DNA of 64,000 nt from a virus. Taxonomy: Duplodnaviria; Heunggongvirae; Uroviricota; Caudoviricetes. The notes beneath the pieces are model-generated. The model saw only the letters and a program-made list of their open reading frames with translations, ran no database searches and was not told the DNA's origin. Shown piece after piece: positions 1 to 64,000 of this stretch. A program made the translations under genes and the position numbers. The DNA lies in IMG/VR virus record IMGVR_UViG_3300014205_000001, positions 32,001 to 96,000 of that record. One strand, given 5' to 3'. Positions within the stretch are counted from its first letter, which is position 1. The number at the start of each line of letters is the position of its first letter.

Positions 1-65
1 TGCACAATAAAAACTTACCTGGTTTTAATACCTGCCAAGGTTATTGATTGAACACCCAGGTTAGT

Positions 66-94
66 AAAAACCCTGCCAATTGGCAGGGTTTTTT
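66..94 (+). terminator. Intrinsic terminator
   Basis: aaaaaccctgcc-aatt-ggcagggtttttt hairpin followed by a U-tract. Confidence 0.8.
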
Positions 95-137
95 GCATTT
101 ATAAGGACATTAACGAGTTCTTTTAATATATACCTAT

Positions 138-713
138 ATGGAATATAAAATTGGTTTAGAATTGTCTTACGAAGGCAAAACTGGTATCGTTAAATTCACG
201 GACGAAGATGGTATTTTATTTGAATCAGGTAACAACCAAGAATTTATCCCGTATTCAAAATTGGAAGGTTTAGAACCTGTCCGTACAGGTGAAATTGTGA
301 AACTACAAAAACCTAACGAAGAATCCTTTACAAATACTTCACCAAATAATGATGGTGATATTGAAGGTGACTGTACAGTATGTAAACAAAAAGCTGTTGT
401 TGTTAAAGATCATATATGTCAAACGTTATTAAATATTGATTTAGGTAATGATGACGATTATGTTCCTTCATTCGAAGAATTTCAAGAAGCACGTAACATT
501 TTTAAAGAATTTGATCAAACACAAATTGATCGTATGAAAAAGTTGTGGAGTTTTCAACATGCAAAATATCACAACAATACTTTCTTCGTTAATATCATGA
601 AACAATTAGAAGAAAAGAAAAAATTATCCCAACGTCAATACGAAGAATTACAATACTTATTAGACAATGGTCGCAGTAAATATGAAGCAGGAGTGCTTAC
701 TACAAAAAACTAA
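138..713 (+). CDS. Hypothetical phage protein
   Basis: 191-aa ORF preceded by TAATATATA; contains a CxxC motif. Confidence 0.8.
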   Translation: MEYKIGLELSYEGKTGIVKFTDEDGILFESGNNQEFIPYSKLEGLEPVRTGEIVKLQKPNEESFTNTSPNNDGDIEGDCTVCKQKAVVVKDHICQTLLNIDLGNDDDYVPSFEEFQEARNIFKEFDQTQIDRMKKLWSFQHAKYHNNTFFVNIMKQLEEKKKLSQRQYEELQYLLDNGRSKYEAGVLTTKN

Positions 714-1480
714 TGATTACCTCAATTAACGAATTTAGAAAACATTTAAACTCATCACCTATTAATGAAATGAGTTACGCATCTTTGCAAGGTGAAATTG
801 ACGCTTTAAAATCACAACTTGCACAATTATTTGCAGATCAAGAATTAGAAGCAGGTCAAAAAGGTGATCAGTGGACAGACGAAGATGCTAATCGTTATGG
901 TGCACAAATGGCAAAAATTGAACGTAAAATTGAAACACGTCAAAATTATATTAATCGTTTACGTACTGGCGTTAAAACTAAAAAACATTTAACTGTTGGT
1001 GAAACTGCTTTTTATAAAAACGAACAAGTTACTGTATTATCAATAAATTTAAATGATAATAATGCAATAGTTGTAAAAGGTGATGTTACTGTAAACGGAA
1101 CACCTTGTCAAATTACTAATATAGAAGGCGATAACATTTTTGTAAAAATGAATGGTAAAAACTTTGCACAAAAAGTGAAAATCGATCAAATCGAAAATAT
1201 AATTTCAGCAAATCTAAACGAATTAAGCACACAAGCAAATAAAGAACCTCGTGCACCAAAAGAACCCAAAGTAAAAACAAATATGGAAGTTAAACAAGCA
1301 ATTCGTACATTGACAAAAAATATGGATAGCGTAAAACCTTCTATTGATAAATTTAAAGACAGAAGTGCTGAACAACAAGCAACTATCTTTAAAACACGTT
1401 TTAATATGCCTGAAGATATTTCAACAATCGTTGCTGCTCTAAATCAAATGGGATTAATAACTGCAGAACCTACTGTATAA
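713..1480 (+). CDS. Putative capsid-targeted internal protein (MITSINEFR leader)
   Basis: N-terminus MITSINEFRKHLNSSPINE; TAATG coupling to the upstream gene. Confidence 0.6.
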   Translation: MITSINEFRKHLNSSPINEMSYASLQGEIDALKSQLAQLFADQELEAGQKGDQWTDEDANRYGAQMAKIERKIETRQNYINRLRTGVKTKKHLTVGETAFYKNEQVTVLSINLNDNNAIVVKGDVTVNGTPCQITNIEGDNIFVKMNGKNFAQKVKIDQIENIISANLNELSTQANKEPRAPKEPKVKTNMEVKQAIRTLTKNMDSVKPSIDKFKDRSAEQQATIFKTRFNMPEDISTIVAALNQMGLITAEPTV

Positions 1481-2067
1481 TGATAACTTCAATTAACGAA
1501 TTTAGAAAATATCTCATTGCTGAGTACAATAATTCAGCAATGAAAGATCATTATAATAAGTTAATTAATGATGGAAGTGAAGAACAGGAAGCTTTATTAA
1601 ATACTGCTTCTTGGTTTGAAACTACAAAAGATATTGTACATCAAGCTTTACAAGATGCTGCAGGTACGCACACAATTACTGAATCAATTAATCCTGTTGA
1701 AACACTAATCAGAACTGAAATTTCAAATAATTTTGTTGATTTTTTGTCGTGGACAACACCAATTGTCGAAGATCATTTTAATAAACCTAATTTAATTGTT
1801 GAAGAGGATTTTTGGGAAGATATTTTACAAGATAGTAAAAATGGTACCATTTCTGAAGATCAAATTAATCAAGGTTTATGTAATCAATTTGCCTTATACA
1901 TTAAATCTAAAATACCTTCAGTAGAAATTGAAGGTGATGTTACACAACATGTTGTTGTAAAATACAATAATTTATATTACGATTCAGAAAATCCTGAAGG
2001 AAAAAATTCTGTTGCAGAATTATATTCTGCAGAAGGTGAATTTTTTAAAAATAGAAAATTAACTTAA
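1480..2067 (+). CDS. Putative capsid-targeted internal protein (MITSINEFR leader)
   Basis: N-terminus MITSINEFRKYLIAE; TAATG coupling. Confidence 0.6.
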   Translation: MITSINEFRKYLIAEYNNSAMKDHYNKLINDGSEEQEALLNTASWFETTKDIVHQALQDAAGTHTITESINPVETLIRTEISNNFVDFLSWTTPIVEDHFNKPNLIVEEDFWEDILQDSKNGTISEDQINQGLCNQFALYIKSKIPSVEIEGDVTQHVVVKYNNLYYDSENPEGKNSVAELYSAEGEFFKNRKLT

Positions 2068-2394
2068 CATATCACGAAAGTTATCAATATATAACTCTTC
2101 GATTTTTTCTACTACAAATTCTAAATCATCAGTTTTCAATAAAACTTCATGATCAGTATTATTAATAATTTCAACATCCAATACTTGATCGTCGTATGTG
2201 TATTTTAATACACATCGATATAAATCAAATAATTCAAAATAAACGTAAAAATATTCTTTAGTTGGGTCAACATAAAAATATTGACAATAAGAATTTATAC
2301 GTTCAATACGTGTATCTGCAAATTTAGTCAAGCACATACGTCCCCAACCAATATCAATTATTTCACTACTAAAAGTTAAATCTAATTCTAACAT
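2059..2394 (-). CDS. Hypothetical protein
   Basis: 111-aa ORF in the minus-strand operon. Confidence 0.7.
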   Translation of the reverse strand: MLELDLTFSSEIIDIGWGRMCLTKFADTRIERINSYCQYFYVDPTKEYFYVYFELFDLYRCVLKYTYDDQVLDVEIINNTDHEVLLKTDDLEFVVEKIEELYIDNFRDMLS

Positions 2395-2555
2395 GGTACT
2401 TCAGAAAGTGTTTTTATTAATTGTTGATAGCCTTCTATAAATTTATCTGACCATTCATCTTTCACAATTAACGCATCAGCTTTTAATAGTCTGTTTAAAT
2501 CGTGAAGTGCAAGTTCTAAAGTTTCTTTAGAAACATATCGTTTATTAAATCCCAT
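2388..2555 (-). CDS. Small hypothetical protein (55 aa, MGFNKRYVSKE...)
   Basis: Read manually; ATG overlaps the gp46 stop and the ORF fills the gap. Confidence 0.65.
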   Translation of the reverse strand: MGFNKRYVSKETLELALHDLNRLLKADALIVKDEWSDKFIEGYQQLIKTLSEVPC

Positions 2556-4234
2556 TAATTAAGTATCTTTTGTTCTATATATGAAAACGAACTTTTATTT
2601 ACACTGATGATTCGATCAAAGAAATGTTCCTTTAATTCACTGTGATGCACAAGGAATACGTTTACGTTTCTTTCATTCGCAAACTTCTTAAATAGAATTA
2701 ACATGTCATCAATTGATTCAACGTCTATCCCTGCGAAAACCTCGTCTAAGAACAATACATTAATGTCACGTTTCAGTCGTAACATTTTAATGTATGCTAA
2801 CATGATACATAAATTTACTTTACGTGCTTCACCTGTACTTAATGTATCAGAATCAATTTCTTCGTTATATTGAAAAATATGAGCATCAAAGTTATTATCC
2901 AATTCAACTTTAAAAGGTTGTTTTAAATAGCTTAAATCTTCAGATATAAATTCATTTAGGGGACCTACAATAGAATCTATAATTTCACGTTTAATACCTG
3001 ATTCACCCCAAATTGGTAATAATGAATCGTACACAAATTTTAATTTCTGTACTTCTAAATATTCTGATTCTTTATCTTCAACTTTGTTGGTTAAATTATC
3101 AATGTTCTTTTGAAATTCTTCTGTTGAAACATCTTCTTCTTTGACAACTTTAAGAGTTTTAATAGTTGCTTTTGTTTGAGTTAATAAACTCAACAACTCA
3201 TTATACTGTTGATTAGTTTCTCGAAATTCGTTTTGTGAATTAGTAAGTTCTTCTTTACCTAATTGTAACTTAGACACAAGCTTAGACAATACTTTATTTG
3301 TTTTGTCTAACCTTTCTTCAAATTCAGGCAATAGATTCAATTCACCAATTAATAATGTTTGGCATGTAGGACATTTACCTGATTTAAATAAATCAATTTT
3401 AATGTTAATTTCTTGAATATCACGATCAATATCCCGTTTCTTTAAACCTAGTTCACTTAACTTTGTTTGAATATCATTGATATAGTTTTGAAGTTCTTCT
3501 TTTGATTCTTCTAAATGAATAAATTTATCTTTATTGTCTTCAATAATTTGTTTCAGTTCAGCAATTCTATTGTCGTTATTAACAATTTTCTTTTCTGAAA
3601 CACGGTTAATTGTATCTTGCAGATCAGTAATGTTTTGGCGATAAATAGCAATTTCTTTATTAATTGAATTAAAACTTATATCATTGTTTTTACTTAATTG
3701 CTTTAAAATTTTATTCAATTCGTTGATTTGTTCCAAATTGAATAATTTATCTAATAAGATACGTTTTTCTTCAGGTGATAATGATATAAAATTTTTAAAA
3801 TGATTAATATTCATTGAGATGAAACTTTTGAATGTTTTAAAATCAAATCCTACTTTTTCTAAAATTTTATCGTCTAATCCATTAGCTTTACCAAAAGGTA
3901 TTTTATCAATTACTAATTTTGATTTCAAAGGGGATGAAAATGAATCCATTGTTCGCTGAATATACAAATCTTCATCACTACTATTAAAATCAACTCCCAC
4001 TTCCATATTTCCATTAATACGATTGGGTAGAAGTTTTTGACTTAAACGTTTACCTTGCCGATTTAATTCTTCTCCAAAAATTGCTAAATCTAAACTTGAT
4101 AAAATACTACTTTTACCTTTCCCGTTACTGCCATATAATAAGATTAATTCACCTTTGTCTTGATTAAGAACAATCGTTTCTTTAACAGTTCCGTAACTTT
4201 TGTAGTTTTTAAACCACCATTCTTTAATTTTCAT
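2555..4234 (-). CDS. Recombination endonuclease ATPase subunit (T4 gp46/SbcC/Rad50-like)
   Basis: Walker A GSNGKGKS, coiled coil with CPTC zinc hook, signature LSTGE, Walker B LFLDE, H-loop VHH. Confidence 0.93.
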   Translation of the reverse strand: MKIKEWWFKNYKSYGTVKETIVLNQDKGELILLYGSNGKGKSSILSSLDLAIFGEELNRQGKRLSQKLLPNRINGNMEVGVDFNSSDEDLYIQRTMDSFSSPLKSKLVIDKIPFGKANGLDDKILEKVGFDFKTFKSFISMNINHFKNFISLSPEEKRILLDKLFNLEQINELNKILKQLSKNNDISFNSINKEIAIYRQNITDLQDTINRVSEKKIVNNDNRIAELKQIIEDNKDKFIHLEESKEELQNYINDIQTKLSELGLKKRDIDRDIQEINIKIDLFKSGKCPTCQTLLIGELNLLPEFEERLDKTNKVLSKLVSKLQLGKEELTNSQNEFRETNQQYNELLSLLTQTKATIKTLKVVKEEDVSTEEFQKNIDNLTNKVEDKESEYLEVQKLKFVYDSLLPIWGESGIKREIIDSIVGPLNEFISEDLSYLKQPFKVELDNNFDAHIFQYNEEIDSDTLSTGEARKVNLCIMLAYIKMLRLKRDINVLFLDEVFAGIDVESIDDMLILFKKFANERNVNVFLVHHSELKEHFFDRIISVNKSSFSYIEQKILN

Positions 4235-4469
4235 ATTTTAAAAGGTCTTCGTATTTATATTTGTTTAATATAGCTGCTTTCAATACATCATGATCAATTA
4301 ATACATTATCAGGTACTGTTACAAAACTTGCAGCTGTAGGATGTACAAATAAAATGCATTCAAATGTTTTTTCATCAATGATAATATTGAAAATGAAACT
4401 TTTTCCTTGTATTTTTGTGTCATTATTCACAAAACCCAGGAACGATTGAAAATCGACGTGTATTGTCAT
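4224..4469 (-). CDS. Hypothetical protein
   Basis: 81-aa ORF overlapping the gp46 start. Confidence 0.7.
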   Translation of the reverse strand: MTIHVDFQSFLGFVNNDTKIQGKSFIFNIIIDEKTFECILFVHPTAASFVTVPDNVLIDHDVLKAAILNKYKYEDLLKYEN

Positions 4470-4515
4470 ATTATCTTATATACGTCAATTATTTAAAAGT
4501 TTTAATATATAATTC

Positions 4516-4899
4516 ATGATACAATTAATTAAATCCGCTTTTATTTCGATCAACAGATTGATCGTACGTTCAGTTACTACTGATGAAGTTTCGGCTACAC
4601 GTATTTCAAGTTATTTGATATTAGCACCGATTCAATTAATGATTTTTGTAGTTGTATTAATTGAAATGTTTGAATTTGTCCATTCAGTTTGGACAGGTCA
4701 TAATTATGTATTAAGTAACGAATTTATTATTACTTTTGGTATGGTGTTATCACATCACCTTGCAATATTGTTCAGTAGAGGTAAATCACAATCACGTGAA
4801 GAATTAAAAGGCAGCAGTACGACTACTACATCAACTACTACTGAAACAGCAGAAACTACTACTGAAGAAACTTCAACAGAAGAAAAAACTAAAGTATAA
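4516..4899 (+). CDS. Small membrane protein (2 TM, holin-like topology possible)
   Basis: Two hydrophobic segments and a Thr/Glu-rich tail; TAATATATA upstream. Confidence 0.6.
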   Translation: MIQLIKSAFISINRLIVRSVTTDEVSATRISSYLILAPIQLMIFVVVLIEMFEFVHSVWTGHNYVLSNEFIITFGMVLSHHLAILFSRGKSQSREELKGSSTTTTSTTTETAETTTEETSTEEKTKV

Positions 4900-4988
4900 T
4901 GGCAACAACGAGTGCTATCACAAGTACTACCACTGCAACTATTAATCCTACGATTAATGTTCCTATGCCACTAAAATCTGGTATCATT

Positions 4989-5468
4989 TTATAGTTTATT
5001 AATTACTTTTTTAACTTGACCATATTTTACACATGGACAATCCTGAACAGTAATTGTCGTTAATGCATTTACAGCATCCACAAATTTTATATACATGGCA
5101 GGTAATTGTTGTAATTCAGAATTGAATTGATTAGATTTGGAAATATAAGTTTTAGGAATTTTATTCTTAAACGTATAAATACAATTTACTAATAATTGAC
5201 GATTAATATATTTACGATTGTCTTGTTCAAAATGTTTATTTTCTAAAATAGAACGTAAAAATTGTTTGAATTTGTAAATAACTTCGTTAGTATAAATAAC
5301 ATTTGTTAAACCAATCACGAATGAATCTTCTTCTGAAATTTCAAATTCATGATCTTCTTCAATAATTTTCATTTTTTCAGCATTCGATTTTCCATCTAAA
5401 ATGTAGTATTCGTAAGTGTCCCAAATGAAACGGGAAATTAAATCTGATGGTCGTACTTTAATAGTCAT
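4989..5468 (-). CDS. Hypothetical protein
   Basis: Likely start MTIKVRP at 5468, overlapping the upstream stop. Confidence 0.7.
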   Translation of the reverse strand: MTIKVRPSDLISRFIWDTYEYYILDGKSNAEKMKIIEEDHEFEISEEDSFVIGLTNVIYTNEVIYKFKQFLRSILENKHFEQDNRKYINRQLLVNCIYTFKNKIPKTYISKSNQFNSELQQLPAMYIKFVDAVNALTTITVQDCPCVKYGQVKKVINKL

Positions 5469-5796
5469 AGCGTTGTTTAATGTCTTTTTGTATTTGTAAA
5501 TGTATACGGTAATTTTTGTCGAAATTTTTACACATTGTTTGAAATTTCTCAACTGTTAAAGCTTCGTGATAAATCCATTCACCTGAAATTGTTTGTGCTT
5601 TTAAATGTCTTTTTAACAAAGCTTCTACACCATACGCAATTTCACGATTATCAATTTCATAAGTCGATAAAAATCCTACTGCATTGGGATTGGCTAATTT
5701 GATTTCATTGAATCGTCGTTGTAAATTGGTAGAAACACCAATTTTCCATTGCTGGACTTCACCAGCTTCAGAATACAACAAATACAACATATACAT
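5458..5796 (-). CDS. GIY-YIG/T5orf172-like nuclease domain protein
   Basis: YLL...WKIGVS.N..RR...I...NP...E..L...L......GEW pattern. Confidence 0.7.
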   Translation of the reverse strand: MYMLYLLYSEAGEVQQWKIGVSTNLQRRFNEIKLANPNAVGFLSTYEIDNREIAYGVEALLKRHLKAQTISGEWIYHEALTVEKFQTMCKNFDKNYRIHLQIQKDIKQRYDY

Positions 5797-5826
5797 GTTG
5801 CTTATATTACTGTAATAAACGAGTGT

Positions 5827-6303
5827 TTAAATTTGATGTATAGAATGTCTAGTTTCTTTACTAGCTTTTACATAACAATCATTACCAATAAACCAAATAC
5901 CTTGTTGTCGTTTGGACCAAATTTTACGTTGGTTAATTGTTCGGATGAAAATACCATCTTCAGGTATATCACTTGCTGTGTTTATAGCATTCCAAGTATA
6001 TTTACCAAATGCTATAAATAACGTGGTTGTTTTGCCCTTAATTGAATCAATCCGATGAAAATCTGAATGACGATGATAAATTATTGAACCGACTCGATAA
6101 GTGTAAGATTTGCCGTTTAACAGTGTTTCTGTATAACCTCCTTTTAATACTATGCTAACATAATTAAATGGATGATTATGAAATAATGTACTTTGATCTT
6201 TATCTAAAATAGTATGAAGACGTATATGTAATTTCCCGACATGCAAGAGTGTAAAACGCAATAAAAAATTTTTAATGTTTCTATAAGATCGAAACATTTT
6301 CAT
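5827..6303 (-). CDS. Cupin-like phage protein
   Basis: FHNHPF..VS.VL.GGY.E and FHRI cupin motifs. Confidence 0.65.
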   Translation of the reverse strand: MKMFRSYRNIKNFLLRFTLLHVGKLHIRLHTILDKDQSTLFHNHPFNYVSIVLKGGYTETLLNGKSYTYRVGSIIYHRHSDFHRIDSIKGKTTTLFIAFGKYTWNAINTASDIPEDGIFIRTINQRKIWSKRQQGIWFIGNDCYVKASKETRHSIHQI

Positions 6304-6305
6304 TT

Positions 6306-6794
6306 TTATATGTTGTTTTTAATTTCGCGTTCAGCATCTTTTTTCTTTAAATCTTCACGTTTGTCGTAATTTTTCTTACCAGTACAGATATGAATATCTA
6401 ATTTCCAAAAACGCTGATGATTTTTATATAAACGGCCTGGGATGCACGTAAAACCTTTCATCTGTAGTTTCTCACGGATTTCTTCCATTTCGCTCTTATT
6501 CAGTAATAATTTACGTGGGCGTGATTCAACAACAGTTACTTTATCATTCAATATATGATTTGCTAAAGGTGTAATCATACAACCTAATAAGACAAAATCC
6601 TTCCCGTCAAAATTACAATAAGCAGCATCGATTGAACAGTTGTGTTCATTGAGTGCTTTCACTTCCCAACCTTCTAACATGATTCCTGCAGTATACTTTT
6701 CATGAGTATGATACAGAAAATTCAATTTTTTAAAGGAATACGTGGGAATTACCTTTTTTACTTTTATTTCTTTACCCGCGTTTGTCGTTGCCAT
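6306..6794 (-). CDS. smpB: SsrA-binding protein SmpB
   Basis: YTAGIMLEGWEVKAL, RPRKLLLNKSE, GFTCIP, GKKNYDKREDLKKKDAERE tail. Confidence 0.93.
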   Translation of the reverse strand: MATTNAGKEIKVKKVIPTYSFKKLNFLYHTHEKYTAGIMLEGWEVKALNEHNCSIDAAYCNFDGKDFVLLGCMITPLANHILNDKVTVVESRPRKLLLNKSEMEEIREKLQMKGFTCIPGRLYKNHQRFWKLDIHICTGKKNYDKREDLKKKDAEREIKNNI

Positions 6795-6987
6795 GATTTA
6801 TATTTTTAATTTTTGCTTTTCTAATTTTAAATTTTGCTTTAATTTCCATTTCAGCTTTCTTAATATCCATCCACCCATGATGATTAATCCATCGTAAACT
6901 CCACCAATGTTGTTTATAGTGAGGATAAAACCACAACACACCTTCAGGTGAAAGTTCGACTACTATTTTGCATTTATAATAAGTCAT
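6772..6987 (-). CDS. Hypothetical protein
   Basis: 71-aa Trp-rich ORF within the operon. Confidence 0.6.
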   Translation of the reverse strand: MTYYKCKIVVELSPEGVLWFYPHYKQHWWSLRWINHHGWMDIKKAEMEIKAKFKIRKAKIKNINHGNDKRG

Positions 6988-7825
6988 ACTTTAGTAACAT
7001 GGATTTTAATACTGGTTCATTAATATCAACAGTAAACAATTCTGTTTTGTTTTTAGTTAAATTTTCACGATGAATAATTTTAATAATGTTAGGCTTCCAC
7101 CATTCAGGTAAAAATTGTGGATTACCATATTTAATAAAATGATATTTCCACAACACAATTAAATTAACTGTACCTACACGAGATACAATTACTGAATTGA
7201 AATCGTAAACATCTTTTAAATATTTACTTTTTAATTGTTCATCAGTAAAACCAAATTTATTACGTAAATGTTCTAATCTACCTGTCATGATAATTTGTTT
7301 ATCAATAGGCAAGGAATCGTAATGTCGATGTAAACAATTATACATTGATTTAGCATCAATCCATGCAAATTCAATATCCTTAAAATTATCATCTACAAAA
7401 TCTTTAAACAGACGATTTTTAAAATCATTTGCAAAAGCTTCGTATGAATCATGAATGTCACGAGACAATACAACTAAATCAGTTGAATTTTTATCCTTAT
7501 ATTCACGACTAAAACATTGACGATATTGTGTAGGAACTACATGATGTTTAGTTAACAAATCTGTAGAACCTGAAACGACACATTTATTACTACGACCAAT
7601 TAATATTTCTGGTGGGTCACCATATCCTTTCGGTTCAAAAGATAAATGAATATCTGTATCAGATGTTTGCACACCTAAATTTTTCTTAAGATACCAATTA
7701 GCTTTTTTCTTACTACAAAAGCACATCAAGGTGCCATCGGGATGGAAGATACGAAAATTATCGTAAGGTGCTCTGACTAGAGCATTGTTATGTTCTTTTA
7801 ATTTAACTTGTTTCATACAAATCAA
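6974..7825 (-). CDS. HNH-like protein resembling the EXD2 C-terminal domain
   Basis: YDN..I..PDG.L.C.C..KKA.WYL.K.L ... N.CVV.G...L..HHVVP..YR..F....K.....D.V.L....H..YE. Confidence 0.65.
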   Translation of the reverse strand: MICMKQVKLKEHNNALVRAPYDNFRIFHPDGTLMCFCSKKKANWYLKKNLGVQTSDTDIHLSFEPKGYGDPPEILIGRSNKCVVSGSTDLLTKHHVVPTQYRQCFSREYKDKNSTDLVVLSRDIHDSYEAFANDFKNRLFKDFVDDNFKDIEFAWIDAKSMYNCLHRHYDSLPIDKQIIMTGRLEHLRNKFGFTDEQLKSKYLKDVYDFNSVIVSRVGTVNLIVLWKYHFIKYGNPQFLPEWWKPNIIKIIHRENLTKNKTELFTVDINEPVLKSMLLKYDLL

Positions 7826-7858
7826 TATTTTTTGTATTACTTTATATATGTAAGGAAT

Positions 7859-8092
7859 TTATGTTCCTTGTAACCTCGGGTCTAATTCTGGGTGTTCTGC
7901 CCAGTTTTTAAGTACATCATTAATTTCACCATTAGCATGTCTAAATGCTTGAATTAATTGTAATTCAATTGCTTCATGTGGCATTAATTGATTTTTTGTT
8001 TCTTTAACAGCTAATACGCATAAACGTTTATTACGTTCTTTTGTACCCATTAGCTTAACTTTATTTAATAGCTTTTGAAACATCTTATACAA
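7859..8092 (-). CDS. Hypothetical protein
   Basis: Short ORF within the operon. Confidence 0.55.
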   Translation of the reverse strand: MYKMFQKLLNKVKLMGTKERNKRLCVLAVKETKNQLMPHEAIELQLIQAFRHANGEINDVLKNWAEHPELDPRLQGT

Positions 8093-8668
8093 TTATAAGA
8101 CTTCTCGGTAACGTTTGAAAATGTTTACAATATTTTTTGCGTCATCAATTCCACGATGTGCAGTACCTTGAAAATTGAATTTTTCAAATTTACATGCTCC
8201 ACCTAAACCAATGGGTTTTTTGAATTTATTAATTTCACCATGACGATGTTTTAACGAGATGTGATTATTATCATTAATGAATTGATCAATTATATCTTGT
8301 GAAAATTTATTTAATTTCAAATCATCTCTAAATTGCCGTTTGTCATAAAATCCCCAACTGACATAAGTAGGTTGTTCATTATCTTTACGTGCCCACGCAA
8401 AAAATTCACCTAACACAAAAAATGCTTCTTCTGCATTATCAATATCATCTTGTGTTATCGTTGTAAGTTCATTACAAAATTTTGAGATGTAAGGAAATTT
8501 TGTAGGTTTTAAAAATTTGCTAAATTCGTCAATGACTTCACCTTGCTCATTTAATTTATATGCACCTATCTCAATGATTTCATTGACGAAGCCTCTAGGT
8601 TTTGTTTCACTGTTACTATTTTTATCGTAACAAGTTGCTTCAAGGTCTAATATTATGTATGTTTTCAT
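8093..8668 (-). CDS. DEDDh 3'-5' exonuclease (ERI-1/KapD-like)
   Basis: ILDLEATC, EIIEIGA, LTTITQ, SWGFYD, HRGIDDA; start taken at MKTYIIL. Confidence 0.9.
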   Translation of the reverse strand: MKTYIILDLEATCYDKNSNSETKPRGFVNEIIEIGAYKLNEQGEVIDEFSKFLKPTKFPYISKFCNELTTITQDDIDNAEEAFFVLGEFFAWARKDNEQPTYVSWGFYDKRQFRDDLKLNKFSQDIIDQFINDNNHISLKHRHGEINKFKKPIGLGGACKFEKFNFQGTAHRGIDDAKNIVNIFKRYREVL

Positions 8669-8901
8669 AGTTACTATTATATACATTGTAAATGACAATG
8701 TTTCAAAATGGGTATAAAGTGGGTAATTTATTGGGTATATTCTTACACAAATTGCATTTTACTTTAAAAATGAAAAAATAAAGTAAAATTTATTGAAATT
8801 AACCTTGTTGATTATCAACTAGTTAGCTGATTTGACTTAAATAATTGTTTTAATTTAACAAAATACTTTGTAAAATGCGATTCTACGTTACAATTAATGT
8901 T

Positions 8902-8909
8902 TAAATTTG
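8902..8909 (+). promoter_or_regulatory. Bacteroidota-type -7 promoter element (TAnnTTTG)
   Basis: TAAATTTG about 40 nt upstream of the 8948 ATG in an AT-rich intergenic region. Confidence 0.45.
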
Positions 8910-8947
8910 TAGTAACATAAAAACAATAAACTTAAAAAACAAAAATC

Positions 8948-9433
8948 ATGGCAACTCCAACAAAAAGCAAAAGGACAGCAGCAAAACGCAAAACTGCAAA
9001 AAAAGTATCGCGTACAGCTTCCACTGCAAAACCGAAGGGGCGCACAAAGAAAGTAAAAGAACCCACGCATCCTGTACTTCATAAGGACCACAGGTACCTA
9101 ACAGTAAATGGTGTATCTGTACCTAAAAGCCGCGTCGCCGTAGAAATTCTCAGCCGTTTCGTTGAGAAAAAGAAAATCAAGAACCTAACCCAACTTACGG
9201 AACAATTCCCTGTGGAATTACATCCTGCTGGTTTAATCGTTCCTGTCGCTGAAGCACGCAAGAAAAACGAAAAACGCACACGTTTCAATATGGATGAACT
9301 TATGACCCTGGGCGGAAAAAAATTCGCTATCTGCAAAGAGTTCGGTCATAACAACATGACTCCATTGATCAAAGCTGCCGAAAAAAATGGTTTCAAAGTA
9401 CAACGTGTACTTAAAACTAAAGTAGCTGCTTAA
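8948..9433 (+). CDS. Basic histone-H1-like/nucleoid-type DNA-binding protein
   Basis: K/R/A/T-rich N-terminal tail (TKSKRTAAKRKTAKKVSRTASTAKPK); own promoter and terminator. Confidence 0.55.
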   Translation: MATPTKSKRTAAKRKTAKKVSRTASTAKPKGRTKKVKEPTHPVLHKDHRYLTVNGVSVPKSRVAVEILSRFVEKKKIKNLTQLTEQFPVELHPAGLIVPVAEARKKNEKRTRFNMDELMTLGGKKFAICKEFGHNNMTPLIKAAEKNGFKVQRVLKTKVAA

Positions 9434-9449
9434 TCATTGATTAACTTGC

Positions 9450-9479
9450 AAGGTCCTGAATTTCTTCAGGACCTTTTTT
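9450..9479 (+). terminator. Intrinsic terminator
   Basis: aaggtcctgaa-tttc-ttcaggacctt followed by U residues. Confidence 0.8.
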
Positions 9480-9482
9480 GTG

Positions 9483-9860
9483 TTATTTAAGTTTTCGTTT
9501 AATTTCCTTAATACGTAAGAAAATTTCTTCACGTTTCATTGCAGTATTTTTGAACTGCTCCAAATGTCGATGATCATTGTAACATGTTATCACATCAAAT
9601 AAATTTTGTGTGCCTGGACGTTTTCTACAGATAAAGAGAGTATCATTCGATTGAATGATTGTCAACCCAAGTTGTTTGTATTTTTCATATAGAAATAAAA
9701 TATAGCGAGGTGCATCATCAAAAATTTTAGAAGTTATATCCTTACCTGCACGTAATTTTGTCAACATTTCTGAAAACAAATTCTGTTCAGTAGAATTTAA
9801 TCCTCCACGAATACGTTCAACATATCTTTCACCTGCGTGATGAGTTATAAAGAAATTCAT
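9483..9860 (-). CDS. Hypothetical protein (possible RelE/BECR-like fold)
   Basis: ITHHAGERYVERI ... VITCY motif pair. Confidence 0.5.
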   Translation of the reverse strand: MNFFITHHAGERYVERIRGGLNSTEQNLFSEMLTKLRAGKDITSKIFDDAPRYILFLYEKYKQLGLTIIQSNDTLFICRKRPGTQNLFDVITCYNDHRHLEQFKNTAMKREEIFLRIKEIKRKLK

Positions 9861-9862
9861 AA

Positions 9863-10144
9863 CTATTGTTGTGAAAAATCGAATTTTGCAGAAACTTTAC
9901 GATGTACGTAATTGTTATCAAGTAATCCTAATTTATGCGCCTGATCTGAAATTTCAGATTGTGATAATGTTTCGTGTTCAAAGTTATTTGCACGTTCCAT
10001 TAAAAAATCAATTTGCTTTTCTAACAAATCGGGTTGTGATTCAATGTCAGGATTTTCAGAAATAATACCAGCACGGAAAACCATTCGTAATTCTTGAATA
10101 TCAGCATCGATACTTGCCTGTGTGTGTTTTGTTTTATTGTCCAT
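9863..10144 (-). CDS. Hypothetical protein
   Basis: 93-aa ORF. Confidence 0.65.
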   Translation of the reverse strand: MDNKTKHTQASIDADIQELRMVFRAGIISENPDIESQPDLLEKQIDFLMERANNFEHETLSQSEISDQAHKLGLLDNNYVHRKVSAKFDFSQQ

Positions 10145-10264
10145 TTGTGTGAGTGTTCTAACAAATATATGTTTTTAAAGGTTCATTTGAAAACATTGTT
10201 CAAAACATATTTAATTTATTGATTATCAATCAGTTAGGTAATACGTTGAATTTCAATATCTTGT

Positions 10265-11146
10265 TTAAAACAAAACAGGAGTCATATTGGATAAGGATTC
10301 CAATTCAGCCTTGCAGGACATGTAAAATTCAGCTTCTAACTGCAAACGATTAAACCAGTTATGGAAATAATTATCCAATTCTAAACTACGAGGATGTGTC
10401 CCTAAATGATATAATTCAAAGTCTTTTCGATTTTGAATTTTATCAGCTTTCAACATTACGTTTACATCTTCTAAAGGACTTAAACGAATATCATCAAGTA
10501 AATTTATAGTTCTGTGACTTAAATATTCATTAGCAACGCTTCGATATTCAATTGCTAATATAAGTGACTTGGCGTCTAATTTTTTTAAATTCTGTGAATT
10601 GAAATTTAGTTCTAAATCCACATCACTTTGAAATAAAGGATGTAAAATATAACCTAATTTCGCTTCAGTAGAAGCATTCAATTTATGTAGAATATATAAA
10701 CCTTCATCGATATGATTCATCAATGACACACCGCTACGCATTGTTGTTTTATCGCCGTACGTTGTTTGTATAAATTGATACTCTTCAGTATTCGTTAAAC
10801 CATTTGCCAAAACAAAAGGAATTTTTTTATGTCGAAAATATGATGCTAATTCACATTGAGTCGTAGTGATCATTTTCACGTCATAACCAATTTCAGCACA
10901 TTTTTCTAACCAAAGTTTAAAAAATAAACCATTACCTCGATGTTGCTTTAAAAGATATAAAGCATAATACGTATGACCTTCATATTCAAAGATAGCCCAC
11001 ATCCCACGCATTTTAGGTACTTGCACTAATTTTGTTAGTTTAGCACCCGTGTGTGCAATTTGCAAAGCACGATTACGTAAATAATCAATTGCGCCTTCGA
11101 GGGTATCTGAATTTAAATTGAAACGCATTTTAATCGATGTTAACAC
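10265..11146 (-). CDS. GNAT-like plus HD-like domain hypothetical protein
   Basis: HRGNGLF acetyl-CoA-like loop; HIDEG...LHP...ADKIQN metal-binding pattern. Confidence 0.5.
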   Translation of the reverse strand: MLTSIKMRFNLNSDTLEGAIDYLRNRALQIAHTGAKLTKLVQVPKMRGMWAIFEYEGHTYYALYLLKQHRGNGLFFKLWLEKCAEIGYDVKMITTTQCELASYFRHKKIPFVLANGLTNTEEYQFIQTTYGDKTTMRSGVSLMNHIDEGLYILHKLNASTEAKLGYILHPLFQSDVDLELNFNSQNLKKLDAKSLILAIEYRSVANEYLSHRTINLLDDIRLSPLEDVNVMLKADKIQNRKDFELYHLGTHPRSLELDNYFHNWFNRLQLEAEFYMSCKAELESLSNMTPVLF

Positions 11147-11531
11147 TTTTTGTTTCAGGTGCTTCCAATAAATTAACTGTCATGATGCCGTCTTCTAATT
11201 TAGCCGTCACAACTTCATCTTTGCCAATAGGTTGTTTAAAATCAATTACGATTCCACCTTGAGGATTTGAACCTACAACAGTTAAGATACCATTTTTTAC
11301 ATTCACCGTAGCATTTTCTTTTTTAATGCCTGCCATGATAATAACGTATTTGTATTTTCCATCAACAGTAGGCGTACGATCGTAGCCTTTAAGTTCTGGG
11401 AAGATTTTTTCTTTAATTTCGTTTACAAGTTTAGTACCTTGTGTAGTCACTTTTTCTGCAATATTTACACCATGATTTTTTACAAAATCTTGTGCATCTT
11501 TTGCAAATTTATCTTTACTGAATCCGAACAT
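11130..11531 (-). CDS. Small heat-shock (Hsp20/alpha-crystallin) protein
   Basis: AGIKKENATVNVKNGILTVVG ... AKLEDGIMTV. Confidence 0.75.
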   Translation of the reverse strand: MFGFSKDKFAKDAQDFVKNHGVNIAEKVTTQGTKLVNEIKEKIFPELKGYDRTPTVDGKYKYVIIMAGIKKENATVNVKNGILTVVGSNPQGGIVIDFKQPIGKDEVVTAKLEDGIMTVNLLEAPETKSVNID

Positions 11532-11569
11532 GTCTTATAATTTTATAAGACAATTATATGCTTTTACAT

Positions 11570-11974
11570 TTACATGTAAAAACCGTCAGTATTAAAAATT
11601 CTATCAGATTGAGTCGTTCCAAAACTTTCATAGTTAGATAAAATTTCTTCACCTTCTAATATATCACGTGCAGCGTATGTAACATACTCAGTATCTGGGT
11701 CCAATGTATTAAAATTTTCTTTAGAATGATTAAAAAATCTTGCATTATCCACACAAAGAAAATATAAATCATGGTGTTTATATGCATAAATTTCAATAAA
11801 TTGTTTTTCTAATTCACTTAGTCTTTCAAAATCTTGTTGTGTATAGATACGATCAACCGCTGTATTTAATTCCCAAATTTTTGTTCCTTTAGGAATGAAC
11901 TGTGCTGCGAAACAACCTATTCCTGCATTGGGAATAGAACTGACATTTAATTTTGTTTTAACTAATAAACTCAT
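11570..11974 (-). CDS. SET-domain lysine methyltransferase
   Basis: AGIGCFA..FIPKGT.IWE, ARFFNHS, AARDILEGEEILSNY. Confidence 0.9.
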   Translation of the reverse strand: MSLLVKTKLNVSSIPNAGIGCFAAQFIPKGTKIWELNTAVDRIYTQQDFERLSELEKQFIEIYAYKHHDLYFLCVDNARFFNHSKENFNTLDPDTEYVTYAARDILEGEEILSNYESFGTTQSDRIFNTDGFYM

Positions 11975-11977
11975 ATT

Positions 11978-12340
11978 TTAAGATTTAATAAAATCAACAC
12001 TTTCTGAATAATATCCATTGCTTTCACCATACCAACGAATTGTTACATGACCTTTAATTGTCGCAATATTATAAAACGTCCAAGTGAAACTATCTTGATA
12101 TTCATAACTTACTCCTTCAGGATTTTCACGACTCACATCTTCACTTGCTTTTAATATTGGACTACCCATTAAATCATCCAAATCACCTGCAATATCTTCA
12201 ATTGAAACTGATTCACAACAATCTTGTGAGTGATACATTTTATACACAGTTTCATCGTTACAATAAAAAATCATTTCATCACCACGATTATCAATCTTAT
12301 AAATTATTTTTCCTATTAAATCCTCAATTGAAGTTTCCAT
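11978..12340 (-). CDS. Conserved phage hypothetical protein
   Basis: YHSQDCCESV...WTFY.I.T.KG.V.IRWYGESNGYYSE motif, seen in many phage proteins. Confidence 0.75.
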   Translation of the reverse strand: METSIEDLIGKIIYKIDNRGDEMIFYCNDETVYKMYHSQDCCESVSIEDIAGDLDDLMGSPILKASEDVSRENPEGVSYEYQDSFTWTFYNIATIKGHVTIRWYGESNGYYSESVDFIKS

Positions 12341-12350
12341 TGTAGTTATA

Positions 12351-12824
12351 TTATAAATTTTTCAAAAAGTTTATTGTAACTTCGTTAACAAAGAAAGGTT
12401 CTCCTTTTCCTTTTAATGTTTTCATTACATGACCTACATATAAACCTAACAGTCCTGTATTACCATTCTTATAATCAGTTAAATATCTAGGAAATTGTAA
12501 TACAAATTCCCGCAATATTCTTTCGATTTCTTTTCGTTGTAATCCACACAAACCTAAAACGACTAATGACATCTTTAACATTTCATTAAAGTTAGTTTCA
12601 CATTCTTCAATTGAATTACCCATTGCAATGGGTCCGCCTTCGCCTTCATATATTGCCATAAAACGATCTTCATCAAGTGTTTCACCACTACGATACATTG
12701 TACATTTTAATTCTACTTTTGTCATCCCATCAATTGTATTGGGACGATAATGTATCATGCCAGTATTACTATTTTTATAGTAATGATCTAACCATTTTTT
12801 TTCTATTCTATTTTCCATATTCAT
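12351..12824 (-). CDS. Protein with C-terminal GatB/YqeY-like tRNA-binding tail
   Basis: C-terminus FPRYLTDYKNGNTGLLGLYVGHVMKTLKGKGEPFFVNE matches the GatB tail pattern; start moved to ATG 12824 so it does not overlap the tRNA. Confidence 0.65.
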   Translation of the reverse strand: MNMENRIEKKWLDHYYKNSNTGMIHYRPNTIDGMTKVELKCTMYRSGETLDEDRFMAIYEGEGGPIAMGNSIEECETNFNEMLKMSLVVLGLCGLQRKEIERILREFVLQFPRYLTDYKNGNTGLLGLYVGHVMKTLKGKGEPFFVNEVTINFLKNL

Positions 12825-12826
12825 AG

Positions 12827-12900
12827 CTGCCCCACGAGGATTCGAACCTACGATTACCTGAGTCAAAATCAGGGGTCACTGCCAATTAGACGACAGGGCA
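12827..12900 (-). tRNA. tRNA-Gln(UUG)
   Basis: Acceptor UGCCCUG/UGGGGCA, anticodon arm CCUGA-UUUUGAC-UCAGG, T loop UUCGAAU; bulged U in the T stem. Confidence 0.88.
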
Positions 12901-12910
12901 TTATATTTTG

Positions 12911-12998
12911 TTGTCCCACCAGGATTCGAACCTAGATCGAAGGCGTATTACCGCTCGGCGTTCAAAGCGCCGTGTTCTGCCAGTTAAACTATAGGACA
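12911..12998 (-). tRNA. tRNA-Gln(UUG) with long variable arm
   Basis: Acceptor UGUCCUA/UGGGACA, anticodon arm CGGCG-CUUUGAA-CGCCG, ~20-nt variable region, T arm CUAGG-UUCGAAU-CCUGG. Confidence 0.85.
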
Positions 12999-13009
12999 TT
13001 ATAAAAATC

Positions 13010-13040
13010 AAAAAGCCTGATAAAACAATTATCAGGCTTC
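13010..13040 (-). terminator. Attenuator terminator upstream of the tRNA-Gln pair
   Basis: AAGCCUGAUAA-UUGUU-UUAUCAGGCUU followed by U residues, 12 nt before tRNA-Gln. Confidence 0.8.
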
Positions 13041-13057
13041 GTGTAAATTTGTATTAA

Positions 13058-13135
13058 TTAATTCAACAACGTGTCTGACAATATTTTTAAATATTGTTGC
13101 TGCTGCCATTGTGAATATGTAATTAAAATTTTCAT
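13058..13135 (-). CDS. Putative Gln-sensing attenuator leader peptide MKILITYSQWQQQQYLKILSDTLLN
   Basis: Read manually: CAA TGG CAG CAG CAA CAA run; stop 18 nt before the terminator. Confidence 0.8.
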   Translation of the reverse strand: MKILITYSQWQQQQYLKILSDTLLN

Positions 13136-13143
13136 TATAGTTG

Positions 13144-13214
13144 AGCGATTGAGGAGAATCGAACTCCCGTCTTTGCCTTGGCAAGGCAATGTAATACCAT
13201 TATACCACAATCGC
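13144..13214 (-). tRNA. tRNA-Gly(GCC)
   Basis: GCGAUUG/CAAUCGC acceptor with U73; UUGCC-UUGCCAA-GGCAA anticodon arm. Confidence 0.93.
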
Positions 13215-13224
13215 ATTTGTAGTG

Positions 13225-13295
13225 AGCGAATGAAGGGAATCGAACCCTCGTATCCTGATTGGAAGTCAGGTGTAATACCATTATACTACATTCGC
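13225..13295 (-). tRNA. tRNA-Gly(UCC)
   Basis: GCGAAUG/CAUUCGC acceptor with U73; CCUGA-CUUCCAA-UCAGG anticodon arm. Confidence 0.93.
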
Positions 13296-13364
13296 ATGTG
13301 GCAGACATCGCTTAACTGCCGAGAAGTGTACCTTTTCTCTTCGAAATTTCTTTCGCGGTTTTTG

Positions 13365-13436
13365 TGGAGCTTAGGGGAATCGAACCCCTGTCCGTTGAGT
13401 GCAAATCAACAATAATAGCCTCTATACTAAAGCCCC
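13365..13436 (-). tRNA. tRNA-Ala(UGC)
   Basis: GGGGCUU/AAGCUCC acceptor with G3:U70 and A73; GUUGA-UUUGCAC-UCAAC anticodon arm. Confidence 0.92.
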
Positions 13437-13636
13437 ATTTTTATTTGTTCAGCTAAATAAAGATAGCTGTGTTGTTTCTTTTACGATCAATAGCGTTGTT
13501 AAAGTCTACTACTGAAGTTTCATAATCGTCATCATACATTCTGACTTTCATTTCTTTTTTGTTTATTACGTAGAAAAAAGATAAAATTACTAACACATAT
13601 TTAATTCAATTAATCATTTTGTTTATTTTTATTTTG

Positions 13637-13712
13637 TAGCCCTTATAGGATTCGAACCTATGATCTCCTCTTTGTAAGAGAGGCGCTTTAAAACCAGCTA
13701 AGCGAAAGGGCC
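13637..13712 (-). tRNA. tRNA-Val(UAC)
   Basis: GGCCCUU/AAGGGCU acceptor with A73; CCUCU-CUUACAA-AGAGG anticodon arm. Confidence 0.93.
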
Positions 13713-13719
13713 ATATAAC

Positions 13720-13752
13720 AAAAAAATCCGAACTGTTGGGTTCGGATTTTTT
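13720..13752 (-). terminator. Attenuator terminator at the head of the tRNA operon
   Basis: AAAAAAUCCGAAC-CCAACA-GUUCGGAUUUUUUU, 8 nt before tRNA-Val. Confidence 0.85.
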
Positions 13753-13772
13753 AAATTTCTTTTGTTATTTCA

Positions 13773-13859
13773 TTAACATAAGTTATCCGGACCGTGTGAT
13801 TTCCACACCGCTGCTGCGCCTTGTTGCCCGACTACTAATATGTTATTGAAGTTTTTCAT
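13773..13859 (-). CDS. Putative Val/Gly/Gln/Ala-sensing attenuator leader peptide MKNFNNILVVGQQGAAAVWKSHGPDNLC
   Basis: Read manually: GTA GTC GGG CAA CAA GGC GCA GCA GCG GTG; TATATA promoter-like motif just upstream; terminator follows. Confidence 0.85.
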   Translation of the reverse strand: MKNFNNILVVGQQGAAAVWKSHGPDNLC

Positions 13860-13940
13860 ATAATGTATATATAAATAATTTGTTGCTTTGTTTAATAATA
13901 TACTACAATTATAAGAATAATTTTTTATATGTGAAAATTA

Positions 13941-15062
13941 TTATCCTACTTGTATTATTGTTTCAGTATTATTATCTATTAGGTATTGTACATCACCATC
14001 AGGTCCACCAACGTTGTTAGTCATTAAAGATTTATGTAAAGTAATAGTTAATGTATTACCTGATAAATTAAAGACACTGTTATTCGCTGCAGAAATACCT
14101 AAATTTCGACATTCACTAATATTTAATGAAGTTAAATTTGTAGCACCTGAAACTAAAGGTCCGATAATTGTGCGGCATTTTGGAAATGATGCAGATGTTA
14201 ATAATAAAGCATTTGAAAAATTAGATGCTCCTAAATAATGACATTCAGGTAATGAAATTGATGTTAATAAAGGTACAGTAGTAAAAGCTGAAGCACCAAT
14301 ATATCTACAAAAAGGTAAAGAAACGGAAGTTATTGCTGCGCATAAATCAAAGACAGTATCTAAAAGTGTACGACAATAAGGTAAATTAATAGTAGCTAAT
14401 GAAGTACAACCACTGAATGCTGCAGATGATATAGTCACACATTGTGGGAAATTAATAGAAGTTAATGACGTGCAATTTTGAAATGCATTGTTCATAATTG
14501 TTGTTAGTAAAGGTGCATTAACTGTTGTTAATGCTGTACAACCTGAAAATGTTGATGCAGAAATTGCTTTACACATAGGTAAATTTAATGTCGTTAATGA
14601 TGTACAACCTAAAAATGCTGATGCAATAAACATAACAGCTTTTGATAAATTTACTGAAGTTAATGATGTACAACCTTGTACTGAATTACCACCAACAAAT
14701 ACACATCTAGCTAAATTTAATGTAGTCAATGCTGTACAATTAATAATTGCACTACCACCAATATTTGTTACTGCATTTAAATCCAGAGTTGTTAATATTG
14801 TACAACCTGAAAATGCTGTACCGTTTAATTGAACAACTTGTGATTCGTCATCTACAAAAGAAATTAAATGTGTATTATTTGCAAATATACTTGTTTTGAG
14901 TGTTATACCTTTTGCACCATGTAATGTTACTACATTGCCTAATACATTTACACTTTTTATTAAACTTCCATTTGCTGTACCTGATTGTAATGTAAAAAAA
15001 GCATTCCAACCTGCTACATCCGATGCGGGTGCGTTTACTATATTATCGTATGTTAAAATCAT
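13941..15062 (-). CDS. BspA/TpLRR leucine-rich repeat protein
   Basis: ~22-aa repeats AF.GCT.LT.I.LP.C..I. Confidence 0.88.
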   Translation of the reverse strand: MILTYDNIVNAPASDVAGWNAFFTLQSGTANGSLIKSVNVLGNVVTLHGAKGITLKTSIFANNTHLISFVDDESQVVQLNGTAFSGCTILTTLDLNAVTNIGGSAIINCTALTTLNLARCVFVGGNSVQGCTSLTSVNLSKAVMFIASAFLGCTSLTTLNLPMCKAISASTFSGCTALTTVNAPLLTTIMNNAFQNCTSLTSINFPQCVTISSAAFSGCTSLATINLPYCRTLLDTVFDLCAAITSVSLPFCRYIGASAFTTVPLLTSISLPECHYLGASNFSNALLLTSASFPKCRTIIGPLVSGATNLTSLNISECRNLGISAANNSVFNLSGNTLTITLHKSLMTNNVGGPDGDVQYLIDNNTETIIQVG

Positions 15063-15063
15063 A

Positions 15064-16767
15064 TTATATAATTGTTACTGTATTATTTGTTTGTAAATAT
15101 TGAATATCACCATCAGGCGCACTTGAATTATTTGTTAATAAAGTTGCTTTAACTTTTAATGTAATAGTATTTGCTATATTCCCACTAAAAATTGTATTAT
15201 CACCTACTGTTGTACCTAAAGTTTTGCAATTAGAAATATCAATGTAATTGATACTATTTGAGGTTGAAAAACATGAATTAGGTATTGATTCGCATAAAGG
15301 TAATTCGATTCTTTGAAGTGACACACAGCTTTGTGCAGCTGCACCTGTAATAGATACACATTTAGGTAATTTTAATTCATGTAATGAATAACATGCTGCA
15401 AAAGTAGTACCAGTAAGAATTGTACATTTAGGAAGAGATACATTTGTTAACGCTAAACAAGATGTGAAAGCTCCTGTTACAGTTGTACATTCAGGTAAAA
15501 CGATATTTGTCAATGCAAAATTTTCATGAAATAATGAATCACCTGTCATTGTTACTAACTTAGGTAAATTAATTGTAGTTAATCCCCACATTTGATAGAA
15601 GCCATTTAATGCTGCATTCGTACATTCCGGTAAATCAATTTCAAATAATAAAGGACTTTGGAAAAAAGCGCTTTGTATTATTGTAGTTAATTTAGGCAAA
15701 TATACACTTGTGCACATATAACATCTACTTATTGCACCTTGACCTAAACTAATACATTCAGGTAATATAACTTCTTTTAATGAGACACATAAGCTAAAAG
15801 CATTCAAACCTACAGTTGTAACTTTAGGGAAATTTATTGTTTCAATAGATGAACAATTTAAAAATGCACTTGTACCTAATATTTCACAATTAGGCATTTC
15901 TACTCTAAGTAAACTATAACAACGATTAAAATCTGCTGAAGATTTAATTTTAGGTAAATATACAAATTCTAATGAATGACAATCTACAAAAGTATTTACA
16001 CCTGTTATTAATTCAGGCATGTTAATTGTTGTTAATCCTGTGCAACCTGAAAAACTAGCATTAGTTGAAATTACTTTAGGAAAATTTATTGAAACTAAAC
16101 TTAGACAATTAGTAAAACTTGCGGCAATCGTAATACATTTAGGAAAATCAATTGAACTTAATACACCACAGGTATTAAAAGCGGATGCAGCAATACTTAA
16201 ACATGCAGGAAATTTAGTAGTAGTTAATATTGTACAACCTGAAAATGATGATACACCAATAGCTGTAATACATGCTGCATAATCAATGCATGAAATTAAA
16301 TTTACATTATTTAAGAATAAATTTAATTTAGTTGTAATATTTGCACCACCGTATAATCGAACAGTATTACCTATTACTTGCACACGTGTGAATGCAGTAC
16401 CTAAAGTTGGTAAATTAAACAAAGTATTCCAATTGGCTAAACTTGTTGCAGATGCGACAGGAACGTTTGAAATATTATTCCATATTAATTCTAAATATCT
16501 ACCTTTATTAAAAGGTACTGAATTGGAAGGAGCTAAAGAATTATCTTGATATAGAGGAGAAACAATTACTGTATCGCCATTAATTATCCGTCCTAAATCA
16601 CGATCATATATTTCGTTACTAGGATTAAACGTAGAAGCAGTTGTGATAGTAACTAATTCGTTACTGCTACTAATATCAGTAGCTACAGGTTTTTTAAAAA
16701 ATTCAATTTTACTACCACTCCAAATTGATTGATAAGCATAGTTTAAATATTTAAGTTTAGTTTTCAT
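15064..16767 (-). CDS. BspA-type LRR protein with conserved 'KLKYL..IW.G..IEFFKKP' N-terminal module
   Basis: LRR_5-like repeats; N-terminus shared with the 26115, 33223 and 57618 proteins. Confidence 0.88.
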   Translation of the reverse strand: MKTKLKYLNYAYQSIWSGSKIEFFKKPVATDISSSNELVTITTASTFNPSNEIYDRDLGRIINGDTVIVSPLYQDNSLAPSNSVPFNKGRYLELIWNNISNVPVASATSLANWNTLFNLPTLGTAFTRVQVIGNTVRLYGGANITTKLNLFLNNVNLISCIDYAACITAIGVSSFSGCTILTTTKFPACLSIAASAFNTCGVLSSIDFPKCITIAASFTNCLSLVSINFPKVISTNASFSGCTGLTTINMPELITGVNTFVDCHSLEFVYLPKIKSSADFNRCYSLLRVEMPNCEILGTSAFLNCSSIETINFPKVTTVGLNAFSLCVSLKEVILPECISLGQGAISRCYMCTSVYLPKLTTIIQSAFFQSPLLFEIDLPECTNAALNGFYQMWGLTTINLPKLVTMTGDSLFHENFALTNIVLPECTTVTGAFTSCLALTNVSLPKCTILTGTTFAACYSLHELKLPKCVSITGAAAQSCVSLQRIELPLCESIPNSCFSTSNSINYIDISNCKTLGTTVGDNTIFSGNIANTITLKVKATLLTNNSSAPDGDIQYLQTNNTVTII

Positions 16768-16781
16768 TATAGTATATATTT

Positions 16782-17288
16782 TTAATTATATTTTATAGTT
16801 ACTTTATCAGTTGTTTCTAAAATATATTCTGCGTTATCTTTCCAATTAAATACTGTTTGAATCCCGCTTATAGCAATTTGTGCAGTATAAAATTCTTTGG
16901 GTACAAACACACCGTTCACATATACTGCATGTGTTAGTGTCACAACAATCGGAATTGTGATATTGAATGAAACATTTATTGTACTATTACTAGGTGGGTT
17001 AAATGAATATTCTAATTGAGCAACCACAGGTGGAGCTATCGCGGAACCTAATTTGATTAATTCTTGACGTAAAAGTAAATGTGCTGCTTTACAGTCATCG
17101 CTACTACTAAAATCTAAACTAATTGTTTGTGATTCTGATTGTTGTTTAATATAAATCAATACACCTTCTTGACGAATTGTACACGTCGGATCACGAATAA
17201 TATGTGCAAGTTGTCCACTTACATTACGTATTTTAATGATTTTGTCACCTGGATTTACAGATAAAAGAAAGTTTTGACTACTGAACAT
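16782..17288 (-). CDS. Putative virion structural protein
   Basis: Beta-rich 168-aa ORF in the structural cluster. Confidence 0.55.
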   Translation of the reverse strand: MFSSQNFLLSVNPGDKIIKIRNVSGQLAHIIRDPTCTIRQEGVLIYIKQQSESQTISLDFSSSDDCKAAHLLLRQELIKLGSAIAPPVVAQLEYSFNPPSNSTINVSFNITIPIVVTLTHAVYVNGVFVPKEFYTAQIAISGIQTVFNWKDNAEYILETTDKVTIKYN

Positions 17289-17289
17289 A

Positions 17290-18963
17290 TTATGCTGAAA
17301 CTGTTAATGCTATATTTTTTGTTGTTGTATTGGAACCACTATCAACCATTACAAAACGTACTGTATAAGAACCTGTAGCAGTAATTGCACCAATTGGTGC
17401 ACTAACGTTATCTAAAAATATAACATCGCTTGTTAATACTGTCATTGGACCATCAATATCATCAATTACTGATACTATAAATCTTGAAATCGCATCTGCT
17501 TTAGAGAATGTACCTAAGTAAGAAGCTAATGATAATGTAGCTGTTAATGCAGGTAATGTAACATGACTTGTAAATTTAATTTCAGGTGCTGAGTTAACTC
17601 CTGTATCACCTGCATATAAAGTTAATGTTTGTACAGTTGTATTTGTATCACTATCTGTAACAGAGAATGTTACTGTATACGTACCTTCAGTTGTAATATT
17701 TGCAACAGTAGTTCCATAAATATTTTTAAAGACAACTGATACGGAACTTAAAGGAATGAAATTATCTTCATCATCTGTTACATTCAAGATCGCTAATACT
17801 TTAGCATCATTCGCTGTAAAATTATGTGAATAAGAAATAATATTAATTGGATTAATTACACCACTTACAACGTTTGGATTGAATACGAAAATTGGATTCG
17901 GATTAGTTGGAACAGTGGCTTGTGCGTCAATTGTCACAGTCTGAGTTACTACGTTATCAGCTAAATCACTAATTGCGATTACTGCTGTATAATCACCAGG
18001 TGCAGCAATAGTTACTAAATCTGTATTATTAATGTCTTTAAACGTAATATTGGCAGGGATTGCAACAATTACACCATCGCGAGCATCTGAGACAGATGCG
18101 ATTGCTTCAGTAATAAAATTAGCTTTTGTGAAATTTGAAGGGAAATCACTCATATCAATTGTAATTTCACCACCAGTAACATTACCTGTATAAGTTATAA
18201 CTGGTGCAGTTGTATCTACAGCTGTAGGCAATGCTCTTGTACTTGGGTCTAATAATACCCAATTGATTGCTGAAAGTGCTTGTAATGTATCATATTCAGA
18301 TATAAAATCTAATACTATATTGTTGTCACTAGCTTCATCGATGATGACACGATTTTGTCCAATCGGACGACTTACATTAATCACGTCAGCTATATCGACA
18401 GTAGTTACAAGTTCATCATCAGAATTAAAAAATGCAAAAATACCTGAAGCTACTTCATTAAAAGTATGTACATCATCGTATGTTAAACCATTTAAATAAA
18501 TAAATGCACCTGAATCGTTTAAATAATCGTTGCTTAATGCACCAATTAAAATATCCAAAGTTACTGTTGCATCAGGATTGGGATTATCAATTAAAATATT
18601 AGGAATTGGATTACTACTAGTTCCTGTAAACATTAACATAGAAGTAAAACTCCATTTTGCGTCAGCTGATGGTTGAAATTTCCATTTCAAATAATTTTTT
18701 GTTACGTCAGCTGAATTATAACTTGCGTATATTGCAATAAATGTTGTTTTGATTCCTAACATCGCTGATGATAGGATATAATTTGTCTGTCCCTTTGGTA
18801 AAACTACCTGAACACGTTGATATTGTTCATAAGGTACTTTAACTTGACATAACGCCATTGTTGATAAAGTATTTGCACCCGAAAACACTTTTAAATCGGT
18901 ACTTTGAAATCTGATATTCTTCAGAACGGGTTGAAAGATGGAATTTGATGAAAATATTGTCAT
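17290..18963 (-). CDS. Virion protein with tandem Ig-like (HYR/DUF5011-like) domains
   Basis: Three repeats DT.AP.I...V.D..DG...G.YTV.F.V.D...N. Confidence 0.7.
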   Translation of the reverse strand: MTIFSSNSIFQPVLKNIRFQSTDLKVFSGANTLSTMALCQVKVPYEQYQRVQVVLPKGQTNYILSSAMLGIKTTFIAIYASYNSADVTKNYLKWKFQPSADAKWSFTSMLMFTGTSSNPIPNILIDNPNPDATVTLDILIGALSNDYLNDSGAFIYLNGLTYDDVHTFNEVASGIFAFFNSDDELVTTVDIADVINVSRPIGQNRVIIDEASDNNIVLDFISEYDTLQALSAINWVLLDPSTRALPTAVDTTAPVITYTGNVTGGEITIDMSDFPSNFTKANFITEAIASVSDARDGVIVAIPANITFKDINNTDLVTIAAPGDYTAVIAISDLADNVVTQTVTIDAQATVPTNPNPIFVFNPNVVSGVINPINIISYSHNFTANDAKVLAILNVTDDEDNFIPLSSVSVVFKNIYGTTVANITTEGTYTVTFSVTDSDTNTTVQTLTLYAGDTGVNSAPEIKFTSHVTLPALTATLSLASYLGTFSKADAISRFIVSVIDDIDGPMTVLTSDVIFLDNVSAPIGAITATGSYTVRFVMVDSGSNTTTKNIALTVSA

Positions 18964-19035
18964 ATTTTATATATTATAAATCAATGATAGCTAACCTAAA
19001 TATTTTAATATATACTATAAATACAAATTTTTGAT

Positions 19036-19569
19036 ATGAAAAATGTCACTGAGACTACTGTAAATTATACAAGCAGTTTAAAAACAAATACTTCTGTTGA
19101 AGAAATTTCTAATGTTAAATTTAAATATGACATTAAATGTTTTGATGCTGAAGGTAATTTAAAATGGGAAGAACAAATTCACAATTTAGTTACAACAGTA
19201 GGAAAAAACGATTTAATCGATAAATATTTCAAGGGTAGTGCTTATACTGCGACTTGGTTTTTAGGATTAAAAGGTACAGGAACTGCTGTCGTTGGTGATA
19301 CTTTAGCATCTCATGGTGGATGGGCAGAAGTTAATCCGTACGCTGGTAACAGACCTGCAATTACTTTTGGTACAACATCAGCTGGGAGCAATACAGCAAC
19401 TTTAATTAGTTACACAATCAATGGTTCTGCAACTTGTGCAGGTGCGTTTATTTGTTCTGTAAATACTGGTACATCTGGTATTTTATATTCAGCAGCTGAT
19501 TTTTCTGTTTCTCGTGCAGTTATCAGTGGTGATACTTTACAAGTAACACCAACTGTAACAATGACATAA
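19036..19569 (+). CDS. Putative tail/baseplate structural protein
   Basis: WEE.IHNLVTTVGKN...GILYSAADF...V.SGDTLQVT pattern; TAATATATA upstream. Confidence 0.6.
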   Translation: MKNVTETTVNYTSSLKTNTSVEEISNVKFKYDIKCFDAEGNLKWEEQIHNLVTTVGKNDLIDKYFKGSAYTATWFLGLKGTGTAVVGDTLASHGGWAEVNPYAGNRPAITFGTTSAGSNTATLISYTINGSATCAGAFICSVNTGTSGILYSAADFSVSRAVISGDTLQVTPTVTMT

Positions 19570-19591
19570 TTTTAATTTTTAAAACAATACT

Positions 19592-21739
19592 ATGCGTAGA
19601 TCAATTGAACAACTTGTCACAACCCCGTCGACATTAAATTATTTAAATGAAAGTGCTTATGATTCTACTAAATGGAATTTAGGAAGAGGAATAGTATATA
19701 ATAATGGTGGAACAGCTATTGATAAATATGTCGCACCTCATTTTGATGCTATTCGTCCTATGGAAGAAAGTACAGCCTTTCCTGTAGTTTATGCATTTCC
19801 TTATAATTTTTCATCTACAACAACATATCTATTTGGTGTTGAAAATAATACAACTGCTGCTGCAACTCGTCGTGTTCATTTATGGACAGTAAATCGCAAA
19901 ACAGGAGCTCGATCATGGAACGGCTATATTACACTTACTTTAGGTTCGGCAACTGCACATACTGTTAGAGATTTTAAAATAGATGTAAAGAATGAAGCTG
20001 TAGGTACTGTTGCTGTTTCAGGTACTGCTGTAACTGGTACATCTACACAATTTGCAACTAATCGTGTTGCTGTTGGTGCAAGAATTGGTTTTGGTTCTAC
20101 AGACCCAACACAAATATCTACATGGTATCGTATTTCGGCTCGTGCATCTGATACAGGAATTACTTTAGGTTCCAGTGCAGGTACAATTGGTGCAGGTACG
20201 CCTTACGTGATTCAAGAATTTCGTCCTATTTATATTGCAACAAATGCAACAGGTACAAATGGAGGCGTACATTACGCAAAAGGTATTTCAATTGAAGATT
20301 TTGTAGGTGGTGCTGGAACAACGATTTCTTTAGCAGTTGCGACAGATGATCTTAAAGCAGTATACTGGTTAAAAGATGCTTCAACTGTATTAAATATTAC
20401 TGCTGCTGGTGCAGCTTGTGATTTTGCCGCTGCAACTCCTACAACGTTGACAACTTACGTTTTAGATTTAGTATCAGCAGGTAACTATAAAATATTCACA
20501 TATAATTTACGTGCAGCATTAACTGTTGCATCAGGTATAACTACTAGTGCATTTGTTCTGGCAACTGGTAATCAAGCCTTTACGGGTACAGGTTCACAAA
20601 ATAGCAATTTAGCAATTGGTACTGCAGGTCATGGTACAGGAAACGGTGTGAAATCAGTTTACTTTGTAAGTACAACTCGTGTAATGCGTGCAGCTGTTTC
20701 ATTAATAACAAATGGTTCAACAACTTGGAGAAGTGATGAAATTATTGAAATTACGCCAGGTGGCGCTTCAACTTATGCTGTGACAGGTGCATTATCCACT
20801 ATTGAATATATGAGTAGCAACGATACATTTATAATTGGAAGTACACATTCTGGAGGTAACTTTTCTTATGTGACTCAATATGTCGCTTCAGGTGCTCAAT
20901 TTGGTCGAATGTTTGGACGTGATTTTAAATATTTAGAACAATCTTTAAAAGACAATAACGCTCCTACAATATTTTCTAATCAAACTACTGTATGTGCTTA
21001 TGTTGATGCGGGTGGAAATTCTTTATATGTTGTAAAACAAGGTACAACTATTACAACTAATCATATCTATATTATGGCTTTTGGTGCTGATATGGATTAC
21101 GCAGCTACAACTCAAGGTCGTTTAATTTCACCTGAAATTCTTACTCCTAATGCACTTAAATATTATAGAGGTTTTGCAAATCATATTTGTTATTTAGGTA
21201 ATAATTCATTAGGTAAAACTTTAGAAACATATCGTATATATGCAAGAACTGCAAATATTACAACTGATGATACTACAGGTTGGACATTAATTGATGCTGC
21301 AAATGATTTATCAGCATTTGCGGGTGCAGCTTCAATTCAATTCGCAATTGAATTTAAAACAATAGGTGAAGTTTGTACACCATCCCGTATTTTAGGACTT
21401 AACTTAGAATATGAAGATAACACAACTGCAAGTCAATATGCATTATCAGTAGGTAAATCAGATTTAGCTAATAAACGATTTGCATTCTGGTTTAAAACAG
21501 CATTTGGTGGCACTGTTCCTAATTTACGTATATCATTATATAATGCTGCAACAGGTGGTTTATTAGTAACTGATACGTCAGCAGCTGCTGCAAATGGTAC
21601 TTGGGAAAAAACAACTGATGGTTCTTCATGGTCAGCATATAATACAACTGATCGTGGTAATGCAACAACTTGGATTCGGTTTACACCTACAAGTATTGCA
21701 GATAACATTCAAGTTGAAGCATATTTAACTCTTGCATAA
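19592..21739 (+). CDS. Large Gly/Thr/Ala-rich virion (tail fibre-type) protein
   Basis: 715 aa; GTVAVSGTAVTGTSTQF motif typical of fibre/spike N-terminal regions. Confidence 0.6.
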   Translation: MRRSIEQLVTTPSTLNYLNESAYDSTKWNLGRGIVYNNGGTAIDKYVAPHFDAIRPMEESTAFPVVYAFPYNFSSTTTYLFGVENNTTAAATRRVHLWTVNRKTGARSWNGYITLTLGSATAHTVRDFKIDVKNEAVGTVAVSGTAVTGTSTQFATNRVAVGARIGFGSTDPTQISTWYRISARASDTGITLGSSAGTIGAGTPYVIQEFRPIYIATNATGTNGGVHYAKGISIEDFVGGAGTTISLAVATDDLKAVYWLKDASTVLNITAAGAACDFAAATPTTLTTYVLDLVSAGNYKIFTYNLRAALTVASGITTSAFVLATGNQAFTGTGSQNSNLAIGTAGHGTGNGVKSVYFVSTTRVMRAAVSLITNGSTTWRSDEIIEITPGGASTYAVTGALSTIEYMSSNDTFIIGSTHSGGNFSYVTQYVASGAQFGRMFGRDFKYLEQSLKDNNAPTIFSNQTTVCAYVDAGGNSLYVVKQGTTITTNHIYIMAFGADMDYAATTQGRLISPEILTPNALKYYRGFANHICYLGNNSLGKTLETYRIYARTANITTDDTTGWTLIDAANDLSAFAGAASIQFAIEFKTIGEVCTPSRILGLNLEYEDNTTASQYALSVGKSDLANKRFAFWFKTAFGGTVPNLRISLYNAATGGLLVTDTSAAAANGTWEKTTDGSSWSAYNTTDRGNATTWIRFTPTSIADNIQVEAYLTLA

Positions 21740-21900
21740 TGCCAATTGATGATATTGTAGGACATCCTACAGAACCTGGAGAAGGACAAATACAAAGAGG
21801 TAACATCGGTACAGTAACTGATGTTGTAGCAACACAACTAAATACTGAAGAACTGGGTAGTAAACAATTACCTAAACCCACATTACTTATCGCATTATAA
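21739..21900 (+). CDS. Small hypothetical protein (53 aa, MPIDDIVGHP...)
   Basis: Read manually; TAATG-coupled and fills the gap. Confidence 0.6.
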   Translation: MPIDDIVGHPTEPGEGQIQRGNIGTVTDVVATQLNTEELGSKQLPKPTLLIAL

Positions 21901-21901
21901 T

Positions 21902-22213
21902 ATGGCAGCACCCTATAATCCACCTAACAAAAATCAAGACTTTCTAATACGTATCGCATTGGAAGATTTCACTAATCCAGGTAGTTTTAAAGCTAATCCT
22001 ACAATTGCTGCTGGTGATTTTAAAGTTACAATTGATGGTGCAGCATTGACAAATTTATCTACATTACCTTCAGTAAGTCCTGCCGGTTCAATTTTAGTAC
22101 TATTAACTTTAAGTGCTGCTGAAATGAATGGTGACGTTATTACAATCGTAGGTATTGATCAAACTTCTCCTAAAGAATGGAGTGATTTCGTTATCAGTAT
22201 TCCAACAACTTAA
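21902..22213 (+). CDS. Putative virion protein
   Basis: 103-aa ORF within the structural operon. Confidence 0.65.
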   Translation: MAAPYNPPNKNQDFLIRIALEDFTNPGSFKANPTIAAGDFKVTIDGAALTNLSTLPSVSPAGSILVLLTLSAAEMNGDVITIVGIDQTSPKEWSDFVISIPTT

Positions 22214-22255
22214 TCGTATTAATTTGGATATTGTATAATATATAATATATCCAAC

Positions 22256-24238
22256 ATGGCGTACATTAAGATACTTTTTAAACAAGGCTCAACATCTTCC
22301 TTCACAACTTATTCTGAAACTATTACAGAATCAGTTGCAACCTCTGATGCAGTATCTTCATCAGCAACATTAATTAATACTTTAGCTGAAACTGTAGCAT
22401 TAACAGATTCAAATGCTAGCACAGTAGTATATCCTAATATTATCAACGAATCAGTTACTTTAAGTGATTCTGAAACATGTAACCTTATATTACCTAATAC
22501 TTTACTTGCTACTGTTACAGTAACTGATTCACATGCAAGTATTGGAACCTTGAATAATATCTTAACAGAATCTGTTGTGACAAGTGATTCTGAATTATCA
22601 GTTGCAACGTTTGTTAATACTTTAAATCAATCTGTCGCAACAACAGATTCTCATGTAAATACTGCTATTTTTCCGAATACTTTAAATCAATCTGTTGCTG
22701 TAACTGATTCATTAATAGGTAACAAAATTACATCTGATTTGTTTACTGAAACTGTAAATCTTACACATTCATTTACTAGTATCATTACTTCAATCAATAC
22801 ATTGTTAGAAAGTGTGTCGGTTACTGATTCACTTAACAGTCTTAGTATTTTATCTAACTTATTAAACGAAACTGTATCTTTAACTGATACATTATTACAT
22901 AATCATGTATTAAATAATTTATTACAAGAAACTATAACTACATCTGAATTTTTAAATATAGGTACAATTATTAATTCATCTTTAACTGAAACAATTACTG
23001 CTACTGATAATCAAAATAGCGTACTAATTTCAAATACGATTTATGACGAATATATTACGGAAACAGTAAATACTTCACACTCGTTTACTTCATCGACAAT
23101 ATTCAATAATACAATAAGTGAAACAATTAATAATACTGATACTGTCACAGGAACATCTACAATGAACAACGCTGTAGTCGAAAATGTCAATGTGTCTGAT
23201 TCATTCCAACATAATACTATATTATCAAATGTTATTTTAGAAAACTTATCATTGTCTACTAATTTTTTATCTACTATATTATTTAACTTAACGATTAATG
23301 AAACAACATCGTTATCTGATAGTTACATAAATACGAATACAGTTGCTGCAGTTATTGTAGAAAACGTTAATGTAAGTGAAACAGTTAATTCATCTGTAAT
23401 TTTTTCTAATACAATAAGTGAATCAACGTTACTTACATCAAATTGTACTTATTTAATTGTTTTAGAAGAATTTATTAATGAAACATTGAATGCAACTGAT
23501 TCTTTAAATTCAATTGCGACATATAACAATTTAATGAATTATGCAACATCGTTATCAGATGTTGTAAATCCTGGTTTATTATATCGTTATCGTATGCATG
23601 AAATAATTTATCCTACGTCTAAATTTAAACCAGGAGTAATATCAAACAGAAGTATTACAGAATATGTATTACCTACACATTCAAATAAAACAATGAACAA
23701 TGTTTATTCTGAAACTATTACAAGTTCTGTTTCAGCAACAGATAGTATAGTAGGAGGTAAATTATATCAAAATGATATTCATGAATATATGCTTCCAAAT
23801 CATTCATTTACTTCTAAATTTACTTTACCAAATACTAAAATGAATACAATTGTAACAATGAATGATAGTGATAATATAAATTTATCACTTAAATTCAGTA
23901 TAATTAATTGTAGTTTAAATAAACATTATCAATCTGTAATAATTCAACATAATCAACCTTTGATAAACATATCCATATTAACCGAATTTACTGAAAACAT
24001 TAATCAAAATTCAGCAAATTATTTAAAAAGTGAATATAGATGGTCATTTGATTTAATTACATGGTCAAAATTTGTACCCACGTTTAAAGACATGCGTAAT
24101 TTTCCTAAAGTGAATTTAGGTAAAAAAATATGGTTGCAAATTAGATATACTGCTGTAATTTCTAGTACTCAGCCCTATTCAATTAAATTAAATGAAATAA
24201 ACATTAAAGGGATTCGTAAAGCAATCTCTAATATATAA
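22256..24238 (+). CDS. Repeat-rich virion protein (~19-aa 'ETV.LTDS' repeats)
   Basis: Over 20 imperfect repeats such as NTLAETVALTDS, NILTESVVTSDS, NTLNQSVAVTDS. Confidence 0.7.
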   Translation: MAYIKILFKQGSTSSFTTYSETITESVATSDAVSSSATLINTLAETVALTDSNASTVVYPNIINESVTLSDSETCNLILPNTLLATVTVTDSHASIGTLNNILTESVVTSDSELSVATFVNTLNQSVATTDSHVNTAIFPNTLNQSVAVTDSLIGNKITSDLFTETVNLTHSFTSIITSINTLLESVSVTDSLNSLSILSNLLNETVSLTDTLLHNHVLNNLLQETITTSEFLNIGTIINSSLTETITATDNQNSVLISNTIYDEYITETVNTSHSFTSSTIFNNTISETINNTDTVTGTSTMNNAVVENVNVSDSFQHNTILSNVILENLSLSTNFLSTILFNLTINETTSLSDSYINTNTVAAVIVENVNVSETVNSSVIFSNTISESTLLTSNCTYLIVLEEFINETLNATDSLNSIATYNNLMNYATSLSDVVNPGLLYRYRMHEIIYPTSKFKPGVISNRSITEYVLPTHSNKTMNNVYSETITSSVSATDSIVGGKLYQNDIHEYMLPNHSFTSKFTLPNTKMNTIVTMNDSDNINLSLKFSIINCSLNKHYQSVIIQHNQPLINISILTEFTENINQNSANYLKSEYRWSFDLITWSKFVPTFKDMRNFPKVNLGKKIWLQIRYTAVISSTQPYSIKLNEINIKGIRKAISNI

Positions 24239-24241
24239 ACT

Positions 24242-26104
24242 ATGCCAGATTTCCCAATACTAATCTTACCTGATCCGCAAATATATACCAATGCTGATAC
24301 TTATAAAGTATTTGCAATGCATGATTTTGAAGTAAATTTAGCTGTGGGTGATGCTGCGAATTTAGAAATATTATTTCGTTATACTCAAACTCAAGGTCGT
24401 TCATGGTCACCTTGGACAATAATGACTGCAGCTAATTTACAAAAAGCTAAATTTGATCGAATGAAATTCGTGAATTTTGAATTTAGTTTTAAAAATTTAC
24501 AAACAGCAGAATTACGTTTAAACGATTTAAACTTAATAGGTGAATTTATTAATGTATCTGCTAATTATCAAACAACTGCCAAATTTGGTTTAAAGACTCA
24601 ATGTCACCCAGGTGAAGAATGTCAAACATGTAAAGATGGTAGTTGCGAAGAATGTCAAAATATCAATCCTATCATTACACCTTGGAGTGAATTAGGTCAA
24701 GGAGATAATTGTAGCAGTGGTAAATGTGATGGTAGTAAATTTGTCAACTTAAACGATCCGAATTTATGGATGCGTCAAATTAATACTTACAACGAATTAA
24801 ATAAATTTATCAATGCAGCAAATTCATGGAAAGTCACTTATTATTTAACTGACCCTGATGGTAAAGGTATTGATCATGTAATGCATGAACAAACATTACA
24901 CAATTATATTGTACATAAAGATATTCAAATCATTGTACCTAATAATCAATTCCCAGTAGAAAATGTTAACTTTACGAATTTGGATTTCGATTTAATTCAA
25001 ACATTTGAAGTTCATATCTTAAAAGATGATTTCAAAAAATTATTTGGAGTTGAGTTTCGTCCTAGTAAAAAAGATGTTCTGTACATGTGTGCATTGAATC
25101 AACTGTGGGAAATTGAACAGATGTTACCTCATCGTGGTTTTATGTTAGCTGAAGTTTATTGGAGAGTTATCTTGAAAAAATTCAGCGATCGCAAAGGTCG
25201 TACTGCTGCAAATACATCTGCAGGTCAAGCTGCTAAAGATTCAATTGATGCTTTAATTAAATATGCATCATTAGATTCCTTGTTTGAAATTGATGTGAAA
25301 AATGATATTAAAAAAGGTACAAAAGATATTTTAACTGCTCCGGGTACAACTCAACAATATACACCGACAAGTGAAATGAAAATACGTAGTAATATGACAA
25401 AAAATAGTATCATTACATCTGATCCGATTCAAAATTCTTCATTACTGGTTTCTAAATCATGTTATCAAATAGCTATTAAGAGTAAAGATGTTCATACTGT
25501 AGAATATATACCTACTGATCGTCGTTTAGGTTTAGCTGATAACAGAGCAATTTCATTCTGGTTTAAAACTACTGACTTCAATCCTGATTGGGATTATACA
25601 ATATTTAATAACTACGACTCAGCTAATAGTTTAGGTTACATGATACATATCGTAAATAACACGTTGTTGTTTACATTGAACGATAATACATTTACTTTAC
25701 CTTTACCAGGTTTTGAAGCAAATATCTGGTATGCATTCTTAATTAATGTCGATCAAGTACAACGTAACGTGGAATTGGCTGTCTATAAACGTCAAGCTGA
25801 AGATGGTTCTACATTATCTAATTCTCAATTAGTATTGTTCAATAAGTTAATCATTCCATGTACACCTGATGAATTTATCCATACTCAAAATATGTACATT
25901 GGTGGCTGTAATACACAAGTTAGTCAAGGTAATAGAAACTACTGGATGATCACAAATATTAGAATTTATACTGCTTTAGTACCTGTGAATGCTACTCAAC
26001 GTCAAAATGCTTTAAATGAAAATGTTGTTACTGATTCACAATTTACATTACTTGTAGATAATGCAGAAGAACAATTAATTCTGCCAAAATATGGAAATTT
26101 ATAA
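24242..26104 (+). CDS. Virion protein with C-terminal LamG/concanavalin-like domain
   Basis: ISFWFK...WYAFLINVD...MYIGG...ITNIRIY; Cys-rich linker; TAATATATA upstream. Confidence 0.6.
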   Translation: MPDFPILILPDPQIYTNADTYKVFAMHDFEVNLAVGDAANLEILFRYTQTQGRSWSPWTIMTAANLQKAKFDRMKFVNFEFSFKNLQTAELRLNDLNLIGEFINVSANYQTTAKFGLKTQCHPGEECQTCKDGSCEECQNINPIITPWSELGQGDNCSSGKCDGSKFVNLNDPNLWMRQINTYNELNKFINAANSWKVTYYLTDPDGKGIDHVMHEQTLHNYIVHKDIQIIVPNNQFPVENVNFTNLDFDLIQTFEVHILKDDFKKLFGVEFRPSKKDVLYMCALNQLWEIEQMLPHRGFMLAEVYWRVILKKFSDRKGRTAANTSAGQAAKDSIDALIKYASLDSLFEIDVKNDIKKGTKDILTAPGTTQQYTPTSEMKIRSNMTKNSIITSDPIQNSSLLVSKSCYQIAIKSKDVHTVEYIPTDRRLGLADNRAISFWFKTTDFNPDWDYTIFNNYDSANSLGYMIHIVNNTLLFTLNDNTFTLPLPGFEANIWYAFLINVDQVQRNVELAVYKRQAEDGSTLSNSQLVLFNKLIIPCTPDEFIHTQNMYIGGCNTQVSQGNRNYWMITNIRIYTALVPVNATQRQNALNENVVTDSQFTLLVDNAEEQLILPKYGNL

Positions 26105-26114
26105 TATATAAACT

Positions 26115-27518
26115 ATGATAACAAAACTAAAATTTTTAAAACATTTATTTGATAATGTATGGGATGGAAATTATATTTCTTTTTATAAAAAACCTATTGC
26201 TTCAAGTCTTGATACAAAATCATTAAAATATAAAATTTCGACTAATAATGACTTAAATCATGGTGACGAAATTTCAACAAAATCTAATATTAGAATTATA
26301 TCAACCGTTGAATCTGAAGTTGATTCATTGTACATTAATGGTATTGCACCAATTAGAAGTATACCTTTCAATAAAATTATTGATTTGTTTTCTTTTGGGG
26401 ATTTATTTTATGATGATTTTTCACCTACTATAGGTACTTATACTGATGCAGGTACTTCAACACATGATATAACATCTGGAAATTTAGCTGTGGGTGGAGG
26501 TAATGGTTTTCCTACTAATACAATTAGTATTTCTGAAGTTATTTGGTCAGGAAACAATTGGTATTTCGAAACAGAATATGAACACACAGCTACTTCTTTA
26601 AATGAAACTGGTGTATGGTTTGCATTACGTTCAGTAAATCCTGCTCAAGGTGAAAACATATTTTTCGGTTTGTATTTTTTTGAAGTTGCAAATCAAGTTA
26701 ATGTTGACATATTTGGTACTAATCCTTTACAAGGTCAAATAGCTAGAAGTAGTGGCAAATTAACCGTGACAGGAAATCAAAGAGTTAGATTACGTGCTGA
26801 ATTTGTAGAAACTACATTAACTGTTACTGCTACTAATTTAGTAACTTCATTATCACAATCAGTTAGCTTTACATACAATTATACAATTGTTGGTGCTTCT
26901 AATATTAAACCGAACATTGGACAATTACAAATTCTTCCGTCTGCAAATATATGTAATATCAAATATTTGAAATTTGGTACTGAATATTTTAAGGGAGTAG
27001 AAGTTTTATACATTGGGGATTCAATCACTTCAGGATATTTTTCAGGAGCAGAATCAAATAGATTCCAAAATTTATTTGCTGTACAAACTAATAAAAGTGT
27101 CGCAACATTTGCAGGTGCTGGAGATAGAAGTTTAGAATTTATTAATAATACTCATTTAAATTTATTATTACAATTAGAACCTAAAAAAGTTCATATTTTA
27201 TTAGGAACAAACGATATCGCAAATGCTTTAGGTGCAGGTCCAACTACAACACGTTTACAGACTATTATTACTGCATTTTTAAATATTGGTACACAAGTAT
27301 ATATTGGTACAATTTTACCTCGTAATGGTATAGATTTATTAACAATCAATTCTAATATTAGAGGTTTTAGTAACGTAACTGTAATTGAATATTACAACAC
27401 GATGGAATCATCTCCTGGAAGTGGAAATATTAATCCTCTATATAGTGATGATGATATTCACCCAAATCCTATAGGTAACATTTTTATGAAAAATTTACAA
27501 ATAGCTGCTGGCTTATAA
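26115..27518 (+). CDS. SGNH/GDSL esterase with conserved N-terminal module
   Basis: IGDSIT, GTND, DDIHPN catalytic blocks. Confidence 0.85.
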   Translation: MITKLKFLKHLFDNVWDGNYISFYKKPIASSLDTKSLKYKISTNNDLNHGDEISTKSNIRIISTVESEVDSLYINGIAPIRSIPFNKIIDLFSFGDLFYDDFSPTIGTYTDAGTSTHDITSGNLAVGGGNGFPTNTISISEVIWSGNNWYFETEYEHTATSLNETGVWFALRSVNPAQGENIFFGLYFFEVANQVNVDIFGTNPLQGQIARSSGKLTVTGNQRVRLRAEFVETTLTVTATNLVTSLSQSVSFTYNYTIVGASNIKPNIGQLQILPSANICNIKYLKFGTEYFKGVEVLYIGDSITSGYFSGAESNRFQNLFAVQTNKSVATFAGAGDRSLEFINNTHLNLLLQLEPKKVHILLGTNDIANALGAGPTTTRLQTIITAFLNIGTQVYIGTILPRNGIDLLTINSNIRGFSNVTVIEYYNTMESSPGSGNINPLYSDDDIHPNPIGNIFMKNLQIAAGL

Positions 27519-27541
27519 AACAACAAATAACTATGAAGTAA

Positions 27542-28030
27542 ATGATTTTAACTCTACTGATTATATCAATTCTATTTTTCTTTGTTATCCGTTTATTGGA
27601 TGCAATGAAATCAGGTTGTTTCTATGCTGCATCTCGCCAAGATAAACCACCCTTACTTAAAAAGTATATGAACAATATACATTTCTTACAGACGCCTATC
27701 TGGTACTGTGTCTTTGGTGTCTTTGGAATTTTATTGTTTACAATATTTTACTTAATGAACCCAGCTGCAATCATCTTAAATTTAATTTCTGCTTATTTAA
27801 TCAGTCAAGGTACTTCCACAATGTGTGGTGCTTTATATCAAGGTTTCATTAATGTAGGTTGTGGTCTACCTTTTATAGATGAAAATGAAAATCGTAAAAT
27901 GGAATTAGCATTTCCATTCATTAAGAAGACTTTCTGGATTAAAAGATTTTGGTACGGCAAACGTAGAATTTATTTAGCCTTTGTAGGTTTAGTAATTATA
28001 GTAATAGGTTTACTTTTACAATTTAATTAG
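27542..28030 (+). CDS. Membrane protein
   Basis: 3-4 hydrophobic helices. Confidence 0.65.
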   Translation: MILTLLIISILFFFVIRLLDAMKSGCFYAASRQDKPPLLKKYMNNIHFLQTPIWYCVFGVFGILLFTIFYLMNPAAIILNLISAYLISQGTSTMCGALYQGFINVGCGLPFIDENENRKMELAFPFIKKTFWIKRFWYGKRRIYLAFVGLVIIVIGLLLQFN

Positions 28031-28553
28031 GCTGAGGACTAACTATTGTATTGATTATTTTTGCTTGATTTTCTGGCTGGAGTAAAATATAAATTTCAAT
28101 TTCGTAAGGACCTACTGCATCCAAACTATTAATAGAATCATAACCTTCGTTCAATAACTGTTTTCTTACTTCAGGTACATATACCCAATCATTTAAATTG
28201 TCACCATAATACGGACTATGTGCACGAATGTACTCCATATCTTTTTCAGATACATTCCATCCACCATTTGGATGTGTTTCAATTGTAATATCTAAACCTG
28301 CACGACGAATCAATTCAACAAATGCTAATGAATTTTCTTTATTAAACATTTTATAAGGATTGTTAACTTTAAATTCAATTTCATATAAATTGCCACCATT
28401 AGCATCTTTATGATGATATGCAAAATCTAATGCTTCATCTTTATCTAAACTTATAAATAAAGGTCCACGTAAAGGACCTTCAATTAAACCACCATGATAA
28501 CCAATAAGTGAATTATTAATAGATTGACGATATTCGTTAAGTGTTGTAATCAT
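28023..28553 (-). CDS. ADP-ribosyltransferase-fold protein with MITTLNEYR leader
   Basis: GYHGG...LFIS.D...A.DFA...GNLYEIEFKVNNP...GYDSI (ART-PolyVal-like); start at ATG 28553. Confidence 0.55.
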   Translation of the reverse strand: MITTLNEYRQSINNSLIGYHGGLIEGPLRGPLFISLDKDEALDFAYHHKDANGGNLYEIEFKVNNPYKMFNKENSLAFVELIRRAGLDITIETHPNGGWNVSEKDMEYIRAHSPYYGDNLNDWVYVPEVRKQLLNEGYDSINSLDAVGPYEIEIYILLQPENQAKIINTIVSPQPN

Positions 28554-28741
28554 TATTTTGAACCACAAGTATGTGGAAAACTTTTTCTGGATTTAACTCC
28601 ATGTTTCTTATTACTACAAGCTCTGCAGTAATTTTTCTTTGATTCAGTACCAAATACTGCAGCATGTACAATCACTTCAGATGCAGTCATAATGTAATCA
28701 TACAATAATTGTTCGTTCGGCGTCATTGGTTTTAATTCCAT
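28553..28741 (-). CDS. Small Cys/His-containing protein
   Basis: CxxC...HTC; coupled on both sides. Confidence 0.55.
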   Translation of the reverse strand: MELKPMTPNEQLLYDYIMTASEVIVHAAVFGTESKKNYCRACSNKKHGVKSRKSFPHTCGSK

Positions 28742-29307
28742 TAGAATAATGAGTAATGAGTTTTAAATAAATCAATACAATATCTTGTAATTAAATCGTA
28801 AATTACTACAGCATTAATTTCGTTCAACTGCAAAGCTACGTTCTGTGCTTTCTTTTCTTGTTCACTGCCATCAGTTGTAGGTTCCATTTGATGATAGTCG
28901 TAATTCATTAAAGGTAAAATACAAATGTGATATTTACGTGTGTTACCCTTATTACAAAAAATAGGAGTTAAGATTTCAGCTTGAACATTTGCATTTAATT
29001 CAATACCGAACTCTTCTTTTAATCCACGACGTAACGTATCCATCGGCTCTTCACCTTCTTCCATTGTTTCTGACATGATCGTAACATATTTTTCAACGTT
29101 AGGATTTATTAATTGAAAAGGTGGAATAGGTTCGTAACGTAATAAGATTTTACCTGTTTCTTTTAAATAGGGAATACACACGACAGAATCTTTTTCCTCT
29201 ACAACACTCCACCCGTCAACTTCAATTACTTTCATAAATTCGTTTTCGTATAAAGTTTTCGGTTCTTGTTTGTTGCCTTCTAAATCGGCTCTTGTTAAAA
29301 ATTCCAT
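28741..29307 (-). CDS. Nudix hydrolase
   Basis: ETMEEGEEPMDTLRRGLKEEFG Nudix box variant. Confidence 0.8.
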   Translation of the reverse strand: MEFLTRADLEGNKQEPKTLYENEFMKVIEVDGWSVVEEKDSVVCIPYLKETGKILLRYEPIPPFQLINPNVEKYVTIMSETMEEGEEPMDTLRRGLKEEFGIELNANVQAEILTPIFCNKGNTRKYHICILPLMNYDYHQMEPTTDGSEQEKKAQNVALQLNEINAVVIYDLITRYCIDLFKTHYSLF

Positions 29308-29312
29308 GATTA

Positions 29313-30179
29313 TTATTTACGTTTTTCAAAATACCAATTAAACCAATAGTAATTTGGTTTCTTCAATAAGAAGATAGTATCATTGTTTTTTATTTTTATT
29401 GAGTCTTTATCACTGTGTAATACTTCGATGATTGAACCTTGAATGATTTTTTCATATTGACCTTTTTCATTTACTGCCAATACTTCTTTTGCTAAACATT
29501 TATAAATTCCTGTCTTTGCTTTGAACCATTCAAAAATTATATTTCTTAATTTACCTGTCAATTTAATTTGATCTTCAGTCTTTAATGTACTAATCTGTTC
29601 GCAGATAAAAGTTGGTGTATTGTATACTCCCACGTTTTCATATTTACCCCACAGTTCTTGTTCGTTAAACTTGAATTTCAGATATAAATTAAGACCAATA
29701 CCCGTAGATGTTGGTTTCATTTTCTGTATCACAACTTCAGATATTTTGTATTCAGTTATTTCGTCTTTGTTTAAATATGCTTTAATTCCATTGGGAAACG
29801 TCTTCTTCATGATCGCATCCATGTAGTAGTAATTATTCATTTGCTGACCTCGTTGAGATGCAACTGCACTACCACCAATTGCTGACCATTGTGTTAAGGG
29901 AACACCATTAATGTAATAACGACCAACACTTAGAATGTCACCACTCATTTTTTGAATACCATCTTCAGGATTTCCTTCGGGCTTTAACCAACTTGGAATA
30001 TCGATTGTAGGGTCAGATGCTGGTGGAATTTGCGAATAGTTTGGATTACTTATCCCACCCACAGCATCATAATTACCTGCATTATTGCTAGGTCCTTGAA
30101 TATTTTGATTAGTCGCACCTGTTAGAAAAGGATTTAACCAATTTTCCAACAATTTTTCTTTACTTAACAGGAATTTCAT
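29313..30179 (-). CDS. Hypothetical (probably late/virion) protein
   Basis: 288 aa; TAATATATA upstream on the minus strand. Confidence 0.7.
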   Translation of the reverse strand: MKFLLSKEKLLENWLNPFLTGATNQNIQGPSNNAGNYDAVGGISNPNYSQIPPASDPTIDIPSWLKPEGNPEDGIQKMSGDILSVGRYYINGVPLTQWSAIGGSAVASQRGQQMNNYYYMDAIMKKTFPNGIKAYLNKDEITEYKISEVVIQKMKPTSTGIGLNLYLKFKFNEQELWGKYENVGVYNTPTFICEQISTLKTEDQIKLTGKLRNIIFEWFKAKTGIYKCLAKEVLAVNEKGQYEKIIQGSIIEVLHSDKDSIKIKNNDTIFLLKKPNYYWFNWYFEKRK

Positions 30180-30391
30180 GTATTATATATTAAATATCGA
30201 AAGTGACCTTACAAATCACTTTTATTATTATTTTTATAAATATTTTTAATTATATCATATCTGTCCCAAAAACTTTCGCATCTAAGCTAAACAAAGTACA
30301 ATAATCAACATATATAGTAATAGTGTAGATTTTGACGTTGCAAATGATGCTGTAAATGACGCTGTAAAATTCCCTTAAACAAAAAACATAA

Positions 30392-31528
30392 ATGATCGAT
30401 ATAAGAAGTGTGACTTCAATCAAATTTATTTCGCCTCTCTTTTCAGATATTTATACTCGGAAAATTATTGTATACAAAGGTACCCGTTTAAAATGTCTCT
30501 ATCTCATTCATTTGATCGATTTATTCCTGAATCGATTTAATTCTTTCAATAAAGACAATATTAAATTAAATTCTCGAGTCTTAAAATTTTTGTATGGTGG
30601 AACATATACAAAATATATTGAGTATTTAACCGATCATCAATTTATTTATCTGTATAAAAATTATTCAGCAGGACTGAAATCAAAAACATATCGTCTTACA
30701 GAAACTGCAAAACAAGCATGTAATTTAACCACGACAATTGATATTCCGATTAAATTTCAAATTAAAACACAAGATGTAGATGAGAATTTTAACGATAATG
30801 ATACTAATTTAAAAACGAAATTGATTAATGATTTACGACTTGTAACAATTGATATTCGGGGCGCCCAACAATGGATTAACGAACATATTCATAAAGAAGA
30901 TAAAGGATATACTATGAATCTCATTAACTGCAATAAGATAGCTGTTGGTGACATATATTATAGTTTTGATCGTTACGGGCGGTTCCATACAAATTATACA
31001 GTTTTAAAGAAAGAAATTAGAACACAATACTTAACCTTTGGTGAAAGCAAAATCAAAGAATTAGATATAACAAATTCGCAACCTTTCTTTCTATATATCT
31101 TAATGAAAGAATCTGGCTTTAGTAACTTTCAAGGATTTGATGAAGATGTCTTAAATGGTGTGATATACGATAAAATTAAAGACGTAGCACAGATCACACG
31201 AAAGGAAGCAAAAGTAAAAGTGTATTCAGTTTTATTTGGGCGTAATACAACTAACACGTATTGGAATGAATTATTTGGTAACTTGTACCCAGCAGTATTT
31301 AAATGGATTAAAGATTACAAATATGAAAACAAAAGTTATAAAATCATTGCACGTAATTTGCAAGCGATTGAATCAGATTTTATCTTTGGTAATTTGATAC
31401 CTAAAATTTTAGATTATAAAGTTGATTTGCCCTTGATTACAATTCATGATTCGATTATGATTCCTGAAGAACATTATGAATGTGTGAAAGTAATTTTCAA
31501 TAAAGCGTTACGAGGTTTAATTTTATAA
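30392..31528 (+). CDS. Minimal family-A polymerase-like protein (palm/fingers with N-terminal helical domain)
   Basis: GRFHT, motif A ELDITNSQP, motif B RKEAK..VYSVLFG, LQAIES, motif C TIHDSI. Confidence 0.7.
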   Translation: MIDIRSVTSIKFISPLFSDIYTRKIIVYKGTRLKCLYLIHLIDLFLNRFNSFNKDNIKLNSRVLKFLYGGTYTKYIEYLTDHQFIYLYKNYSAGLKSKTYRLTETAKQACNLTTTIDIPIKFQIKTQDVDENFNDNDTNLKTKLINDLRLVTIDIRGAQQWINEHIHKEDKGYTMNLINCNKIAVGDIYYSFDRYGRFHTNYTVLKKEIRTQYLTFGESKIKELDITNSQPFFLYILMKESGFSNFQGFDEDVLNGVIYDKIKDVAQITRKEAKVKVYSVLFGRNTTNTYWNELFGNLYPAVFKWIKDYKYENKSYKIIARNLQAIESDFIFGNLIPKILDYKVDLPLITIHDSIMIPEEHYECVKVIFNKALRGLIL

Positions 31529-33223
31529 TGCAGCAATCGTTGTTATAACTTTATCAGCAATTAAATCGTAAAGGAAATCATTTGGATGACGACCATCAGG
31601 TGGGTATATACCTGAGTCAAGCATGTCTTGATATGGATTTACCATTACAACTCCTTTTGCAGTTGCGACAACTTGAGCAGCGTTGATAAATGTTAAGTGA
31701 CGAGCATTTGTTGCGGGAACACCTACACCGTAAGCTAAATAATCATTCCAATTTAATTCAGTACATAAGAAGCCAATAACTAAAACAATTCTATTTAATG
31801 GCCAACCCTTACTAATTGCAACATCAATAATTTCACCTAATTGTGTACTGTATAGAGTTGTATTATAACCTGCAACGTTTAAACCACAATCATTAATTGA
31901 ATAGCTTATAAATAAAGCACCCATAGACCCAGGTATATATGTCGGAATCGCATTACGATTTTCATACATATTAGGACTACTGATTGGATTTAAGGGAGTA
32001 CTATTTTCTAACGTTGTACCTTGGACAGCATAATTTACTTCTGTCCAATTTTTTGCAGTTGCAACTAAACTACTCCAACGATTAGATTGTACACTAGCAC
32101 CCACACCTTCAGTTGTTGAATCTCCAAAGAAATGTGATTGTTTATTTACACGACCTAATTTCAATTGATAATCAAAAATAATATTATAATATAAATTTGC
32201 TTCAGATGGTGATAAACCATCTAAAAAATGACCTTGTTGTAATTCTTTACTATCAAAGAATCCTGGTGTACCACCATTATTTAATGCACCATAATAAAAA
32301 TTAGAATTTAATACAGTTGCAGCTTGAGTAGTTGTACCTACACTGACACCTTGACGGTAGCCTGTGACTTGAGTAGCACTTAAAATATTTAACCAATAAG
32401 CACCTAAACCATTTGCATCATTTGCATAAATAGTATAATCATCTGTTGTAAAATGAAAATGTCCACCATAATTAGAAAATACTGCCCATGTATCATCGTT
32501 TCCTGCATTTGATGCTCCCAATTCTACTCCTGATGCTCCTAACATTGAACCATTAAAACGTCCAAAGTTTAAATTACTAGCATTTAAATCTGTAGGTTTA
32601 ATACCAATATCTCCATACGCATTTGTACCATTAGGTCTTGCACCTGTACGACTATGAACCCAACCACCTTGAAAGTTAATTTGATAAGTTGCTGGATTTT
32701 TTAAATTGAATTTATGTGTAAAAGCAGTACCACCTATAATCGGATGAAAAATTCTTAAATTTTTATCTGTCCAAAAATTTGTAATAGTATTTAGTGTTCC
32801 TTGCCCTTTAAGTTCTTTTACTAAATCTGAAATTATTGTCCATAATTGTGCACCAGTTTTTTCTTGAGGTGTACCTGTATAAAAAATTGTTGAATCATTA
32901 GGAATACCTGTTGCAGTCATAAATGTAATTGCGTCAGAATCTAAAGGTTCAATATCGATTTCTTTTAAATAGGGAATTGATTTAATAGGAGCAATTCCAT
33001 TGCTATATAAATTTTCAACAACTGATGTTATTCCTGATAATTTTCGAATATTATCTTTTAATAAAATTTCACTACCATTATTAAATACCATATCTGTTGA
33101 AATACGGTAACGTAATGATTTAGTTTGTAATGTAGTCGCAATTGGCTTTTTAAAAAATTCAATATATTCTCCATCCCAGATAGAATCAAAATAAGTTTTA
33201 AGAAATTTCAGTTTATTAGTCAT
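31523..33223 (-). CDS. SGNH/GDSL esterase with conserved N-terminal module
   Basis: FGDSTT, SIND, DGRHPN; start MTNKLKFL at 33223. Confidence 0.85.
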   Translation of the reverse strand: MTNKLKFLKTYFDSIWDGEYIEFFKKPIATTLQTKSLRYRISTDMVFNNGSEILLKDNIRKLSGITSVVENLYSNGIAPIKSIPYLKEIDIEPLDSDAITFMTATGIPNDSTIFYTGTPQEKTGAQLWTIISDLVKELKGQGTLNTITNFWTDKNLRIFHPIIGGTAFTHKFNLKNPATYQINFQGGWVHSRTGARPNGTNAYGDIGIKPTDLNASNLNFGRFNGSMLGASGVELGASNAGNDDTWAVFSNYGGHFHFTTDDYTIYANDANGLGAYWLNILSATQVTGYRQGVSVGTTTQAATVLNSNFYYGALNNGGTPGFFDSKELQQGHFLDGLSPSEANLYYNIIFDYQLKLGRVNKQSHFFGDSTTEGVGASVQSNRWSSLVATAKNWTEVNYAVQGTTLENSTPLNPISSPNMYENRNAIPTYIPGSMGALFISYSINDCGLNVAGYNTTLYSTQLGEIIDVAISKGWPLNRIVLVIGFLCTELNWNDYLAYGVGVPATNARHLTFINAAQVVATAKGVVMVNPYQDMLDSGIYPPDGRHPNDFLYDLIADKVITTIAAL

Positions 33224-33300
33224 GTCATATAAGGCGTTTAATCCTATACTATATATTAAGTTTTCAAAAAAGATTCGAAATACATATAATTGTATCAGAT

Positions 33301-33777
33301 ATGTCAATGATTAACCCTTATGAAAATTTTGAAATGTGTACTTCCCCAATAATCCGTGCTTTAGAACGAACGTGGGATAAAAGTAAAAAGAAAAAATGGG
33401 ATTGTATTTACATTGCAGTCGACATTCACGATACAATAGTGTACGGAAATTACGATACAACGAAACTACCAAAAACATTTTGTCCACAAGCAAAAGAAAC
33501 ATTACAATTCCTTTCAAATCGTAAGGATATTGTATTATTTCTATATACATGTAGTCATAAACATGAAATTGTCAAATATGAACAATTTTTTAAAGAAAAT
33601 GGCATCACTTTTCAATCTACGAATAAAAATCCAGCAGTTTCCAGTAATGATTTAGGTTGTTATGATGATAAACCTTATTTTAATTTATTATTGGATGATA
33701 AAGCCGGATTTGATTGTGAAACAGATTGGTTTCATATTTATAATTGGTTTCACAAGAAAAAAGAATATTTATTCTAA
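33301..33777 (+). CDS. HAD-superfamily phosphatase-like protein
   Basis: AVDIHDTI, LYTCS, KPYFNLLLDDKAG. Confidence 0.75.
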   Translation: MSMINPYENFEMCTSPIIRALERTWDKSKKKKWDCIYIAVDIHDTIVYGNYDTTKLPKTFCPQAKETLQFLSNRKDIVLFLYTCSHKHEIVKYEQFFKENGITFQSTNKNPAVSSNDLGCYDDKPYFNLLLDDKAGFDCETDWFHIYNWFHKKKEYLF

Positions 33778-34430
33778 TGCAAATACAACTCACAAAATTT
33801 GTTCAACGTCAATGGGACAAAAAGTTCGCAGGAACAAAATTGGACATGTGGCAAGAAGATTTCATTAAACATGTAAATGAATTTTATCCAGATATTAAAT
33901 CTGAATTGTATTCATCTCAAAACGATTTTTGTAAATATTTATATTTTGAAAATCCTTATCCTTCCATTAAAAAAGCTGTTATTAAAATTGATCATACAAT
34001 TTATCCTTACATTCAATCAGGATATAGTTCTAGGACTCCCGAAGAACTCGCAGTATTAAGTAGATGGGTTTCATTTCCACATAAAAGTTATCCACTCCCT
34101 ACAGCTGAGTATATTGGTTTAGTCTTATATACTCGTGAACAATTATTAAAAGAACATAACGAACAATTTCCACCTGCTGATTATAAATCAAATTCACCTT
34201 GGTCAGATAAAACTGTCATGATGCAACCCACTTTTGAATTGACAGAAGAATGTGAATATGGAATTGTTGCAATTATGGGTTTAGGTCAACCTGAAATGGA
34301 CCCAATGCCTCCAATCACTCATTTGCGCAATGCTTTAGGTGGTGTCGAAGGTGGAAATGGTGTACCAATTAATAAAGAAGAATACGAAAAAAGTGTGAAG
34401 TTCTGGTCAGAACACATACTTGTTAAATAG
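33777..34430 (+). CDS. DUF3228-like protein
   Basis: YSSR..EELAVLSRW, LYTREQ, PMPPITHLRNALG..EGG.GVPI...Y..SV.FW; start at the TAATG-coupled ATG. Confidence 0.75.
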   Translation: MQIQLTKFVQRQWDKKFAGTKLDMWQEDFIKHVNEFYPDIKSELYSSQNDFCKYLYFENPYPSIKKAVIKIDHTIYPYIQSGYSSRTPEELAVLSRWVSFPHKSYPLPTAEYIGLVLYTREQLLKEHNEQFPPADYKSNSPWSDKTVMMQPTFELTEECEYGIVAIMGLGQPEMDPMPPITHLRNALGGVEGGNGVPINKEEYEKSVKFWSEHILVK

Positions 34431-34471
34431 AAGCTGGACAGTCTTCTCCCTGTCCCTCGCCAAATAAAAGC

Positions 34472-34501
34472 AAAAAGCCAATCCGAAGGGATTGGCTTTT
34501 T
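34472..34501 (+). terminator. Intrinsic terminator
   Basis: aaaaagccaatcc-gaag-ggattggcttttt. Confidence 0.85.
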
Positions 34502-34550
34502 AGTTTATAAGTGATGTTTTTAATATATAACTAAAAATACACTTATTACA

Positions 34551-34883
34551 ATGCTTAATGGCTTTTTTGTAGATATTATACCTGCTGCAACTCCAGGTAA
34601 TGCCAATTTTACTTCTGATGCAGTAAATGGTTTAAGTTTCAATTGGGTTGCTGTACAAGTCGTTGCATCTTCATTAGATACTGGTGATGGCGCACTTAAA
34701 TTACAAGATAGTTTAGATGGTACTAATTGGAATGACATTCCGGGAGTAATCACTGTAGGAATTGGTGCATCATCGAATATGATTCGTTATACAACTTTTA
34801 CAGGTGCATATATTCGTGTTGTATGGTTAAAAGGTACTAATACAACGGGTACTGTAACAGGAAAATTATTATTTAAGAAATAA
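34551..34883 (+). CDS. Putative virion beta-sandwich protein
   Basis: LQDSLDGTNWNDI...YIRVVW motif; TAATATATA upstream. Confidence 0.6.
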   Translation: MLNGFFVDIIPAATPGNANFTSDAVNGLSFNWVAVQVVASSLDTGDGALKLQDSLDGTNWNDIPGVITVGIGASSNMIRYTTFTGAYIRVVWLKGTNTTGTVTGKLLFKK

Positions 34884-35359
34884 TGAATAATCAAATTAAT
34901 ATTGATCAAGCATCAAATAACACCTACGGTACGTTTACTCTTAATTTTACGGGTAATGGTGCAGGATATACTGCTGGTGATTTTCTTGAAGCTATAAAAA
35001 CTGTTACGATAAATGGTTTAGGTGGTAAATTCATCCAAATAATTGATGCATGCTATTTAAATTCAGCAACAACAGGGGCTTCAATAAATTTAATCTTTTG
35101 TGCTTCCTCACCTGCTGGAACCTTTAATAATAATTCTGCTGCAAATATTACGTATGCAACAGATGTAATTCGTGGTGTTGTTCCAATTTCAGGTGCAGTT
35201 TCAACTGCTGCTGGTGCGACTCCTGGTCATACTTCTGCAGGATTGATGAATAAAATTATTTATATTGATGCAGATACATTTTATATTTTACCTATCACAC
35301 AAGGTGCAGCAACAATTAACTCGTTAAATATACGTGTAACATATAAAATCGTACAATAA
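34883..35359 (+). CDS. Putative virion protein (paralog of 35362)
   Basis: Shares TVT.NGLGGK.I.I.DA and IYID.DTF...IRVTYKI.Q with the next gene. Confidence 0.65.
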   Translation: MNNQINIDQASNNTYGTFTLNFTGNGAGYTAGDFLEAIKTVTINGLGGKFIQIIDACYLNSATTGASINLIFCASSPAGTFNNNSAANITYATDVIRGVVPISGAVSTAAGATPGHTSAGLMNKIIYIDADTFYILPITQGAATINSLNIRVTYKIVQ

Positions 35360-35361
35360 TT

Positions 35362-35805
35362 ATGGAAACTTATCATATCTTACAATATTCACTCGTTGGT
35401 AGTGGCGTAAATTATTTATCAGGTGATGCTGTTGATACAGTAAAATCTGTAACAGTTAATGGTTTAGGTGGAAAATATATTGAAATACTTGATGCAGTAT
35501 TACTTAACGCTAACGCTTCTGCTGTCAATATGTCGGTTGTATTTTTTGGTTCAGTAGTTCCTACTGGAACTTTTACAGATAATAGTCCAGTAAATTTAAA
35601 TTATGTTGCAGATATTTTACGAGGCACAGTTACAATTTCCAGTTTTATTAATGGTACAGGTGCTTTCATCGCACACACAGGAACAGGAATTACGAATCGT
35701 ATTGTTTATATTGATTCTGATACTTTTTCAATTTTAAATATTGCACAAGCGTCAGGTACTGTAAATAATATGCAAATTCGTATTACTTACAAAATTTTAC
35801 AGTAA
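35362..35805 (+). CDS. Putative virion protein (paralog of 34883)
   Basis: Tandem paralog of the preceding gene. Confidence 0.65.
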   Translation: METYHILQYSLVGSGVNYLSGDAVDTVKSVTVNGLGGKYIEILDAVLLNANASAVNMSVVFFGSVVPTGTFTDNSPVNLNYVADILRGTVTISSFINGTGAFIAHTGTGITNRIVYIDSDTFSILNIAQASGTVNNMQIRITYKILQ

Positions 35806-35832
35806 AAATCTATTTGCTTTGATATATAATCT

Positions 35833-36447
35833 ATGACTATAGATCAAGTATTAATTGCCGCAGGCGCCGTACTCACTACCTGGATATTTAATAACACTAA
35901 ATTAAAAGATGGAATCACTGATTGGTTCGTCAAGTTTATTGGTCGTGATAAATTTGAAATCAAAAATCATACAGTAACACAAACATTACGTGCATTAAAA
36001 TTCGAATCCAAACTTACAGAATACGATAACAAACTTAAAACAGAACTCTTTCATTTCTATATTGAAGTTGTATTAAATACAATGGGTGATCTTGTGAATA
36101 AAATTCTAAGTGATGAAACAGGTCTATCGTTAGAAGATACAAAAAAATTAATTAAAAACATTATGTACGATAAATTATTGTACATCAATACTGAATTAGA
36201 TACAAAAATTAAAATGCCGGATGCATTACAAAACAAATTCGATCGTTTTACTAATTATCTTAATATGCAACATACGTATGCGATTGAAAACGCATTACAA
36301 TCCACTAGTAAAAAAATCTTATTAATTCAAGTTTTAGATGCAATTGAAACTAACAGCCGTTGGTTTTTATTCTACAATACTGAAATGTTTGATAATTTTA
36401 ATGGTCATTTTGATTCAATTACACGGAAAGACGTATTCAAACGTTAA
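35833..36447 (+). CDS. Protein with N-terminal membrane anchor
   Basis: Hydrophobic N-terminus followed by a helical domain. Confidence 0.6.
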   Translation: MTIDQVLIAAGAVLTTWIFNNTKLKDGITDWFVKFIGRDKFEIKNHTVTQTLRALKFESKLTEYDNKLKTELFHFYIEVVLNTMGDLVNKILSDETGLSLEDTKKLIKNIMYDKLLYINTELDTKIKMPDALQNKFDRFTNYLNMQHTYAIENALQSTSKKILLIQVLDAIETNSRWFLFYNTEMFDNFNGHFDSITRKDVFKR

Positions 36448-36490
36448 TATTTAAACATTCATATTTTTCAATCATATAAACAATAAAATA

Positions 36491-36991
36491 TTGATTGATA
36501 TGAAAAATTACGAATTATTCGAAGTAACACAACGCTTAGGTACAGTTCTACCTACTTTGGAAAAATTGAAAGGTCCTAAATTCCACTATGCTTTGTTAAA
36601 AAACATCGATCTTCTACAAAAAGAAATCGAACTAATCCAAACTAAAGGCAAACCTTCTGAAAAATTTCTAGAATATGAAAAAGCACGTGTTGCTCTGTGT
36701 GAACAATTTTGCGCTAAAGACGAAAAAGGCGAAAATTTAAAACGTGACATTGGGAATGGTCAATTTGAATACGATATTGATACTACATCTGAATCATGGA
36801 AATTAGCAATTGAAGTATTAAAAAGCAACAATAAAGAATTAATTGCTGAACGTGATCAACAAGTTGAAATGTTTAATCAAATGTTAGATGTAGAATCTAG
36901 TTTAACGTTTCATTTAATTAAAGTAGAAGATTTACCTTCAGATATTAATGGGGAACAAATGCAAGCTTTGAAAAATTTTATTCAAGACTAA
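36491..36991 (+). CDS. Hypothetical protein
   Basis: Helical 160-aa ORF; ATG at 36500 is also possible. Confidence 0.7.
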   Translation: MIDMKNYELFEVTQRLGTVLPTLEKLKGPKFHYALLKNIDLLQKEIELIQTKGKPSEKFLEYEKARVALCEQFCAKDEKGENLKRDIGNGQFEYDIDTTSESWKLAIEVLKSNNKELIAERDQQVEMFNQMLDVESSLTFHLIKVEDLPSDINGEQMQALKNFIQD

Positions 36992-37010
36992 TTATTCATA
37001 TAATTGTAAT

Positions 37011-37571
37011 ATGGATTTAGTAAAAAATAGTAAAAGAATGTCGAAACTTCTTCGGCATGACCCACATCCTTTAACAATGGATAATAAAGGATGGATGAAT
37101 GTGAATGATTTAATTAATTACTTACATATCACTGCTGAGGATTTAGATACGATCGTGCAAACGAATGATAAGAAACGTTTTATGTTTAATGATGATAAAA
37201 CATTGATTCGTGCAACTCAAGGTCATAGTGAAGGTGTAGCACCTGATAAAGAACATCAACAAATAAAATTAGCAACTCAAGGTACTATTTTATATCATGG
37301 AACTGATGATGTGACAGCTGAATTAATAAAGAAAGATAAAATACTCCCAGGTAAACGACAATTTGTACATTGGACTGCTGATCGTTCATTGGCAGAGAAA
37401 CGTGCTAGACAACGTCAACAACATAATAAAACGTTACCGGTTCTTGTTACATTACATGCACAATCATATTTAAATGGTAAGGGTAAATTATATTTAGCAG
37501 AGAACGATGTGTATCTTACACCTGAAATCGAAGGAACTAAATTAGGTTTCATTTTTATTTCTGGTAAATAA
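37011..37571 (+). CDS. kptA: RNA 2'-phosphotransferase Tpt1/KptA
   Basis: SKLLRH, GW, NDKKRF, IRATQGHS, LYHGT, RQFVH. Confidence 0.92.
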   Translation: MDLVKNSKRMSKLLRHDPHPLTMDNKGWMNVNDLINYLHITAEDLDTIVQTNDKKRFMFNDDKTLIRATQGHSEGVAPDKEHQQIKLATQGTILYHGTDDVTAELIKKDKILPGKRQFVHWTADRSLAEKRARQRQQHNKTLPVLVTLHAQSYLNGKGKLYLAENDVYLTPEIEGTKLGFIFISGK

Positions 37572-37606
37572 AGTATATAATTGTAATAACTAAAAAACGA
37601 ATCTAT

Positions 37607-37849
37607 ATGTCATCTATTATCTTCAAAAAAACTGCTTCAGAAAAAGCGACGTTAAAAGTAATCAAAAGAAAATTCAACATGGAAAAACGTCATATTCCTG
37701 CTTACAATGGTAAAAGGGGGATGATGTTAGGATTAACAATCAGTTCGTCAAAACTGGATTTGTTTAGCAAAACTGATAAAACAGTTTTCATCAAATTGAA
37801 CGAATTGCTAAAAATGCAAGAAACTGTAGAAGCTTTATCTTTTAACTAA
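37607..37849 (+). CDS. Hypothetical protein
   Basis: 80-aa basic ORF. Confidence 0.65.
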   Translation: MSSIIFKKTASEKATLKVIKRKFNMEKRHIPAYNGKRGMMLGLTISSSKLDLFSKTDKTVFIKLNELLKMQETVEALSFN

Positions 37850-37861
37850 TAAGTTCTAAAC

Positions 37862-37893
37862 AAAAAAGCCGAATCAATTGATTCGGCTTTTTT
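37862..37893. terminator. Bidirectional terminator
   Basis: aaaaaagccgaatc-aatt-gattcggcttttttt between convergent genes. Confidence 0.85.
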
Positions 37894-37908
37894 TATGCGT
37901 TATGCTAA

Positions 37909-38322
37909 TTATTTTTTAGGTTTAACTACAGCAGTTTTCTTTTTCTTATCTTCTTCTTCTTTCTTTTTCTTTGCTTCATTCATTTTTTTGAATTGTTCAA
38001 ATGAAGGACAAAAACCTTCTGCCATTTCGTCGTCTGTGATTTCTTGATTTTCACCTTCGTTTCCTTCACCTGGTTCAGGTGTTTCAATTGGAGGTTGTGA
38101 ACCATCATCTTCAGGACTTGAACCTGTATCATCAGGATTATCTGTCGATGCTGTATCTTCTGCTGAAGGCATATCTACTGCATCAGGTGCAGCGTTTGCA
38201 TCAGTTGATTGCGCAAAAGTATTATTGGATAATTCCTTACCACTTGCATCTAATACTTTAACAACCATATTTGTGTCTTCAGTATTAATTTCAATGTCGA
38301 AACCGTTAATCTGTATTTTCAT
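37909..38322 (-). CDS. Acidic low-complexity protein (possible prohead core-type)
   Basis: Start MKIQING; D/E/P-rich linker; PSFEQFKKMNE near the C-terminus; TAATATATA upstream. Confidence 0.6.
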   Translation of the reverse strand: MKIQINGFDIEINTEDTNMVVKVLDASGKELSNNTFAQSTDANAAPDAVDMPSAEDTASTDNPDDTGSSPEDDGSQPPIETPEPGEGNEGENQEITDDEMAEGFCPSFEQFKKMNEAKKKKEEEDKKKKTAVVKPKK

Positions 38323-38409
38323 TTTAAGTATCTTAAATTTGTATAAAGTATATATTAAATAAACAATTACGTTTTTCAAGAATATAAAATCAAAAATACT
38401 ATCATTCTT

Positions 38410-39084
38410 ATGACCAATTTTGATAAATTCGCAAAGAATCGAATTTCCAGTACAAGTTTATCTCATTATAAACAACGACAACAAAAGATGTTACCTTCAA
38501 TGTTAACACCGATGGTGATCGAAGAACGCCAATCTAATTCATCTATCATTTCAGTCTTTGACCGTTTAATGATGGACCGTATTATTTTCTTAGGTGAAGA
38601 AATTGATGATTTTGTAGCTAATACGATTAATGCACAATTATTATTTTTAGATAACGAAGATGAATCATCTCAACCAATTTGGTTGTATATTAACAGCCCG
38701 GGTGGAGAAGTTTATTCAGGGTTAGCAATATACGATACAATGCAAGCCATAAAAACACCTGTGTACACTTGTGTGATGGGTCTAGCAGCTTCTATGGCAT
38801 TCGTATTAGGTGTAGCAGGTGAAAAGAAACATCGTTACGCATTAACTCACAGTAGATTGATGCAACATCAACCTTTAGGTGGAATTAGTTTTAGTCAAGC
38901 ATCTGAAATTGAAATTTATAATAAAGAAATGCAAAATTTACGTACTGATTTAGTAAAAATAATTGCTAATCATACTAAACAAGATTTTGAAAAAGTGTGG
39001 GCTGATTGTGAAAGAGATAATTGGATGACAGCAAAACAAGCTGTGGAATATGGAGCAATTGATAAAATAATTACTAAATTCTAA
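38410..39084 (+). CDS. clpP: ATP-dependent Clp protease proteolytic subunit
   Basis: DRLMMDRIIFLG, YINSPGG, GLAASMA (Ser), MQHQP (His), ERDNWM (Asp). Confidence 0.96.
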   Translation: MTNFDKFAKNRISSTSLSHYKQRQQKMLPSMLTPMVIEERQSNSSIISVFDRLMMDRIIFLGEEIDDFVANTINAQLLFLDNEDESSQPIWLYINSPGGEVYSGLAIYDTMQAIKTPVYTCVMGLAASMAFVLGVAGEKKHRYALTHSRLMQHQPLGGISFSQASEIEIYNKEMQNLRTDLVKIIANHTKQDFEKVWADCERDNWMTAKQAVEYGAIDKIITKF

Positions 39085-39177
39085 AACAAATTAAATACTT
39101 TTTCATATATAAGATACAATACATATAATTGTATTAGGAAATTCAATACTTGTTATTGAAACGTTCATTAATTTTAT

Positions 39178-39572
39178 GGGACTGCTTGGATTTGATTAGG
39201 TTCATTACTGTCGTAATCAGCATGTAGAGATTTGTTAGAATACTCTTTAACTAAACTTTCAAAAGTAAACGCAAACTTAAAAAATAGCTCAGTTCATAAC
39301 AGAATTGCAGCAGACTTAGGTTACACTGCAGAAACTTCGGTTTCAAAAGCTACTCCTGCTATGGTAGCTGAGTTAGTGTAACAGTCAACTCGAAAGAGTC
39401 GTGCACCCAATTAGCAAACAAAGATAATAATTAAATATCTGAAAAATTAATTCCTGCTTTTTAGTTACATGCCAAAAACTAAATATGTGGACGTCCAGAA
39501 ATGACAATCCTAAACATGTAGAAAATTATAATCGTTGCACTTACTACAGGGGTTCGATTCCCCTCAGTTCCA
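39178..39572 (+). ncRNA. ssrA: tmRNA (SsrA)
   Basis: 5' GGGACUG pairs with 3' CAGUUCC-A (G3:U70); GGAUUUGA; CAUGUAG repeated at P2 positions; T arm GGGGUUCGAUUCCCC; tag ORF 39271-39381. Confidence 0.92.
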
Positions 39573-39615
39573 CTGATCTCTCGTTGTAAGGACACCTCCT
39601 TTAGACTTACAGCAT

Positions 39616-39650
39616 AAAACCCTAACGCTTCAAAAACGTTAGGGTTTTTT
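39616..39650 (+). terminator. Intrinsic terminator after tmRNA
   Basis: aaaaccctaacg...cgttagggtttttt. Confidence 0.8.
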
Positions 39651-39687
39651 ATTTTAAACTATCCAGTATTAAAAGCATATAATTGTT

Positions 39688-39861
39688 ATGGATAATAAAG
39701 AAAATAAACAAGGTTACGTATGGGTCCCTTGGATTTCAGTATCTGCACCTTATGTAATAGTTTCCGATAAAAAAAGAACTCGTAAAGTTTGGCAAATACC
39801 GTTTCATAAACGTATAATTTATTTAATTAAAAATTTATTTACAAAATCAAAACAATTATAA
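39688..39861 (+). CDS. Small hypothetical protein (MDNKENKQGYVWVPWI...)
   Basis: Read manually; follows a TAAAC-N17-ATATA motif and ends 1 nt before the next ATG. Confidence 0.55.
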   Translation: MDNKENKQGYVWVPWISVSAPYVIVSDKKRTRKVWQIPFHKRIIYLIKNLFTKSKQL

Positions 39862-39862
39862 T

Positions 39863-40672
39863 ATGCTAGGAGCAATAATCGGTGACATCTTAGGGTCTCG
39901 CTTTGAAATGAAAAACAACAAGTCAAAAGTATTTGACTTATTCGATATTGAGTGTCACATGACAGATGATTCAGTATTAACAGTAGCAGTCGCAGACGCA
40001 TTCTTGCATGGCAAAGATTACGCAAATACTATTTATCGTTATGGTAATAAATATCCTGATGCAGGATATGGTGCAAAATTTCGTGATTGGTTAAACAACA
40101 AACAAAATCCTCAACCTTATGGCAGTTGGGCGAATGGTTCAGCAATGCGAATTAGTGCACTCGCTTGGTTAATTGATGATTTAATGGTTTTATTAAACGA
40201 AGTTAAAAAATCTGCTGAAGTAACTCATAATCACATTGAAGGTATCAAAGGCGCACAAGCCATTGCGACTTGTATTTTATTAGCACGTAAAGGTTATAGT
40301 AAACAACAAATCAAATTAAGTATTGAAACAATGTTTAAATATGATTTGGATAATACTTTAGATTATTATCGTCAACAAAAATTTGACGTATCGTGTCAAG
40401 GTTCAGTACCTCAAGCCATTGTATCTTTTTTAGAATCAACAGATTTTGAAGATTGTTTACGTACAGCAATTTCTACTGGTGGTGATTCCGATACTGTTGC
40501 ATCTATGGCTTGCGCAATTGGTGAAGCATTTTATGGTACAGAATCAATTTCTAATGGTACCGCAGCATACATTGAAACATTCATAATACAACATCCACAT
40601 TTTATGTATGTTCTTAGTAAATTTTATCAAACACTTCATGAAAATTCTCAGTTATCTCAAGCAAATTCTTAA
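39863..40672 (+). CDS. ADP-ribosylglycohydrolase (DraG/ARH family)
   Basis: GAIIGDILGS, MTDDS, SWANGSAMRIS, THNH.EG, GGDSDT. Confidence 0.93.
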   Translation: MLGAIIGDILGSRFEMKNNKSKVFDLFDIECHMTDDSVLTVAVADAFLHGKDYANTIYRYGNKYPDAGYGAKFRDWLNNKQNPQPYGSWANGSAMRISALAWLIDDLMVLLNEVKKSAEVTHNHIEGIKGAQAIATCILLARKGYSKQQIKLSIETMFKYDLDNTLDYYRQQKFDVSCQGSVPQAIVSFLESTDFEDCLRTAISTGGDSDTVASMACAIGEAFYGTESISNGTAAYIETFIIQHPHFMYVLSKFYQTLHENSQLSQANS

Positions 40673-41252
40673 TTTTTTACAACCTGCACATTTACAACAT
40701 CCTCAATTTCAATATCGTTTTGAAAGAGTTAAACCAACTAAATCAAAACAAATAATTTATGTTGATTTAGATGGTGTTTGTGCTGATTATCGTAAAATAT
40801 ATTTATCCAGATTAGCACATGACCCGGATAACAAATATCCTCAAGCAACTTATGGTTTCTTTATGGAGATGGAAGAAATCAAAGATGCAATAACAGCCGT
40901 AAAAACATTAGCGGAACATTACGATGTGTGGTTCTTATCAGCGCCATCGCATAGAAATCCTATGTGTTTAGCGGAAAAGAATTATTGGGTACGTAAACAT
41001 TTTGGACCTGAATGGCCCGAACGTTTAATATTAGCGAATGATAAATCATTATTACGTGGAGATTATTTAATTGATGATAATGCTACAGGCAGAAATCAAG
41101 AAAATTTTGAAGGTGTGAAAATCTTATTTGATACTTTTAATCCTATTCCTGCACATATTACACAACAATATATAAAATGTAAAAATTGGATTGAAGTCAT
41201 GGAATTTTTCATGTCCCAATTAGCACAAAATAAAAAGAATACGACAATATAA
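40638..41252 (+). CDS. 5'(3')-deoxyribonucleotidase (HAD, NT5C-like)
   Basis: YVDLDGV, LSAP, EKNYWV, DKSLLRGDYLIDD. Confidence 0.88.
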   Translation: MKILSYLKQILNFLQPAHLQHPQFQYRFERVKPTKSKQIIYVDLDGVCADYRKIYLSRLAHDPDNKYPQATYGFFMEMEEIKDAITAVKTLAEHYDVWFLSAPSHRNPMCLAEKNYWVRKHFGPEWPERLILANDKSLLRGDYLIDDNATGRNQENFEGVKILFDTFNPIPAHITQQYIKCKNWIEVMEFFMSQLAQNKKNTTI

Positions 41253-41836
41253 TGATTGAAGAATTATACGTAATTGAATGCGAAAAAAATCCTGTAGTTG
41301 AATATCTTGAACTTACAAAAACTGAAGAAGAAACTGAAAATTCATTCGCTAAACTTACTTTACAGAAACTGAGCAAACAAATTTTCTTTCCACCTACAAT
41401 TTATGAAGTGGATTTGAAATCGTATGTTGCACATTTTTTAAATACAACAATAAAACCTGATATAGATTTAATTGTCGATTTACAAAATCCCAACACAAAT
41501 GTACCTTTTGAAAGACGGGTATCAATGTTAGTAATTAAAGCTTCAATGCAAATTGCAGTAGAAGGCCGTCATAAACCTGGTAACGTAGTTTTGTGTAATT
41601 CTAAAGTTTCAAAATTATTAACAAGTACTGTTACACCTGATATTAAATTAGTAATAAATGAATTTGTTGATGATAATACTTTATATGTTATCAATAAACA
41701 CGAACCTTATGTAGCTGATAATAAAGACAGAGTTTACGCACCCGGATATTATATTTTTAAAAATTCAGAACAATCAGTAATTAGTAGTATTGGTTTATTT
41801 CCTGAAAGACAAATAAAACGAATTTTCATAAAATGA
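41252..41836 (+). CDS. Hypothetical protein, possibly a major-capsid-protein-derived fragment
   Basis: IA.EGR..PGN.V.C segment resembles the gp23 IA..TRRG.GN.II motif. Confidence 0.4.
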   Translation: MIEELYVIECEKNPVVEYLELTKTEEETENSFAKLTLQKLSKQIFFPPTIYEVDLKSYVAHFLNTTIKPDIDLIVDLQNPNTNVPFERRVSMLVIKASMQIAVEGRHKPGNVVLCNSKVSKLLTSTVTPDIKLVINEFVDDNTLYVINKHEPYVADNKDRVYAPGYYIFKNSEQSVISSIGLFPERQIKRIFIK

Positions 41837-42270
41837 AAACATACAAAGGTAAAATAACCAAATCGATCGTAGGTAGTGGAGTTCTTGTGTTTGGTTCTAA
41901 TACTCAAGGACGACATGGTAAAGGAATTGCAAAATTAGCTTTAAGTGATTTTCATGCAATTTATGGTCAAGCAAAAGGAATGCAAGGTCGTAGTTATGCG
42001 ATTATTACGAAAGACTTAACCAAGTCAGAACATCCTTCAATTAGTGTTCAATATATTATTGAACAAATTAAAAATTTATATTTGTTTGCAATTGAACGAC
42101 CTGAATGGAATTTTTATGTACCTTATTCAGGTACAGGTGAAAATCTCAATTCATACACGCCACAACAATTAGCAGCAATGTTTGCACAATATCCAATACC
42201 TGATAACATTGTGTTCGAAGAAACTTTTGCACAATTAATCAGAGAAATAAAAACTAACTCAATATTCTAA
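41833..42270 (+). CDS. Macro-domain-like phage protein
   Basis: VFGSN.QGRHG.G.A..A....AIYGQ..G.QG.SYAI.TK. Confidence 0.55.
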   Translation: MKTYKGKITKSIVGSGVLVFGSNTQGRHGKGIAKLALSDFHAIYGQAKGMQGRSYAIITKDLTKSEHPSISVQYIIEQIKNLYLFAIERPEWNFYVPYSGTGENLNSYTPQQLAAMFAQYPIPDNIVFEETFAQLIREIKTNSIF

Positions 42271-42317
42271 TGGGAGCATTCGTTATTATACTTATCATTC
42301 TTTTAATTTTAGACTAA

Positions 42318-42662
42318 ATGACATTATCAGATCGACTGATTAAAAAAACTCGTAAACCACATTTATGTTTAATGTGTTCACGTACATTTCCTGCCGGTTC
42401 ATCTTTACGATATTGGGTGGGCTTTAATGAAGACAGAGATTTTTGTCATTCATATTGTTGTCTTACGTGTACCGAAATTTTAAAATATAGTCCTGAACAT
42501 AGTTTCCCTGAAGATTTCGTGAAAGAAATGTTAGACAAAAATGAAACTCCAGAAATGTTACTCGACACAATACTTAAAATCAAAGAACAAGTTGACAACA
42601 GTACACAATCTAAGAACGGAACCACAAAATCAACCTACCGATATTTATATTGGGAGGGGTAG
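42318..42662 (+). CDS. Zn-finger hypothetical protein
   Basis: RK.H.C..C ... C..C. Confidence 0.6.
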   Translation: MTLSDRLIKKTRKPHLCLMCSRTFPAGSSLRYWVGFNEDRDFCHSYCCLTCTEILKYSPEHSFPEDFVKEMLDKNETPEMLLDTILKIKEQVDNSTQSKNGTTKSTYRYLYWEG

Positions 42663-42897
42663 TATTTACGGTAATCCGTTTACACATATTAAGAACAAAG
42701 AAACTAAAGCTCAATTCGTAGTAAAGACACGGAAGGAAGCACTTGAAAAGTATCGTGAATATGTACTACAGAATCCTGAACTGTTAGCCAAACTCAGTCT
42801 ATTAAAGAATAAACGACTGTTTTGTTTTTGTAAACCTAAATCATGTCACGGCGATATAATTGTTGAATTGTTACACCCTAAACCAAGTTTATTTTAA
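42541..42897 (+). CDS. DUF4326-like protein
   Basis: DIYIGRGS.YGNPF...R......Y......L..K.L.CFCKP..CHGD; true start probably near 42590. Confidence 0.8.
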   Translation: MKLQKCYSTQYLKSKNKLTTVHNLRTEPQNQPTDIYIGRGSIYGNPFTHIKNKETKAQFVVKTRKEALEKYREYVLQNPELLAKLSLLKNKRLFCFCKPKSCHGDIIVELLHPKPSLF

Positions 42898-43298
42898 TGT
42901 GTGTAACAAAGTATTGCCGAAAGCCAGGTTATCGTGGTAATTATTGTCATTCATGTCAAAAACGACGATATAAAGAACGACATCCTGAACGATATGCGTA
43001 TGGTAATTTAAAGCAAAATGCAAAACGCAGAGGTAAAGAATTTACATTAACTTTTGAACAATTTTTAGCATTTGTAATTAAAACAAATTACATGGTAAGT
43101 AAAGGACGTTTCAAAGAAAGTTATCATATCGATCGAATTGATGAAACTAAAGGTTATACAGTTGATAATATACAAGTTATCACAAATACAGAAAACATTC
43201 GTAAGTTTTTGTCTTATAATTATAATGAACAGGGCAAGCCATGTGACTTTAAAATGACGAAATCAGTTCAATTAAAGGATGAGGATTACCCGTTCTAA
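42897..43298 (+). CDS. HNH-like endonuclease
   Basis: N-terminal Cys cluster, AKRRGKEF.L, IDRID..KGY..DNIQ. Confidence 0.7.
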   Translation: MCVTKYCRKPGYRGNYCHSCQKRRYKERHPERYAYGNLKQNAKRRGKEFTLTFEQFLAFVIKTNYMVSKGRFKESYHIDRIDETKGYTVDNIQVITNTENIRKFLSYNYNEQGKPCDFKMTKSVQLKDEDYPF

Positions 43299-43313
43299 AT
43301 TAATATATAAATC

Positions 43314-43637
43314 ATGCAGCAAAGGTTCATCAAATTGACTACAGAAAATGCAGTTATCACAAACACTAAACCCATTGAGAAATTTTTGGCTTCAACATCC
43401 TTTGATTGGTTGTTGAATTGTGAATTAGACAATGTGGAATTAGAAATTAAGGATAATATTCTGTATTGGAAAAAAGGTGTGATGTATTGGGGCGATTGGA
43501 AATGGGGAGTATGGGAAAGTGGCGAATTTCGTTCAGGTACTTGGCATGGTGGTATTCTGTTAGGTGGAACTGTGAAAGCAAAATGGCTGAATGGCGTAGA
43601 TAAAACAAAACAAACCAATCAGCAGGAAAAAGTATAA
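43314..43637 (+). CDS. Hypothetical protein with W-x-x-G pentapeptide repeats
   Basis: WKKGV.YWGDWKWGVWESGEFRSGTWHGG; TAATATATA upstream. Confidence 0.7.
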   Translation: MQQRFIKLTTENAVITNTKPIEKFLASTSFDWLLNCELDNVELEIKDNILYWKKGVMYWGDWKWGVWESGEFRSGTWHGGILLGGTVKAKWLNGVDKTKQTNQQEKV

Positions 43638-43649
43638 TAACTTTTAGCT

Positions 43650-44105
43650 ATGAAAAAAGTTAAGGATGTTGAAAAATTGCTTTACAAAAATGATTCAATA
43701 TCTCTAGTTCGTATCGATGATTTACTTCATCTTTACAACGATGTAGTTTCCTACAATGAGATATTTGATATTTTGATTTATGGTATTAAAAATAATATTA
43801 AAGATGAAGATTTTTGGAAAATAAAGGTAACTGCTACTGATATTAATAATGCCAAAATGATTAACTTAATATGGTATTTAAGTGGAGATAATAAAGTGTG
43901 GACAGATAATAGAATCTACAAAAAAGATTGGGTCGACATGTTAGATGTATTTCATTTACATTTAGGTGAACGTATCCATAAGATATTGAAACAAACTTCG
44001 TTAAAAGAACTTAAAAAACGAATGATGAACAGAATATCAATTGAAGATTTTTATGAAGTCGCAATGCAACAAAATTTAGTTCATAGTAACGAAACAACAA
44101 TATAA
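43650..44105 (+). CDS. Hypothetical protein
   Basis: 151-aa ORF. Confidence 0.7.
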   Translation: MKKVKDVEKLLYKNDSISLVRIDDLLHLYNDVVSYNEIFDILIYGIKNNIKDEDFWKIKVTATDINNAKMINLIWYLSGDNKVWTDNRIYKKDWVDMLDVFHLHLGERIHKILKQTSLKELKKRMMNRISIEDFYEVAMQQNLVHSNETTI

Positions 44106-44962
44106 TGACAATACTAACAAAACAAAGATTAACGGAATTGACAAAAGATGCAATGCCTAAAAAAGAAATTTCATGGGTTGACCTTGATCATACATTAATC
44201 TTAACAGATGCTAAATGGTGGATTCTGGACAAGAACAAACCTGATACATATTTGTTTCGTGTTTCACAATATGAAGGTACATTAATCCGTACAGGTTTTC
44301 ATAAAGGTGACAACTTACCTATTTATTATAATGGAATTGGTGGATTTTTAAGTAAAGAAATTTGGGATAAAATCCTTAAAATTAAAAAGTTTACGTTAGA
44401 AGACATTGGTGTAAGTTATCGTGAATATACAGATGAAAATTTAATCAATGAACATCTAACCAATTGTATATTTTTTATTGAACGATTCAAAGAAATTAAA
44501 GATCATACTGTTAATATTCTTACAGCTCGTGGCAACAAAGACGGTCACAAAGGAATGATTAATGTAATTGAAACAAAAATGGCTGAAAAAGGTCTTAAAT
44601 TACACGAATCCTATTTTGTAAATGACCCCAAACAAATTAATTTTGGAACTAATTCTGCAGAAAAGAAATTGTTATGTATCATTGAAAAAATTGTAGGATA
44701 TAAAATACATGATTCAGAATTTACACATATCGTCGATGAAACGTACGATGTAAGTAACTTTTTTGATGACGAGGATATAAATATTAGTATTTGTAAAGAT
44801 ATTAATAAATTCATTCGTTTCCTATTAGATAATAGCGAAGAATGGCTACAAGAAAAAATTAGAGTTAGTTTAAATAGCCGTAAACCTATTTTACGTACTC
44901 ATTTAATTAATTCAAATGAAATGAATCCATTTTATACAGAAGAAATAAAAATAGAAATATAA
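44105..44962 (+). CDS. HAD-like phosphatase-fold protein
   Basis: VDLDHTL, ILTARG, FFDDEDIN. Confidence 0.65.
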   Translation: MTILTKQRLTELTKDAMPKKEISWVDLDHTLILTDAKWWILDKNKPDTYLFRVSQYEGTLIRTGFHKGDNLPIYYNGIGGFLSKEIWDKILKIKKFTLEDIGVSYREYTDENLINEHLTNCIFFIERFKEIKDHTVNILTARGNKDGHKGMINVIETKMAEKGLKLHESYFVNDPKQINFGTNSAEKKLLCIIEKIVGYKIHDSEFTHIVDETYDVSNFFDDEDINISICKDINKFIRFLLDNSEEWLQEKIRVSLNSRKPILRTHLINSNEMNPFYTEEIKIEI

Positions 44963-45045
44963 TGTTAATTGAATACGAAATAATTGATATAACAATAGAA
45001 TCAGCATTTGCACCACAACTTGGTATTGCTGAAAGATATAAATAG
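44962..45045 (+). CDS. Small ORF, possible leader peptide MLIEYEIIDITIESAFAPQLGIAERYK
   Basis: Read manually; TAATG-coupled; followed by GC-rich hairpins and a terminator. Confidence 0.45.
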   Translation: MLIEYEIIDITIESAFAPQLGIAERYK

Positions 45046-45115
45046 TCGCCCTGATCAAGTGGGGCACTTAGGACCCGTTATAGTTAACGGTACAAATTAT
45101 TTAATTAATTTGGAA

Positions 45116-45150
45116 GACCAATAGAATTCGCTACTCTATTGGTTTTTTTT
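45116..45150 (+). terminator. Intrinsic terminator
   Basis: gaccaataga...tctattggtt followed by a U-tract. Confidence 0.8.
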
Positions 45151-45257
45151 ATATTGTAGATGTTTTTAAGATTAGTAGTTTTGTAAATTGTGTAATATGT
45201 CATAAATGAAACGTTTTGTTTTAATATATATCTTAAAATAAAACATTTTTTATCAAA

Positions 45258-46088
45258 ATGACAAAAATTAAACACTTTAGAAATATACCTAATACAAGAT
45301 CATCTCATTCTGAATATGTTCTGAATCACAATGAATTAATAGAATATTCACAATGTTATAATTCTATTGATAAATTTTTAGGTACAGTAAGTTTTACTCC
45401 TAATTCAAGATATAAAATAGCATTATATAAATATCAAAAAGAAATTATTGATCATTATCAGCAATATAGATATCGTATTGAAATGTTTTCAAGACAAATG
45501 GAAATGGATAAACTTATGGCTGGTGTATATCTTTGGCAAATGATTTTTAATCCTTCTTATAAAATTATAATATTTGGTTTTAATCGTGATTCAGTTGCAA
45601 AATATTACGATGATATTTTAAATTTATATAAAGGAGTACCATATTATATGCAACCCGGATTAATAACATTAAGTAATGCTAAAAAAATAGAATTTGATAA
45701 TGGGTCTTGTATCGAATTTGCAGTATATAAAAAAAATATAGCATTAGGAAAAAACTATTCAAATTATATTTTTATTGATGCAGCATATTTTTTACATTTT
45801 GAATCTTTTTTTAAATCTATTTATCCAACAATTTCAGCAAGTAAAGATACATCAATTACAATCAATTCGACACCCAATGGGTTAAATTATTTTTATGATT
45901 TAGTTACAGGCTCTGAATTATTCGAAGGCGATCCTTTAAAAAATAGTTTTAATTGTAAACGAGCATATTGGTTTGAAGTTCCGGGTCAAAACAACGAAGA
46001 ATGGAGACTTAAAACAATTAAAGATTTAGGTTCAGAAGAATTGTTTAATAGAGAATATAATTTAATGTTTGTAACAAGTAATAAATAG
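45258..46088 (+). CDS. Terminase large-subunit ATPase-like paralog (degenerate)
   Basis: LYKYQKEII, SRQ, IEFDNGS, STPNGLNYFY, W.EVPG...W...LG.EE.F.REY; Walker motifs altered. Confidence 0.75.
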   Translation: MTKIKHFRNIPNTRSSHSEYVLNHNELIEYSQCYNSIDKFLGTVSFTPNSRYKIALYKYQKEIIDHYQQYRYRIEMFSRQMEMDKLMAGVYLWQMIFNPSYKIIIFGFNRDSVAKYYDDILNLYKGVPYYMQPGLITLSNAKKIEFDNGSCIEFAVYKKNIALGKNYSNYIFIDAAYFLHFESFFKSIYPTISASKDTSITINSTPNGLNYFYDLVTGSELFEGDPLKNSFNCKRAYWFEVPGQNNEEWRLKTIKDLGSEELFNREYNLMFVTSNK

Positions 46089-46144
46089 ACCTATCAAGGG
46101 ACTGCAGTTCTTGCAATATATAAAGTTATAAAATCAATCTAACT

Positions 46145-47116
46145 ATGCAAGAAAACGAAGATCACTTAATGAATTTTATCAAAGATTCAGAGACAAATAA
46201 ACCCAATCAAATGCAAGAAGTTAACCAGAACATGGAACAGTTCGGTAATAATACTCGTCAAAAAGTAGATAAAATCGAAGCTACTTCTGATTGGTTAGAA
46301 ATTCCTTTGCATTATTTACCGTATAACAAATTTTACAAACCAGGAACACGAATTTTGTTACGTCCAGCAAAAACTGCCGAAATTGAATCCTTTGCAGTAA
46401 TTAACGAAAAAAATGAATATGACGTGATCATGAAAACTAACGAAATGTTAGCTGCGTGTTCACAAGTATTATTTGCTGATGGTACAAAAGGTAGTTATCG
46501 TGAAATTCAAAATGGTGATCGTATCACGTTAATTATTTTGATTGCAAAGATGAGTGCAAAGAAAGGACGTAGTATTTCAAAAATCATTACATGTGATTGT
46601 AAAACAGATGTAACTTTAGAGTTCATTCCTGCTAATTACGAATATGCTACTGAAGACGAAGATATTGCACCATATTTTAATCCTAGTTTAGGTATCTATG
46701 AATTTCCTTTAGAATCAGGAGCGGATGTGAAATTAGCACCCCCAACAATAGGTATTCAAGAAGATATTAGTAATTATATTTTCGTACAGACAATGAAAAG
46801 TGGAGGTAAGAAATTACCTAACTTAGCATTTATGCAGACAATTCCTTCAATGAAAGCAGGTTTACGTGTTTCTAAAAAAATGACACCTGAACAATTAGAA
46901 CAAGAAGAATATAACTTTAGTAAAATGAATAGTGATATGTTTATTTTCGCCCACGACGTTGTAATGAATAAAATGGATTTTGGTGTAAAATCTGTGAAAT
47001 GTTCATGTCCAAATTGTGGAGAGGAGGTGCGGGCCGAATTTGGCTATCCCGACGGACCTAGAGCTCTTTTCATTGTTCCTAATCCCTTTAAACAATTTAT
47101 TAGACAATCAGTTTGA
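46145..47116 (+). CDS. Baseplate hub assembly protein (T4 gp26-like)
   Basis: LP...FY....I..RP....E, C.C, terminal CPNCG. Confidence 0.6.
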   Translation: MQENEDHLMNFIKDSETNKPNQMQEVNQNMEQFGNNTRQKVDKIEATSDWLEIPLHYLPYNKFYKPGTRILLRPAKTAEIESFAVINEKNEYDVIMKTNEMLAACSQVLFADGTKGSYREIQNGDRITLIILIAKMSAKKGRSISKIITCDCKTDVTLEFIPANYEYATEDEDIAPYFNPSLGIYEFPLESGADVKLAPPTIGIQEDISNYIFVQTMKSGGKKLPNLAFMQTIPSMKAGLRVSKKMTPEQLEQEEYNFSKMNSDMFIFAHDVVMNKMDFGVKSVKCSCPNCGEEVRAEFGYPDGPRALFIVPNPFKQFIRQSV

Positions 47117-47336
47117 GTTCATGATGCAAACTCACCAACAAAATAGTGAGATCATGAAGTTACCGTATTGGAAATTTGAATTGTTCATTGAACGTTTAAA
47201 TAAACGAAACGAAGAATTAGATAAACGTAATCGTAAAGAAGCTGAAGAACAAAAGAAACAACAATCACAAATGGGAAGTTTAGGAAACGTTAATCCTAGT
47301 TCCTTTATGAATAAATTTAAAAGCCCTAAATTTTAA
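47073..47336 (+). CDS. Baseplate hub assembly chaperone-like small protein (gp51-like)
   Basis: L.NLL..QF.FM......SEI..LPYW.F......L pattern; start uncertain, overlaps the previous gene. Confidence 0.5.
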   Translation: MFLIPLNNLLDNQFEFMMQTHQQNSEIMKLPYWKFELFIERLNKRNEELDKRNRKEAEEQKKQQSQMGSLGNVNPSSFMNKFKSPKF

Positions 47337-47389
47337 TAAATTTAGGGTTTTTTAATATATACAGATATAAAAACATCTAATCAGCACAA

Positions 47390-48331
47390 ATGATTACAAA
47401 TTTAAACGATTTCCGTAAAAAATTAAATGAAAATCACATGGATTTTCCAAGCCCTGAACAAAATCCGTCTCCAACAGACAATCCGTCTCCGGCTGAAAAT
47501 CCAAGTCAACAAGAACAAGTTGATAATACTGTAACTTTACGTAATGCTTTAAATAATTTATTAAAACAAAATGATCAATACTTTATTGAAATGTATATTC
47601 GTGGATATAATTTACACAGTGGAGGAGCATCCGAACATGAAACTGATCCTAGTTTTTTAAATGGTATGGTTAGAGAATCACGTTCTGATATTAGATATGT
47701 ATTGTCTGAATTTGAAGAATTTTATGAACAAATGATGGCAACTGAAAAATTTGACATTATTGTTAATGATGGCGATAAATTAATGTCTGCATGTGCAGCA
47801 TACGCAAATGGTGCTGATTTGTTAGATTTTGTTCATTTAGAAAAAAGAATGATTAAAGAAGGAAATGCTACAGTAACGATTCCTGGTGTGACAACTACGG
47901 AACAATTAGCAGCACATATTATGCAAGGAGTACAAAAAGCAATGGACGTATTTACTGCACAACAAAAAATGCCTAAAATTACTGTATCTGTTAAAGGAGA
48001 ATATTTAAATGGATTATCCCAAACTTTTACAGAAGATGAATTAGGAGTATTTAAACACGGTGTTAAACACGCACAAATACAGATTAGTAATGCATCAAAA
48101 TTAAATATTGAAGAATCAGGTATGGTTGGTCAAATCGTTTGGGGAACTTTTAGTTTACGTTATGAAGTTCTTTCAGGTGGTAGTAATGGAGTTCCTTATA
48201 TGTATACTGATAAAGATGATCAGTTTATGTATGACATTGCAGCTAATAAATTTTTTACACGTAATGACTATTTTTCCTCGTTAAAAGAAAAACGTGTTAC
48301 AGGTTATAATACAAAAAGAAATGTTAAATAA
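47390..48331 (+). CDS. Putative capsid-targeted internal protein
   Basis: MITNLNDFRKKLNE; TAATATATA upstream. Confidence 0.6.
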   Translation: MITNLNDFRKKLNENHMDFPSPEQNPSPTDNPSPAENPSQQEQVDNTVTLRNALNNLLKQNDQYFIEMYIRGYNLHSGGASEHETDPSFLNGMVRESRSDIRYVLSEFEEFYEQMMATEKFDIIVNDGDKLMSACAAYANGADLLDFVHLEKRMIKEGNATVTIPGVTTTEQLAAHIMQGVQKAMDVFTAQQKMPKITVSVKGEYLNGLSQTFTEDELGVFKHGVKHAQIQISNASKLNIEESGMVGQIVWGTFSLRYEVLSGGSNGVPYMYTDKDDQFMYDIAANKFFTRNDYFSSLKEKRVTGYNTKRNVK

Positions 48332-48377
48332 TAGAATAATATTTCACATTTAAAAATATAATTATACAATTGTAATA

Positions 48378-49529
48378 ATGATCACGAAAATCAAACAATT
48401 CATGTCTTCAATTTTTGAAAAAGCCATGTCATACGACGATGCTAATAACATCATTGTAGTTCGTGAGATGACAAAAAAGGAAATTAAAATTGTATTATAT
48501 GATCATGTAACTCAAGCTATTCATGGTTATATGTGGGCAACTAATTACAAAAACGAATATTATATCGTTGAAAGAATTGGTGCAGATAAAGGTTGGGGAC
48601 CATTTTTATACGAATTGTTAATGCAGTCGATTTATCCTTTAGGTTTGAAACCTTCAGAAATGATTCGTCCTGAAGCAATTAACGTATGGAAAAAATTTCA
48701 ACAAAATCCTAACATTGAAACTCAACCTATCAATTCAACGTCATTAAACTATGCTGTCGCATGGAAGCCTGATGAATTTGCTGAACCTATCGTAGGTGCA
48801 CCTGAATTAGGAATTATTAATCAGATTTATAAATTACATCCGTATAATTATTTCCGACCTTATGTGGAAGAATCGGAACAAATTATTAAAAATAACAATA
48901 TTAGTAAAACGACAGTATTCAAACACGCATTAGATTTCTTTCAATCAAAATATTATGTTGAATCATTTGTATTAGAAACATTGAATATCCCTAATAAGGA
49001 CATTACTGACAAGTATTTAATAATAAACAAAGAAAACAATACCATTCAATTTTTAATTCAAGATAAATCAAAAATTTATGGTTATGCTGAATTAACAAAT
49101 GATGGTAAATATTATCAAACTAAAAACATTGCAGCTGAATCAGGATGGGGACCTTTCTTATATGATACAGTAATGTTAATGTTAGATAAACCAATTCATC
49201 CTTCTGTATCATTAACAACAGATTCATTTAACGTAATTAATAACTATTTACATAATCGTCCTGATGTCATTAAAAGTTTATATCCAGGTAAGTTATATAA
49301 AGCACTTGATTATAATAACAAAATGACTCAAGATGAAAAGTATTATAAAGTATTGAATTATACTTATACTATTCATAATACTGAACGTCGTGAAAATATC
49401 ACTAATTGGTATAATCAATCATTAAAATTCGAACAACAACTTACAGCATCACTTCCCAATTGGAAACACATACGTTTTGAACAAGCAAAACGTTGGTTTA
49501 ATATGCAGTATTTATCTGTCGCAGCATAA
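48378..49529 (+). CDS. Putative capsid-targeted protein with tandem GNAT-like domains
   Basis: MITKIKQFMSSIFE; duplicated GADKGWGPFLYE / AAESGWGPFLYD. Confidence 0.6.
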   Translation: MITKIKQFMSSIFEKAMSYDDANNIIVVREMTKKEIKIVLYDHVTQAIHGYMWATNYKNEYYIVERIGADKGWGPFLYELLMQSIYPLGLKPSEMIRPEAINVWKKFQQNPNIETQPINSTSLNYAVAWKPDEFAEPIVGAPELGIINQIYKLHPYNYFRPYVEESEQIIKNNNISKTTVFKHALDFFQSKYYVESFVLETLNIPNKDITDKYLIINKENNTIQFLIQDKSKIYGYAELTNDGKYYQTKNIAAESGWGPFLYDTVMLMLDKPIHPSVSLTTDSFNVINNYLHNRPDVIKSLYPGKLYKALDYNNKMTQDEKYYKVLNYTYTIHNTERRENITNWYNQSLKFEQQLTASLPNWKHIRFEQAKRWFNMQYLSVAA

Positions 49530-49582
49530 ACAAATTTTCATAGTAATTATATAAAGCATATAATTGTTATATAAAATTTACT

Positions 49583-49903
49583 ATGCCTACTTCCAAACAT
49601 CGCAAGAAACACAAAGTTAAAGTTAAACAACGTAGAAATAATATTGCTCAGCAAAAAAATGCTTACAATAAACAACTACAACAATACGAAGACCAAGTTG
49701 CAAAAATCAACGAGCAATACAAAGAGCATATTGCGGCAGGTGGCAAACCTGAAGATTTTAATCCTTTAAAACAACTGTTGGGTAATTTACCTCTTGCAGA
49801 AGAAACTGCTGAAAATGATACTCCTGCAGACTTTGAAGGTAACAGTTCTGGACCTGAATTTGAAGATGCAGTTGAAGTAAACGAATCTAACAATGAAGAC
49901 TAA
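49583..49903 (+). CDS. Hypothetical protein
   Basis: Basic N-terminus MPTSKHRKKHK, acidic C-terminus. Confidence 0.7.
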   Translation: MPTSKHRKKHKVKVKQRRNNIAQQKNAYNKQLQQYEDQVAKINEQYKEHIAAGGKPEDFNPLKQLLGNLPLAEETAENDTPADFEGNSSGPEFEDAVEVNESNNED

Positions 49904-50144
49904 TATGGTCGTATGCGTTGATGGTGATGGTCACTTTCATGTGAATCCATTAAATCAACGTCATAAAGTAATTGAATCCATTAAAAAGATTCACGATGGT
50001 GATTACTTATCAAACATGTTAGATGAATTGCCAGAAAATTTCTTAACCAATTATTTAAACTTTACAGCTGAATATTGGAAAGAAACAATCGCACAATTTG
50101 TACAGCGTGGAACTTTAGAAATTATAGAAATCGAAAATGCATAA
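49893..50144 (+). CDS. Hypothetical protein
   Basis: Overlapping operon ORF. Confidence 0.65.
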   Translation: MKTNMVVCVDGDGHFHVNPLNQRHKVIESIKKIHDGDYLSNMLDELPENFLTNYLNFTAEYWKETIAQFVQRGTLEIIEIENA

Positions 50145-50457
50145 ATTAACACTTTACTATTCCGTTTCCAATGGTGGTGACGGATCAGCTTATCCACAAT
50201 TTTCATTGAATGAAGAATTAGTTGATATTCATCAAGAAATACAAAACGAATTACATGGTGAAGGTTGGGGAGAACCTTGTACAGGTTCAATTGAATTGGA
50301 ATCAGAATCACCTATTAAAGTTTCTCAATCACAAATTTCAATTACAAAAGCAAGTTTATTGGAAACAGTTGAATATTATATAGCAGATTCTAAAAGAGAA
50401 TCTGTTAAGAAAATTGCACAGCAATTCAAAGAACAAATTGAAAAAGTAATTGAATAA
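50137..50457 (+). CDS. Hypothetical protein
   Basis: NGGDGSA...GWGE.C motif. Confidence 0.7.
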   Translation: MHKLTLYYSVSNGGDGSAYPQFSLNEELVDIHQEIQNELHGEGWGEPCTGSIELESESPIKVSQSQISITKASLLETVEYYIADSKRESVKKIAQQFKEQIEKVIE

Positions 50458-50879
50458 TGAGAAGAGGACTATTAATAGAAGATGACATTGACGGTTTAAA
50501 TCGTGCCAAACGTTGTGCTCCTAACAAAGAAACTTTAGATGTATATAATGCACCTGATATTGAATGGACTTGGGTAAAAACTTACGATCAATTTTGTAAA
50601 CACTTACTCAAATTTGGCATCCCAGATGTATTTGCATTTGATCATGATTTAAGTGACGATAGTTATGAACTTTGGCACAAACATGGTGGTTATATCAAAG
50701 AAGATATTAACTACGAAGAATACAAAGAAAAAACAGGCTATCACTGTGCACACTTTTTAGTAAATTTGTGTATGGATAGTAACATTAAACTCACAGCGGA
50801 AGTATATTCACATTCCATGAATACAAAAGGGCGTGAAAACATTTTAGCATTAATTAGTAACTTTAAAAAACATCAGTAA
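50457..50879 (+). CDS. Cyclic-phosphate-processing receiver-like domain protein
   Basis: EDD, W.WVKTY..F, FDHDL, KTGY.CA, HSMN..G..NI. Confidence 0.75.
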   Translation: MRRGLLIEDDIDGLNRAKRCAPNKETLDVYNAPDIEWTWVKTYDQFCKHLLKFGIPDVFAFDHDLSDDSYELWHKHGGYIKEDINYEEYKEKTGYHCAHFLVNLCMDSNIKLTAEVYSHSMNTKGRENILALISNFKKHQ

Positions 50880-50951
50880 TATGAAAAAGAAGTACGAATG
50901 CCTTATGGCTTGGTTAGCAGATCACAATATCAAATCTAAATCTTCACGGTA

Positions 50952-51143
50952 GTGAAATTAGAAGATTGGCATATTAAAGCAATGCAGTGGTCGAACGACC
51001 ATGACGACCATGTGCAAGCTTTAATTAAAAATGCTAAAAGTTCTTATCCTCCCACTTTAAGTGAAGATATAAACAATCCTGCTTTATGGAAAGCAGAACA
51101 TTGGTTATGGTTCATTACAGCAATATCAAGTCATGACGAATAA
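50952..51143 (+). CDS. Hypothetical protein
   Basis: 63-aa ORF with GTG start. Confidence 0.5.
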   Translation: MKLEDWHIKAMQWSNDHDDHVQALIKNAKSSYPPTLSEDINNPALWKAEHWLWFITAISSHDE

Positions 51144-51726
51144 AAAATTCAATAACAAACCTAACAAAATCTATAAAACTGACAACGGTCATTTATGGCA
51201 TTCACGTTCAAATGTTGTTGTAGGTCATGTTCATGCATTAGTTAACGATGGGTCTTCAAAAGAATATTTAACAGAAGATGATTTTTATGTGTTGGTGGGA
51301 ACTCGTGGTACAGGGAAACATAAAGGATTTTATAATGTACCTTGTGGTTATTTAGATTGGAGTGAAACAATCGAAAATGCAGTTTATCGGGAAGTATTTG
51401 AAGAAGCCGGAATGTATTTACCTGACTGGGAACATAAGTTCTTATACAGTTCGAAAAACATGCCTTGGTTTGTTAATAGTGAACCTTCAGTTACATTACA
51501 AAATGTTTTATTTCATTGTGGTATCTTATTAGATATTAATTCAGTTGAAGAATTACCTAATGTACATTTAGAAAATATGGAACCTGATGAATGTGAGAAC
51601 ATTCAATGGATAAAATTAAGTGAAGTGAGAACCATTGCTGATAAGTTCTGTTTTAATCATCATGAAAGAATTTTACAATTCCATAATCATTACACACCTT
51701 TACTACAAAGTAAAGGACTTTTTTAA
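51133..51726 (+). CDS. Nudix hydrolase
   Basis: PCGYLDWSETIENAVYREVFEEAG Nudix box. Confidence 0.9.
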   Translation: MTNKKFNNKPNKIYKTDNGHLWHSRSNVVVGHVHALVNDGSSKEYLTEDDFYVLVGTRGTGKHKGFYNVPCGYLDWSETIENAVYREVFEEAGMYLPDWEHKFLYSSKNMPWFVNSEPSVTLQNVLFHCGILLDINSVEELPNVHLENMEPDECENIQWIKLSEVRTIADKFCFNHHERILQFHNHYTPLLQSKGLF

Positions 51727-51734
51727 AGAAACGG

Positions 51735-51868
51735 ATGTCAATTTAATTTTGACTATGGAGATGACAGGTGATACCTAGCCTTATGTCTTGTTTAAATACA
51801 CAGTAGATAAGAAATTGAAAATCCGGTGAATGCTCCACTATTCCGGGAACCCTTAGTCGCACTGACAT
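51735..51868 (+). ncRNA. Candidate structured ncRNA
   Basis: Intergenic; nested end pairing AUGUCA/UGACAU and UGACUA/UAGUCG, internal hairpins, possible UGGAG/CUCCA pseudoknot. Confidence 0.4.
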
Positions 51869-51877
51869 AACACGAGC

Positions 51878-52660
51878 TTAATCCGTTTTCTTTTTTAAAG
51901 CAGATTCATCATCTGCTTTTTCTTTGTCTTTCTTTTTCTTTTCGCGGACTTTATCCTCAGCGATATTCTTTTCTTGATTAACTCCACGGATACGTTCGAT
52001 AATATCTGTAGCATTCATAATCATACGATTCTTTTCGTCTGTCTTGACTTCAGTTTCTTGTACAATTTTTGTTTCTTCGTTTTCCATTCCGTACTGTTCC
52101 GCGTATGCTGTCCAATACTTTTCACAGGCATCGAGATGCTTATCACAACTTGTTTCATGATTGACTAATGTTTGCTGTGCGCGCATGTTGGTATCAAATA
52201 CTTCTGTTGACATATCTCCACTATCAATAGCTTCTTGTAAAGTAATAAAATTACGTTCCGAAGTTTCAATCAATAACAATAATCGTGCATATTTATCAAT
52301 TTGTTTATCGACTAAATCTAATAGACGTGGACTCTGTAAAAGTTTTGGACTTTTAATATAAGTCTTAACAATGTTTGTAATTACTCGTTGTGCGTAAACT
52401 AAATGTTTAGGTTTTTCATCGTTATAATAATCAACTGATTTAATGTTTTGACTTGCAGGCATGATGCTGGGGTCTAATAACATATTATCAGTATTCAATT
52501 GCACTGGGTCAGAATCCAACATTTCTTTTAATGATTGTAATCGTTGTTTTGTAGGATTTTTAGGTTTTTCAACTTGACCTGCAAAATAAACAGTATTCTC
52601 ATCTTTAGGAGTTTTAGGTGTTTCGTCTTCAGGTCCTAATATTTCGTCGATACTTGGCAT
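51878..52660 (-). CDS. Hypothetical coiled-coil protein
   Basis: 260-aa ORF coupled to the upstream gene. Confidence 0.75.
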   Translation of the reverse strand: MPSIDEILGPEDETPKTPKDENTVYFAGQVEKPKNPTKQRLQSLKEMLDSDPVQLNTDNMLLDPSIMPASQNIKSVDYYNDEKPKHLVYAQRVITNIVKTYIKSPKLLQSPRLLDLVDKQIDKYARLLLLIETSERNFITLQEAIDSGDMSTEVFDTNMRAQQTLVNHETSCDKHLDACEKYWTAYAEQYGMENEETKIVQETEVKTDEKNRMIMNATDIIERIRGVNQEKNIAEDKVREKKKKDKEKADDESALKKKTD

Positions 52661-53949
52661 TATTTTTTCTTTTTTAATTTTTTCTTATCATCACCATTAT
52701 TATCTGGGAACAACGAACCCATATCTGTCATTACATGTCCTCGATGATCTTCTTCCCATTTGATGTTAGGATATTTGGCTAAATCTTGAAACTTAAAGCT
52801 ATAACGATCAATGTTAGTATTGTAATTTAATTGTTCTTCAATTTTAATTTGTATCTTACGAATTAAATTATTTAAATGTTCTAATGCTACTTCATTAATA
52901 ATTCCAATTTCTTTCTTTTGTTCATGTTGAAAGTTACTTAATAATATCTTAAACAGATATTCTAATTTAGAATGTTTGTTCAATAATTCTAAAGTTGTTT
53001 GATTTTTAATGAGTGCTTGATTTACACGGAACTTATCTGTATTAAAAAATTCAGGGACAGTAAAGATAAAATTTATAATATTATCTTCATTCTTTGCACA
53101 ATATATATTAAACAATTTTGAAATCAAATTGATATAAATTATATCACGACTTGTACCTGAAGATTCGACAGTAGATAAATCAATTGTCAGTAACCATTGC
53201 ATGAAATTGAATAGTAGTAAAGAATATACATCACTAAATTCAGAGTCAGTCTTAAGCTGCATTTTCTGATAAATAGGATTTAATATTTCTAAAGTTGATT
53301 CTTGGTCTTTACCGTATCGCATGATAATTTTTTGTAGATTATCATTAAAGGTATTATTTTTAAGAAATGACGACGATGTTGCTGGGTTTAAGAGTTTATA
53401 AAAAAACTCAGTAAAAGTAATATTCTTAAAGAACAATTGTATATCTTTTTCAGTTGTATGTAAGAAGTAATTGATTGCATCTAATTGTTTTTCCATTAAT
53501 TTACCACGATAAATGATAGGTAAGGTATCGACATCAAATAAATCTGCCCAAGTTTTAATTTCATCGACATTATACACGTATTGTTTTGCATATTTACATA
53601 CACATGTAAGTATTAAATGATTTTTAGGGATACGATCATACTTAATATTTGCAGGTTGTTCGTCTGGAAAATATTCGAATCCAAAATAGTAATTAGGGCG
53701 TAATAAATTTGTAACTTCGTCAGGTAGAGTTAATAGGTATTGATAGGCATATTTGTAATATTTTTGCATTGCCATATCAATCATGTTGATCGGATTTTGA
53801 GTTACACCTTTGGGACGTACTATCCAGTTGCCATTGACATAATTGACCCAGATTTTGCTGCCTTGAACTTCTTCATATACGATCAGTTCGTTGTTAGTGA
53901 TGAGATTTAAGAACTTTTCGGGTTCTAATTCGGTATTTCTTTGTAACAT
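52660..53949 (-). CDS. RNA-ligase-fold protein, probably inactive
   Basis: VYEEVQGSKI at the motif I position (KxDG), FGFEYF, LPIIYRG. Confidence 0.5.
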   Translation of the reverse strand: MLQRNTELEPEKFLNLITNNELIVYEEVQGSKIWVNYVNGNWIVRPKGVTQNPINMIDMAMQKYYKYAYQYLLTLPDEVTNLLRPNYYFGFEYFPDEQPANIKYDRIPKNHLILTCVCKYAKQYVYNVDEIKTWADLFDVDTLPIIYRGKLMEKQLDAINYFLHTTEKDIQLFFKNITFTEFFYKLLNPATSSSFLKNNTFNDNLQKIIMRYGKDQESTLEILNPIYQKMQLKTDSEFSDVYSLLLFNFMQWLLTIDLSTVESSGTSRDIIYINLISKLFNIYCAKNEDNIINFIFTVPEFFNTDKFRVNQALIKNQTTLELLNKHSKLEYLFKILLSNFQHEQKKEIGIINEVALEHLNNLIRKIQIKIEEQLNYNTNIDRYSFKFQDLAKYPNIKWEEDHRGHVMTDMGSLFPDNNGDDKKKLKKKK

Positions 53950-53988
53950 CTTTTGTTTTTAATGTTTATTAATAATATATATCTTAAC

Positions 53989-54234
53989 ATGAGTGTCACA
54001 TTCCCTGAAAATTTTTGTATAGATGCATGGCATCGTGGTGAACGAAAGATTAAAGTTGATCAATGTCACCAAGACTATACGTTAATGACGAATAAAGATA
54101 AGTTCACTAAACAAGGAAACGAAATTTATTTGAATGGAAATTTGTTGACAAACATGCCCAATATTAATCCTGAAGACTTAGCACGTATTTATAAGTACTA
54201 TTTGAAGAAAAAAGGATATAAAATTTACGAATAA
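53989..54234 (+). CDS. Hypothetical protein
   Basis: Start MSVTFPE after TAATATATA. Confidence 0.65.
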   Translation: MSVTFPENFCIDAWHRGERKIKVDQCHQDYTLMTNKDKFTKQGNEIYLNGNLLTNMPNINPEDLARIYKYYLKKKGYKIYE

Positions 54235-54244
54235 TATATAAATC

Positions 54245-54640
54245 ATGATAACTAATTTAAACCAATTTAAACAACAATTAGAAGGCAAAAAGGAAACTGA
54301 TGCGCAATTGGCTAATGATATAGTTATGGTGAAGAAAGATACTTTAGAACCTTTAAATCCTGAAGAATGGGAAATCGCTCAAATCATTGATGTGATGACT
54401 GATTTAAAAACAATCAAGAAAATTGAAGAAAACAGTGGTAATAACGTCAGTATGGATTTAACAGTGAAGGAAGTTAAAATTGGTCAAAAAATATATTTAA
54501 CAGCATTACTGAAACCTAAAAATAAATCAACAGCGTATTCAATTGGAGAGATGGGAGTTATTGCAGCACGAATAACAGATATTTTTTACGGTTTAAATAA
54601 ATTAAATCAATTACAAAAATCAGGCAAATTAATTAAATAA
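54245..54640 (+). CDS. Putative capsid-targeted internal protein
   Basis: MITNLNQFKQQLE; TAATATATA upstream. Confidence 0.55.
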   Translation: MITNLNQFKQQLEGKKETDAQLANDIVMVKKDTLEPLNPEEWEIAQIIDVMTDLKTIKKIEENSGNNVSMDLTVKEVKIGQKIYLTALLKPKNKSTAYSIGEMGVIAARITDIFYGLNKLNQLQKSGKLIK

Positions 54641-54641
54641 C

Positions 54642-54950
54642 ATGATAATTAGAACACTTAAATATTTTAGAATCATTAACGAATCAATATCATTGGTACC
54701 TTTTAGTACGAATTTATTTTTGTATTCTAAAAAGACTCAAACTTTTTCTGCTGAAATAGCTGAACTTCATAGTGCTAATGTAAATTACATGGCAGGACAA
54801 AAACAGATCATTTTAAAAAATCCGAAAACAGGAATTGAAATGACATTTGATTGGTATAAAACTGACAAAGATGGCAGCAACGAAGATACATACGGATGGA
54901 GATATAAAAACAAAGAAGGTAATATTTCTGTACTTATCATTAACGACTAA
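54642..54950 (+). CDS. Putative capsid-targeted internal protein
   Basis: MIIRTLKYFRIINE variant leader. Confidence 0.5.
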   Translation: MIIRTLKYFRIINESISLVPFSTNLFLYSKKTQTFSAEIAELHSANVNYMAGQKQIILKNPKTGIEMTFDWYKTDKDGSNEDTYGWRYKNKEGNISVLIIND

Positions 54951-55411
54951 TGATTACTTCTATTAATGAATATCGTTTGATTTTAGAAATTGGTGAAGCA
55001 ACTATTTCAGGGTACGAATATACAATATCACCTTCTGTTTATCCAAATACTTTAGAAGCAAAATTTGATGCAGATGGTATACTTTATACAGTGATCGGCT
55101 GGATTAAAGAAGATGGTAATGTAAATCAATTATCAATTCATTTTTATACAGATCAAAAAGATTCTGAAGGTGAAACTAATCAGCACAATCAATATAAAGT
55201 AATGACAACAGTGATTACAATCTTAAAAGAATTTTTAATTTTACGTTCAGACATTAATCAAATTAGTGTAGTTTCAAAAGATAAAGAAAACGCCAGAAAT
55301 CCAAATCAACGTTTAAGTTTATATTTAGCTTATGTGCAAAAACAATTACCAAATTGGTCTATCAAAAAATTAGATGATAGTCACGCAATTCTGACAAAAA
55401 TACCTGAATAA
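54950..55411 (+). CDS. Putative capsid-targeted internal protein
   Basis: MITSINEYRLILE; TAATG coupling. Confidence 0.6.
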   Translation: MITSINEYRLILEIGEATISGYEYTISPSVYPNTLEAKFDADGILYTVIGWIKEDGNVNQLSIHFYTDQKDSEGETNQHNQYKVMTTVITILKEFLILRSDINQISVVSKDKENARNPNQRLSLYLAYVQKQLPNWSIKKLDDSHAILTKIPE

Positions 55412-55442
55412 GTAGTTACTTTCACCCAATATATAACTTTAC

Positions 55443-56114
55443 ATGAATTATATTGGAATCGACACATCACTTACATCCACAGGGATGTACATAAAAACTC
55501 CTGAAGGAGAATATTATTTTAATTATAGAAACTCTTCTAAAGACTCTAAATGGCATAAAACATTGTCATACGTAAGATATTATGACTATATCTTGCCTGA
55601 AACTACAGAATTTAGTGATGAACAAATTGTAAAATTAAAAGCTTACGATGAAGTAACTGATGCAATTATTGATGACATGCTATCAATCTGTGACCCAAAA
55701 CAGACAGTTGTTATGACAGAATCTTATTCTTATGCGTCAACTGCTGGACCTTTAATCGATTTAGTAACTTACGCAACATTATTACGGAGTAAAATTATTC
55801 GTAAAGGATTTTTAGAACTTATTGTAATACCACCCACATCTTTAAAATCACGTACAGCACTGAAAGTATACGGTCCTGGACCTTTAGTTGGTAAAAAAGT
55901 AAAGAAACCTACACCATCCCGAAATCATTTAGGAATCCCAGGGGGTAAATTTCAAAAACAAGATATGTTATTAGCGTTATTTGAATCAGAAATTGATATT
56001 CGTTTCAAACGTTCCTTAGAATTACATGCAGCAGAATTAGTTAAAATGAAAGGTATACCTAGTCCTATTGGAGATATTGTTGACGCCATCTGGCTAGTTG
56101 AAGCCAATCTTTAA
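55443..56114 (+). CDS. RuvC-like Holliday junction resolvase
   Basis: YIGIDTSLTSTG, TESYS, PPTSLK, DIVDA. Confidence 0.8.
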   Translation: MNYIGIDTSLTSTGMYIKTPEGEYYFNYRNSSKDSKWHKTLSYVRYYDYILPETTEFSDEQIVKLKAYDEVTDAIIDDMLSICDPKQTVVMTESYSYASTAGPLIDLVTYATLLRSKIIRKGFLELIVIPPTSLKSRTALKVYGPGPLVGKKVKKPTPSRNHLGIPGGKFQKQDMLLALFESEIDIRFKRSLELHAAELVKMKGIPSPIGDIVDAIWLVEANL

Positions 56115-56125
56115 TATATAAATTC

Positions 56126-56908
56126 ATGATCACTTCGATTAATGAATATCGACAAATTTTAGAATCAATCAATGATGACTTAATGAAATTAGCACAGCAA
56201 TTTCAAAAAGATCATCCGTTGCCTGCTGACTGGGAAGGACCTGGTGATTGTATTGAAGAAACTGCAGCATTTATTATGTGGGCAGAAACAAAAGGAATGT
56301 CAGGTAGATTTGTAAAATTGTGGGGAGCACCTTTGCAAGCCAAATTTGGTGCAGCATGGATGCATAGTGTAGTATTAGACACAACTTCAAATATGGTGAT
56401 TGATTTAACTCATGATCAATTTGACAAAAAAATTCCCATCAGAATTTATTCAGCAGAAGAATTTAAAGAAAAATGGCCGGTAGGCATTGATGAAGAAGGT
56501 AATTATATAAATGAATCACATGAAAAATTAATGACGACTGTTGTTAACAATGGTTATTCATATAGTATTTATAATTCTGAGGCTGTTGATTTTACTGATC
56601 GTTATATTTTAATTAAAATATTAACTGCTACAAAAGAAGAAATAGGTTATTTAAAATTATTAGTTTTTACACAAAAACATAATGCAAAAATACAAAACGT
56701 TTCAGTTAAATCAGAATATCGAAAAAAGGGTATTTATACTGATTTATTACTTTATATAGCTACATATTTAATAGAACATAATATTGCATCAGGTATTATT
56801 TCTTATGGTTCAGAAAGAAATTCAAATTCAGATTTATTTTGGGAATCTTTATTTAAAAAATATCCTAATCGAATAACAAAAAAGTATGCTGATTATATTA
56901 TAAAATAA
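56126..56908 (+). CDS. Putative capsid-targeted two-domain protein (C-terminal GNAT)
   Basis: MITSINEYRQILE; C-H-D triad-like N-domain (GDC, HSV, IDLT..QF); V.VKSEYRKKGIY GNAT motif. Confidence 0.6.
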   Translation: MITSINEYRQILESINDDLMKLAQQFQKDHPLPADWEGPGDCIEETAAFIMWAETKGMSGRFVKLWGAPLQAKFGAAWMHSVVLDTTSNMVIDLTHDQFDKKIPIRIYSAEEFKEKWPVGIDEEGNYINESHEKLMTTVVNNGYSYSIYNSEAVDFTDRYILIKILTATKEEIGYLKLLVFTQKHNAKIQNVSVKSEYRKKGIYTDLLLYIATYLIEHNIASGIISYGSERNSNSDLFWESLFKKYPNRITKKYADYIIK

Positions 56909-57585
56909 TGATAACAACAATTAACGAATTTCGTAAAATATTAGAGAAAACAAAAAAGAACGACGGTGTCGATCTGGTAATTGTGGATGTTCAAGAACAA
57001 TACAAAGAATATTTTACTGAACGTTATTTAGTAGAATTAAAAGAATATTGTAAAGACTATACTCGCGTCTTTCAATTATGGGATAACAACAAAGCACAAA
57101 AACCTGATTACACATTTCCCAATCAAGTAGGAACATACGAAAAAACTTATGGTTTACAATTAGATGTTAATACAGGAGAACAATTCTTTACTCCTGAAAC
57201 CTGGCCCGCAATCAAAGCAAAGATCGAAGCAGTACCTAATGAAGGTGATATGTTTGAAACGATTAACAATGAAGCTTGGGTGTGGATAGATAATAAGCAT
57301 CATTGGTTTTTATGTACAAAAGAATTATGTAAATTATTTAAAGATTTTGTACGTCAAGAACGTAAAATCGTGCTGATTGGTGGCGCTGCAAACGAATGTT
57401 TGCAAGATATTATGGTTACAATGAAAGCCTTTGGAGTCTCAGTATCTTATGACTTACAATTTGTCTATTCCAAAGATGGTAGTAAATTTACTAATATGTA
57501 TCAACCTACTGAAGAAGATTTACAGGCTATTAAAGATAAGGAAGACAAACACCTTAAAAAGAAAGAAACTAAATCTACAATTTAA
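56908..57585 (+). CDS. Putative capsid-targeted isochorismatase/nicotinamidase-fold protein
   Basis: MITTINEFRKILE; LVIVDVQ, EKTYG, GGAANECL. Confidence 0.65.
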   Translation: MITTINEFRKILEKTKKNDGVDLVIVDVQEQYKEYFTERYLVELKEYCKDYTRVFQLWDNNKAQKPDYTFPNQVGTYEKTYGLQLDVNTGEQFFTPETWPAIKAKIEAVPNEGDMFETINNEAWVWIDNKHHWFLCTKELCKLFKDFVRQERKIVLIGGAANECLQDIMVTMKAFGVSVSYDLQFVYSKDGSKFTNMYQPTEEDLQAIKDKEDKHLKKKETKSTI

Positions 57586-57617
57586 TTGATTTTTCAATGT
57601 TATTTAATATATAATTT

Positions 57618-59975
57618 ATGACAACTAAACTTAAATATCTTAAGCAATTTTTTGATTCTTTATGGGATGGTGATTATATAGAATTTTTTAAAAAGCCAAT
57701 AGCTACTGATATTAGTCATAAATCGTTGCGTTATAGAATTTCTACAGATACAGAATATAATAATGGTAGTGAAATAATCTTAAAAGATAATATACGTATC
57801 ATAAATGGTGTAACAATTGTTGTAGATAATTTATACAGTAATGGTTTTGCACCCATAAAATCAATACCATATTTAAAACAAATATCAAATTCTTATGATA
57901 GTGATTCATTAAGTTATTTTAATGAATTACCAATACAACCAACATCTGAGTATAAAAATGTTATAAATAGTACAATTATTTCTCTTAAACAATCTGCCAA
58001 TTTTTCCAAAATTGATCGTTTAACATTATATTGTTCTGAACAAAGAGAAAATGCAGTTATATCATTAGTCAATCCAACATCTACTCCGAGCGAAGAAGTG
58101 GGAGGTGTTTCGTGGGTAGCCTTTAATGGCTATAAAGGAGGTGACAATACAAAACATATAGATTCTCATTATAATCCAGTAAGTGATGGTGTAAATTATA
58201 CACAAAATTCTTCTTGTTTTTTTATATGGTCAAAGGAAAATGTTTCTGATACTGGTGTAGATGGAGGTATTCAAATAGGTGAAACAGGTTCGGGAGCTTT
58301 TGTGTTTTCAAACATAAGCGGCACATTATATGCATCTATGAATGATAACGTGGCTGGCGGTATCACTATCCCAATATCAGGTGCAGGTCTTACCACTATT
58401 GTAAGAACAACAAGTACAATAGTACAAGTTTGGCATAATGGTGTAAAACTTATTGAAACAACTGTCGCTTCTACAGCATTACAAAATTTCAATTTTTGGT
58501 GGTTAGCTTTAAATCGTGAAAACGTATCTGCTTTTCCTAGTGCTCGTGAATTAGCTTTTACAGGTAATGCATCAGGAGATTTAGATCAAGTATCTTTTTA
58601 TAATACAATGCAAGAACACATGACAGCTATTGATTTATTACCAATACCTCCAGCACCTCCTGATCCCGGTATTAGTGATGTAGTTGCTAAAATTCATTTT
58701 CCTTCTTTACTTGATGTTTCTGGAAATGATTATCATAGTATTTTAGGAGATTCTTTACCCGGTGGAATAACTGCTCCCTTACAATCAGGTGGCAAAACTA
58801 TTTTTAATGGATTACAATCTATAAAATTAAATGATAATTTGCCAATAACTGTATTAAAAAATCACACACAATTTTTTAATATTTATTGCGAATCACCTGA
58901 AGAAACGCAAAATTTTCTTAATTTAGGAACTATATATCGTATGGGTAGTTGTGTATTTGTAGAAACTATAGCTGGACCTCTAAAAAGAAGTATGGTTGGT
59001 GGTGTATACTTAGATGAAAATGCTACAACAGAACCAGTTTATGGTAAATCTCTCCCTAAATTACAATTAGGTAATAACACTATTGGTATATCTTTTAGTG
59101 GAACAGATGTCATAATATTTATTAATGGTATTATTAGTAAAATAACATCGAATAATGCTTATCCTGCAACTGGTTTAAGTGGTTGGTTTGGTGCTTGGGT
59201 TGGTTCTGCTGCTAATAATTTTACTCTCCCAGCTTATTATAGTATAAATGATAATGAACATTTATGGATTTATGATTATTCTGCAACAGCTGTTGAAATG
59301 CAAGTAAAAGGTAATGCAATGATGCGTGAAGCTGGAGTTTCATTAGTAGTATTTGAAGGTGATAGTATTACATTAGGCTATGGTGTAACTACTAATGCAA
59401 ATAATTGGCCGTCTGTTGTTACTCAATATCTAATAGATAACACTGACAAAAAATGGGCTTCGCTAAATATTGGCGTGGGTGGAAGAACACTAGCCGCTGC
59501 TGCTGCTGCTTGCGATCAAAACAATTACTCAATTTCAGGAAACGGTATTTCACCTTGTGTTATTAATGTTATTGCTCCTGCTCAAGGTGAAGGGGTTTTG
59601 AATGTATATAATGTAATGATGGGGATAAATGAAATAGCTAATGGAGCAACATTAGGTGCATTACAAACATCATTAACAACTCTTATAACATTTAGAAATA
59701 ATCAAGGATTCGATTGTTATGTATATAGTATAACACCTGCTGCTGAATTAGATGGTTCTGAAGAATCTGTAAGATTAGCATTTAACGCTTGGTTACCGAC
59801 AGTTGCAAACACTTTAGGATTTACATTTGTAAATGTGTGTGCAAATACAAATTTAAACAGTCAAGCTTCTAGTGCTAATACAACATATTTTACTGATGGT
59901 ATACACTTAACGGATTTAACATGTACAAGTATAATTGGTCCGATGGGCGGAGCAGCAATAGTTGCAGATATTTAA
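57618..59975 (+). CDS. SGNH/GDSL esterase with LamG-like domains and conserved N-terminal module
   Basis: EGDSIT, GINE, DGIHL; shared N-terminus; TAATATATA upstream. Confidence 0.85.
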   Translation: MTTKLKYLKQFFDSLWDGDYIEFFKKPIATDISHKSLRYRISTDTEYNNGSEIILKDNIRIINGVTIVVDNLYSNGFAPIKSIPYLKQISNSYDSDSLSYFNELPIQPTSEYKNVINSTIISLKQSANFSKIDRLTLYCSEQRENAVISLVNPTSTPSEEVGGVSWVAFNGYKGGDNTKHIDSHYNPVSDGVNYTQNSSCFFIWSKENVSDTGVDGGIQIGETGSGAFVFSNISGTLYASMNDNVAGGITIPISGAGLTTIVRTTSTIVQVWHNGVKLIETTVASTALQNFNFWWLALNRENVSAFPSARELAFTGNASGDLDQVSFYNTMQEHMTAIDLLPIPPAPPDPGISDVVAKIHFPSLLDVSGNDYHSILGDSLPGGITAPLQSGGKTIFNGLQSIKLNDNLPITVLKNHTQFFNIYCESPEETQNFLNLGTIYRMGSCVFVETIAGPLKRSMVGGVYLDENATTEPVYGKSLPKLQLGNNTIGISFSGTDVIIFINGIISKITSNNAYPATGLSGWFGAWVGSAANNFTLPAYYSINDNEHLWIYDYSATAVEMQVKGNAMMREAGVSLVVFEGDSITLGYGVTTNANNWPSVVTQYLIDNTDKKWASLNIGVGGRTLAAAAAACDQNNYSISGNGISPCVINVIAPAQGEGVLNVYNVMMGINEIANGATLGALQTSLTTLITFRNNQGFDCYVYSITPAAELDGSEESVRLAFNAWLPTVANTLGFTFVNVCANTNLNSQASSANTTYFTDGIHLTDLTCTSIIGPMGGAAIVADI

Positions 59976-60032
59976 TAAATTTTTCAAAGTTTATACATTA
60001 AACATTTCTATCACTTTCTTCATATAACAAGC

Positions 60033-60179
60033 ATGAAGAAAACATTACTCTTTCAACTAGCAGGTTCTTTAATCATGTTATCGTTTACATTAGTATTTCC
60101 TACGTATGCTATACAAATAGCACTCGCTACTATTATGGGATATTTATTAGAAATTATTTGGAATCAAGACCATAAATAA
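60033..60179 (+). CDS. Small 2-TM membrane protein
   Basis: Read manually: MKKTLLFQLAGSLIMLSFTLVFPTYAIQIALATIMGYLLEIIWNQDHK. Confidence 0.6.
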   Translation: MKKTLLFQLAGSLIMLSFTLVFPTYAIQIALATIMGYLLEIIWNQDHK

Positions 60180-60180
60180 T

Positions 60181-60486
60181 ATGATAAATAAAGTAACATT
60201 CGTCTTAGATCGACCATTAATTTTATATTCTCCACCTACACCAGATTTAAATGTTGTAGACATATATGGTTTTAAATTTATTGAAGGGCACATACCTGCA
60301 AAAGTATTAGTATTACAAGATTTCGATGAACCTTTATTTACTTTAGGTCACTGTTTACATATAAATTTACAAAACAAATCTTTTGATTTCGATAATTGTC
60401 TATTTATTCAAAAATTTGACAATAAAACTATTATGCAATTTGAAAATTATTCAGATTCTTATGTAAATAATTTTCAAAATGATTAA
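60181..60486 (+). CDS. Hypothetical protein
   Basis: 101-aa ORF. Confidence 0.65.
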   Translation: MINKVTFVLDRPLILYSPPTPDLNVVDIYGFKFIEGHIPAKVLVLQDFDEPLFTLGHCLHINLQNKSFDFDNCLFIQKFDNKTIMQFENYSDSYVNNFQND

Positions 60487-60559
60487 ACTTTTTTATAAGA
60501 ACGCAATATAATAAGTAACACAAAACAAACAGCAATAAAAAGAATAAACAGCAAAACAA

Positions 60560-61564
60560 ATGGCAACAAAACAAACAGAACAAAACGATGAATTATTCGG
60601 TGGCGGTAGTCAGGAACAATCATCTTGGTTAGACAAAAAACCAAAAAACGACGACGGACTTTTACGTCCAAAGTTAGAACAAGGTGAAAATGGAGTACGT
60701 GAATTAACAGTACGTATCTTACCAAATTTACAACGTAATGGCAAAGTAGGGCCAACAGCGATTGAAAAATCGATCATCTACGCAAAATTCCCAAACAATC
60801 CTGACCTTCAAGGTTATTTCGATTCTTTAAAAGGAGTTGGAAAAGAATGTCCTTTAACTAAGACATATTGGTTGTTGAAAAATTCAAAAAATCCAGCAGA
60901 CAACGACAAAGCTGCATTAATTAACTCAAGCAAAAAATATTACGCTTATGTGTTAGTTACTGAAGATTCTCAGGTGCCTGACAATGAAGGTAAAATCTTT
61001 ATCTTTCCTTTTGGATTCAAGATTTTTGAAAAAATCAAAGCGCAAGCAGAGAAAAAGAAAAATCCTTGCAAAGTAGAAGATTTAACTACAGGTAAAGATT
61101 TAACTCTTCGTATTAAAGAAGTTGGTGGTTTTTATAACTATGATACTTCGGAATTTGAAGAATCAGCACCTATTACGTTTGGTGGTAAACAATTGGAAGT
61201 TTCCAGCAATGGTAAAATTTCTACAGAAGAACGTAATCGCGTTACTGAATTTCTTTTCAGCCGTACTCACGAATTGGAAGAATTTGCAGCAAAAGATTGG
61301 ACTCCTGAACAATACGACAAAGCAAACAAAATCATTGCTCTGTTAACAGGTACAGGTTACGATGCAACATCTAACATCGCTGATTCAAAACCAGCAGCTA
61401 AACCTTTAACATCTTCAAATGTTTTCGGTGATAACGACGATGACGATGAAGACGAAAAACCAGCAGCTAAAATGAAAGCAGCTACAAAATCTGAACCAGA
61501 TGCTTCAACAGCAAAGAAAAAAGCGAAAGCTTTCTTCAATGACGAAGAAGAAGAAGGAGCATAA
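60560..61564 (+). CDS. Single-stranded DNA-binding protein (T4 gp32-like)
   Basis: VRILPN, CPL, YYAYVLV.ED...NEGKIFIF.FG.KIFEKI, G.D..L.IK.VGGF.NYD.S.F, acidic tail. Confidence 0.9.
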   Translation: MATKQTEQNDELFGGGSQEQSSWLDKKPKNDDGLLRPKLEQGENGVRELTVRILPNLQRNGKVGPTAIEKSIIYAKFPNNPDLQGYFDSLKGVGKECPLTKTYWLLKNSKNPADNDKAALINSSKKYYAYVLVTEDSQVPDNEGKIFIFPFGFKIFEKIKAQAEKKKNPCKVEDLTTGKDLTLRIKEVGGFYNYDTSEFEESAPITFGGKQLEVSSNGKISTEERNRVTEFLFSRTHELEEFAAKDWTPEQYDKANKIIALLTGTGYDATSNIADSKPAAKPLTSSNVFGDNDDDDEDEKPAAKMKAATKSEPDASTAKKKAKAFFNDEEEEGA

Positions 61565-61692
61565 CTCACTCACTAATACGATTTTTAAAGGTGGCAACGT
61601 AATGAAAATTATGTCAAACGATAAAACTAATAATTTTATCGCGGATCACTACTCGGTACAGTTATAATAGTCCTAAAGTATTAGTACGTAAT

Positions 61693-61726
61693 AAAAACCA
61701 TTCTACTCAAATTAGAATGGTTTTTT
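61693..61726 (+). terminator. Intrinsic terminator
   Basis: aaaaaccattcta...tagaatggtttttt. Confidence 0.8.
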
Positions 61727-61766
61727 GTTTTAAACAAACCCAATTTATAGCCATATATATTTTAAC

Positions 61767-62732
61767 ATGAATAATATTAATGACATCTTAAATAAAACGT
61801 ATCAGCGTATCGGATCAGCAAGTGGTGATACATTTTACGCTCAACAAATCGACGGAGAATTCGTAATTTTCAGTAATGGTGCAAGAATTAAATTGACAAC
61901 ATTACTAGCAGATTTCCAACCTATTAATAGTAATGGAACTGTAAACGAAAGTGTCCAAACAGTTAATACACCTGATGTAAATCCTGACACTTTCTTTAAT
62001 TCAACGACACCTTTACCTCAAGTAAAAACAGTTGACCAATTAGTCGAACCCACAGTTGTGCCTTCAATGATTGATGGTAAACCTGCACTCAATACGCCAG
62101 TCACAAATCAATTAGGTGGATTAAATTTAACAGAAGATAATACACAACAGTCAGGACTTAATTTAACGAATACACCTCAAGCAGCTACACAAACAAATCG
62201 ATTACCTGAATGGGATAGTTTTGATCGTGTAAAGAAAACAGAAGATGTTGAATTAAACGTAACAATCAATATTAGATTACCTAAAGCACGCCACATTGAA
62301 TCAATTAATGATATGTACGAAACATCTTTCATTGCATATTTGGCTAAACAATACATGGCTGACCCAGGAAATATTCAAAAACAAATTCGTGAAGCAATTG
62401 AAGAATGGGTAGAAATTGAAATGAATGGTGGTAAACCTAAAAAGAAAAAAATTAGTAAAACTATTAAACCGAAAAAAAATAAAGGTTTAAATTTAGCACC
62501 CACACCTAAAACTGTAAAAACAGAAGATGTGCCAATTGTGCCTATTGGCGGTTCAGCTGCATCAATGTTTGGTCAAGAAATTGTAAAAGATGTTACAAAA
62601 TTAGCAGTCATTGCAGAAGAAGAACAATACATTGCAGCAAAAAAATATTTCAGTAAATTAGAACCGAATCATAAAGATTATTACCGATTTGAAGGAATGA
62701 TTAATTTATGGGAAGATGAAAATACAAAATAA
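61767..62732 (+). CDS. Hypothetical protein
   Basis: 321-aa ORF after a TAAAC-N17-ATATA motif. Confidence 0.75.
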   Translation: MNNINDILNKTYQRIGSASGDTFYAQQIDGEFVIFSNGARIKLTTLLADFQPINSNGTVNESVQTVNTPDVNPDTFFNSTTPLPQVKTVDQLVEPTVVPSMIDGKPALNTPVTNQLGGLNLTEDNTQQSGLNLTNTPQAATQTNRLPEWDSFDRVKKTEDVELNVTINIRLPKARHIESINDMYETSFIAYLAKQYMADPGNIQKQIREAIEEWVEIEMNGGKPKKKKISKTIKPKKNKGLNLAPTPKTVKTEDVPIVPIGGSAASMFGQEIVKDVTKLAVIAEEEQYIAAKKYFSKLEPNHKDYYRFEGMINLWEDENTK

Positions 62733-62734
62733 TT

Positions 62735-63124
62735 ATGGAAATCAAAAAAGAATACGTAGTAGAAGCGAAACGCATTATCGTTCAGTATCACGAAACAATT
62801 GAAAACGTAACAAAATTCACGTTAAAATTAGAAGTTGCTAAATCAGAATTATTGAATATGCAAAGTGATGTTGAAAAATTACATACAAGTCCTGGAACAG
62901 ATTTGTTGAAACATCAACAAACGTATGAGATTATGTTAAAGTACGAACGTACAATTTCAGAATTACATAAACTGTTACAACCTTATGTAGATGCATTGGA
63001 AAATATTAAAAAAGACAGTAAGGCACTCTATAAAGTCTTATTGGAAAAATATCCAATGTATGACGAAAAAGGATTACAGGAACAGTTATTTGCACAATTA
63101 GACGAAATGAAAAAGGAAAGTTAA
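62735..63124 (+). CDS. Coiled-coil hypothetical protein
   Basis: 129-aa ORF. Confidence 0.7.
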   Translation: MEIKKEYVVEAKRIIVQYHETIENVTKFTLKLEVAKSELLNMQSDVEKLHTSPGTDLLKHQQTYEIMLKYERTISELHKLLQPYVDALENIKKDSKALYKVLLEKYPMYDEKGLQEQLFAQLDEMKKES

Positions 63125-63142
63125 TTAACTTTCCTTTTTTTT
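63110..63142. terminator. Bidirectional terminator
   Basis: aaaaaggaaagtt-aatt-aactttccttttt between convergent genes. Confidence 0.75.
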
Positions 63143-63707
63143 ATGTGTTCCAATCTGATCTAGGTTTAACTTGTCGTTCGGCTCCTTGATAACCTGAAGT
63201 TTTCACTTTTTCAAAAAAGCTTTTAATGAATTTAAAACATTCACGAGCATCTTTAAATTCTTTTACGTCTAATTCATTTTTATATCCTTCGTATTCAAGA
63301 TACCAAACGTTATTACGATGATATGCTTGTGAAACTAATGCAGCATCTTCACTTACATCAAAACCTGTAGTACCAAAAGCAACTTCACCGTTTTCATCAT
63401 TGTAAATATCCTTAAAATTAATATCGCCTTGATAAGGTTTACCATTAAATTGGTATAATTTTCCGTTTCTAATAATTGGACTGTAACCTCCATCGTATCC
63501 CATATCCATATAAGAAGCTTTTGGGTCAAGCTTTTTAACTTGTTCATGTAACCATAAAGCTCCCATTAAACCATTGTACTTAATTACTTCATCAACAAAT
63601 TTTTGTTGATCAATAGGAATTGTGCCATTATTTGAAATAGCAGATAAACTTTCCTTTAAATAATCTTTAGGAAGTGAGTTGCGAAATTCGTTTATACTTG
63701 TTATCAT
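63141..63707 (-). CDS. Putative capsid-targeted internal protein
   Basis: MITSINEFRNSLPKDYLKE. Confidence 0.6.
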   Translation of the reverse strand: MITSINEFRNSLPKDYLKESLSAISNNGTIPIDQQKFVDEVIKYNGLMGALWLHEQVKKLDPKASYMDMGYDGGYSPIIRNGKLYQFNGKPYQGDINFKDIYNDENGEVAFGTTGFDVSEDAALVSQAYHRNNVWYLEYEGYKNELDVKEFKDARECFKFIKSFFEKVKTSGYQGAERQVKPRSDWNT

Positions 63708-63709
63708 AA

Positions 63710-64000
63710 TTATATTACTGGTTCAGGTGCGTTTGTAGGAGGCGGTGGTAATTTATTTGTATTAGTTTTATTAACTAAATAAGTACAATATTCATCAATC
63801 GTTCTGTTTGGACCTAAATAAGATTCAAAACGATCTGAATCAATCATATTAAGTTCAAAAAATTCTATTAGTTCTGCAATTTTTTCAGCAGCATTTTCAG
63901 GTGTAACTGTATCTAAAATTGCATAATATTGGTCTTGAATTTCACCATCTTCAGGCATGTATTTATCCATCTTCCATTCAATTTCTGAAAAATCAATTTC
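63710..64000 (-). CDS. Hypothetical protein (5' end probably outside the window)
   Basis: Reading frame stays open to the window edge. Confidence 0.6.
   Translation of the reverse strand, partial: EIDFSEIEWKMDKYMPEDGEIQDQYYAILDTVTPENAAEKIAELIEFFELNMIDSDRFESYLGPNRTIDEYCTYLVNKTNTNKLPPPPTNAPEPVI

Follow-up and report, generated by a model that had tools for sequence, protein, structure and literature searches.

Classical attenuators such as trpL, hisL, pheL and leuL, together with the multivalent thrL and ilv leaders, arrange an open reading frame (ORF) with control codons, a protector, an antiterminator and a terminator in series. The classical leader-peptide layout has also been described for Actinobacteria (PMC1262725); in Streptomyces coelicolor, mutation of the control codons of the ilvB leader was without effect (PMC1262725), by analogy a precedent for attenuator look-alikes that fail. 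Attenuation reaches aminoacyl-tRNA supply as well, since E. coli pheST is regulated in this way (PMC4082710) and the Streptomyces trpS and leuS genes are preceded by predicted attenuators (PMC1262725). A spare tRNA array in Anabaena, the trn operon, is repressed by TrcR and silent until translation is stressed (PMC10272220), and the tRNA-rich region of a T5-like phage counters retron-Eco7 and PrrC (PMC11555353). The reason why phages carry tRNA genes has long been debated, with codon compensation and the replacement of cut host tRNAs as the two positions (PMC10264068, PMC11025619). Attenuation or leaders are mentioned neither in the main text of PMC11555353 nor in that of PMC7162821, and no account of tRNA genes, or of phage tRNAs, as targets of leader-peptide attenuation was found in the literature searched, which lay mostly outside subscription journals. 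As judged from the sequence, the mechanism considered below is of a known, trpL/pheL-like type, and its target, tRNA genes in a phage, is likely unreported in that literature.

The locus lies on the minus strand of a 64,000-nt stretch of DNA (the window; positions 32,001 to 96,000 of IMG/VR record IMGVR_UViG_3300014205_000001) from a virus record of 391,061 bp with 30.9% GC. Named relatives of the capsid protein come from uncultured huge phages and from Prevotella, Tenacibaculum, Chryseobacterium, Sphingomonas and Flavobacterium phages. Among 284 long ORFs, an SD-like motif precedes just 8, and position -3 is A in 59%, both of which we take to be Bacteroidota traits, and we infer a Bacteroidota host.

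An ORF of 25 amino acids (13135 to 13058; MKILITYSQWQQQQYLKILSDTLLN) starts 8 nt past the tRNA-Gly(GCC) gene (13214-13143) and carries five Gln codons (three CAA, two CAG) in codons 9 to 14, which read CAA TGG CAG CAG CAA CAA. A protector hairpin, in which 13097-13089 pairs with 13086-13078, is seen in the minimum free energy fold of the free leader and also forms in the folding model with a ribosome at the stop codon. The candidate antiterminator strand, AUUGUCAG (13082-13075), begins 12 nt after the last Gln codon, and its predicted partner is the segment CUGAUAAU (13035-13028) in the 5' arm of an intrinsic terminator (13040-13008; hairpin 13040-13012 followed by a U-rich tail). The region 13045-13008 folds with -17.7 kcal/mol (z -7.99), and no other hairpin with a U tract between 13700 and 10200 reaches -5 kcal/mol. 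Behind it follow a tRNA-Gln(UUG) gene with a long variable arm (12998-12910) and a second copy of tRNA-Gln(UUG) (12900-12826). The initial annotation had described the Gln-rich ORF, the terminator and the two tRNA genes, as well as an 8-bp pairing of leader and terminator arm with an overlapping alternative hairpin; its sequence and coordinates agree base for base, and both helices could be located at the positions given above.

The density of Gln codons in the leader is unusual for this genome, with five Gln among 23 codons having a binomial probability of 0.00135 at the genome frequency. None of 3,889 other ORFs of 10 to 45 amino acids has five Gln within six codons, a set that takes the first ATG after a stop and so omits the leader itself, whose frame already contains an ATG at 13216, within the overlap with the tRNA-Gly start. 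The unit thus shares with classical attenuators the short leader ORF, the cognate control codons and the intrinsic terminator upstream of the genes; an exclusive antiterminator whose release depends on a ribosome at the control codons is, in the window, a computed feature. Rfam models run on the window at gathering score returned six tRNAs and one tmRNA alone, with no T-box or riboswitch.

Set beside the classical leader-peptide attenuators, the Gln unit has a like series of ORF, protector, antiterminator and terminator. It differs from them in that the output would be phage tRNA genes rather than biosynthetic enzymes, in that Gln would be sensed, and in that a single tRNA array contains two gates, one behind the other, with six units covering most tRNA clusters of the genome. 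The attenuators of pheST, trpS and leuS are alike in governing the supply of charged tRNA, and in relatives the Gln gate precedes glnS; here, however, the element is viral, the tRNA genes come first and an ORF with a GatB tail takes the place of glnS. A T-box is similar in its predicted read-through when charged tRNA is short, whereas the leader here measures about 95 nt, keeps its reading frame with CAA/CAG variation and has no Rfam match. The Anabaena trn operon is likewise a spare tRNA array silent until stress, but there a protein repressor is in control and induction concerns the whole array, as opposed to the codon-specific RNA switch predicted here. In the T5-like region, phage tRNAs make good the loss of host tRNAs to defence, and a strong promoter over-expresses tRNA-Tyr.

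The Gln unit stands behind a second, outer unit. The tRNA operon is headed by a promoter-like site, TTCACA-16-TATAAT (13935-13908), with 11 of 12 consensus matches, and the promoter-like motif TATAATTG (13913) before the outer leader is its sole copy between 13960 and 12300. Matches in the promoter-like scan are not enriched over shuffles (72 against a mean of 98), tRNA-Ala contains a looser TA..ATTG copy (13417), and the starts of tRNAs or leaders in the operon are overlapped by bare TATAAT hexamers. The outer leader ORF (13859-13773; 28 aa, rich in Val, Gly, Gln and Ala) fits the Val/Ala/Gly cluster best of 21 clusters. It is followed by a terminator hairpin with a U tract (13752-13721), for which a candidate antiterminator pairs 13793-13785 with 13747-13739, and by the genes for tRNA-Val(UAC) (13712-13636), tRNA-Ala(UGC) (13436-13364), tRNA-Gly(UCC) (13295-13224) and tRNA-Gly(GCC). 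At the distal end, beyond the GatB-tail gene, lie DUF7448 and SET-domain ORFs (12340-11570) recognized by Pfam matches, with no terminator found ahead of them; if co-transcribed, they possibly belong to the tRNA-Gln read-through transcript. In one metatranscriptome dataset 0.06 of words matched; a single 230-nt contig equals 13141-13338 (the two tRNA-Gly genes) with one mismatch before ceasing to fit, which is uninformative, and no leader or tRNA-Gln matches were seen in that dataset.

A blind rule, selecting terminators no more than 330 nt before a tRNA gene and the longest ORF of 10 to 45 amino acids ending 10 to 50 nt before the terminator, found seven pre-tRNA terminators in five tRNA regions of the source genome, six of them with a leader. 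The six units serve Leu/Ile/Thr/Cys/Met, Val/Ala/Gly, Gln, Phe/Trp/Lys/His, Tyr and Ser/Arg clusters. Every leader of the source genome fits its own cluster best, so that among 720 pairings the true one ranks first, and against 21 clusters the inner Gln leader ranks the tRNA-Gln cluster first. With three further phage records, to which the Gln scan had led, 21 of 23 pre-tRNA terminators in four phages have a leader. The cognate pairing of leaders and clusters exceeded 200,000 of 200,000 permutations, and did so again when four Gln-only units were set aside and 17 remained; five units ranked their cluster second to eighth, not first. In the Phe/Trp leader, Asn is abundant when the cluster includes an Asn-type gene, and Ser when the cluster includes a tRNA-Ser. 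The rule overlooked the Gln leader of locus L023, choosing a longer ORF, and the Leu leader of the related genome G407, whose terminator and tRNA are more than 330 nt apart; region L187 of G407 gave no leader under the rule.

The sole pre-tRNA terminator of the source genome without a separate leader, that of L083 (G000:C1:233459-233930), is preceded by an ORF whose Asp/Thr-rich tail ends just before the terminator and the Pro/Glu/Asp tRNAs; judged by its motif, the start of this ORF looks like that of a tRNA-His guanylyltransferase. Downstream of the Leu-cluster terminator, a promoter-like motif at G000:C1:26940, and likewise in G407 (L185:200-560), could bypass that gate. Moreover, two UUG tRNA-like genes at 201163-201311 of the genome (L082) have no leader. 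Thus the two tRNA-Gln genes proposed as targets do stand directly behind the inner gate, but the phage also has Gln-anticodon RNAs outside the control of the gates. The L082 genes have odd anticodon loops (one of 8 nt, one with A33), lie behind a TTATAATTGT site and are possible decoys or pseudo-tRNAs.

In scans for Gln runs ahead of tRNA-Gln, a leader and a terminator accompanied the run at 4 of 20 loci from viral contigs and at 19 of 24 from metagenomes (duplicates included), compared with 0 of 11 in a Glu-run control. All 23 terminator-bearing matches of these two Gln scans have an in-frame ATG no more than 60 nt from the run. A scan of viral contigs that was blind to tRNAs gave 83 loci and, among them, 24 short in-frame leaders; a tRNA-Gln followed within 700 nt in all nine leaders with a terminator (directly in eight) and a tRNA that near in none of the 15 without (Fisher 7.6e-7, kinship uncorrected). 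Several contigs are not independent: L008, L028, L079 and L132 are the same, L010 and L019 have a common leader, as do L027 and L040, and the one locus with the layout among four in a shorter-spacing Gln scan is the same contig as L008. Nineteen leaders together contain 89 CAA and 25 CAG codons. With the exact pattern, 185,579 prokaryote genomes gave two matches and 401 genomes from the phylum to which a Bacteroidales MAG belongs gave two, and the layout was found in none of these. Stand-alone Gln units without upstream tRNAs occur at L010, L015, L027, L031 and L034. Downstream ORFs were glnS-like in eight of twelve units tested (five over the TIGR00440 cut-off, three cut by the locus end), GluRS-like in one and without an assigned family in three. 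Furthermore, seven of the eleven modules listed (window 12998-12910, L008, L015, L023, L027, L084, L085) have one tRNA-Gln(UUG) with a long variable arm, encoded by genes of 82 to 89 nt. By eye, none of six loci from a Tyr-run scan showed a leader with a U-tailed terminator. Codon-matched leaders without a U-tailed terminator occur in other phages (L002/L025/L026, L049, L050/L052), as Gln or Tyr runs ending a few bases from the cognate tRNA or as a Tyr run followed by a hairpin that lacks a U tract.

The nested order recurs in relatives. The two best glnS matches in named phages, LR745206.1 and LR756502.1, which were located via glnS and not via the leader pattern, both run from an outer Pro/Asp/Gln leader through Pro/Asp tRNAs and an inner Gln leader to three to four tRNA-Gln genes and glnS; LR756502.1 has an extra short ORF and terminator downstream of glnS (L085:5911). 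G407, the closest relative found (capsid 57% identical), keeps the order of the window in diverged DNA, with a Val/Ala/Gln/Gly leader, Val/Val/Gly/Ala tRNAs, a Gln leader and tRNA-Gln; matched leaders likewise accompany its Trp/Phe, Ser/Arg and Leu/Ile/Thr/Cys clusters. The outer leaders of eight nested modules contain two to six Gln codons each, and that of G407 contains four, compared with zero to two in fifteen other blind-rule leaders (seven in total, counted by eye). In Prevotella phage Lak-C1 (MK250029.1; L093, L094) a leader ORF and terminator stand ahead of two tRNA clusters, one leader being rich in His, Pro, Cys, Met and Arg ahead of those tRNAs. Among four named cultured relatives, PAU and pT24 have tRNAs without the layout, and PTm1 and MA9V-1 gave no tRNA matches. 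A blastn search of the operon against named phages matched tRNA-length stretches alone. A capsid search in four partial records gave no match, so that their kinship to the source phage is tentative. A search for poly-X leaders before tRNA-X in other phages, which the initial annotation had proposed, is positive (21 of 23 terminators in four phages, the source phage among them; G407, LR745206.1 and LR756502.1), and coincidence, which it had called unlikely, is excluded by the genome-wide match of leaders to clusters (1 of 720), the conservation in diverged phages and the Glu control.

The pairing potential of the leaders was assessed by duplex energies. At 21 Gln loci the best duplex with the terminator 5' arm begins 6 to 11 nt after the Gln run. 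Over 11 terminator types, cognate duplexes average -12.55 kcal/mol compared with -8.67 kcal/mol for swapped, non-cognate ones (0 of 100,000), and nine types have p 0.009 or lower against shuffles. The 8-bp duplex of the window (-8.4 kcal/mol; p 0.063 and 0.060, not significant alone) is the weakest of the 11. In 12 aligned relatives, 96.6% of cells of the antiterminator helix are paired, with one compensatory UA/CG/UG pair; among shuffles, 6 of 500 reached this covariation and 67 of 500 this percentage. The terminator shows compensatory changes in four of ten pairs across 12 relatives.

A full-length leader RNA folds into the terminator at equilibrium; the switch therefore needs a kinetic trap, which our model imposes by cutting at the loop. 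The RNA was folded up to the terminator loop with a ribosome footprint of 30 nt, and the model is not kinetic. For the window it predicts sequestration of the 5' arm at 0.90-0.99 with the A site on codons 9 to 14, at 0.14-0.48 on codons 16 to 25 and at 0.10 at the stop codon. The switch size of 0.93 compares with 0.20 +/- 0.36 in random synonymous nulls, none of 300 being as high. The modelled antiterminator includes an inner stem and totals -9.6 kcal/mol, and is larger than the 8 bp first described. For the outer leader, sequestration is 0.7-0.8 at the Val, Gly, Gln and Ala codons and 0.5 at the stop; several leaders fail to close cleanly there (window outer 0.5, L022 0.6, G407 outer 0.8).

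The anatomy, the codon-to-tRNA match, the conservation and the pairing potential of the Gln gate are direct observations, and on them we base the view, to which we assign a probability of roughly 0.8, that the inner unit, in itself a real and conserved feature, is a ribosome-stalling transcription attenuator, Gln-biased in its proposed function and placed in series behind a multivalent one. If the leader is translated and the kinetics permit, slow decoding of its Gln codons would free 13082-13075 to pair with the terminator 5' arm, and RNA polymerase would read on into the two tRNA-Gln genes and the GatB-tail gene. With plentiful Gln-tRNA, in the presumed direction of switching, the ribosome would pass codon 16 and either cover the antiterminator strand or leave it to the protector hairpin, allowing the terminator to form. 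The protector hairpin is also a candidate for the polymerase pause that would couple transcription to translation. Upstream on the same putative single transcript, the outer Val/Ala/Gly/Gln attenuator would act first. Since outer leaders also carry Gln codons, Gln shortage alone, as a physiological trigger, is predicted to open both gates, and Val/Ala/Gly shortage the first gate only; the inner gate would keep the Gln genes off when Val/Ala/Gly (or Pro/Asp) alone run short, and newly made tRNAs would close their own gate in a negative feedback. Two-tier control had been suggested from the window. The nesting is supported by the sole TATAATTG copy before the outer leader and by the recurrence of the nested order in relatives, but the two tiers would not form an AND of two signals.

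The leaders might instead act as general sensors of translation failure, with any stall in the first 15 codons, or a lack of initiation, causing read-through and the Gln codons only tuning the response. The model gives this idea some room, predicting 0.6-0.8 sequestration at codons 4 to 7 and 0.87-0.99 for stalls between Ser8 and Tyr15; with no ribosome the value is 0.55, and 1.0 for three other leaders of the source genome. Leader composition nevertheless follows the tRNAs of each cluster, down to the Asn- or Ser-rich Phe/Trp leaders that vary with cluster content, and six different leaders would be needless for such a sensor, which we consider improbable. For the attenuator favoured here, stalls at the Gln codons are predicted to sequester the arm; the gate would be Gln-biased and not Gln-only, because stalls at Ser8, Trp10 and Tyr15 open it in the model too.

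Still less probable is a codon-matched translated leader acting through RNA processing, Rho access or tRNA-precursor stability, with the hairpin as a leaky constitutive terminator. The start codon lies 8 nt from a tRNA 3' end, a site at which processing would cut, and the terminator-less codon-matched leaders of other phages fit this idea. Terminator arms and upstream strands, however, co-vary with the spacing to the Gln run kept. Moreover, among 53 terminators of the source genome, a test whose filter missed the Val-cluster terminator, upstream duplexes reached p 0.005 or lower for Tyr, Ser/Arg and Phe/Trp, 0.035 for Leu and 0.060 for Gln, so that four leader terminators other than the Gln one lie at 0.035 or lower, compared with two of 48 non-leader terminators at 0.05 or lower (0.01 and 0.05). 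That the element is decaying or a chance one, a constitutive terminator with a Gln-rich ORF whose switching was lost in the source phage, is the least credible reading: the weak antiterminator of the window (p about 0.06) and an ORF that extends 33 nt past the Gln run, as against 9-27 nt in relatives, would fit it, but start, stop, codon run, protector hairpin and spacing are all intact, no synonymous null out of 300 switches equally well, and G407 is organized alike.

The GatB-tail gene behind the tRNA-Gln genes (12824-12351) encodes 157 amino acids with a C-terminal GatB/YqeY tail domain. The last ~55 residues alone match Pfam GatB_Yqey (PF02637; E 4e-08, 33.7 bits, cut-off 27), and residues 96-152 align to residues 421-477, the GatB tail, of 3al0_B (E 1.3e-05). 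A full-length GatB identity was rejected, with 24-31 bits against cut-offs of 338-680 and a match to residues 97-155 alone. In the predicted structure (mean pLDDT 89.9), residues 94-157 superimpose on 4ye6_A (Z 7.8, rmsd 2.0, 60 aligned) and 3tl4_X (Z 7.0, rmsd 2.6, 61 aligned) in VIA-align, both below the caution line of Z 8, and the modelled C-terminus weakly resembles the tRNA-binding domain of eukaryotic GlnRS. The N-terminal part has no Pfam match; its residues 3-93 give weak fold matches to 2dsy_A (Z 5.8, rmsd 2.3, 53 aligned), 6u0i_A (Z 5.5, rmsd 3.2, 56), 6g1c_V (Z 5.4, rmsd 1.8, 53) and dsRBDs (Z 5.2-5.6), and may be weakly HicB- or dsRBD-like. The GatB tail is known to bind the tRNA-Gln elbow. 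Because the ORF stands where glnS usually occurs in relatives, binding of tRNA-Gln by its product is a fair guess.

No homologs of the protein were found in viral contigs and there was no match in Atlas; another search gave one homolog at 79%, and a further 87 matches comprised three near full-length and mostly tail-only ones. Named phages showed two weak tail matches, and 0 of 5 related records had the gene in a search without positive control. The sequence comparisons thus point to a rare protein whose gene, present downstream of the gate as first described, is not a conserved part of the Gln module.

If the switches work, phage tRNAs would be made on demand for each codon group and would in turn shut the gate ahead of them, and each leader would tell which shortage the phage expects. 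A cassette of 130 nt on a reporter could then directly sense the trigger, be it starvation, codon load or a tRNA-cutting defence, and classical attenuation would be extended to tRNA genes, glutamine and viruses. A broader and tentative proposal is that huge Bacteroidota phages might be equipped with codon sensors across the genome, each tRNA group having its own; such a panel would detect a lost tRNA (e.g. through an anticodon nuclease) and induce only the matching replacement tRNAs and synthetase; the nested Gln gate would then be a Gln rescue module and the GatB-tail protein might bind or shield the long-armed tRNA-Gln.

Several minor observations concern the surroundings of the operon and the translation genes of these phages. 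Two leucine-rich-repeat ORFs lie directly upstream of the tRNA operon (window 16767-13941, minus strand), the BspA type being confirmed for 13941-15062. The phage also encodes a tmRNA (window 39178-39575, plus strand) and SmpB (6794-6306, minus strand). Finally, tRNAs with a CUA anticodon are present in G001, G002, pT24 and Lak-C1 (L058, L059, L092, L096), suggesting amber read-through.
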